From Pocillopora damicornis (lineage: Eukaryota), in NCBI RefSeq assembly GCF_003704095.1, contig NW_020844818.1, positions 310,001 to 374,000 on the forward strand: DNA of 64,000 nucleotides, in the 5' to 3' direction. The translations under genes and the position numbers were made by a program. The notes under the pieces are model-generated. The model searched no databases. It was given only the letters and a program-made list of their open reading frames with translations, and was not told the DNA's origin. This document shows, in pieces, positions 1 to 64,000 of the stretch. Within the stretch, counting starts at the first letter, position 1; every line of letters starts with the position of its first letter.

Positions 1-9
1 TCAGCTCAC

Positions 10-3000
10 CTCAGTCATGACATATCGAAGGTCTGAGTAATTTTCTCCAAAGTCATTCCCATCCTAAATAAGAAGTATGTTGTTAAATAATTATAAACAA
101 ATTATATAATTTCATGTAACGCTCTTCTGAGGTACATTGGTAAAAATACATTTACCAATTCATGAAATAAGTAACACGAGTCTTGAAAGGAAGGGATTTT
201 TTAAAACATAAAAAACTTATTTTTAGTGAAAAAAATAAAAACCAGAGGAGATTAGGAACAGCCTTTGAAGAGAATTTCCAGTAATATTCATACAATGAAC
301 TAAAAACTGTACACCCTGTGATTGGTCATTGCCTTTATTAAGGAAAATCAGTGGCAGATGCTATAGATTTTATAAGCCTCTTGGCAGGCTTTATTACGAG
401 CCTTCAAAGCTTCTTTATCCTCAATCATAAGTTGAAATTATACCATTCTTGCACATTAACATGGCTGTAAACACTAATTCAGATGCATGTAAGCATTGAC
501 AACTAAGCTGGGAAGTTATATAAGAGGTTGTCAGATTTTCTTTTTATCTGTAAATTTTTCATTTACTCTGAATGTCATTTACCTTGTACATGCTTAGAAA
601 CCTGACAAAGTCTGCAAGGGAATTGATGACTAAACTTCGAAGTTGTGTTGACATGAGAGCCGCAAGACATGCAAAGAACTGCTGCACAAGAGTAGCAGAT
701 TCACCCTCAGAACTTGGCACTAAGTGCATCCACTCCTGGCGTTGTTCAATAAGGATTTTGGCACAAGCAGGAATCCATCTAGTTTCAAGTATAAAGAAAA
801 ACTTCTTTGAATTATCCAATCTCACAGTACATGTAGTCAATATAAAAGCCACCAAACTGTACAAGCATTGATTAAAATTGGTGGAACATGCAATGGGTCA
901 GAGGTTTAACTGTACTGGATTCCAGTTTGAGAGGTCTGGATTTCAGTGTTCAGTCTCTTACCATGCATGTCTCCACCCTGGAACATAAATAAGTTACACC
1001 AAATGGTAAAGGAAAAAAAAGCAAAATGATCCTTGAAGTTGGGAGTGAGGCCAACTTATTTTATTTTGACCCACTCTCACTGCAAGGCTGCTTTGCTTAG
1101 TTGGGAACTCTCACTTAGTACCTGTATCTAGGTGGTACAGGTTCTAATCTCATCAAAGCCTAAATTTTTCAGGCTTTTTTTCTTTAATTTTTTAAACTGT
1201 AGGTCACTTACAGGGTTTATTTCATTTCTTTTACATCATTAGAAGGTCAAAAATATGATTATAATGTTAATTCAACTGTGAAGAAATGGGAAATCAAAAA
1301 AAATACCACGCAGTTATTACCTATCATGACCTCAGATATCATCCATAGGGAGAATACATATACAGACTTCAATTTGCTTCATGCCAAAGATAGCAGAAGT
1401 TAGTCCCAGGGAATAAGTCCCAGGGAATTGGGTCTTGTAGATGAGTCCCTTTTGGGATGGATAAGTCCCTAGGATAAATTAGCCTCTAAAACTTGGTTTG
1501 TGGTTTAATACTGAATACAAAACAACAACTTAAAATACAATATGTTAGAGGAGAAACTATTGCTGATGCTGCCATTACTTACGTTCTTTTAAGGAATTCT
1601 CTTGTCTTTGCACACTGCTGTTTAACAAGCAATTCAAACTCTGCCGGTGTAACAGGAAGCCCTGATGCAAGTAGCTGGTCTCCATCCACAAAACGCACCT
1701 CGGAGAAACTGAAGGAAAAAAAGTAAAAGAAAGGATTGTGAGACAATTGAAAAGATATGTGTATATAGACCCCATATCTATCATCAGTAAAAGGAAGATA
1801 ATTATATAAATGATGACAATTTAACTCACATACCTGTCATACCAGAGGTTCTGAATCTTCATCATCACTGGGTTGGTGATAAACAAGTTCTTTGTACAGG
1901 CCTCTTTCGCCAATCGATATGAATTGTGCCATGGAACAGGAGCTCTAACAGTCCTACAAGTATATATTGTTCAAAATAAAATTTAATCATCAAAAATTTG
2001 GTGTCATTCTTCTAATAGCCTGACCTGTGTATAGCCTGTGTCAAACCATCAGACAAGTGTGCACATGTAGTTTCACATTCAGATTGTACGAATGACTAAA
2101 AGAATGATGAATGAAGGAGTTCTTCACACTTGTGAGGTATGGAACCCAAGGACATTCATAGGAGCTGTGTTGCTTAACACATTGCATTATGCCAGAAGCA
2201 ATTATATGTTATGCTTTTGATTATGCATTAACATGTATACAGCTATTTTAAGGTGGAATAAATACTCAGCATACTATTTTCAGTTACAATATTATGAACT
2301 GGTCACTTCAGCAAGTCATACTCAACTCCTCAGCCTGCCTAAATCTATGCTGTAAAACTGAGTTTGTTCCCTAAATTTCTTCACAATTACCAACAATTTG
2401 TGTTAAGTAACTGGGATGAACAGCACCTTTTTAGGTTGAAGTTACATTATTCCTCTCAATTTCAATCATTACTATAATTCAATATTCATTTTTAGACACA
2501 AAGTCAATCCAGTGGAATAGGTACCTCTGAGGAAAAGGTTTTGGTATTTCTTTGATGTGTAGTCTTTGTCTTTCACTAGGATCCATGAGAATATAGTCAA
2601 CTGCAAGACCAAAAAAATTAACAATTATTGTTCATCAAAAGAAGATGGCATTTTACCAGTTACAGTGTTATACTGAGAAAAACTGTTGATTGTGTAGTGC
2701 ACTAAGACTATTTGGGTACAAATTTGACTGTATAACTCTAATCTCCCTTGAACTCACCAATAGACTTGCGTACACTGAAGTCATAGTCTCCGCCAACTTC
2801 TTGCTTGAGTTTTGTTATAAGCGGATCAAGTTCAGCATTTCTTGCTAGTTTATCAGGGATTCTTTTTTGCACTATTCTCTCCATTATTTCTTGATCCTGT
2901 GCTGCGAGGGAGTGATCAGGTACTCCACGGGAAATGTAGTACTGGTAACGCTGTACAAATGAACAGTCATTAACTTATGTATGTAAGTAACTTATAAAAT

Positions 3001-5254
3001 GGATGGAAGGGTTATCTATATAACCAAGCAGCCTGATCACTATGTAAATTATCCTGGAACATTTTGCCAAATTCTTCCTTCCAAACATTATGTCTAACTG
3101 TGAGGACACTGTTGTAAGCTTCAAGGGCAGGCTTTAGACATTTATTTGTTTTGTTAATAGTAACCAATCAAAAACCTGTGAGTTACCTCTAAGTCACGCT
3201 TAGATACTTCCCCTTCATCCACACTTTCTACAACTTCACAGGATCTTATGATATCCAACTGCTCTGCTGGAGTCATGGCTCGGCTGGGTGGTAATCTGTA
3301 TGAATCCAAAAAGAAAACTTCTTGTGTTTAAATTAAATAATATCACAAATTATCAGCTCCATTGTCCAATCAAGAAAATGCTTCATTTGCTAGGCAAAGG
3401 GACAAGAGAGAATCTGTTATGAGCCTTCCACAAAATGGAGCAGATCATTTGTACAAAAAAAAAACTTTTCTATGAACTTACAGAGGTTTTTCTCCTTCTG
3501 ATTTACTTCTGGCATGTGGACCCACAACAGGTCTTTTCCTAGGTGATGTTGGTTCTTTAGCTGTTAACACATCAAGGACCGTACAAATCATGTACATAAA
3601 TTTTATTCATAGCTTTAAGTCAATGACTGGTCCATAAAGTAACTTACTTCTTGGTACTAACACTCTCGGTTTTAACCTCCCATTGAGTGACAAAGATAGA
3701 GAACTTCTTTTAGCTAGTTATCATCTCTTACTAGCAGCTCTCTGCCACTGAGTCTCTTATAGCTTAATTAAAATAGTTCCATATTTAAGACAATTGAAAA
3801 TCATATTTTTTTCTGAAGGATACAACCTTGCTGTGCTGGAATTCTTGAAGGTGGTCTGACTGGAGGCTGTACTTTGGCTAAATTTCTAATCTTCAGGCTG
3901 CTTGCTGTTGGTGTGTAGTTATTACCAATTGATTCACTAGGCGTCCTAGCATGGGCTGTCTCTTTGAAGGGTGCCGCTCTGGTCCAGGAGGGATCCTTCA
4001 TTATAGGGGGATGCTCACTGTGACGTAACACAATCTACAACCAACAGATAAGTGCTGACTTTCAAAAAAAATTTTCAAATTCTGGGTATCATTCATGCCA
4101 TGAAACCCTGTACACCTTGATATCACCATGCAAATTCTCCATACTGTTCTCTATACATTTCCTGAGGTGCTGACAAAGAGAATCTGTTTAATAATCAAGA
4201 GCTTCTGGAGCTGATGATCATTTAATCTATTTTGGAGACCTTTGTGTTTGATTCAGGGGTGTCTGGATGTTTATCACTCTAGAAGATTAAAAGGTTAATA
4301 TATCAATTGGAGGATTACATGTAACCAATAAAAATGATGTAACAATAGTGACTATTTCCTCTATCTTAAACTTTACAAAGAGAAATGAAATTTGCCCAGT
4401 CTCATGCAACATGTGCCATCAGAGCTTAGCTGGTGTGAACTCCATCAAGGAAATAGGAACTAGGCACAGTTTTAATCAGATGAAAGTCTGACCTCAATTG
4501 CAGTTTACTTGTAAATAGCAATTTTTATCACTTACCATCCTATTTGTATGCCATAATGTGACTATTTTTCAACCCATTAACTTTCAAGATCTGATTGTTA
4601 ATTCTCCCCTCTAGCTTCTAGATATTTCCTTGTAAATTAGTGCTGAGAATTTGATGTTAGATCAAGATAACAATTTTGATTATTCTCATTACCTATTTGC
4701 TCCATGGTCTATGAATATTACAGGGAGTAGTTACATTTTAATCACCTCTAGGAGTTAAATGGTTAATATCACGTATTTATTATTACATTCCTGGATGATT
4801 TTTGTGTGTATATTTGTTAATCTATTTATGCATTTATTGATTTGAATCACTTTAGATAATATGAAACAAAAAAAATCACTTGTATGATATTGTTTCAATT
4901 GATCCCGAGTTCAAGCGACATTTATGTTAAATGTTCCTAGTGATCTTTCCATTAGTTTTTATTTACATTTTGCACGTAGAAAATCAAAGAAATTGTGCAG
5001 TTGTGCAAATGATTTTCGATCGCCTTATATCACAAAATCATTTTATAAATGTGCTATGTTGTGAAAGTTAGTCAAGTAAACAAACGGAGATTTAAAATAA
5101 ACAAAGTTGGTAATCATACATCGTCCGATAATTTGCAAATAATCCGAAATTTACACCACACAGTTACCTGTTTTAGGATCCGTTGATTCGTCAACCACAG
5201 ATCTTTCTTTATCTGTTCGTTTCTCTTCTCTCTAATATAATTTATGGCTTGCAT
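10..5254 (-). CDS. DNAH3: Axonemal dynein heavy chain 3, N-terminal part; continues beyond the left edge
   Basis: Exons 5254-5168, 4034-3827, 3713-3648, 3560-3482, 3295-3187, 2950-2758, 2600-2525, 1953-1834, 1708-1583, 778-583, 63-10 with GT-AG ends. Peptides SWTRAAPFKE, RKSIVDYILMDPSERQRL, VRAPVPWH, FFACLAALMSTQLRSLVINSL, DGNDF match the recalled DNAH3 N-terminal tail. Confidence 0.9.
4102..4298. mobile_element. TTAA-flanked piggyBac-like MITE (about 200 bp)
   Basis: Shared core attctccatactgttctctatacatttcct, ends aaaggTTAA. Confidence 0.7.
4569..4766. mobile_element. TTAA-flanked piggyBac-like MITE, second subfamily
   Basis: aacccattaac...agatctgattgttaattctccc...ggagttaaatggTTAA; homologous to 56872-57083. 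Confidence 0.7.
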
Positions 5255-6861
5255 GGTAACGGATGGAGAAAAAATCGCGACTTTCCGAATCAGATAAATT
5301 ATGAATGAAGAGACTAATTAAGTATATCTTTTACCACGCAACTACAATGTTATGATGATTCACTACCAGTGAGATCTGGGAAACAAAACAATATGTTTTG
5401 ATGATCGAAGCAGCTGGCCTGGCTTAATTAATTTACCAACGTTGACTTCTTAAAAACATCGGTAATCTCTCCATCAATTTGCAGCAGCTGTATAAAATAA
5501 AACCTACCTGATATAATTCTGAAGGCGTTTCGTGAGATGGCGGTAAAGGAGGCAACCCCGGTAAGCCGCGAGTCTGTGAGCAACTGAAGACGCCACTGTC
5601 GGCATACTGAGATTAAAGTTATAAAAACATTTAGACACAGCTTGAAAATAACTAGGATGCATGAAACGGCCACTTCACTCTGCAGTCTGTTAGTTGTACT
5701 TGCCTTCACGCGTTGCATTTTGAAGGATGCTCAATTATCTCGAGGAATCGAAGAGGCTAATAACAGAAGTCCTCGAAGTGTATATCAATTTCGATTTACC
5801 CTTGTTCGTTAATCCGCAATTTAGCCAACTGCGCAATCACCTCCTTATCACAATAATTTAGAGAGTATTTACATCCTGTGTTAAAGCCAGGATGTCTAGT
5901 TCAAAACGTATTTGCACATAAGGCAAAAGTTTCTACGCTTGACTCTGACTTTCTTCCTTAGCACTTTCTTAATTTTCATCCGGGACTCCAGGTTGTCATG
6001 TTTACCCATTGTCTCGTCACGTTGCTACGCTCCCGCGGAAACGCGCGTAACTCAAAATTTCACGAATAGCATAACGCACTCTTCCGCCTCATTAATATTC
6101 ACAAAGGGAGTGGGAATATTATGTCAAATCTAAGATAAAGCGATCAGGTTAATCTTGAATGAGTAAAATTTTGGTGCGCGAAATGAATAAAGATGAGACT
6201 GAAAATATCACCATTAAGCTTAGCAAGGCGGTGATGTGACGATTATTTTGTCGCTTTTTTAGGTAAATATTCAATTTTTAATGAGATAGAGCACAAAATT
6301 GTCACATGTTCAAAATAAAAGAAAACTTGCTAGAATTATTTCTAAATATTAATTTACTGAAATAAAAATAAATGGAAAAAAAGGACGGAGGCAGTTTTTA
6401 TGCCTTCTCAAGCCAATCTAAGCCTGCTCTATTGACCCAATATTCGTCGCACTAAGACCCATGTTTTAATATTCTGAAAAGCATATTCAATAACAAGTGT
6501 TCTAGCTTTCAGCTGTTCAAACTAATCAAGACAATACTAAAGTGACTTAAGGATGTGAGTGCGAAATTAACAATTGACCCAGAAGTGCTCTTTGTTATTG
6601 GCCATTCTGAAAGCCGATGTGTACAAATAACTTAACCGGGATAAAAACCACGGCACTTATGCACTCGTCATCAAGATAAATAGTCCCATAGGATTTGGAA
6701 TAACGATAAGGACGCCATAACAACTAGAATCAACAAAGACACTTTTATGCTAATAATTCCAAAACGAACGACAACTGATTCAAAGCGAAAATAGGAAACA
6801 GTTCAGAAACAGTTCGGCCGCTGAGACCACCAAACTGTGCCTATCTCGAGACTCTTCCAAA

Positions 6862-9800
6862 ATGACAACACTTGAAGTCATTCCAGAAGGTAACACCATT
6901 TCTTTTTTTGGCAGCCTAATGACCATTTATTGACAACACTAGTCATAAAACACTCAAGCTCATTAATGTTAATAACCATAGCGGGCCGTAGGACAGGAAA
7001 ATACCTCGATTCTCGGCTCTGACTCTTTTCCCCTTCAGTTTTTTAGACCCACTGTGTAGACATGTTTGCTTGGAAACTTCTGATATTCAATTCGTTAGAT
7101 ATCATTCATGCTTCTAGTTTTACAGCAACCCAGTTAACTCGGCTTCTGCTCATTAACGGATAAACACTAACAAATAATTTAACAGAACACTGGGCTGCAA
7201 AAACGCTCAAGTGTACGTTTGAAGTCTGACCCATCCCTATCCGACAATCGGTCAGCGACGAGGTTGGCCAAAGTCACAAGCAACTCCATAATTGTGAAAC
7301 GTAAAATAAAAAGATGTTCCTTTTTTTGTTTTAATGATAAATTCAGTGGTAATTAGTTTCTTTGCCGAATCCGGTGTATGCAGGAGTTAATCCTTCTAAG
7401 GCAGTTTCCCTTGAAGCCAGTTTAGATAAATTGAATATTCCAATGTCTAACTGGTCGATTTTGCCCTTAATCCAGCTTTGATCCGTTTCTCTTTTCTTTT
7501 GAATACTTTGACTGATTCAGAACACTAAAACGACAGGAGCTTTGGGGATATACGGGTATATAAATACCAGCTATAAAAATGTAACTAATTATTTTAATCA
7601 TTTACTAGGACTTTCCTTTAATCACTCAGATCAGAGGTCATTCTACGAGATAAAATCAATTTTCAATACTGTTCATTTTTATATTAACACCACTAGTTGC
7701 TAATGGCAAACAGGTGTTGAATTTACTTCGATCTCTAAATGAAAAATTGATTGAAACAAAAGCAGTTCTACGGAAAGGTTTTCATCGAAGAACTCCGACA
7801 ATGATTAATTGTCTAAAAGTCACCACTGAAAGTAACTTCCTTTACCGTTTATAAAACATTTGGAATCAGGAATGGTATAAGGAAAGTGAAAGTACAATTA
7901 GATAATCTTATCTTATTTATTATCTACGGCCATTACAAAGAAAAGCGTGGCAAGAGGAAGAATTTGTTATTTTCTTCCAAATATCTCTGTTTTATGCATC
8001 GTTTATTGTAATGAATATTTAGCTAATCCTTTTAAAACGGATTTGAAGATATGTTGAATAGTATATTTCATACAAACGGCACCGCTGAAACGAACTACAG
8101 GAAACTGGATTTCAAATAAATGAAGAATGAGACACAATGAATAAAATAAAAATTGTGCAAAATGTGGCGTAGTGAGATAAAAGCTATCTTAAAGCGAACA
8201 AATATGGGACTAGCTTTAAGTAAACCGTTAGCCTGTAGAACAGGCGTATTTTTTATTTGTGTATGTGTGTGTCTCAGGCGTACAGAGGCAAGTGCGAGCC
8301 TAATAACGCGAAGCCTTAGTCATGCGCAAGGCTCCTAGTCCCCTTGCGCATGACTCACGCCTCACGCTCACTTTGCGCTTGCCTCTGTTTGCCTGAAAAA
8401 CGCAAAAATGTACAACTGTTTTGCAGGCAAGCAAACGTTTATCCATTTTACTCCGGTTTTGCTAGGAATATGAATTACTACAACATGTTTTAGCAACATC
8501 CAAACAGAAGTTAGCTTGTTTATCAAACTGAGCGCCGCATCATGGGTTGGTTCGAGATCTTCGTGTTCCGGCTTTAAGCTTTTAGGTGCTTGACAAGGAG
8601 TCTTTAGAGACGGGAGTGTTCCTTGGACAAAACACATGAAATGTTAATTCTCACAAAAACCTATTAAACGTATCCAAGTTCTCACATTAACATACATGCG
8701 TACTTCATTTGGCAAGAAAGTTTAACACAACATCAAAAAATGTTGATGTATGCCTTTTCTTGACCTGCTTTAACTACAGAAAAAAATCTAATTGAATGAG
8801 TAAAAAAACCAAAAACAAGAAAAATGTTCATTATATGAACTAAAAAGTATTTTAAATCATTATTCTTACGTTAAATCGGGAATTAGTTTATTGAAATAAA
8901 AGATATTACGAATATTATACCTATGTTAGTTGGGCAAAACGACATTTGATCAAGAGAGTTGGGATTCTGAAGATTTGCCTTTCACCAGATCCAGACAAAC
9001 AGTGTTAGTTCCAAAGAGTTTCAGGCAAAGACTACCTTTTATATGGTAGGACCCCTCTCCTCGATTTTCGCGCCGAGAATCAGAGTGATGAAAGGACAAA
9101 TTGGAGTGAAGATATATCTTGAACTTTGAATGGTTCTTACTTATAATCTATTGCAAGACAGATGCATAGACGACGGCTGATCCTTAAAAGACACTTGTTT
9201 GCTGTGATCTGCATTACTGAACAGAACAACAAAGAATATACTTGTTAAATATGCAATGGATTTCCACAGACTTTTTCCTGTGAAAGACTTTTTAGATGTC
9301 TTAAATGTTCGTACTGAGACATCATATTGAAGGACCAACCATGAATTATGCGAAAGGTGTTAAAAAATGTATCGTAAAAAAATAGAAAATCGGAAAAAAG
9401 CCTAAACAGTTATTAGTGAGGAGGATGAATTGTCATCAGAAAGAAACATCTGGTGAACTGTTAGCGCAAATTAGGTCTGTCTCGATAACATTTCCATTCT
9501 TTTCCCTCTAAAAAATAATGATAACAAGAAAACGTAAGTAATGATAAGAATTGCATTGTGAAGATAAATTCGATAAAAGGCCTTGATATAATCTACAATA
9601 TTTCTTAGAAGCGAACTCAGTGACCTGACGTATCTTTGTTATCTGATGCCGCCGCGCCATGTGTTGCTAGGTTACGGACTCGTGATTGTTGTATCACACA
9701 AAAGGACAGTTGATGACTGCTGTTAAAATGGAAGCAAAAGCTAATTGATTAATCTCTAGAAAGATACAGTATTAATTTCCCATTATTTTTGCCATAGAGA

Positions 9801-12800
9801 TCTTCTCTAAACCAAGAATGCGTCAACCAGGTCGAGGATCCAGTTTATATCAGCTTAGTATTAGCAGAGCACCTGAACTACGCTGCATTAACAGCCCCGT
9901 AAAATCGTGTGGAGTTTGCGAGAACTGTTGTTTAGGCGTGAAACTGAATCATACGAAGGAATGGTTTTGTCGTTGTGGGGAACCCGTCAAAAGAAAATAC
10001 CTACTGGGTCTCGTCCAACGATTTGATTCTATGGATTTGTTCGAGTATATCACTTCTTTGCTACAATCGTTTCAGTACAAAGACTTCACCTACATGCGAT
10101 CAAGGAGTAAACCGAGTTTGGTCATTGATGGTTCTAGCGCACCGACAAATCACGCTTTGAACGAAGAAGAATTATCACAGACAGTAGAGGATTACATGGA
10201 ATGGTTTTCAGGGAGTACCTACTGGACTAAAGCAAATTATATGTTGGGTTTAATGCAGTTGTGTGGTACCCATCTTCTACATATTTTAGCTACCAAGACC
10301 AGAGCTCTATGCGAACGGGAACGTAGAAAACAGAGAGCTTTTGAGGATGGAGTGATTGATAGAGGTATGCGTTTTTCTTTGTAGATCATTAACAAAACAA
10401 AGGTAGTATACCATCTAAATAGAAGGTCTTTTAAATGTTTTCCGAGGAATTTTTTGGAATCTGAAATTGATCAACGTTGCGTGACATGACATTGCTATGA
10501 CGTCATTTGATATGTTGGCTTTACGAGAATTGTGAACCAATTAACTCACAAATTTCTCTGAAGCGTACATTTTTTTAACGAACATTAATCTTAACTATGT
10601 GGTCTGTTTCACTATGTGGTGAGCAAAACCAGTCAATCATAAATGACAGTCAGATTTGTTTGACCTTACCACAACACAAAACTTTAGTCAAAAATATATA
10701 TTTTTTATTACAATGGTTTTAACCAAAACATGATGATTGTAGCTGTGATTGGTGTTTTAAATTATGCCACAAATCCGTTGCTTTTTTAGCTGAGAGCAGA
10801 ATGTTATTCTACTCACGGAATGGTGTTATATGTTCAGCAGATTGCCAAATACTGGCCTAGTTCACTGATGAGGTCTTTATAAAGTAAATTAGTTTTTCAT
10901 TCCCCCATTGACCATCCTTCTTCAGTGGAAAAATAAATACTTGTCAGTTTTATACAAGTAAAGAGCTTAAAAACCAAACTCTGTCTAACATGTTAACAAC
11001 TGCACCTAAGGGTGTACCTTAAATATTTTTCTTAAAAACACTTTGTTTTTTTGTAGATGATGATGAGTACATGTCCTTGCACAGTTATTTGTCTGACAGT
11101 GATGCTCCACTTGAGAGAGAAACTGAGAGTGACAAATCCCTGGTCACAAAATCTTTAGCAAGTCATTCAGACATAAATGATGCTCGTTCCATAGAAATTA
11201 ACTCATTAGTTAGTGAAGAAATTGAATTTAGCAAATCTAAATCCTCACGAGAATCAAGTGCAGCAAAATCTCAATCTCACAGAGGAACAAACTCAGAAGA
11301 CATAACATTGGGTACCCAATCACAAGCTTCCACAGGATATGGAGGAAGTCCCTTGTCACACAGTCGCTCAAGGTCCATTCCACCTTCTAGACAGTCCTCA
11401 CGAAGGCTTGCAAATGACATGACAGATTTTGAAAGGGAATTTTTTTCTGAAGATTACATGTCAGGCGATGAAGGGGATGATGAAAGTTTTATTAACTCTT
11501 TGACGCAGAAGGAATCTGTGGAGTCTGATTGTATAGGCTTTGAAAAGTACAAAGACTTTTTAAGATGTTTACCTGTTCATTTGTCCAAGAGGATTTTGGG
11601 TATGTTAGACAAGAACAGTTTAACAAATTGTTTGTGTCTGAGTAAACATTGGAGAAGTCTTGCTGAAGAAGTCAAACAAGACTACATGGTGCATCAGCTA
11701 ATGACTGAGGAAATAATGTTGATGCAGGTAAACTAAAAAATTGGTGCTTCTTTTATTACCCTGAGGTGGATCTAACAGAATTTTAGGGGTTTAGTTTAGC
11801 CCTCTTAACTAAATTATATTCATTTATTTCTTTGTAGGGAGCATCAGCAAAGGGTATGAACCCAAGATATGCGAAGTGTGTTCCTGTTCATGTACCTTTA
11901 GACCTCAATGAAAATGCCAAAGAAGTGCTTAGTCTTGGTTACAAGTCAGGCAGACAGAAAGAGGTTGGACGCCACAACCTCCAAGAATGTTACGATGGGA
12001 TTCCAACCAAAGAAGTCAGGATGGAAGAGAGAAACATCTACTGTGGAGCATATAATGTGCTAGTACTTCAAGACATGTGAGTACATATAGGTTTATTTGA
12101 AGCCAATTTGGCCTCTAGAGGTTGAGGTGAGGCAAAATCAGGGCAGGACACTAGAATCTGATCACATTCATTATTAGGCTGCCAGCATATTTAGCACCCT
12201 TGTGTATTTGCCATCAAACAGGGTTAGGTTACCAGGGTTGCTACTCCTATAAAGGGAGTCAAATTTTACTATTTCATTCCTGAACAGTTCAGCAAAATAA
12301 ATTGATTTTGTCTCAAATAGGAGGTTATATTAGTTAAGCAGAGTTCATAGAATACCTAATTCCATGGCTCTGAAATTCATTCTAACCAAGTGCTTTGCTA
12401 TGTAGGGAGGACCCTAACCGATGTGCAAACTTCAATGGTGGGAGACTGGTTGTGTCTGGATCATATGACAGACGCGTTCGACTCATAGATGCAGCCACAG
12501 GCAAGATTGAGAGGACCATTCAAGGCCATGCAGGGTCCATCCGCTGTGTTTATGTGTCTGAGGAGAGGGGAATTGTTCTGAGTGGTGGCTATGATACATC
12601 AATAAGGTTAATAACATATAAATACACTAAACAAGTGATACAAATGTAATTGGTTAAGGAGTGTTTTGATTTCTGTCTTTTTGCTTTCCAGGGGGTTCAG
12701 GTGTTTTGGGTGACTTTTGAAGCATATGGCCATACTTGACAGAGTGAATGAATGAGTGACCCACTCAAAATGGACTGATTGACTGAATGACGCATTGACT

Positions 12801-15800
12801 GACAGTCTCACTTACTGACTCACTGATTCCCTGACTCACTGACTCAGTGACTGACTCAGTGACTGACTCAGTGACTGACTCAGTGACTGACTCAGTGACT
12901 GATTCAGTGACTGACTCAGTGACTGACTCACCGACTCATTGGCTGACTTTCTGACTGACAGACTGACTCAATGACTGACTCACTAACTCACTGATTAACT
13001 GACTCACTGACTGACACACTGATTTACTGACCAGCCCACAAGGTGACCATGTTTGAACCTTCACAAACAGTTGTACTCACTCTACCCCCAAGAAAAGAGG
13101 TTTCATACCTCAACCTTTTTACGATGTCAGCCCCTTGAAAAACAGCCACCTACCCCTCCCTCCAAGGTTTCACTATATTTTTTATCAATAATCAGGAGTA
13201 CCACTGATAGACCATTAAAACCATTTGTTGAACAGATAAAAACATTCAGTCAGTCGGATAGGCAGACAAAACGGAAAAAAAATTATGACAGACCAAATGA
13301 AACTCTTGCTGACAAAGAAACTTTTAACAGTCTGATTCACAAGTGAGGTGGATTAATAAAAACATTCTTAGCAATCTCTTTTTTTGCTCGTCATAGATGC
13401 TGGGATATAGGCAGGGGAAACTGCAAGTGTATTTTCAGAGGGTAAGTCTGAGTTGTGATATGTCAGTAAAGCACACTATTTCCTTCAAAGTAATTAAAAG
13501 TAAAAAAGATAGTAGGTGATCCGAATAGGCTTGAACCCAAATGTGGGAATCTCAGCCTTTGACCCGCAGATAGCAAGTGCTAATTGAGGGCCAATTTTTT
13601 TTAACTAACGTAATTTAATTACAAAGTCATCTTGTTTGGTTTTTCTTAGATGAGTTACAAACGGAGGAAAGAAAGACACGCCCACTCCACTCGAGCGCAC
13701 GCTACAATATGTTTCTGAGTATAGAGCGCTTGTTGACTGAGTGTCATAAAACCAAAACAACACTAATCACAACAGCCAATCAAAAGAAAGGAAATAGCGC
13801 AAGGAGCCAATGAGAACTCAAAATAAAAACAACTCAAACGCCTAAGCGCGGGAAAACGCAGATTAATTTGCCCCCGGTGCAACAGGGAAATGGAAGGGGG
13901 CAAGACTTTGTTATTTTATTTCAGACGACTAAGTTGTGATTAATTTTAGTTTTGCATCTAACTGGTTAAGAGAATGGCGCAAGTTTTCAGGACCAATTAA
14001 AGAGCAAAGTAGAGCAAAAAAGACATCCGGATTACTTTCGACACTTAAATGTAATCTGAGATATCATTAGTTTGCTTCACTACAGTTTGCTATTGAGGCA
14101 AAAAGAGGCCCACTCTTTCAACCAATCGAATGCAGGACCAAAAAGAAATCTCAACTTGGTCACTCGCGTCTTCCCAAGCTTCGAGCAGTTCATTTTGTTT
14201 TGGGTCCTCATTGGTTCTTTATGATGTTTTCCTTCTTTCAGTTTGGCCATCGTTATCACTTTAGTTTTGGTTTTAGGACACTCAAATGAAAAGCGCCCCT
14301 ATGAAAACGGAAACAGATACATCTGCTGACCAACATGTATGACCAATTTTTTTAATTTTTTGTAGACATCGAGCCACAGTTCTTTGCATTGCTCTCCATG
14401 GTAACCATCTGGCCTCAGGATCAAGAGACAAGAGCGTGAAAGGTTGGTTATGAAAGTCCTGTCACTTATTTGTTCCTATAACATAGATAAATGAGCTCTA
14501 GCTCGTGAGCAGGCCTTTTTTATACGCACAGCTAGACGCGCCTTTCTCCGCCCGCGGGAAGATTAGAGTCGAGTCGGGAAGAGGTTTCCCGGGTGTGTGG
14601 AACTATCAATGCCTAACACCTTTCAAACCTTTACCGCGGGCGAAGGAGCGCTCGTGATGAAGCGCTGATAGTGGGGGTGTGCTCACAGACTAAAGGTTGT
14701 CTTCTTTCAATAAAACTATTCTGCTTGTATTAACAGTTTGGAACTTCGCTACTGGGAAGTGTCGGAGGACCTTTCGACATCGTCACGTGGTACAAACGGT
14801 TCATGTGAGTAAATTTTCAAGTGGTTTGTATTTCCTTAGTTCTGATCGGCTACTGTGGCTAGGAAAGGAAATATATAAAACAGGCAGATAAAGAAAACTT
14901 TCCGTGGGATAACTTGCTAAGAGTAAACTCGGCTCTATTCCTGCCAAACGCTATACAGCATCCTTATCAAAACCCGATTGTGGAAATGGGAAAGAGGCGG
15001 AACGGTGTGTTTTTGACCAAGTGCATTGAAGAATAATTAACTGATTTTGATGAGCTACAGGCAACGGAATTTTAGGTTTTGTCTCTGCGTTAAGATTTTG
15101 TTCACGATGGTATCGTTATTTTAATTTCCCACTGTATAACAATTTTCCGTTTAGTTTCGAAAATACTCTAGGATTGTATTGCTGTTTCTTCACACCGCTG
15201 TGTTGATTGTCTAGCAAACAAGCGTCACTGTCTCAGCCAATCAAATTTAGAATTACATTGTATAACCAGTCACGACTGGGTCATTCGCGTTTTCCCGCGC
15301 TTCAAGCAGTTTGCTTGGTTTAACTTCGGGTCCTCATTGGCTCCATGTGAAATTTCTTTGCTCTGATTGGCCGTTCGTTTACTTTGTTTTTTGGTTTTAC
15401 GACAGTCAATCGAAATGCGCCCTATATGCAGCAACGAGAAACCAAGACTTAATCAGTAGTTTCAAGCTTTCCTTCAAAATCTTTATTCAGAGTTATTTTT
15501 TCTCGTTTGTAGGTATCTGACACTCTTGTTGTAAGCGGCTGTGAAGGAGGGAAAGTAAAAGTATGGGACATAGAGCAGACAACACTTCTAAAGGTAACCG
15601 CTGGGATAAGATATCAACTCTTTCGTTTTACATCTCGCATGTGTTTCGTTTGTTAAGTCTTTTTACCGTGAGTTTTTCAAGTTTTTTATTTGCAATAAGA
15701 GTTTTACTCCGTCCTAACTACCCTGGTATATTCGTGTTGTAGTACTGATTGTTTTTTTTGTTTATGTTTTTTCATTTGTTCTTTGTTTGCTGACGTGCTG

Positions 15801-18800
15801 TAGACTCCTCCGAACGGTTAATCTAAGGGCCTGTTCTCACGGAGGTGGGGGACGCCAGGTTGGTAGGGAGACCCGCCTGCCCACAAAATTGTTTATTTTG
15901 TTTCGATCGCGTTTACATGAAAGGTGGTCTCAATTTGCCATGTAAAAGTCTCAAGGTGGGGTAACTCGCTTAGCTTGGGTCGCGTTCATGTTATATTTCC
16001 AAGAGCGCCAACACCCTCACTCTCACGCGGGCTATTTATACCCCCACGGCCAGGCGGGTCACCTCACTTACCTGGGGTCCCCTATCCATATGTGTTACAG
16101 GCCCTAAAGGAAGTTTTTGCAGCACTAAATGTGAATTCAAATTAGCTTCGATTAAAAGTTAACAAGAGTTGGAAATTTCGCGACTCTAAAAGAATTATTT
16201 TTTACATGGAGTTGGGGGACCCTAGGTAGGTGAGGTAACCTGCCTAGCTGCGGTCGAAAAAGAGCCTCCGTTTACGTACAATCCTATATTCTGATCCAAG
16301 GATAAAGTTTCCATAGGTTTTCGGAACGCTTGTAAATGTAACATGAAAGCGACCCCAGCTAGACGGGTTACATCACCGTGAGACGTTTACATGGAAAATT
16401 GTGGCCCCGGTTGACAGGGTTACCGTACCCGGCAGACCGGAAAACCCGCCCATCATACCTACGTGAGATAACAAGAAATGGACAGGCGGGTGCCCCACCG
16501 AGGTTGGTTACCTCATCTACCTGGGGTCCCCCACCCCCGTGTAAACAGGCCCTTAGTTTGTTTTTGAGAGAAGACGGCTTAATTGTTAGAATTTTTTAAC
16601 TTCGAACAGCTATTCAATAATTTATTATTGTTAAACCAAAACAAACGAATCACTTTCCTCAGTCGCTCAAAGGAAACTCACTCGCTAAAGTCTTTGTCGG
16701 TTATAAACGTTGTTTTTGGTTTTTTTTTTTTTTTACTGATGTTCGGATTTTGTCACCAGTCCCTCGACGGTCATCACGGAGCAATCACGTGCGTGAAGTT
16801 CGACGACTATCACATCCTAACTGGTAGTCTAGATTGTTACGCCATGGCTTGGAGCGCTGTTGGAAAACACAAAAAATGTCTACAAGCATTTAGACACCCA
16901 AAGTACGTATAGTTTATCCACGATGTGAACTAACTTTAGCGTGCGGTTTAAAACTTTTTAGTCATTCGTGGGTGAGAAACAACATGATTTGATGGACGGC
17001 TACACCAACAGAAAACCAGTCCAATTAGTTGTCACCCGCGCGTGTCGAATGGGTAAACCGCGAGTCACTATTACGTGACTACTATTCAAGTGGTAGGTTC
17101 GTGATTCAATTCTCTTCTTTGTCATCTATTTTGAACCTTTGGGATGAAGGCCTTAGTGGTACCTTTCAAGATGTAAGGTAACAGAAACGTCAGTGAGGTT
17201 CTTTGTTTTTAGGAGAGAAAGAGACCACTTGAAACGTCTCGCCGCAGATAGGTAATATGGTAACATTTCTTGCCCATTTTCCCAGTAAATGATCACTTTG
17301 GTCTGCCTTGTCCGTTCGGTTTTTTTTTTCCAGCCCAAAAATAACCCTTTTAAAAAACTTTCTTACAATATTGTGTTTTGCGCGGAGACATGTACCTGTT
17401 GTATATCTACCGCAATGGTCTGCGACTTTACTCGCAACTTAGCTTAGTGAGCTGTGCCCCCTTAAGAAAAGTCATTTTAACAACTTGAAAAGTTAATTAT
17501 TTATAGTATTGTTTCATAAGTTTACCATCTGCCTTTTCAGGGAAGTTTTATGTCTGGAGTTCCTTTACTGTCGAGTTGTAACTGGCTCTGCTGACGGAAA
17601 GGTAAGGTTTTAGATTGTTTGGTTTAAATTATTATGTTAAAGATATATTTTGATACATCACTTGTTGGGTATTTGTGAAGATGAGTTCGATTAAAGTTTT
17701 TGTCTTTTCAGCTACGCATCTGGAATCTCTTGAATGGCGACTGTTTGAGGATTATACGTGGAAATAGTAAGAATGATGCTATCAGCACCATCAGAGCGTC
17801 AGGAGATAGGTAAGTTTACGATGTCAACCTCAGCACGTCATTTTTGTTTTGTCGTTATTTTTAGCAAGAATGACACGGGGATTACCTTGCGCGCTAAAAT
17901 ATATCTAGGGCGCGTCAACACGTTGGTCAAACTTCAGACATGCGCGAGGGGATCTATTGTGGCCGGCCGCGCGCCATTTTCCCGCGCAAAATTTCAAAGG
18001 AAACGTAAGTTAGGAAAAGGAAAACTCGAGGCTTCGAATACAAAGCTCACTCAAGTAAGGGTTTCTTGATGATTTACCACACTGTTTTGCATTTCATCAA
18101 AAACGTTATATGCTATCGAAACATCGTGATTTACTGGCTTGGGGGGTTGTTTGTAACTCGTGTGAGACAACTTGACTTGAAAGCACGCCACCTAGTCATT
18201 ATAAGGTTCGCCCATGCGAAAATGTTTGACTGGTCTGTTTGTCATTTCTAAGGTGTTTGAAGTATAGTGTTTGTGCATAAAGCAAATGAAATTTTTCTTT
18301 TACTGATTATCACCGTGGCTGTTGTTTGAGTCTTTGCCGAATAACACGGCTAGACTTCAACTAGCTGGGGACGTAAAATGTGCCCAACGCCTGTTATTTT
18401 GCTAACCAAAGATAATTTGAATGAGGTATTTTCCAACGCAAATTTTCACCATAGCATTTTGACTTCTTGCGCTTTACTCTATTTCCATATCGTCTTATTT
18501 CTTGACAATCTTTCATAATTCTTACTACTTTCTCTCGATTTATTTCTTGCTCTAGGATGATAGTCAACACGTTGAGCAATCTTTTGATATTCAACTTCGA
18601 GGCGGTCGAGTGGGATTACAACTTAGATCCCGAGCGACCCGAGGGACTTGGTAATCTAAACATCTATGCCAAGACACCGCCTCGCCGGCTGGCACGTTCA
18701 CACGTGCGCGCGCATAAACTCTTGCGCGCTGACACCAAAGACAGTCTGGCATCCCGACCTCCCTCACGGACAAAGTCACCTTTAGTGTCCGATCATGTCA

Positions 18801-19468
18801 CGACCTTATTTCCACCAAAAAGCTCACCGCTGCGGATCTCAAGCGCCCCTCCACGAATTAAACATCAAGAGAGCACCATCAATAGCATGAATGCGCATGT
18901 GCACAGAATTTTAAACGCTCACAAAGACCAAACGTCTCGTCCCCAATCTTCGCCGGTCATAACCTCTCAAAGAACACGAAGGCGAGCAGATTATGACGTG
19001 CCACCAACAGACATCGAAGGTGATCTTATATCTAGCATGATTATCACCAAATTCACGCGGTCACCCTCCAAACCTTCATCATTCTCAGAAAGTAGACATT
19101 CTCGGGTCATTACGCGCAGTCGCTCAGCACCCGCGTATCGAACTCAAGTTTTACCTCCAGGGAAACGGGGTTGGACTACATCTGCCGCGGAGCCCCTCAA
19201 AGTGCCTGAGAATAAGATCATGGTGAGCGCACAGCAAGCGCGGGAAAAGATCGCTAAGATGCGACCTCACAGTGCGCAAGTACATTCGAACAAAGAATCC
19301 ATTTCGCTCAATCCAGTCAAGAGTCTGTCTTGCTTAAATTTAAAGACATACAGCAATCAGTTGCAGTTTGAGCAGAACTTACAACAAGGTTCATCGCATG
19401 ACAAATTAAGTCGCGTGACACTTGACGGAGCTCACCGTCCAAAATCGTGCAATCCTTGCGTAAGATAA
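6862..19468 (+). CDS. FBXW10: F-box/WD40 repeat protein, FBXW10/CDRT1-like
   Basis: Exons 6862-6889 (putative; splices in frame), 9798-10364, 11057-11727, 11838-12076, 12406-12606, 13397-13441, 14366-14442, 14737-14804, 15513-15593, 16760-16902, 17541-17601, 17712-17809, 18556-19468. N-terminal TKEWFCR...KDFTYMRSR, F-box DFLRCLPVHLSKRILGML, WD repeats (SGSYDRRVRL, GHAGSIRCV, GHHGAITCV). Alternative start ATG 9818. Confidence 0.88.
8229..8430. mobile_element. Palindromic MITE-like element
   Basis: tagcctgtagaacagg...caggcgtacagaggcaagtgcga pairs with gcgcttgcctctgtttgcctg...ctgttttgcaggc. Confidence 0.6.
12750..13032. repeat. TGAC/TCAC-derived simple repeat with a 12-bp core unit GTGACTGACTCA
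   Basis: About 7 near-perfect units at 12840-12930 with degenerate flanks. Confidence 0.9.
13720..14300. repeat. Degraded copies of a dispersed ccaatca/gcgcgggaaaacgc repeat family
   Basis: Similar segments at about 15165-15423, 58490-58740 and 61560-61680. Confidence 0.5.
14499..14692. mobile_element. MITE-like element with short inverted ends
   Basis: tagctcgtgagca ... tgctcacagacta; GC-rich interior with cgcccgcgg/ccgcgggcg inverted pair. Confidence 0.5.
15827..16104. mobile_element. PIF/Harbinger (Tourist-like) MITE
   Basis: TAA|GGGCCTGT...ACAGGCCC|TAA: 3-bp TAA duplication and inverted termini. Confidence 0.75.
16200..16552. mobile_element. Second copy of the same Harbinger-like MITE family, left end eroded
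   Basis: tttacatggagttgggggacctaggtaggtgaggtaacc pairs with ggttacctcatctacctggggtcccc...gtaaacaggccc. Confidence 0.7.
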
Positions 19469-20864
19469 CGCAATACACCTAGCCACGTGATAAGGTCAAA
19501 AGATGACATCTACTTCCCTAAGTTTCGCTTGGTCACACAAGAAAGGTGCAAGCAATGAGCGCTCGAGATGGACGTGACAATAATCCGACCGCGATTTCCG
19601 GTTAATAGACCAGTATATCCTGTATTTTTCTAACCCGTTCACCCCTGACATCAAAATATCAATTGTCTATACTATACTATGCATTTCTCACCAGATTAAC
19701 CCTGAGAATTTGGTTTTTAAATCAAACAATATTTCTCCTCTCATTACCTTTTTCCCTTTAGATTTCTTGACAGTATAGGGAGGAACTCCTCTTTTGTCGC
19801 TCCTGAGAGTGAAAAGCTTTATTCTCATCACCTGTCTACTCGATAATGGTATTAATAATGTAAGGAGAAATTGCCTTTTGGTCACTTGGGAGAGAAAGAG
19901 TTCGATGGGAACTGACATCGTTCCCACTGGTAGGGGACCAGTTATGTGTATAAATATTAGTTTTATATTATTTATTCAAAATTAATTATTTTAATGAAAG
20001 GCCGCGCAACTTAAGAGTCCTAAACAGAATAGAAAAATATCTGACTTCAATAACGTAACGCATTTGCAAATTAAAAAATCGCCTTTAGTACGGTAAAGAG
20101 AGAGTTTTAATATTATTTGGTTGAGATCAGAAGAAATTGAAGTTATTTAGGAATAAAGATTTATTTCAATTTAGTGAATGTCTGTTAATTAAGGCTCAAA
20201 GACTCTTGGAAGAAATGAAAACGACACGTCAAATTATTCACTCCGTAGTTCTTCCTCAGGCGTCTCCTATTTTTAAGACGCGGCTACGAGGTCGCGAGGG
20301 ACTAGCACTACCACAACAAAAGGAACGATGGGAAGGAAGAAGATAAAGAGAGAAGAGAGTTCCCATCTTCCACGAGCGTACTTTCGCGCGCTTTCCTCGT
20401 TTATATTTGTTAGCAGAGGAACAGATCAGTTGAGAACCATCGGCAGACACTGATATCAACAATGTATTTAATTTTTCTTCCTTTCACCCTGTAAATTCGC
20501 GTGATTCGCGCCTAGCCTACGTCTCTCTCCGTATGCTAAAAGGAAATGGAAAAGACTTCGATGCGAGCTTACAAAGGCACATAGAATTACTGCATTTTTA
20601 TAGATCTTTAGACTCAATATGGTTTATCCGATCATTTTCTTCTAATGTCATTCAGTTCTTGCGAGAACAATAAGCTGTTTAAATTCATTTTGGCCTCTGC
20701 AAGATTGTACCCATCATAATTGGTATTTTGCTTCTTGGTTGATGACAATAAAGTCAAGCATCGGTAATTCGAAAAGTTGCCAATCGCAAAAGTAGCACTT
20801 TTGATATCAGTTGGCACGGGTCCTAAGCGGAGTTCAGACAAGCGAACTCCCATCGGCTGATATC

Positions 20865-21555
20865 ATGAACAACTTTTCTTGTGAACTGTTTCTAAATTTT
20901 ATCGGACCTGCCTACGAAGTTAAAGATCTTCGCTAGACTTTCATTGCTAACTGTGTCTTCAACAATTTTCTATACCTCCATTATGTTGAACATTGTTACA
21001 GTCTTTGCCATACGAAAGACATCTTCGTTACCAAAGACTTTGGAAACATTGTTGATAAGTCTCGCTGTTTCAGATGTTGGGGTTGGTTGGTTTGCTCACC
21101 CAATTTACACTTTACTTCTGGTCAGCTTCTTACGAGAGAACAACATTATCTCTCTCACCTAAACTATGTTCCTCGTCTTTACTCGGTTATTTGCTTCAGC
21201 TCCGTTCCCGAGTGTGGTAGCTGTAAGTGTAGACAGGTTCTTAGCTGTTCACTTCATATCAGATACCAGCAAATTGTGACTTACAAACGTAATTTTGCTT
21301 CTCTGATCTCAGCGTGGGTATCATGTGCATTTGTGTTTGCATTAGCACCGTTGATTCTCCATGATACGCAAACGTTAATTACCAACATCGCAAGAGGAAT
21401 TGGCCTCGAGTTATAGTAATTTATAGCAGTATCCTCTTAACTGCCAGACGTCACAAAAGAGAAATGTGGGCTTTGCGAGAACATCGAAAAACTCAGAGTT
21501 ATAACAGGGCAAATTTTGCAAGCTTGATTAAGTTAACAGTCGGTGTATTTTACAA
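20865..21555 (+). pseudogene. Degraded intronless class A GPCR (adenosine/melanocortin-receptor-like cnidarian family)
   Basis: LNIVTVFAIRKTSSL, LLISLAVSDVGVG and AVSVDRFLAVH/LHIRYQQIVT motifs; in-frame stops at 20934 and 21160, frameshifts near 20970 and 21252, similarity ends near TM6. Confidence 0.8.
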
Positions 21556-23474
21556 GTTTGTTTTTTTTTTTTTTCATTTTGAGCCGTGTTTAACCCAACA
21601 GCTTTAGAATGTGTTTTAGCTTTGGTGAGAACGAAATACAAAATTCTTAAAAGCCTCAGCTCAAGTTATGTATGGTTATCTAAGGTCATGTAGTTGTCTG
21701 AAAAATGAGTTCGTTAGAACAGATGACGAAAATTCTATGAATAAATTTGTATATACCTAAAAGAGTAAGCGCAGTTACTTCTCAGAATTTTGGAGGAAAT
21801 TCGGCATAACAAGCTTTTAAATTCATTCTCCTTGTCTAAACATACGTTTAAATATGCTGTTTAATATACTGATTGATATTTTTTTTATACTCTGTGAAGC
21901 TATAACAATAACAATTTGGTATGTAAAACAAAATAGAAGGATATGGAAACAATTTACACAGGACATATGAAACGTGCCGCTTTTGTGATTGGCAACTTTC
22001 GAATTGCAACTGATGCCTGAGTTGGATGCCGTCCTGCGGAGGCCAAAATGAATTTATACACTTTATTGCTCTCACTTTAACTGAATGGTAAAAAGACGAA
22101 CATGATCAGCGATCATTTATTCGGAATAAATGTCGACAAACCACAGTATATTTCTCTGAGCCTCTTTCATAGGCTTGCATGGCAGTGTTTTCCATTTCCT
22201 TTCAGCGGATGGAGAGAAGCGTAGGCTAGGCTGAGTCACGCGAATGCGTATGGTGAAACGGAAGAATTGATAACAATTGTCCGTCTATGGTACCCCACTG
22301 ATTCGATAGGGCTATTTTTTATTTTTAGCTTCTGTTGAAATGCATACTTATTTTTTCGCTTTGAAAATGAATGGCTTTTAATTTATATCAATAGGCAGCT
22401 GGCGGGGTTCACGGGCATCCTTCATTCGTAAACGCGAGCATCGTTCGTCGATTGTTGAAAATTCAACGTCTCGAAATTTTATACGTTATGGGATCTTAGC
22501 CATGATCGCAATTTAAACTTGAGACGTTTAAAATTCACGCACTTAAATTTTCCTGAACAGTGATAGGGAATTCCAGAAGTCTCCAGATGTCTCAACCCAT
22601 TGCTATGGAAACCCACACTACCTGTGTTAAGGCCGGGAGCGGACCAAAATTCATCTTTGACACCTCTATTTAACATATTCATAGATACTATTCCTGCATA
22701 CATATTCATGCGTGGTAAAAAAATGTCCTTAAGCGTTTCTATTTGATATTTGCTGTGTTTATTTCCCCTCCACGATAAGGTGAGGATTTTAAGATGCTGG
22801 GTAACTTTTTCATTTGGTTTTCTCTTTCTTTGACTTTCGTAAGCTCAAAATTACCGAAAACACTGAAATTTAGTCGAAGCTGGAAATTGTTCCTGCCATG
22901 GGCACAGAACCATTTTACATCGGTTGGTGTGCTGCGTTTGGAAAACAAATCAATCAGAACAATAATTACCTTAGTTACATTGCATCATACTGACCGAGAA
23001 AGATTCATTAACAATCTTCATGTACAACTGGGTTTACCAATTCACCTCATTAGTCTTATACTTTGCATTTTATTTGAGTTAAAATATCTACAGCATATGG
23101 TTTTCTGCTTTCCCATTAATTTTCCTTTTACTGTGAGTTTGAAGCTGATTGCACTGCCCAATTTCTATCAGTTATTTTGAAAATACTTACTGTTTTTAAC
23201 TTATCTCCTATCACCTTTCTTTTCGTTACCCTTAGTAAATGGCAACTCTAACTCTCTTGATATGATTACCAATCCTTTAAGCTAACCGTAACATATTTCG
23301 TTGTCGATAATTAGTGACAAGCTTTTCGTCTTAAATCAAGAAAACACTCTTGATGATACTGTCGTTTTTTTCCTCGTCACCTTGTTTCTAGCTATTTTTG
23401 TACAAGTCCATCGCGTCTGTGATTCCACGCGTTAAAGGTGTTGAAAAAGAGTTACAAAATGTATCAGTTTACCT

Positions 23475-23751
23475 AAGAGACCAGTCGTGATCATTTTATC
23501 GCCTGGAAGGAAGTAGGGAGGGGATGTTGAGATCACATGGTTTTCAGGGGGGACGGAAGGGGGATCAGTCGTCGCCAACAGAGTAAAAAGGGGGGAAATG
23601 GAAACTTGATTGCTGACTGACTGCCAGTGAGTGGGGGATCACAAGAATATTACAAAGCTTTAAGGGGGGATCAGGTAAATTTTATCGGGAAATAACAAAA
23701 ATCCTCCGCCGCCTCCCCCCCCCTCCGGAGATAAATGATGACCGTTCCCTG
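23475..23751. mobile_element. MITE-like element just 3' of the GPCR stop codon
   Basis: agagaccagtcgtgatcattttatc...G-rich arm pairs with C-rich arm...gataaatgatgaccgttccct. Confidence 0.5.
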
Positions 23752-23765
23752 AGGGCCAAATAAAC

Positions 23766-24653
23766 CTATTTGGTTTTTCTCTCTCTTCTCGAGAAAGAAA
23801 ACAGCGAAGCGAGATTCCTCCTGAACTGTTGACTATGCAAGGTGTATAACAGTGGATTGAGACAGGAATTCAACAGCGCACTCGCTTCCGCCACTTTATC
23901 CACTGTGACACGATGACCAGGAACCAACGGGGTCAGCGCACAGAGGACTGCAGAAGGCGTCCAGCAAAGGACGAAGATAACAGACACCAAAATGAGCATC
24001 CTAGTTACCTTATGCCTGGAGTGTAAGACCTTAGTTTGAGAGGAGGCTGAGATCAGGGAACGTTCGCGGAGACACAGAACAATTCTTGTGTATAGGTATC
24101 CCATGATGCATATCGGCAGAAACTCGTTGCAACATGACCAAATAAGGTGATAAAATCGGGACGTCAAGTAATTTGGGAAGACAATCTCGCACGCTTGAAT
24201 TTCTTTCTGGTAAATAAACAATAATACCATTGGCGCGGCCAGAAGGATTGCCACGATCCAGAGCACTGGAACAAGCCTTAAGGAACGACCACGAGAAAGC
24301 ATTTTTAGAGGATGTAACGTGGCGTGATAGCGCTCAAATGCTATCAACACCAGCAAAAAGCTCGAGGCTGAAGCCGAAGCCCAACCAAAGGCCCCACCCA
24401 TCAGGAACTTGCACAGCATATCTCCAACGATACCACTTGGCAACTTGATAAAATGGCTCAGAATGCAAGGTGTGAAAAATACTGCAACAAGTACGTCAGC
24501 AATGGCCAGGTAAAACAGAAGCCAGTTGATCGAGGTTCTCATGGCTTTATTCTTTAATACGACAATGCAGACCATTGAATTACCTACCATGTTGAATAGT
24601 ATCATGGCCCCAAGAAAGATGGCATACACCACAGAGCTCATAGACGTTGACAT
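23766..24653 (-). CDS. Intronless rhodopsin-family (class A) GPCR, neuropeptide-receptor-like
   Basis: 295 aa ORF with seven hydrophobic segments and GN, LAIAD, ERY, CWTP, NPLLY motifs. Confidence 0.9.
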   Translation of the reverse strand: MSTSMSSVVYAIFLGAMILFNMVGNSMVCIVVLKNKAMRTSINWLLFYLAIADVLVAVFFTPCILSHFIKLPSGIVGDMLCKFLMGGAFGWASASASSFLLVLIAFERYHATLHPLKMLSRGRSLRLVPVLWIVAILLAAPMVLLFIYQKEIQACEIVFPNYLTSRFYHLIWSCCNEFLPICIMGYLYTRIVLCLRERSLISASSQTKVLHSRHKVTRMLILVSVIFVLCWTPSAVLCALTPLVPGHRVTVDKVAEASALLNSCLNPLLYTLHSQQFRRNLASLFSFSRRERKTK

Positions 24654-26540
24654 CTTTCAATACCAAAATCAAATTTTATCCGTGGAGCAGCAGTTTTCTG
24701 TTTAAAAAATGTTAGAATAATAAACTTAGGCAAAACGATGGTATGCCTCTTTTATCACTGCCGTGTTCGCTCGAAGACGCTTCGCACTTTCTCTCAAAAA
24801 TATCAACGTACCTGAAATGTGGCCTAAGTTAGGAGTTTGTCATAAACTCCTGAGGGAGTGATGGGCTTCTGTTTTGATTAATGCTGAGATCAAGATTTTG
24901 CTTCTCTTAGCCGACAAGGGCACGGTTGATACTACGGATTTGAGAAAAAGTTTCCTAAACCGTGTGTTTTTAAGGAAAGAGCTACAAAATCCTCAGCTGT
25001 GTCCAGAATCACATCTCAAAGCTCTTGGTTTAAATCAATTTCTGTTGGCTGCCAGGTCGAAAAAATGGAAAAGTGTAACAAAATGATGTAAAGAAAAACA
25101 AGTAGCAAGTGAGCTTTACAGGAGATTCCATCAGTACAACGTCAAAACAATTTAAGCTTTTTTCTGCATGCCATCTTTTCCAGCACTAAAACTTATGGTA
25201 TAAGAGGTAGAAAATACGGTACCGTTCAACTCGTATCGCGATAACTTTCCTTATCCTTTCGGGAAGCATTTACAAAGAAAGTCTGATTTGCCCTAGAAAA
25301 GCAAATTGATGCCCCTAAGAAACTGCAATAGATCGTAAACATCTTTGAATTAAACGTAAGTTTTTTTTTTGCATTTTATAAGTCATCCCAGAACTAATAT
25401 CTAACTGAAGAAAGGTTATTTATACGTTTTAAGAAAGGAAGTCATGGATAAAGGAAACTTACGGAAGGTTACAATCTTGGATGTGGTAGTCTCCGTCAAC
25501 CCATCACTTTAGTTTTAAATGTTATGATGATGTTATATATCTTACTTGACGATTGAAAAGTCACCCACTGTCACTTTTTATTTGACGGTCTTTTTAGCGG
25601 AAAAGATTGCTTTTGTTACAGTTTAGGAAAATTAATGCAAAGAAAATGACCACTTGCCTATACAAGCTGTAAACCACCTTGACAACCTTGAGCTCCTAAA
25701 AGACTTTTTTATTCGACGCGAAAAGTTTGAAATCGTGAACATTACATCAAGAAAAAGCAAAACTCGAGATGGCTGGCTGGGTGCAAAGTGAAAAATGTCG
25801 AGTTAAGTCAAGTCCACTCTGTTACCATTTAGAGCGATCAAAACGTAGTGGAAGTCTCCTACTCTACAGAAGCGTATTTGAATGTTGTGAAACCAAAACC
25901 AGAATAATTACAGCGTCCATTTGGAATACAGAAATAATGAAGGATCATTATGTTAATGATCTACTCTGATTGCTAACATAGAGTAGAGAAATCAGTCCAA
26001 GAACAATGGCTTGACCGACTAATATGTTTTGGTTGGTTTCAGATCTGTATGTCATCATAAACCAACATATCTAATGTAAGGATGACAACGACTAAGCCCT
26101 CTTTGTAAAGACTTGTTCAAATCATGCACCAAAATATTGGTGTCATATGAGTAAAGACCACAAACATTGAGAGGTCGTTGTCAATTTAAAAGCAATAAAA
26201 GATCATTCGCAATATTTGCGTCAGATAAACCAATGAGTGTTTGATATTTTAAAAAAACACACACACTTAAATACACAACAAAACACCTATATGCTTACAA
26301 CACAATATGAAAAAACACAAAATTATCCAAAAATTTCAACAAAACAGTATTCTGACACAACACAAGCTGAACAACACTCACACGGACACATACGCACGAC
26401 AACAACGCCATATTGGATTTGAATTATGCGTAACACTGGTAATCAGTAAACTACACTCGTATCCAGTCGTCTTGAATACCTCCTGAGAACGCCTAGTTGT
26501 TTTTTTCCTCTTCGGTGGACATTCTTCATCATCTTTCTTA

Positions 26541-28801
26541 ATGCAAGTTGAGCGGGTTTTTTCATTTAAAGACGAATTCAATAGCGATAAAATAGAAGTG
26601 CGGATACCTGAGGTAAAGATCAGTGAAGTTCTTGTTTATATTTTTATTATATAGTTTATGCTTTTCCAACACAGCTGTAGTCAATGTCAGCCTAATTTAG
26701 ATGAAATTCCTTTCAACACATTTAGATTGTGGACCCTCAGTATGGAATGTTTACGTGGCCAGCAGCTCCAGTTCTTGCACAATATATTTGGTATAATAGA
26801 GATCAAGTAGAAGGAAAACACGTTGTGGAGGTAAATTTAACTACCAAATTCACTGAACTAACATCATAAGAATTGTACGGCGGACAGGGTAAGGGAGAAT
26901 TACTAACAAGATCTCAGAGGTGAAAGGGTTACATAGTCATAGTCATAAAAAATTTTTGATAAGATAATTTGTTGATGTTGGCAAGAGTGACACAATAGTG
27001 AGTTATAATGAAGTTTTATGTCAATTTTCAGTGCAACTTCAGAAATTCAAGTATGGTCCTGAAGATCAGTATTGAATTTCTGAACACAAACAAAGCTCAC
27101 AGGACATTACTAGAATGAGAATTTTGATAATACTCCAGACTGGATGTGAAAGTGAAATAATGGAAGATTACTGTCCCTTTATTAAAACTTAAGCTATGCA
27201 AAGACCTCAAAATAAGTATGACATAACCCTTCAACTCCCAGAAGTGACTCAGACAGAATTTCTCCTTACAATATTGGAAAAAGGGTGAAAGGTTTTAAAT
27301 AAAAAAATATTAATTCAGATATTATCAGTTGATCTTACGATACCAAATTTTCCAAACTAACATCATCAGAATTCTGACCAACGGTAAAGAGAATTAATGA
27401 GTATATAGGCATAAGAGGGTTAAATTAGTCCAGACACATGTAAAATGTAGGACATGCGCGATTTCTGTGGAGCGTATTTAAGGCAAGCAGAGCTACATGC
27501 TACTTGCCCAGTAGGCATGTCCTTTATGAGAAAATCATACTCTTCTGAAAAATGACTGTTTTGTAAGCTGGACAAGTCTGCATCCACTGTTAGTGATTAC
27601 CTTTTCTTTACTTGATCAACAGATTGGTGCAGGAACAGCCTTACCTGGTTTGGTTGCCTCATTGTGTGGTGCAAATGTTACTCTGACAGACAAGGAAGAG
27701 TATCCTCAATGCTTAGAAAACTGTAGACAGAGCTGCCATGCTAATGGTCAGACGGCAATACAAGTTGTTGGCATTACCTGGGGACAGTTTACACCAAACC
27801 TTTTAAAACTTCCCAAGGCTGCTATAATTCTTGGTTCAGACTGTTTCTATGACACAAAAGGTAACTTGGCACCATTACTTTCCCCACCACTGAATCAAAA
27901 CTCTGAGTTGCTCTCTGACTACAGTTATGTAATCTTTGTTTTCTGTAATTTTGTGATACAGATTTTGATGACATTTTGGCAACTGTCTCCTTTCTAATGG
28001 TGAAAAATTATCAGGCCAAGTTTTGGTCAACATATCAAGAGAGAAGGTGAATTCTTTCATACAGTATTCTATTTACAACATTATTTAACCCTTTCACTCC
28101 CTGATCTCATAAGTAATTCTCCTTACTGTCTGCCATACAGTTCTCATGAATGTTAGTTCAGAGAATGCAGTATTGAATCAACTAACAATTGGCCAACTGA
28201 TATTTCTCTTTATTCTCATCACTTGTCTTCTTGACCCTTTAACTTCCAAGATCCCATTAGTAATTCTCCTTACTGTCTGCCATATAATTCTTTTGGTGTT
28301 AGATTTGAGAATTTGTTATTGGATCAACTAACAATTCCCTATTTAATATATTTTTTTATTCTCATCATTCGTCTGCTTGATATAGTAGTGATATTGTAAA
28401 GAGAACTTCTGTCTTGGTCACTCTTGGGAGTTAAAAGGGTTAAAATTACTGTGAAACTCAGAATACCATGAACTAAGAAATATTTCTGGAATGTTATTGT
28501 CTTTCCACCAAAAAAAGCCAATCAGGAAACTACTTCAATGTTTCTCTGCTAAAACATGTCTTAATTAAATACCATTTTTTCACATTTTTGGACATCAGAT
28601 TAATGTCACCTTTTTATTTTAAAAATTTATACTTTAATTTGTTGCAGTTCCAGTCATTCCATTGAAGATTTGTTGAAAAAATGGGGACTAAAAGGTATCC
28701 AAATACCACTGGAGGGATTTAATGCAAATGATGGGAACATTGGTGGATCCAATCTGTCTGATTTACACACCATTCAGATGTTGGAGATAACACGTCAATA
28801 A
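26541..28801 (+). CDS. METTL23: Methyltransferase-like protein 23
   Basis: Exons 26541-26612, 26726-26830, 27623-27860, 27962-28046, 28648-28801. Motifs DPQYGMFTWPAAPVLAQY, VVEIGAGTALPG, IILGSDCFYD, TYQERS. Confidence 0.92.
27224..27423. mobile_element. TTAA-flanked piggyBac-like MITE, third subfamily
   Basis: taacccttcaactccc...agagggTTAA. Confidence 0.7.
28085..28443. mobile_element. Two stacked piggyBac-like MITE copies
   Basis: TTAAccctttc start, a second ttgaccctttaac start near 28230, duplicated gtaattctccttactgtctgccata core, ends aagggTTAA. Confidence 0.75.
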
Positions 28802-29164
28802 ACCTTGGACTACTCTGTCTTTGAACCTGTAGTTGTCTCTCATATCAACCTCCAGAGGGCAAAAAATATTGGAGCCACAGGATTTTACAATTGCAAATAG
28901 GTGCTGCCATTCCCGTTAGCTATCAATAACAATTTTTTTGGTTTACAGACATGAACCATACTATCATATCTACTGTTTGCTTTGAATGCATCTTTGAAAT
29001 GGCACAGATCAGGAACTAGTACTCAATCTTTCTGAACACTTGTTCAAAGGTGTTGAACAATAAATAAAACTTTCAATCTGTCAGGCTTTTTCTCAACAGT
29101 ATTTTGGTGGGAAAAGGACCCATTGGTGAAAAAGAGTGACCTCTTGGTTACCAAAAGTAGGGAT

Positions 29165-31657
29165 TCAAGTTGGACAAGTTCTTTCTGAATCAACCTTGGA
29201 AATAGGTTTCTTATAAACTCTTATGTGCACTGCTGAGTTGGTTCGTACTTTAGAATATCCTTCCTGGTCCTGGAAATCAACAACAAAATGTTAAAAAAAA
29301 TGACTACTATCAATGTGTATTTGAAAAAGACATGTTTCAACATTACTGTACTGCAATCTGTAACATTTGTGGGTGAAGTTTACCAGATTTGAATTTATGA
29401 CAATGGCACTCAGCAAAAACTCCGTAAGTCTTTGAAGAGAAAGAAAAAGTAACAGAGGAAAACAATTTCCAGTGGTGACAAAAGTGGCATGATGGAGGAA
29501 TTTTCACGATGACTTATGACCTCATTGGGATTTTGATGTTGCCATGTTATACAAATGAGAAAAATCAGATAGGATACTTTTTACTTGATCACAATCGATT
29601 TTGAGTACTCAGGAATGATAAATCTTATTTTTCATATACTTACATCATCTTCAGGCTCAAAGTCATCCACTAGTTTGACACTGGACGTTGTTGTTGATAA
29701 CTGAAAAAGAAAAAATTGCTATGTGTAAGTTAACTGTCATGCACTTGAATGAATGTCTATAACCCTTGATAACTATGAGACAAGCCTACCCTCCTTGGGA
29801 GGAAAGAAGACCTTACTTAAGAAAAAAGCAGAAATCATACCAATTGAATATGCTCTCTTTGTTCCATGTGTATGAATCTAACTTTACTCCCCCCTCCCCC
29901 CCTCTTACACCCTGGGTTGCTAGCCATGCAGGCTAGATCCTTTTTTCAAGTCTTAAACACAGGTCCTGCATCACCAGTCAAATGTCAATGGTCACTGTCA
30001 CCTATTACATTGTTGTAACACAGAAGACTTAAAGGCAACTGCTTCTGCAATTCTCTCTTGACAGGTAATGGTGAGCCATGACCCTTGACCCCTCACCTGT
30101 GCCTCATGACCTGCAATCCATCATCTGTGACCTGTAACCTGTGTTTTATTCTTGCCCTTTCATAGGTGTCATTCCCCCTGTGTTAAAAAATGTTCCCTTT
30201 CTAGGAGGCTACCTATCAACAATTTGAAGAAACTGTTCTTACAAGTCACCTCAACAGTTCCTTGTCCTCTTTGTTCAAGCTGCAGAGCTAGATTTATTGC
30301 ACGATTGATAGCAGAACCCAAGCCATGAATAGTCACCTCTTGCTCACTAAATAACAAAACAAAACAGAACTGAAATAGAGAGGTTTGTTTGAAAATTTTA
30401 GACAAGTAGTTGTATGGCTTTGTGTATATCAGGGCTTGAAATCATTTCTGGAGAGTCTCCAGACATAGTGACCAGCCAAATTTATTTAGCTTGGTCACAT
30501 ATCGTTTCTGGTCAGTCAAATTTAAAACACAAGTTACTCTTAAAACAGGGACCCATGCACCAAAACTGGCATTATATATTTTAAAAAATAGTTGTTGCTT
30601 AGAGCATATAGCACTGTAAAGCACTTATTGTTAACAAAAAAAATTACAGCAGTGAAATGAAAATAAGCTTAGGTGTATCAATAATTACACTTTCTGTAAG
30701 ACTAACCCAAAACACCTTAAATATCTTTATTGTACACATTAAATTTGTCTGGTGCCTCCAAATTGAATGATTTCTGGTGTATGTATCCTGGTGTGAGATC
30801 TTGATCCTAAAACTCTGCCAGTAATCCATGTATAACCTTTTATGTTTATGTTACACATGCAGCAGATAAACATACAGATAAACTTGCAAGTAGAAGAATG
30901 TTTATTGGGTTTATAATGTGTAGTTCCATTGCATTATACTTTAATCATATTTAATGTGGGTAGAATTAATTTGCATGCAAGGAGAAATGTAAAACTTGAA
31001 ACATGTTTAATTTTTTGACCGGAGTGGTTCTGGAGAAATGGAAATCCAGCGAATAAAAAGCACGAAAGAGATGCATATGTCGCGCAATCTTTGAAATTCA
31101 AATAGAAAAGAACAGTTAGAATCTGAAATTTCAACGCAAAGGGAACCTTGCAAACTTGCAGTAACGTAAAAATCTTCACGAAGCAAGAATAACTCAGAGT
31201 TTTAAAAACGGCAATACAAAAAACTAGAGGCATTTCTATATCTTAGATTTAAGTTTTTTACAGCTGATATTTATGTTAATAATTTAATTAAGTAAACTTT
31301 TCTTTTTTTCCTAAATTCCTTGGAGGCCTCTGACACAGCCTGATTTTAAATTATTATCAAATTTTTATACTTGTGAAAACAAAATTGAATCAAAGTATTC
31401 GAAAAGTGGTCTAATCAAGCCTATTTACAGCAAACCTTGAATCAAGGATCTTTTGACATCGCTCTAGTTGTCCAGCAAAGTCGGTTTTCCTGTTTACGTA
31501 TATGTCATTTCGACGTTTTTGCTCTTTTTGAGGAGGTCTCCTTCTAACCAGATCTGAGGAAGTTACAATAAGAAAGAGAAATTATGCATCCACTTCAATC
31601 AAAATCAAATAAAACCTTGAAAAGTTACTACCACGTACTTGCACCCTTTTCCGCCAT
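29165..31657 (-). CDS. POP7: RNase P/MRP subunit p20
   Basis: Exons 31657-31639, 31553-31436, 30346-30250, 29700-29644, 29269-29165. Motifs NDIYVNRKTDF, IHGLGSAINRAINLALQL, TSSVKLVDD, RTNSAVHIRV. Confidence 0.92.
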
Positions 31658-31947
31658 TTTGATTCATGTAGCATCCGCTGCACGATTGAAAAGCAGGCGC
31701 ACGTACCAAATCCGATCTCTTGGAATCCATCTTGACTTGGCTTGAAAGGTAGTGAAATGAGGGAAAGAAATCCTGTTATATCTTAGACATCATACCAATA
31801 TTTCTTAAATAAATCATATCTTACCGTGCATTTTCTCATTACATCTTTCATAATTGAAAAATTTTGGTTTTTATTCTCGGTTAAATTGGTAACGTGAACT
31901 TTTATCTTGTTGTGTTGTAGGCATCTTTCTGTCACGTCCATTTCACA
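31658..31947. promoter_or_regulatory. Putative bidirectional promoter and 5' UTRs of POP7 and RPL38
   Basis: Divergent ATGs 290 bp apart; CpG-retaining; pyrimidine tract tctctt near 31716 before a GT donor. Confidence 0.6.
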
Positions 31948-33613
31948 ATGGTAAGTTCCAAAATTCTACTCAAGCTTTAACTCTTAAGTTAAGTTATCAA
32001 GCATACTCCATGTATGAAGCCCGAACCGGTAGCTTTGGCAGCTTAGTAACGTCTCGGTGATCCCTTTTTTTTTTCTTATTTCTTTTTGCAGCCTAAACAG
32101 ATCCATGAAATTAAGGATTTTCTCCTTACGGCACGGAGAAAGGACGCCAAATGTGAGTAATCAACCGTTCCTTTCAATATTTCTTTGCACCATAATGTAT
32201 TCGAATCATCCTTCGTCGTAGGAATGTAAGTGCTTGTGCAAATATGATTTGTATTTGTACTGAAAACTGCACTCGAAATCATTAGAGATCGATTGGCGTT
32301 CTCTTTGCCAATTAGCATGCAGAAATTTTCCATGTATACTATTAAAAGAGAAATGCATATTGAGCAAGATATAACCATCATATAGGACAAATGAATAAAG
32401 GGGGTAAGTTTCTTACGAAACTGTGGGGCAGCGTCAGTGGGAGAGTATAACGAGGTCTCTTAAAAGAGGTTATTGTTTTTATGAGTTAGTTTGATATTAT
32501 CAACCGAGTTGATTATGTAAATTGGCCATTGTATAGAGTTTCAAAACTGACATTTCAAGCGTTAGCCCTCTGTCAGAGCAAAACGAAGGGCTAATGCTTG
32601 AAACATTGGCTTTGAAACTCTTTACAGTAGTCAATTTATGTTATCAACTCAACTGACTAAATCAAATTACTTCATCATATGGACAGACTAATACCTGAAG
32701 ATCAGAGGAAAATCATATCTTTTTAAAAATTTTCCCTTACATATTACAGTTACTGCATGCAAAATTGGAAGATTTTTATATTTTCAGTTTATATGATAAC
32801 ATGTAAGTATGTATGTTTTTAATATTGTGGTCTTTTGCAATGTTGAAATATTCTTACATTTTCCTAAAATATTTCAAAATGAATTTCAAAGGATTTTGTT
32901 AAATGCTTAATTAAATTGCAACCTTGGTTTTTCAATGCTGTCTGTGCAAGTCTGAAACTGCCTTCCCAAACCTTGTTTATATACAAAGTAACCTCCTCTT
33001 AACAAAGATGTAATGCCATTTTTTCGAGAAGATAAATTGTAATGCTATCACTTTTTACAGCTGTAAAGATAAAGAAGATTAAGGATACAGTTAAGTTTAA
33101 GGTGCGATGCAGCCGCTATCTCTACACCCTTGTTATCCAGGACAAAGAGAAGGCTGATAAACTGAAGCAGTCACTTCCTCCAGGTAGGTCTTCCCTGTTC
33201 ATGTGTGTCATTTCAGGAGGTCTCCTTCTAACCAAATCTTGCTTTTTACAACATAATCTTTTACTGCACTTATGAACCCTGTAACTCGCAGATCAGATTT
33301 GTAATTCTCCTTACTGTCTACCATACAATTCTTATTATGTTAGTACAGAGAATTTAGTATTCAATCTACTAATTATCCCCAAATTGATACTTTTCTCTAT
33401 TCTTATCACTTATTTGGTTTATATTGTATTGATATTACAAGGAGAAATTCTATCTGAGTCACTCGTGGGATTTAAAAGGTTAATTATCAGTAAGCCATCT
33501 TTTCTCTGCTTTCTGGGCAAGTGGGCCCTGTATGTTTTGTTTGGTTGATTTTCTTCTATAATTGACCATGTCTCTTTTTAATTACAGGTTTGGCTGTCAA
33601 GGAGTTGAAGTAG
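31948..33613 (+). CDS. RPL38: 60S ribosomal protein L38 (eL38)
   Basis: ATG 31948-31950 directly followed by an intron, then exons 32092-32152, 33061-33183, 33588-33613: [22 protein letters not shown]...[14 protein letters not shown]...[15 protein letters not shown]. Probable 5' UTR intron 31749-31920. Confidence 0.97.
32506..32650. repeat. About 64-bp inverted repeat resembling a Penelope-like element terminus
   Basis: gagttgattatgtaaattggcc...gcgttagccct pairs with agggctaatgc...ttatcaactc. Confidence 0.6.
33273..33483. mobile_element. piggyBac-like MITE in RPL38 intron
   Basis: gtaattctccttactgtctaccatacaattctt core, ends aaaggTTAA. Confidence 0.7.
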
Positions 33614-36562
33614 AAATTTTGTTACATCATGAAGTGAAATAAAATGTAAATAAACAGCTTGTTTGTGTTTGATGTTATAAATGTGACCCTTCACCTTGGT
33701 TAGGTTTTCAAAACAAAACCCCACTCAGGCTACAGTTTTGAACAATCAGAGCACCTCTCAGGAGATTTTATTCTTAAGTAAGTTTATTTGTAGTTATTAA
33801 ATGTTTTCCAGTGTTAGGTGAGACATTTGGTTAATTAAAGACGGTGTTGGAGAGCAGCTTTGCAGGTCAATTGCTTAAACTTTAAATTCTGCTTAATAAC
33901 TCTCTACATGTGATACCAGCAAAACATTCCTGAACAGGTGATCAAAGCACTTGAAAATTAGCAGCAAAAAAACTGTAACAGCTAATCAGTACTTGTGATA
34001 GGGAAAAGAATCCATTTTGAAAAGTAGCTGATGATAGTAAATTGGGATTTAGATACAGTGGAAAAGTAGGGATGGAAATTTGATTGAGAGTGCTTTCAGC
34101 TTATATCGGTGATAGGTGGAGAGGTTACCGGTGATTTACCACAGTTTTTATGGCAATACAAAGCCCCCTACAGCTGTCTGTTTTGAGTTAAATTTTTTAG
34201 ATTGTTCTGCCATACCAGTCAGTTAATTTTACAGGCTCCCACCCCATCACCATCAGCAACTACCTGTGCAAATTATTATTGAAACCCCTGTAATTGGCTG
34301 CAAAATGGTACAAAGGAAAGCAGCCTTTGAAATGAAGTGACTGCTTAAGAGACTCCTTTCTTCATTCCAGGAAAGATTTGAGTCAAGTCAGTGTTAGACA
34401 CCTTGCAGACCTCTTGCTGACTCATGTTATTCAAGGCTCATACTTTCCCACATCATGAAATAAATACTTGTGCCCAAGCACTGGTAATGAGGGCCAACTT
34501 GCAGTTTTAACCCTTCAACTCCCTAAGGTGACTGACTTGCAACTTCTCACCATATTATCCTTACATTATCCAGCAAACAAGTAATGAGAATACTCAAACT
34601 TGCCAGGTAGTTGTTATTGTGATCTCACACCAAATTCACCTGACTAGTTTAACAGGAAATGTGTTGCAGCTAGAAAGGAGAATTGACAATCAGATCTTGA
34701 GTGTTAAGACAATTGTAAATTATGTGTTTAAGATAGGTTAACAGGATGTTTGGCCTTATCCATATGTTAAAAACCAACTGCAGATTTAATAGCAGAAAAT
34801 AAGTTTCTTTGAGAGCAGGAAAAAGCACACATTTGGACACAGGTATGGGAGATTGGTGACAGCTTTATTTTAAACTCATCTCAAGATTTCTGGTTTACCA
34901 CCAGTTCTAATAGTTTTACCATATTTGCTTTTACTAGCCTGTGTTTCATTTCATTTCATTGAAAGTATAACCAGGTATACAATGCAACACAACTTTCTAT
35001 TAAAAATACAATTTAATTGAAATCTGCAGTTAAAAGCGTCCCTATAAATAAAGAAAAAATATACACAGAGATAACTTGGACAAGCCGATATACCTAATTG
35101 CCTACCAATTTTCAATATCCTCTTGGTTGGCTTAAATGTGGCTAGAAAGGAAAACTGACTTTTTTCCATTAATGGGTGACATTAACTGCATGGGTGACAT
35201 TAATGCAATTTCACTTTATCAGAAAACTTTCAATTCTTAGGTAGAAGAATTAAACTGACAACAACCCTTCCCTGCAAGGTTATATCACATTGCAGATGCA
35301 CTTCAACTGAAGTTTGAACTGAAGTGTTGTAAAAGTAAGAAAATGTTTTGCATGTGACACAATAATGTTACAAATCAACCTATCTCATTAAAATTAGTAA
35401 CACTATGTACAAAGTTACAATACCTAGATTCAAAAGCCCATGCATAAGATAAATACTTTTCAATGTAAATAATAGCTTCCCTTCATAGGATCACATGCAT
35501 GTACAACACTATGAAACTTGTATAAAGGGAACCTCAAATTAAGGAAACACCCTGTATATAATGGTAATTAAACTGAGTGGAGGGCAAATTCAATATCAAA
35601 CGAGCAAGCAGCACAAGTTTGATTTGAAATCACAAGTACGATTTCAGACCAAACTTGCACAACACAAAGTTCAATTACTTCTTTATTACATCCAATTTGA
35701 AATAGGAAAATTCAGTGGCTAAAATATAGAACTTTTTACTCCTTACAAATGCTACTGATCCAGTACTGAATTGGTTTGTAAAATGTTGTTAAAGTTGTAT
35801 TTCATTTTCCTGCAATTTGAGTGGTACCTTGAAAAAGCATTGAAATGTGTTTGGTTCTTGAGTTCTCTCATTGGCTGAGGAAAAGATGTCATTAAGAGCA
35901 AAAAATGGTGCTATTTGTGAATAAATCTGATGAGAGCCAATCAGATTGCAAGGAATTGCAATGATTTCAAGATGGATGTAATAAAAAGGACACACTAGCC
36001 ATTTTGTCTAAACAAGGCTACATCCAGCAAACACATTGAGCTGTTGATAAGTATGGTTGATGCCAAACCAAACTGAAACATTCTCACTCTTACTATTACT
36101 CAGTTTAGTGTAACAAGGTTTCCATGGTTGATTCCTTAATAGGAGTTTCCCTGAAAATCTAAAATTAGAACTATGTATGCTGACCTCTCAAGACAGTACC
36201 AGCTGTGAAAACTTTACATTCATAGTTGAGTTCAATGTACATGTATATGTTCTTGAACTAGTAATAGTGAAACTTTTGTTTCATTTCCTATCACTAAACA
36301 GAGCATGAGGTTCATTTACTTGTTGCTGCTGTGTTACTTTCCAGCTGTTAAGAAAAAGTAAGTCAACAGTGAATTTGGCAAAATTAAATAAATAATACTC
36401 TAAAAATAAAATTGAAGAATGTTTTTTGCATGTTCAGACATACTGGATGACTATCTGTGTTGCCCTATAAGGTTCAACTTTAGTTTGGAAAATTCATCAG
36501 AAACAACACCAACATTTTCCTGAGATGGCCTTATACTTCAGCACCACTGAAAAGTTTTCACA

Positions 36563-36897
36563 CTTTAACTCCCAGAGGTGATTAACATGTAACTTCTCCC
36601 TATAATATCCATACACTATCCAGCAAACAGGTAATGAGAATACTCAAACTTATCAGCACTACTCAAGAGTTTTATAAGTAAACCCTTTAACTCCCAGAGG
36701 TCATAAACGTGTACCAGTAACTTCTCCCTATAATTTCCATAAATTATCCAGCAAACAGGTACTGAGAATACTCAAGCTTAGCAGGTAGATATTGTCATCT
36801 TGATCTTACATCAAATTCATATAAATAATTTACAAAGAAAATTGCGGCAGCTAGAGGGAAGAATCAACAATCAGATTCTAGGAGTTAAAGGATTAAG
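36563..36897. mobile_element. Partial plus full piggyBac-like MITE in tandem
   Basis: Duplicated ctttaactcccagagg...tatccagcaaacagg; ends aaaggaTTAA. Related copies at about 34507-34707 and 53897-54104. Confidence 0.7.
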
Positions 36898-37102
36898 AAA
36901 GCCTGTCTTATCTAAATTGTTAAAGTAAATTTATTTTTAAAAAAAAATTACTTTTAAAGGCAAAAGTGCAGAATAACAACAGATAGACATATACAGTTAC
37001 CCTTAATTTCTTTAAATCTATGGCCTCTTTTACTCCAATATTGTGTATTGTTGAGCAATTTGTTGGCATTTTTCTCACCCAAAATGTAATATTTTTTCTT
37101 CA

Positions 37103-38071
37103 TTACCTAAGCAAGAGTGGACAAACTTTGAATATAAAAAGTTCAGAGGCAATTGTGAAAACTATACAAAATATATAAAGAAAAAATGAAGGTCCAACGT
37201 GTGTTCCTTGTGGTAACTTGTATGGTTTTCCACCAATCTCTGGCATTTGAAATCCCATTGGGAATGTGAGGGCTGCCAGACAGAACACTATCACTACAAA
37301 ATGAAAAGGAACATGTTAATGAAGAAATTTCTAACATTAAGCATCTAATTTCTCCCAACAGTATCACCCTTGAATCAAACATTAAGTTCATGAGAATAGA
37401 GGAAATGATGGCAAGCTCAAGAAGCTCCTGATTGTTAAACAAATTCTCCTTATAAGAGACACAGGAAATGTATAGAGAACAGTATGGAGAACTTACATAC
37501 TGATGTTAGAGTGTAAAGGGTAAATACACATCATGACAGTCTGTAATACTTCTACTGCACAAGTGGCAAATAAACTATAACAGACTGGTACCTTTTACTA
37601 TGAATGATGTGTAGCAGTAGGGTAAATTAACAAGAGCAAATGGAGAAGTTTGTGATAATCATTTGAAGGAAATACGTTCACAGGGGTAAAAAGATCAACC
37701 AATTAAAAAAAAAAAACTCTTCCAGTCATTTGAACCTTGGCATACATATAAGAAAAATGAAACTTAACTTGTCAAATCAAAGATTATTCTTCAACTTCTG
37801 GCATGTACCAACAATGTTCAGAAATTCATGTTGCAATCTTCAAATCTTTAATACTTACTTCCAAGAAAAACAATCCACTTGGCTGCATCCACAATGGAAG
37901 GTTTCCAGGGAGACACCAGTAGCAAAAAGCAAGTGAGTGTCAGAGCTACCACACCCAAAATCATAAACAATAGAGTAGCCAGCCACTCTTGGGGTAAATC
38001 AGGGGTAACACACACCTCTGGTTGCCCCTCTGATTTCTGACACATGACAGTCAACCCCAGTCTAACAGAAC
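37103..38071 (-). CDS. MOSMO: Modulator of smoothened (C16orf52-like), last two coding exons; first exon not visible
   Basis: Exons 38071-37859 and 37293-37103, phase-compatible. Motifs PDLPQEWLATLLFMILG, FCLAALTFPMGF, GGKPYKLP, KVCP. Confidence 0.88.
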
Positions 38072-38108
38072 CTTATTGGAACAAAAGAGAAGATTGAAGA
38101 GTTAGAAC

Positions 38109-38208
38109 NNNNNNNNNNNNNNNNNNNNNNNNNNNNNNNNNNNNNNNNNNNNNNNNNNNNNNNNNNNNNNNNNNNNNNNNNNNNNNNNNNNNNNNNNNNN
38201 NNNNNNNN
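38109..38208. other. Assembly gap (100 N)
   Basis: Run of N; a second gap lies at 55964-56063. Confidence 1.
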
Positions 38209-38284
38209 ACAAGGAAACGCTATTTGTTTGAGGAGTAACAAAACTTTCGTTTTTCGTCCTTGTAGTGTAGAGAAATTAGCGTAA

Positions 38285-40204
38285 ATGATGAATAATTCGC
38301 CATATATTTTACAGAGGTTTGTTTCAGCGAAAGAAACTGAAGAATTCACATCCTATTCTAAGGAAAAAACAATTCACGAACATGGAAGTATGTCTGGAGA
38401 GGAAGCGAGAACATTTTATGAAGTTGTTCTTTCTTCATCCAATTCTGATGCAGGAAGCGTTTTAGCGTCAAAGGATAACAAAACGGAAAAGAATAATTCA
38501 AGGCAAAAGGGAAATGGGTCATTGGCGAAATCAACCTACTCAAAACCAACTGAAAAGGATTTGAAATCCAAAAAGAATAGTGGTCACTCCAGATCCATAC
38601 CTACTAAATTTCGTTCTACTTCTGATCACAGACTAGTAAACGATTTCTTAAAAAATGCTCAAGAGGGAAATTTAAGACGAGTCCAAGAACTGCTTTCCAA
38701 TGATAGCGTAGACATAAATGTATGTGACCAATTTTCATGGACAGGATTGATGTGTGCATCTCACAATGGGCAGATTCACATTGTTAAATATTTACTTGAG
38801 AGCGGAGCTTTGTGGAGATCTTATGAAGACTCACAAGGAAGAACAGCTTTCGACCTTGCAAAAATTGCAGGACACCATGATATAGCAGAACTTCTCAGAT
38901 CTTACAGTGGTCAGCGTAAAAGCCAACGCATAAAATCCTCTTATGAAGAGCATTCTGCTATCACAGCACAACCCAAATTTTGGTGCTCTGTATGCGAACA
39001 AGAGTTTACAGATCTGAAGGGTACACATGAAGGTTCAACTGTGCATTTGTTCAATATACAACGCAAGCCTCAAAAAACATTCTATTATATTCCAGAAGGC
39101 AATGTAGGGTATCAATTGATGCTAAAGTCTGGCTGGAATGAAGATCGAGGTAAACTTAATTCTCACGTTTTCTTTAAATCCACAGTACTAGTTTCATACT
39201 GAATTAAGGGCAGGAAGTACTGTCATTTCCCCTTCTAAACTGCCAGGAAATTTGTTTAAGGCAAAACTCATCAAGGAAATTATGCTAACATAAACACAAC
39301 TTAGAACACATACCTGTGTTACTGTGGCAACTTGACAAGCAGCATTGCTCCAAGCAAGACGTTTTTGAAAGTTGCCATTTGGCACACCACCACTGGAAAT
39401 TCAAATTTTGTCACAATTGCTTATTAAAGGAAAATGATGAACAATTTATATTATTGCATGCCAATGGTAGCAGCTTCACTGCTGCACACAAATTTTAAGA
39501 TTGGTGATCATTTCCTTTGTTCTTGTGACCCTTGATGTTTGATTCCAGGGTGATCTTGTCAGGAGAAATTAGAAGCTAATCATTCTCAGGGATCAAAGGA
39601 TTAAAATTATGAAGATTTTCTTTACTCTCTTACAACAAAAAGAGCTGTAGCATGGAGAACTGTCCACGAGAAATAGACACAGGTCTAGTCACTTCATGCT
39701 ACAGAAATCAGTGATAAGCAATGATAGTTACAGCTCAAAAAGATTTAATCTTATAATCAATTTTTGGATCAATATCAGTATTTGGGCAACTTCCCACCTA
39801 CCCCTCCCCTAACCCAACATTAACCCTACCTTGTTATCAATAGACTGTTGTTGGGTTAGGGGAGGGGTAGGTGGGCAGTTGCCCAGATACTGATATTGAT
39901 CCCAATTTTTTTTAAAATTCTGTTTATCACAGGTTTAGGCCCAGCTGGTGTTGGAAGAAAATACCCAGTGAAAACAGTTCTCAAGAGAGATCGATTAGGA
40001 TTTGGTAATAAGGGATGTCAACCAGCAAGAGTGACACACTTTGGTCCACATGATCACAGTTCTGTGAAGAGGAGAAAATCAATCACCAAGAAGGAAAAGA
40101 ACAGAGGAACAATGAAAAAGACTTGTAGGAGGGAAAGGGTGGCTAAAGAGAAGAAGGAAAAGAATTGGGAAAGAAATATGAGGATATACATGAACACTGA
40201 ATAA
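38285..40204 (+). CDS. GPANK1: G-patch domain and ankyrin repeat protein 1
   Basis: Exons 38285-39149 and 39933-40204. Ankyrin repeats (DQFSWTGLMCASHNG), zinc-finger-like CSVC...HEGSTVHLF, G-patch NVGYQLMLKSGW...GLG...PVKTVLKRDRLGFG split by the intron. Confidence 0.92.
39766..39902. mobile_element. Hairpin MITE with 8-bp target-site duplication
   Basis: About 53-bp near-perfect TIR starting GGATCAATATCAGTAT; CAATTTTT at 39758-39765 and 39903-39910. Confidence 0.85.
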
Positions 40205-40524
40205 AATTTATCATCTAAAGCTTTTATTGTGGTAATGATAGGGAACAAATTGGCAATGTTAACAGCTATTCTTTATATAAAATACTGAGAAGATCAATAC
40301 CATATAACTACGATAAGAATATAAATAATCTAACTCAACTTTACTATGTTACAATGACTAGTTTTTTCATATTTAAATAATGGTTACCTTATTTAAAACT
40401 AAACAGAATAACTGGATGGTTAAAAAACAATTTCATTTGTTCTGAGTACACTCCTTTGTTTGTGATTGATAACTATTTGTACTTTGTGAACTACAAACAC
40501 CTTGTATGCCCCCCCCTTTTATTG

Positions 40525-40680
40525 TAAAGCCCTCTCTCCCTTTAAGAAATTCAGGTTTTTAATAAGCCTACCTCTCCCCCTGTTTTGAAATTCAGGTTTC
40601 TCATAAGCCCCCCCTCCCCTGTTTTGAAGTTCAAGTTTTTGATAAGGCCCCTTCCCCTCCCCCTGTTTTGAAATTTAGGG
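40525..40680. repeat. Degenerate tandem repeat, unit about 40 bp
   Basis: taagccc...cccctgttttgaaattcaggtttt repeated 3-4 times between the GPANK1 and DXO 3' ends. Confidence 0.7.
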
Positions 40681-40830
40681 CCCAGTTGCATAAAGGGCAG
40701 ATAATGCTATCCAACAAATAAATCTCTATCCAGTGTATCAACGACTACAAAATGTATGCTGCACATGATAATGATCCTAAAAAGAAGAATAAAGAAGCTC
40801 TGTAATAAAATGGGAAAATTTCAACTGTAG

Positions 40831-43660
40831 CTATGGAGAGGCAGTATTTGTGAAAGTTTTCAAATACCAGTCTGGGAGGACACAGTGCAGTTCATCAGAC
40901 TTCTCTGTAACTGTCACTTCTTCAAATGGCTCTCTCCAGGAGAACATGTACATCACCCTTGGTCCACTTTTTATAACCACTGTCTTCACCCAGTCAAGAA
41001 ATCTGTCAAGAAAGTTCAAACAAATGGAAGAATCCCAGAGATCCTCCTCATCTCGTGCAAGTCTAGGTATGGCCAGAGTGTTGTATGTTTGCAATTCTTT
41101 CACATGGCCACTGTGATCCCTGTAGCCACAAATGATTTTTGGCACACCAGCCAAATAAGACTGCGCCCACCACTTGAGCAGTTTGAAGCGTTTGAAGGTG
41201 TAGTGGTGGTGGTGGTTGTGAGGTTTCAAGGAGGTTTTCAATTCAATATAATTTGCTGGGGCTTCTTCATTATCCTACAAGAAAACATGGAATTTAAATT
41301 TTAAGCTGTGATGTAATTATTAACCCTTTAACCCCTAAGAATGATTAGTAGCTAATTTCTCCTTACAATATCATCCCTGAGGAATAAAGGAAATGATCCC
41401 CAACTAAAGAAGCTCTCGATTGTTAAACAAATTCTCCTTGTCAGCACCTTGGGAAATGTGTAGAGAGCAGTATGGAGAATATGAATAGCTATGTTAGGGT
41501 GTAAAGGGTTGATCAGATTCCTTTGCAAGAATGAAGAACCCACTAAAATTTGCCTCCCTCCTAACATGTGGCTTCATAGTTAAGTTAGTAATGGCACCCA
41601 ACGGGTATCTGGGAGGCACAGATTCCCTTTCTGTCAAAGCCTTAATTCTTTTTCAGGCTTCCTCTCTGTAATTTTTCAAATTGGAGCTTACTCGCAAAGA
41701 TCATTTCTTTACAGAATCTGAAAGTCTGAGGTTTGGTTCCTCATGGGTACTCAGATTTTTTTCTTTGTCCCATGCTTGTAAAAAGACAGAAAAAACATCT
41801 TTCTCTATTTCTTTACTTGGTTGTATGTTACACAACTAAGATATCATCGACAGGGTTGTTATTAGAATCCAGTAGGCAGTGGAAACCTGCTGGCTGTCAG
41901 ACCATTTGGTCCCTGAGCTACTTGGTGAATTGTGAGCAAAGACAGAAAATAAGTATTTTTTAACTGATTTCAACATAAAAGTCTGGCTAAACAGAATTAC
42001 TCAAATATGCCCCAGAATGCTGCAATTCATGTTTTAAAGGTTTCAATTTTTTCCAGCAGAGTAAGCCTCCCCAACCCCCTCCAGGAGGGTGTGTTACAAA
42101 CATGCTTACTGAGAAAGCACACTGAGTTCAGATCATGCATTTAGTACTAACATTTTCACAAAAACCCTGCACTAAAACAAAACATACCTTGGTGCAGCAG
42201 TCCACTTCAGCACCAAAAACCAATGAGTGTTTATTAAGCCTAGCCCTGATTACAGTGACAAATTCCTCACTATCATTAATAGCATGGCTTTCCTTGGCTT
42301 TTTCCTCATTTTTATTATGATGACTTTTGTCTACCAGGGATGTAACATAGCTTTCAAAGTTATGACCCCAGTAGCACATCTCTTTGTGTCTTTCTTCCAT
42401 ATTCTCCCTCTTGTCCTTGTTTTCCTCAGTTTCTATCTCCATAATGTAGATTGTTCCATTGTGTAGCACAGCTGCCATTTGCCAAGATTCTCTTGTTTCA
42501 TAGGGTGTGCACATTATCTTTGTCAAGAGCCCCCTCCATGTTATGAAATCTGTGTGTAAGCTGAAAAAATAGGAAGATGTATTTTTATCTGATGCCCTAG
42601 ATACCAAACTTTTCACTGGAAAAAATGAATTTTGAATCACGACCAAAACAAGTTCCTTGAATGAAAGTCTGAGGTCTGAAAATGCAAAATTGTTGTGTTC
42701 CAAAAGAAATTTGATTCACAAATCATCCAGTGATCAGAAAACAATTGCCTTACACTATGATAATTTATCATATAATTTGAGGGTTAATGAAGCAAGCTAA
42801 GTCAATTTGCTTTTGATAAATTCTTTGTAATTACAATATTTGGTAAATTAACACCCAAAGCCAAGTCAGTAGTAAAGTTTGGCTTCTTGGTGACATTAAA
42901 TACTCCGCTTTTTATCTACACCCACCCCCCTGAGGAATCCTAAAGGTCAATTTTCTTTTGGCACCAGTAAGAAAATAAAATCCTCTTGTGGAAAAAGTGT
43001 AGACCCCCTTGCAAAAAAAAAAAAAACAGTCGTACCTGGCTACTTGGAGTAGTGCGATTTCCGCATATCTCCAAATTTCATTACACATAAAGTTCTTGGA
43101 CAAATGGCGAAAACAATATGTTACCTCTGGGAATACCTATTCGGTTTACAATAGCACAAGGCTGTGTAGGAATCTTAGCCTACTTGGAGGTTCAGACGGG
43201 AAAGAAAAACGTCTTCTTTGCAGATTTCCTAGGAAGACACTTGTTTGTTAAAATATAAATAATCTCACCTGGAAAGTTGAGTTTTACCTTCTGGAGGAGT
43301 CTCGCTCGTGGGACTTTGAACGATTTCAAACTTCTCGTGGTGACATTGTACCCACTGCAACAAGTTTTCCAACCCTTCTTTTACATCTTCGTTCCGTTTC
43401 ACAAAGTCTTTATACCCAGCCCTGAGGTCGAAGTTTATATCACGCGGAGGACTAAAATACTTCAATTGTCTCTTATCATCGTGAAACCTTCTATGATCGT
43501 CTAAAGAGAAATGCCCTACTTCGATTGGTTGTCGATAAAAAGGAAGTCTTCCTCGAAAAGCATCCACAGGTTGGACTGCAAAGCTTTTCTGTGTTACAGA
43601 GCTATCTTTTCGAGTTTTCTTTGATGCTGCAGCCTCAGATACATCCGAACGACGTTTCAT
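40831..43660 (-). CDS. DXO: Decapping and exoribonuclease protein (DOM3Z/Rai1 family)
   Basis: Exons 43660-43269, 42560-42188, 41274-40831. Motifs QPIEVGHFSLD, FITWRGLLTKIMCTPYE, YWGHNFE, GAEVDC, YIELKT, KLLKWWAQSYLAG. Confidence 0.94.
41320..41512. mobile_element. piggyBac-like MITE in DXO intron
   Basis: TTAAccctttaaccccta...tagggtgtaaagggttga. Confidence 0.75.
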
Positions 43661-44459
43661 GTTGGACTGTTATTTAGAGTAAATTGAAAGCGCCTTTAAA
43701 GCGTCTTTCGGTTTCATTCGTCCACCATGTTGGAACACGGTGCGAATAGAATTCTGGTCTATCAAGATAGTTTGACTGTTCCGTTGTGTAAGCCTTTATT
43801 GAATGTCCCCGATTTCTGTCCGTAACTGATACTTCTCAGATTATATTCCAATAGTTCGTATGGAATGGTTCACGATTTTAGCTCAAATATTCCTTCAAAT
43901 AACATAGCATTAAAAGAAAAAAGCAGTTTGATTGTGCAAAGGCCCTCCCAGGCCCCAGCTGGCAGATTTAGCAAAGGCTGTACTGCACTTCGAAAGGAGC
44001 CTATTAACAGGCTCCTGGCTGTGGCAAGAAACAGCTCCCTCAATTCAAGTTCTACTGACATGCGAATTCAGGAAAAATTTCAGAACTTAAAAGACTCATC
44101 AAAATTAGGTTGGGAATGGTGATGGTACCGACCTCAAGTAAGTGATAATTGGATCATGAAAGCACTGACTCCATACTGTTCTCTCTTCATTTTGTGGAGC
44201 TGGATGGAAAGGAGAATTTGTTTACTTCTCTAGTTGGTGATCAGTTTCTTCATCCACACAATCTTAATGTTTGATTCAGGGGTGACATTGTAAGGAGAAC
44301 TAGATGTCAGTCACTCTTAGGGGTTAAAGGATTGAAAGGTCCTATTTTTCATTTTTAAGTAGCACTTTTAAAAATCAAAGGGCAAGAACTTTGGTAGTTG
44401 ACCTTAATAGGGAATTTTTTATTGTGTAGAATATAACAGTAACTTTTTTTTCAAATTTT

Positions 44460-45614
44460 TTAACTGTTCCCTTCAATGTCATCATCTGAAGAAGAATCGT
44501 ATGCAGAAATAAGTGAGATGCTTCCGAGTTCATCCTTCTTTTCCATAATTGTCTCATTCCCTGGACGTTTTGAATGTGACAGTTCATTTGCTCTGTTAAG
44601 TAACACCTGCTGTTTTGACCACTGAATAAGATCTGAAAGTGTCTTTGGTGGTGATTTACTCACTGTATTGTATCCTGATCCTTGATTAGTCTCAGTCAAG
44701 TGAGCTGCATGTACATCATACTTCATATCTGTGCCAGTGTTTGGCTCATAGTACTGATAATCTGTATCTGGATAGTAACCAATTGCCTCTCCACTCTCTT
44801 TAAGGTCATGATCAATGTTACGGCGTTTCTGTGGGAAAGAGTTATCCTTAACATTATCATGATGTGGAAGTCTGAGCGGTCCATCATAGTCTTGCAATAT
44901 CGCAGAAGCAAGTCTCTCTTTGCTGTTCTCTATTTTACGCTTCTTAACCCACGGGTTTGGGTCTTCTGTGGCCCACCGTATATTCAAAATCTCTTTATTA
45001 TCGAGAGCTTGACTTTGCATGGCCTCTTTGGCAAATTCGGCGTTGGAGCGGTTTTTGTAGCGAACAAACGCGACACCTTTTGACTGTAACACCCTAACGT
45101 TATCGATCTCTCCCCACTCTTTGAAGTGTCTATAAACAATCGATTGGAGGTCGGAAGTTACCGATATTCCACCGACATAAAGGGTCTTAGCAGTTTGTTC
45201 ATCCGCAGAAAACGAACCAACACCACTCTGGTCGTCTCGTACATGTTCGTGTCTTTCTCTACCGAAGCAGTCTTTTGTGGTGTCCAAAGTTGATTCAAAT
45301 TCATCCGACGGTAAATTATGGATCCAGGAACACTCATATCCTAACGGACAACATCCTCTCGAAAATTTCAAGCAAATATATGTCCCATCCCACTGTCTTA
45401 AACTGCCTTTTGTGGTTCCACTGTCCTCTGTGATACTGCATCGAGTGGTAGCTGGAATCTTCTCGCGAAAATGACCTCTTTCTCCAACATTCTTATTATA
45501 CCAAATGTTGTATGTCTTTCCGGGAAAATTTTCAGATCTCTGAGGACCAACCGGCTGAGAAATTTGCTTCCTTGCATTTCGCCTGCTTGCATGTGAATTT
45601 GCTGCCGCCGCCAT
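44460..45614 (-). CDS. CWC2: Pre-mRNA splicing factor Cwc2-like (Torus region, CCCH zinc finger, RRM); intronless
   Basis: Single ORF, open from 45698; likely start at AAGATGGCG (ATG 45614). Motifs GKTYNIWYNK, CLKFSRGCCPLGYECSWIH (C-x7-C-x5-C-x3-H), DCFGRERH, DDQSGVGSF, KTLYVGGI, AEFAKEAM, LNIRWATEDPNP. Confidence 0.9.
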   Translation of the reverse strand: MAAAANSHASRRNARKQISQPVGPQRSENFPGKTYNIWYNKNVGERGHFREKIPATTRCSITEDSGTTKGSLRQWDGTYICLKFSRGCCPLGYECSWIHNLPSDEFESTLDTTKDCFGRERHEHVRDDQSGVGSFSADEQTAKTLYVGGISVTSDLQSIVYRHFKEWGEIDNVRVLQSKGVAFVRYKNRSNAEFAKEAMQSQALDNKEILNIRWATEDPNPWVKKRKIENSKERLASAILQDYDGPLRLPHHDNVKDNSFPQKRRNIDHDLKESGEAIGYYPDTDYQYYEPNTGTDMKYDVHAAHLTETNQGSGYNTVSKSPPKTLSDLIQWSKQQVLLNRANELSHSKRPGNETIMEKKDELGSISLISAYDSSSDDDIEGNS

Positions 45615-45761
45615 CTTGATTCCATCCGGGAAAGGACTGGGACTAAATCTCGTACCAGACCTCTTTCGCATTTTTTTCAAAATGGCCGATTTGAACATGT
45701 TGTGAGGTCGAGGGAAGGAAATTCTGAGAAAACTCGAAAAGAGAACACTTGAGAAAACCTC
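45615..45761. promoter_or_regulatory. Putative bidirectional promoter of CWC2 and LYRM7
   Basis: Divergent ATGs 147 bp apart; YY1-like caaaatggccg near 45678. Confidence 0.55.
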
Positions 45762-46754
45762 ATGAGCAGTTTAAGATCAAAGGTAGGAACAGTAATCCAA
45801 ATTTGGCATAGTTAAGACAGTTTTGATCCAATGAGCAATAGAACTGTCTTTTTCTGGGTTTTGAAAGATAAGGATGTTTCTTGTTTAAATTCAAAAAAGA
45901 ACGTTTCTAACTTGATGGTGACAAGTGAACTTAAAATGGGACAAAGAATTGCAACCACATCGTTTGCAGACAATTTTTTTTACAAGGAGTGAGGGAGTGA
46001 GGGAGAGGATGGTAGAATATTGAAATCTCCAGAAGGTGTGCAATTGAAACCCAGTAGTAACCCTTACCCTGTACTGAACCAGAACAACGCAGACTTGCAC
46101 CGTTTCCTGAACTTCAGATTCGCTTCTTAACCCCTTACACCCTAACATCATTATGCATGCTTTCCATACTATTCTCTATACAGTTTCTAAGTTGCTGACA
46201 AGGAGAATATGTTTAAAAAATCAAGAGCTTCTTTAGTTGGTGATCATTTCCTTTACTCTCACGACCTTAGTGTTTGATTTAAGGGTGATATTGTCTAGAG
46301 AAAAAACAATTAGATGCTAGTCACTCTAATGGGTCAAAGGATCAAAGTAACATCATAGATATGGATTGGATCAAGGGATCTCCTGGATTGGGAAATCATG
46401 CTGTAAATTGTCTTTGCAATGCCTCTCATCAGTATGTTTTTCTTGGCACCATTACACCAGGTGTTGTCTTGCTACCGGTCACTTCACAGAACGCGGCTTA
46501 AAGTTTTCAGAGATGACAGTTTTGCTTTAGAGGCTGGAAAACAGAGGATAAGAACTGAATTTCTAAAGCACAAAAATGAGATAGATCCAGCAAAAATTGC
46601 TGAACTTATTCAAATGGCAGAGGGTGCAGAGAAGGTCCTGAGGTGTAATATTGTGCAAGGCGTACAAACTGACAACGGAACATTCCGTCTGAGAATTACT
46701 GAGGACACTGAAATTCAAAACAATGCCCCACGTCCGTGTAAAAAAGATAAGTGA
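45762..46754 (+). CDS. LYRM7: Complex III assembly factor LYRM7/MZM1
   Basis: Exon 1 45762-45782 (MSSLRSK, then gtagga) and exon 2 46461-46754 (VLSCYRSLHRTRLKVFRDDSFALEA...VLRCNIVQG). Confidence 0.9.
46127..46345. mobile_element. piggyBac-like MITE in LYRM7 intron
   Basis: TTAAccccttacacccta...gggtcaaaggatcaa. Further copies at about 37340-37524, 44170-44334, 49573-49757, 59152-59370. Confidence 0.75.
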
Positions 46755-48032
46755 AGGTGCTCATGGATACACTTGCATGCAGGGTTGGTTTTAATCAATA
46801 TGAAGTTGGAACCACATCATAGTTGTGTTTGATGAGTCTAACTTGGCTTGACGTGGAAGATCTCTGTCCAAGTTGTTGTAGAACTTGTTTTTGAAATAAG
46901 CAACTCATTTTTTTTAAAACATCCTTAAAATTTGACCTCTCACTCCTCACCACAGACTGAATGTTGCCTAGATTGGTATTTACAATAATTTGGTTCAACT
47001 GTGGAAAAACTTCTTATTTGCATGTTTGTACAAGGCAACCATTCTTAGAAATGAAGTGATAGAGTACCTCTCTTGAACTTTAAATAAGACAGACAAAATT
47101 ATTTGAAAAATATTACACATGTGTAGTGCAATGTTGTATTCAAACTTTGCCTCAACTTTTGTAAGTAATTGTGTGTTCAACGAGACTCAGAAATTAGGAA
47201 AAGTAATTTAACTGGCCCACAAAGAGGGAAAGGAGGGAATTCTGACCTGCTCAAAAATATGAAAAAATAATAAAAACCACCTTAGAACTCTGTCTTGTCA
47301 GCAGTAATATGATTTATTTAGGCACAATCATACAGGTCTGTCTTTATAAATGTGGATAAAAACATTTTATTCAAATATTACTTGATTGTTTTTTGAAATA
47401 AGATAGCACACAAGTACAACTATAAAAGAATCCTGTTTTAACATGTGTAATTGTTTCCTACTGATGGGATTACATTTAAATTTCCTTTAGTGATCAATGG
47501 CAGATCCAGGACGGCAGTAGAGGGAGCTCTGATCCCCCCTCCAATAAGAGCTGTGGGTATTCTTTTACTTCTTGTCCAATACCAAGACTTATAAAAATGA
47601 CAGAATGCAAAGCAGAATGCAATGAAATTATCCTTTCATGTCATGAGTATACCATTTTGTTGTATATACTAAGCAATTTATGTTGAGGCTTTGAATTAAT
47701 TGGTGCATTAGGGTCATTTCACAAATTGTCACATTGGAAATTATTTGATTTTAAGTCATTATTTGTTTGTATGGGACATCACTGATTTTAAATTAATTTT
47801 TTGGATTATTATTATAAAATATACTTTTTTGACAAGTGTAATTAAGTTTAGGTCTCTTTTATTTTGGTTTCCATTAGTCAATAAATGTCTTTAATTGGAA
47901 AAATGAGTGTTGAGTTTATAACAATACTATTGAAAAGATATACTTGAATTAAAAACTGCAAACTTGGAATACCAAGGGAAGCTCTGTAAAAAGGCTCTAC
48001 TTGTGACCTAGGTCCTATGCATGACACTCAGG

Positions 48033-63000: not shown

Positions 63001-63618
63001 TCAAATCTTTTGACAAAGTGTCCCTTTGGTCTGCCAAGTCAATTTCCATCAACAATGAACTCACCTTGAAAAAAAAGTGTGTTACCTCACGTCGTTTCCC
63101 TGAATTCCACTCTGCATCCTTAAAATGCACCATTTCACATGATTTGCAGGCACACAGGTTATAAGAAAAATCATGGCTTTTCATCTACAGCCAAAGCTGA
63201 TTCAAATAAAGCAAATCATCTTTTTCTCAGAGAAAATTAGGGTGTCTTATGATTTCTTTCTTTTTCCTTTTCAAAGGAAGCAATTTTAATTCATTCTCTC
63301 TGCGAGTTAGATGAACCACTATTTTGGCAGTATCATGAAGAATCACATGGGTATTCAAAAGGTGTCTGTACTCCAAAATTGGCCTGTAGCAGGTGCAGGT
63401 TCCATTCTAAAGAAAAGGCCTGAGGTAACATTGTAGACCATGTACTGGCTTGTCATTAACCTATGCAAGTGGCAAAGATATTAACATGCAATAGAGATTT
63501 GTTTCTTTTACCATGACATCTCTCTGCTCCATTGGCACTTCTTTCAAGCCAGAGTAGAGCTCTAAATGTTCTTTCACTGTCACAAAGTCAAAGAGCGCAT
63601 TCTGCTGCTGACATACAC
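48033..63618 (-). CDS. ABCA5: ABCA-subfamily full transporter (ABCA5-like), 3' part; 5' part lies beyond the right edge
   Basis: More than 20 exons from about 63618-63513 down to 48134-48033. NBD1: [43 protein letters not shown]; [13 protein letters not shown]; second TMD; NBD2: [55 protein letters not shown]. Subfamily is secure, exact paralog less so. Confidence 0.85.
48185..48403. mobile_element. Palindromic MITE with long TIRs
   Basis: aatagaccatttcacaattgtgtgcttggttgccaagccttt pairs with aaaggcttggcaactaagtacacaactgtaaaatggcct. Confidence 0.75.
48701..48760. repeat. 14-bp minisatellite ACTGATTGCTTGCA
   Basis: Three exact units plus degenerate ones. Confidence 0.8.
49045..49270 (-). mobile_element. 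Repeat containing a tRNA-derived, SINE-like segment
   Basis: Minus-strand A box TGGCTCAGTGG (49160-49150) and B box GGTTCGATTCC (49116-49106); partial homolog on plus at about 41715-41815. Confidence 0.65.
50330..50544. mobile_element. Second copy of the 48185 palindromic MITE
   Basis: Shared caggagtgaggctaagg...ccttgttatgatacaaa...ttgctgcttttcaaatg core. Confidence 0.75.
51010..51428. mobile_element. Two piggyBac-like MITEs in opposite orientation sharing one TTAA
   Basis: ...gtaaaggaTTAAccctttaccc... junction at 51217-51220; right end aaaggaTTAA. Confidence 0.8.
52258..52908. mobile_element. Non-autonomous foldback/Mutator-like DNA transposon
   Basis: About 160-bp TIRs built from ctcgccacca sub-repeats; CATTCATGA(G) duplicated at 52249 and 52909; internal 68-bp tandem duplication 52604-52740. 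Confidence 0.85.
55770..56295 (-). mobile_element. Degraded tRNA-derived SINE interrupted by a DNA element
   Basis: cccatttgtactcctgggtggagagg...aagaacacaacacaat continues after the insert as gacccattcaggtctcaaaccc (reverse B-box-like). Confidence 0.6.
55910..56229. mobile_element. TIR element with (CGAAGAC)n sub-repeats and 8-bp TSD; spans an N gap
   Basis: GGGGTGTCTACAAAACGAAGACCGAAG pairs with CTTCGGTCTTCGTTTTGTAGACACCCC; AACACAAT at 55902-55909 and 56230-56237. Confidence 0.85.
56872..57083. mobile_element. Full-length piggyBac-like MITE
   Basis: TTAAcccattaact...gttaaagggTTAA with both TTAA intact. Confidence 0.8.
57416..57943. mobile_element. TIR element with gatagt/actatc sub-repeats
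   Basis: aagccc...tgatagttgatgatag pairs with catcatcaactatca...ggggctt. Confidence 0.6.
60695..61205. mobile_element. Two piggyBac-like MITEs (60695-60880 partial, 60995-61205 full)
   Basis: TTAAccctttacacc and TTAAccttttgacccc...gttaagggTTAA. Confidence 0.75.
61682..61862. mobile_element. piggyBac-like MITE
   Basis: TTAAccctataactcccaaga...tcttgagagtaaaatggTTAA. Confidence 0.75.
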
Positions 63619-64000
63619 CTTGCATAAAACAAAAGCAAATAACATGAAAAAATAGTTATATATAAAGGATTGTAAACCACCACACTGATAAATAGTAATT
63701 TTTATATACATAATTTTAAATTTAGAAATCTAAAGCCTTATAAATGTGTTTTATATCTTCGTGTTTGTATTTCACATGAAATTGTAATATATTTTATTTA
63801 GTTTATACTCAGAGCTCCCATTGATAGCAGGTGGCTCTTTAGGGCTTCTGATGGGGCTACCCTGAGGTTTATTTTTATTTTGAAATAGAGGCATCCATCC
63901 ATCCATCCATAAGACATGGTCATAACCAAGATTACTAACAAAGGAAATTGCAGTAAATTTGTGGAGTATATCACACTAATAGGTAGGGTTTACCCCTCCT

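What the first reader, a model, noticed from the sequence alone, without database searches (positions are those of the whole stretch)
44460..45698. Stand-alone fungal-type Cwc2 splicing factor in an animal genome, without introns
Seen: an uninterrupted ORF with TYNIWYNK, a CCCH finger, DCFGRERH...DDQSGVGSF and an RRM ending RWATEDPNP, flanked by ordinary intron-containing animal genes. Known: these are hallmarks of yeast Cwc2/Cwf2, which binds U6 at the catalytic centre; human and model bilaterians instead use RBM22, regarded as covering both Cwc2 and Ecm2/Slt11, and RBM22's N-terminal Cys-rich domain is not seen here. Inference: this lineage kept an ancestral separate Cwc2 (or gained it by retroposition or transfer), implying a spliceosome with an alternative or additional catalytic-core scaffold.
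Basis: partly seen in the sequence, partly recalled or inferred. Interest (0 to 1): 0.8.

Follow-up and report, generated by a model that had tools for sequence, protein, structure and literature searches.

The report
Intronless yeast-type Cwc2 gene in coral
This stony-coral genome carries an expressed, conserved, intron-free gene for the yeast-type splicing factor Cwc2, alongside a second, WW-domain Cwc2 gene and the usual animal RBM22, so some animals keep splicing-core proteins that humans and model bilaterians lack.

Summary
Window 44460-45698 (minus) is an uninterrupted 412-aa ORF with a Torus domain, a CCCH finger and an RRM. It matches S. pombe Cwf2 at E 5.5e-63 and human RBM22 only at 4.4e-11, and its predicted fold matches Cwc2/Cwf2 chains.

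The gene is real. Independent assemblies keep the order LYRM7-Cwc2-DXO-ankyrin. Unspliced contigs in RNA libraries of four studies cover 44395-45625. dN/dS is 0.05-0.06 over the core. The true start is probably M29 (384 aa).

- The same genome has RBM22 (contig C905).
- It also has a second, intron-containing Cwc2 gene with a degenerate WW motif (C2282).
- That WW-type gene is shared with Trichoplax, Nematostella, an octocoral, a choanoflagellate and an ichthyosporean, and databases already name it "cwc2-like". Cwc2 in an animal is therefore not new in itself.

The window's gene is the rarer copy. It forms a narrow clade of stony corals plus one unnamed sister group. It sits in the opisthokont Cwc2 clade with Fungi, Fonticula and Monosiga (95/96). 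It is not a copy of the native WW-type gene (AU p 2e-5).

Vertical retention followed by intron loss is slightly favoured over transfer from an opisthokont microbe. Its role in the spliceosome is inferred from homology and not shown.

The parts
44460..45698 (-). Longest open reading frame, 412 aa including the stop codon: the Cwc2-family gene
   Evidence: the ORF listing; Pfam Torus plus RRM_1; S. pombe Cwf2 E 5.5e-63
44460..45614 (-). Probable true coding sequence, 384 aa starting at M29 (MAAAANSH...)
   Evidence: RNA contigs end at 45556-45625; orthologs P0002, P0009 and P0029 start at this position; the Atlas record starts at residue 29
44395..45625 (-). Extent of the unspliced transcript seen as single colinear contigs in four RNA runs (three PolyA, one random-primed) from four studies
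   Evidence: table 8: records 2, 10, 19, 28, with 2-8 mismatches and 0 gaps; flanking intergenic and intron bins have zero or near-zero depth (table 2)
45258..45584 (-). Torus domain (residues 39-147 of the 412-aa frame)
   Evidence: PF16131, 102.3 bits, profile positions 3-109 of 109
45318..45374 (-). CCCH zinc finger inside the Torus domain (C109, C117, C123, H127 in the 412-aa frame)
   Evidence: sequence; all four residues invariant in the 31-sequence family alignment (C81, C89, C95, H99 in M29 numbering); aligned to the finger of Cwf2 and Cwc2
44964..45185 (-). RRM with RNP2 LYVGGI and RNP1 KGVAFVRY
   Evidence: RRM_1 8e-10; alignments
44751..44774 (-). Conserved C-terminal motif YPDTDYQY in an otherwise disordered tail
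   Evidence: the family consensus keeps YPxTDxQY; the tail has low pLDDT; the tail evolves faster, dN/dS 0.23-0.38
44418..44423 (-). AATAAA polyadenylation signal, 16-23 nt upstream of three of the four RNA contig ends
   Evidence: sequence; contig ends at 44395, 44396 and 44402, with the fourth at 44428
45660..45782 (+). LYRM7 exon 1: 5'UTR plus ATG at 45762 encoding MSSLRSK. It is head-to-head with Cwc2 and overlaps the first 13 codons of the 412-aa frame
   Evidence: GT..AG junction 45780>46459 (cut +2, so 45782>46461) in all four RNA runs; sequence
46461..46754 (+). LYRM7 exon 2 (LYR domain)
   Evidence: Complex1_LYR 1.4e-11
43269..43742 (-). First exon of the downstream DXO/RAI1 gene, a transcript separate from Cwc2
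   Evidence: RAI1 2.5e-18; RNA contigs start at 43269 and none bridges to Cwc2, with zero depth at 43878-44031
44225..44299 (.). Copy of a high-copy interspersed repeat flanking the gene (second copy at 46228-46302, 79% identical)
   Evidence: RNA-contig depth in the thousands and many false 'joints' between the two copies

Best explanation
The ORF is a functional gene for a classic (yeast/fungal-type) Cwc2 splicing factor in a pocilloporid stony coral. By homology the protein folds into the compact Torus/CCCH-finger/RRM unit of Cwc2/Cwf2. It would contact the U6 internal stem-loop and the intron near the 5' splice site, be tethered to the Prp19 complex through its disordered C-terminal tail, and help hold the catalytic RNA core in its active shape before step 1. 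It is transcribed as an unspliced, probably polyadenylated mRNA from a short region shared divergently with LYRM7. It coexists with RBM22 and with a second, intron-containing WW-type Cwc2. Its most likely origin is vertical descent from the opisthokont Cwc2 lineage shared with Fungi, Fonticula and the choanoflagellate Monosiga. The introns would have been lost, by retroposition or otherwise, before the last common ancestor of the corals that carry it, and the gene would have been lost in most other animals. Shown: identity, fold, expression, purifying selection, synteny and phylogenetic position. Inferred: spliceosomal role, RNA and protein contacts, direction of descent.
For: Identity: Pfam Torus 2.8e-29 plus RRM. 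PDB best hits are Cwf2 at 5.5e-63 and Cwc2 at 1.5e-32, against RBM22 at 4.4e-11. CCCH, RNP1 and RNP2 residues are conserved. The AlphaFold core has pLDDT 82-95, and Foldseek's top hits are Cwc2/Cwf2 chains with target TM 0.56-0.71, against 0.21-0.26 for RBM22. Real and functional: 13 RNA runs from 5 studies hold it. Ungapped contigs of 1.13-1.23 kb appear in 4 studies while introns and intergenic bins are silent. AATAAA lies 16-23 nt before three of the four contig ends. dN/dS is 0.05-0.06 in the core and 0.11-0.17 overall. Not contamination: the LYRM7-Cwc2-DXO-Ank order is kept in L019, L017, the P0023 contig and the deep lineage L014. Coexistence: RBM22 exons on C905 match human RBM22 at about 5e-26 and 5e-25. 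The WW-type Cwc2 lies on C2282. Origin: in the careful tree the intronless clade is 100/99 and sits inside a clade with Fungi, Fonticula and the Monosiga group at 95/96, sister to the Monosiga group at 94/60. AU accepts intronless plus Monosiga group (p 0.47) and rejects intronless plus native WW-type (p 2e-5). Precedent for both protein types in one spliceosome: entries 9esh, 3jb9 and 9l5r each hold a Cwf2-type chain and a Cwf5/RBM22-type chain.
Against: No binding or splicing assay exists, so the function rests on homology (43-50% identity to fungal Cwf2 over about 230 residues). The clade is narrow: only 3 representatives at 50% identity among 1.84 billion, followed by a gap from 355 to 231 bits. 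Vertical descent therefore requires many independent losses in other animals. The sister relation to Monosiga has SH-aLRT of only 60. The other members of that group are unnamed, and several are long branches. Without those sequences the clade joined Fungi at SH-aLRT 99. The complete absence of introns in every member fits a transferred or retroposed gene as well as it fits intron loss. The trees are unrooted. Contigs cannot prove transcript ends or strand.
Confidence: 0.6

Rival explanations
1. Horizontal transfer. An ancestor of these corals acquired an intron-poor Cwc2 gene, or its cDNA, from an opisthokont microbe such as a fungus, a nucleariid or a choanoflagellate-like associate. The gene landed beside LYRM7 and DXO, borrowed the LYRM7 promoter region, and was kept as an extra splicing factor.
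For: The distribution is narrow, with a sharp score gap to all other sequences (561/377/355 bits, then 231 bits to the chytrid Polychytrium). No member has an intron. The native animal Cwc2 is the WW-type gene, and the window's gene is rejected as its copy. Before Monosiga and Fonticula were added, the clade grouped with Fungi at SH-aLRT 99. ESM-Atlas feature neighbours are ascomycete and basidiomycete CWC2 clusters at 0.96. The head-to-head position at an existing promoter is a common way for an incoming gene to gain expression.
Against: The clade is not nested inside Fungi in any tree. Holding it with Fungi while excluding Monosiga and Fonticula costs 16.9 lnL (p 0.065). The best tree places it beside a choanoflagellate, as vertical descent predicts. 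GC content and flanks give no sign of foreign DNA. Any event would be old, predating the split of complex and robust stony corals and their sister group.
Confidence: 0.3
2. Retrocopy of the coral's own WW-type Cwc2 gene that lost the WW region and then diverged quickly.
For: An intron-containing Cwc2 paralog exists in the same genome (C2282). The window's gene has no intron and lacks the N-terminal WW segment, as a 5'-truncated retrocopy would. The YPxTDxQY tail motif is shared.
Against: AU rejects a clade of intronless plus animal WW-type genes (delta lnL 55.8, p 2e-5). The WW-type clade (100/100) groups with SAR (95/87), away from the window's gene. BLAST scores to the native paralog (202-205 bits) are no higher than to fungi, Amoebozoa or oomycetes. 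Diagnostic columns favour the classic type 4 to 1. No poly(A) remnant or target-site duplication is present; the flanking 75-nt repeats are copies of a high-copy element.
Confidence: 0.03
3. The gene is a Cwc2 by descent but no longer acts in the spliceosome core. With RBM22 and the WW-type Cwc2 covering that role, the intronless copy has taken on another RNA-binding job or a tissue- or stage-specific one.
For: Three related proteins in one genome invite division of labour. The C-terminal tail, which in yeast is the partner-binding part (from my own knowledge), evolves several times faster than the core: dN/dS 0.23-0.38 against 0.05-0.06. Human RBM22 has documented roles outside splicing (PMC11027413, title and abstract).
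Against: The Torus/finger/RRM core is under very strong constraint, and all family-invariant residues are kept. The YPxTDxQY motif and the acidic Ser-rich C-terminus are retained. It is found in RNA libraries from several unrelated studies, which suggests broad expression, although contigs give no expression levels.
Confidence: 0.15
4. Artefact: contaminating fungal DNA in the assembly, a pseudogene, or a chance ORF.
For: The protein looks fungal by similarity, and NCBI annotation pipelines often did not call it in corals: only 3 of about 28 coral clusters come from NCBI.
Against: It lies on a contig between intron-bearing animal genes. The same gene order is seen in independent assemblies, including a Tara metagenome scaffold and contigs of 0.26-1.1 Mb. 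The frame is intact in more than 20 orthologs with dN/dS far below 1. It is found in RNA libraries.
Confidence: 0.01

Closest known systems
S. pombe Cwf2 / S. cerevisiae Cwc2 (NTC-related U6-binding splicing factor)
   Same: Same domain order: Torus with embedded CCCH finger, then RRM, then a disordered tail. 43-50% identity to Cwf2-type chains over about 230 residues. Same predicted fold. Same clade in the tree (95/96). No STL11_N domain.
   Different: It is encoded in an animal, has no intron, is a second Cwc2-family gene in its genome, and coexists with a human-like RBM22. No biochemical data exist for it.
Animal/holozoan WW-type Cwc2 ('pre-mRNA-splicing factor cwc2-like': Acropora palmata P0197, Montipora P0198, Trichoplax P0237, Nematostella P0238, Dendronephthya P0236; this genome's copy on C2282)
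   Same: Torus plus RRM core, about 37-44% identical. Shares the YPxTDxQY tail motif. Present in the same genome.
   Different: It has an N-terminal WW domain: clear in Trichoplax and Stephanoeca, sub-threshold in Sphaerothecum, Dendronephthya and Nematostella, and undetected by Pfam in the stony corals. It has at least 6 exons in this genome. It is widespread in non-bilaterian animals and unicellular holozoans. It forms a separate clade (100/100) that groups with SAR proteins, and AU rejects uniting it with the window's gene.
RBM22 (human) / Cwf5 / Ecm2-Slt11
   Same: Distantly homologous CCCH finger and RRM (E 4.4e-11). Same region of the spliceosome in solved structures (from the literature, PMC8833553).
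   Different: RBM22 has the STL11_N Cys-rich domain and a Pro-rich tail, both absent here. The fold match is poor (TM 0.21-0.26). The coral's own RBM22 is a separate multi-exon gene on C905.
Monosiga brevicollis 'Pre-mRNA-splicing factor cwc2' (P0315, XP_001748146.1)
   Same: Classic type without a WW domain (Torus starts at residue 22). Nearest named neighbour of the coral clade in the best tree.
   Different: Its gene spans 2164 nt for a 486-aa product, so it has introns. Only 46% identical over the core.

Membership tests
Cwc2/Cwf2 family | Torus domain (PF16131) at the N-terminus of the folded core | tested here: met
   102.3 bits against a cut-off of 29, covering profile positions 3-109 of 109
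Cwc2/Cwf2 family | CCCH zinc finger embedded in the Torus domain | tested here: met
   C109/C117/C123/H127 in the sequence; invariant in the 31-sequence alignment; aligned with the finger of Cwf2 and Cwc2
Cwc2/Cwf2 family | RRM directly after the Torus/finger unit, with RNP2 LYVGG and RNP1 (K/R)G(V/I)AF(V/I) | tested here: met
   RRM_1 8e-10; motifs aligned and conserved
Cwc2/Cwf2 family | Compact Torus-finger-RRM fold as in solved Cwc2/Cwf2 structures | tested here: met
   AlphaFold2 core pLDDT 82-95; Foldseek top 13 are Cwc2/Cwf2 chains, E 7e-22 to 2e-10, target TM 0.56-0.71
Cwc2/Cwf2 family | Groups with bona fide fungal Cwc2 in a phylogeny | tested here: met
   clade of Fungi, Fonticula, Monosiga group and the intronless coral genes at 95/96
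Cwc2/Cwf2 family | Binds U6 snRNA and the intron, and is a component of Bact/C spliceosomes | not testable with these tools
   needs CLIP, spliceosome purification or cryo-EM in a coral or sea anemone
Cwc2/Cwf2 family | C-terminal tail that tethers the protein to Prp19 (from my own knowledge of yeast work) | tested here: inconclusive
   a disordered tail with a family-wide YPxTDxQY motif and an acidic Ser-rich end is present, but which part binds Prp19 was not tested
RBM22 / Ecm2-Slt11 family | N-terminal STL11_N Cys-rich domain (PF21369) | tested here: not met
   no hit in the ORF; the genome's STL11_N exon is on C905 and matches human RBM22 at 5e-26
Processed retrogene of the native WW-type Cwc2 | Intronless copy that branches with its intron-containing parent; poly(A) remnant and target-site duplication | tested here: not met
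   it is intronless, but AU rejects grouping with the native gene (p 2e-5); no poly(A) tract or TSD, and the flanking repeats are a high-copy element
Horizontally transferred fungal gene | Nested within, or sister to, a donor clade to the exclusion of the recipient's relatives | tested here: inconclusive
   with Fungi at SH-aLRT 99 when Monosiga and Fonticula are absent; with the Monosiga group at 94/60 when they are present; AU p 0.065 for Fungi-only against 0.47 for the Monosiga group

The most novel reading that the evidence does not exclude
[quoted passage not shown] The classic copy would have been captured from an opisthokont microbe and wired to the LYRM7 promoter. The two Cwc2 proteins would then define alternative core configurations used for different intron classes or cell states.
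Probability: 0.15. Interest if true: 0.7.

Novelty: new member of a known kind. Interest (0 to 1): 0.42.

Why it matters
Reviews and structure papers treat animal RBM22 as the single replacement, even a 'fusion', of yeast Cwc2 and Ecm2. [quoted passage not shown] The data here show that RBM22 and Cwc2 are separate old genes that still coexist in non-bilaterian animals. They also show that Holozoa carry two distinct Cwc2 lineages, and that one coral-centred group keeps both together with RBM22. This moves the loss of Cwc2 to later in animal evolution, apparently on the way to bilaterians. It also provides natural systems for asking what RBM22 took over and whether Cwc2 and RBM22 are redundant. 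The protein itself is an ordinary Cwc2, and automatic annotation already labels relatives as 'cwc2-like'. The value is evolutionary and comparative, not a new mechanism.

Tried and rejected
1. Naming unnamed hits. The listing of cluster members on 10 coral and WW-type clusters gave no names. Later calls named Monosiga, Fonticula, Basidiobolus, Stephanoeca, Sphaerothecum and several Amoebozoa. The deep intronless sister clade (P0029-P0041) and most of the Monosiga-side group stayed unnamed.

2. The look-up of encoding contigs gave no DNA for P0034 and P0023, no record for P0342 and P0359, and no taxon for P0326 and P0338.

3. A fungal-donor reading looked strong in the first well-sampled tree (intronless clade plus Fungi, SH-aLRT 99). 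It weakened once Monosiga, Fonticula and Basidiobolus were added and tested.

4. Retrocopy of the native WW-type gene was rejected by the AU test.

5. The two 75-nt direct repeats flanking the gene were considered as target-site duplications. They are 79% alike and belong to a high-copy element with RNA depth in the thousands, so I rejected that idea.

6. The weak Torus matches on C3436 and C3871 are not Cwc2. One is a 215-aa single-CCCH protein and the other an isolated CCCH exon.

7. My first LYRM7 exon-2 query was out of frame; I corrected it.

8. Shared-state counts (4 against 1 columns; indels 2 against 1) are too few to weigh much.

9. The search of earlier findings by place found nothing near the window.

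10. Spliced models of the C2282 paralog and of RBM22 were searched exon by exon, by reference, only. Database orthologs (P0196-P0198) stand in for it.

11. No RBM22 protein id was on hand, so the trees are unrooted.
Full report
**The observation.** The ORF listing finds one uninterrupted ORF at 44460-45698 on the minus strand. Pfam assigns a full-length Torus domain (PF16131, 2.8e-29, 102 bits against a cut-off of 29) followed by an RRM (8e-10), and no STL11_N domain. Among solved structures the best matches are S. pombe Cwf2 (5.5e-63, 216.8 bits), a thermophilic-fungus homolog (3.3e-61) and S. cerevisiae Cwc2 (1.5e-32). Human RBM22 reaches only 4.4e-11, over the finger and RRM. The alignments show the CCCH finger, DCFGRE, GVGSF, RNP2 LYVGGI, RNP1 KGVAFVRY and RWAxxDPNP conserved. 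An AlphaFold2 model built from a 31-sequence family alignment has a confident core (pLDDT 82-95 over residues about 50-245, apart from one low-confidence loop) and disordered tails. Foldseek's first 13 PDB matches are all Cwc2/Cwf2 chains (E 7e-22 to 2e-10, target TM 0.56-0.71). RBM22 chains score TM 0.21-0.26. The protein is a Cwc2, not an RBM22.

**The genome and the neighbours.** The window is C1453:310001-374000 of a 234.35-Mb assembly in 4393 contigs. The closest named relatives of the protein are stony corals: Pocillopora meandrina, Montipora foliosa and Desmophyllum pertusum. A Tara metagenome scaffold carries a copy 97% identical in protein. I take the organism for a pocilloporid coral. 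The assembly size and contig number match what I remember of the published Pocillopora damicornis assembly, but that is memory and not a test. Downstream on the same strand lie three RAI1/DXO exons (40831-43660). Upstream and divergent lies LYRM7 (Complex1_LYR). Beyond DXO is an ankyrin-repeat gene.

**Is it a real, working gene?**
- *Synteny.* The order LYRM7 - Cwc2 - DXO - ankyrin gene recurs in an independent Pocillopora-like scaffold (L019), in another coral contig of 264 kb (L017, 69% identity), in an acroporid-like contig of 960 kb (P0023), and in a 1.1-Mb contig of a much more distant relative (L014, 52% identity). In L014 LYRM7 is inverted but still adjacent. This excludes contamination and shows that the gene has sat in this place since the ancestor of the whole clade.
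- *Expression.* Thirteen RNA runs from five studies (eleven PolyA, one oligo-dT, one random-primed) hold 60-78% of the stretch's sampled words. In four runs from four studies a single contig of 1129-1230 nt lies colinear on 44395-45625 with 2-8 mismatches and no gap. The intergenic bins, the LYRM7 intron and most of the DXO intron have zero or near-zero depth, so the signal is RNA and not stray DNA. No contig joins Cwc2 to DXO or LYRM7.
- *3' end.* An AATAAA at 44418-44423 sits 16-23 nt before three of the four contig ends.
- *5' end.* All four runs show a GT..AG junction 45782>46461 on the plus strand. It joins a first LYRM7 exon (5'UTR from about 45660, ATG at 45762, MSSLRSK) to the LYR-domain exon. 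LYRM7 exon 1 thus overlaps the first 13 codons of the 412-aa frame on the other strand. The Cwc2 contigs stop at or before 45625, orthologs begin at the equivalent of M29, and the ESM Atlas holds the protein from residue 29. The real product is therefore probably 384 aa (CDS 44460-45614), made from a short divergent promoter shared with LYRM7. Contigs cannot prove transcript ends, so this stays probable.
- *Selection.* Nei-Gojobori dN/dS against orthologs at 78% and 69% identity is 0.16 and 0.11 overall. It is 0.06 and 0.05 in the Torus-RRM core and 0.38 and 0.23 in the tail.

A six-frame search of the whole assembly with the Torus model finds a second locus on C2282 whose match is split over exons. 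With STL11_N it finds one exon on C905.
- *C905.* The locus encodes, exon by exon, an RBM22. Two exons match human RBM22 at 5.1e-26 (5mqf_P) and 4.7e-25.
- *C2282.* The gene has at least six exons, 41-61% identical to the window's protein. Its first exon carries a WW-like motif in front of the Torus domain. Pfam does not call a WW domain in that exon.
- *Other Torus hits.* Two further weak matches (C3436, C3871) are unrelated CCCH proteins.
- *How the models were handled.* I searched these spliced models exon by exon, by reference. I made no joined protein, so database orthologs represent the paralog in what follows.
- *Earlier scan note.* The scan already has a first-reader note on that other piece of the genome (s1-780580). 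I reached the locus independently.

**The WW-type gene is the widespread animal Cwc2.** Searches seeded with WW-type proteins and the paralog's exon peptides, and then with the Acropora protein, recover named orthologs:
- Acropora palmata and Montipora foliosa ('pre-mRNA-splicing factor cwc2-like'), and Oculina patagonica
- the octocoral Dendronephthya ('cwf2-like'), and Nematostella
- Trichoplax sp. H2 ('Pre-mRNA-splicing factor cwc2')
- the choanoflagellate Stephanoeca and the ichthyosporean Sphaerothecum

Pfam calls the WW domain above threshold in Trichoplax and Stephanoeca. It is sub-threshold in Sphaerothecum, Dendronephthya and Nematostella, and not called in the stony corals. The same WW-Torus-RRM layout occurs in oomycetes, Blastocystis and other SAR lineages, and a partial WW+Torus protein occurs in Symbiodinium. 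'A Cwc2 in an animal' is therefore already in public annotation. However, none of the 15 top-ranked papers from my search pairs Cwc2 with cnidarian, placozoan or choanoflagellate terms. Reviews still present RBM22 as the animal stand-in for, or a fusion of, Cwc2 and Ecm2 (PMC8833553; PMC11833078).

**Where the window's gene belongs.** It forms a tight clade with stony-coral sequences and a deeper, unnamed sister group at 46-54% identity. An exhaustive HMMER scan of 1.84 billion representatives collapses this clade to three clusters (561, 377 and 355 bits). The score then drops to 231 bits for the chytrid Polychytrium, and nothing lies in between. Outside its clade the protein scores about the same (183-218 bits) against the coral's own WW-type paralogs, fungi, Amoebozoa and oomycetes, so similarity alone does not point to an origin.

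Trees on the Torus-RRM columns do better. A first 54-row tree put the clade with Fungi (SH-aLRT 99) and the animal WW-type genes with SAR. The AU test rejects uniting the intronless clade with the animal WW-type genes (delta lnL 55.8, p 2e-5). That removes the idea of a retrocopy of the native gene.

Placing all 150 top representatives in one tree brought out Basidiobolus, Fonticula alba and Monosiga brevicollis as nearby named sequences. Monosiga's protein has no WW domain, and its gene has introns. With these added, a careful IQ-TREE run (LG+C20+F+G4 PMSF; ultrafast bootstrap / SH-aLRT) gives:

| Clade | Support |
|---|---|
| Intronless clade | 100/99 |
| Intronless clade + Monosiga group | 94/60 |
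| + Fonticula | 89/35 |
| Whole opisthokont set (Fungi, Fonticula, Monosiga group, coral clade) | 95/96 |
| Holozoan WW-type clade | 100/100 |
| Holozoan WW-type clade + SAR | 95/87 |

AU accepts the coral clade with the Monosiga group (delta lnL 0.1, p 0.47). It disfavours, without rejecting, the coral clade with Fungi alone (delta lnL 16.9, p 0.065). A small count of diagnostic columns leans the same way: 4 shared with the classic type against 1 with the WW type.

**Reading of the origin.** The window's gene belongs to the same lineage as yeast Cwc2, and its nearest named neighbour is a choanoflagellate. That is what vertical descent within Opisthokonta predicts. I therefore put retention of an ancestral classic Cwc2 first, with loss of its introns before the clade's common ancestor and loss of the gene in most other animals. 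Transfer from an opisthokont microbe remains a serious rival for three reasons:
- the clade is narrow;
- every member lacks introns;
- the Monosiga link is weakly supported and rests on one named sequence among long branches.

The sister group of the stony-coral sequences could not be named. By the yardstick of the WW-type gene (Acropora to Nematostella 58%, to Dendronephthya 53%), its 46-54% identity would fit other hexacorals, but that is an inference. Why Holozoa hold two Cwc2 lineages at all is left open, because the trees are unrooted. It could be ancient paralogy with reciprocal loss, or an old transfer of one of them.

**How it most likely works.** By homology with Cwc2/Cwf2, the Torus, finger and RRM form one RNA-binding unit. 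That unit contacts the U6 internal stem-loop and the intron downstream of the 5' splice site. The tail links it to the Prp19 complex, and the protein promotes the active conformation of the catalytic centre for step 1. This function is taken from the yeast literature as summarised in PMC8833553 and PMC10158995. Solved fungal spliceosomes (9esh, 3jb9, 9l5r) contain a Cwf2-type chain and a Cwf5/RBM22-type chain side by side. The coral can therefore use Cwc2 and RBM22 together without any new architecture. Which of the two coral Cwc2 proteins sits in the core, and whether they alternate, is unknown. None of this was or could be tested here.

**Verdict.** The gene is a new member of a known family with an unusual distribution. 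Its interest is moderate and evolutionary rather than mechanistic.

Noticed in passing
G000:C2282 about 688,400-692,600 (minus); L011 1394-5565: A second Cwc2-family gene with at least six exons and a WW-like motif before the Torus domain. It is the ortholog of 'cwc2-like' genes of Acropora, Montipora, Nematostella, Dendronephthya and Trichoplax.
   Followed up: yes
G000:C905 about 81,000-85,400 (minus); L012 1000-5320: A multi-exon RBM22 gene (STL11_N, CCCH finger, RRM, Pro-rich tail). Its exons match human RBM22 at about 5e-26 and 5e-25.
   Followed up: yes
window 44186-44339 and 46034-46341: Two copies of a short high-copy interspersed repeat flank the Cwc2 gene (core 75 nt, 79% alike). RNA-contig depth there is in the thousands, and many contigs 'jump' between the copies. 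The repeat family was not identified.
   Followed up: partly
window 45615-45782: Cwc2 and LYRM7 are transcribed divergently from a region of at most a few tens of bases. The LYRM7 5'UTR overlaps the upstream in-frame ATG of the Cwc2 frame. In the distant relative L014 LYRM7 lies on the same strand as Cwc2 instead.
   Followed up: yes
L017 5485-6900: In another coral a reverse-transcriptase (RVT_1) element is inserted between LYRM7 and Cwc2, widening the gap to about 5.4 kb.
   Followed up: no
proteins P0042, P0043, P0046, P0049, P0054, P0266 (metagenome and metatranscriptome contigs): Cwc2 proteins fused to a C-terminal SAM domain (Torus + RRM + SAM). They form a tight clade near Amoebozoa in the trees. 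The organisms are unknown.
   Followed up: partly
window about 38100-38300: A run of N (read as X in ORF 38062-38349) just upstream of the ankyrin-repeat gene at 38285-39202.
   Followed up: no
window about 50000-53700 (minus): Exon-like ORFs with ABC-transporter motifs. Two short ones gave no Pfam hit, but the orthologous loci list ABC_tran and ABC2_membrane_3 genes in the same position.
   Followed up: partly
G000:C3436:474017-474664 (L003 1273-1920, minus): An intronless 215-aa protein with one CCCH finger and an N-terminal acidic Ser-rich stretch (LVPDYGSDSSSSS) that resembles the C-terminal end of Cwc2 proteins. It gives a weak Torus hit only and has no RRM.
   Followed up: partly
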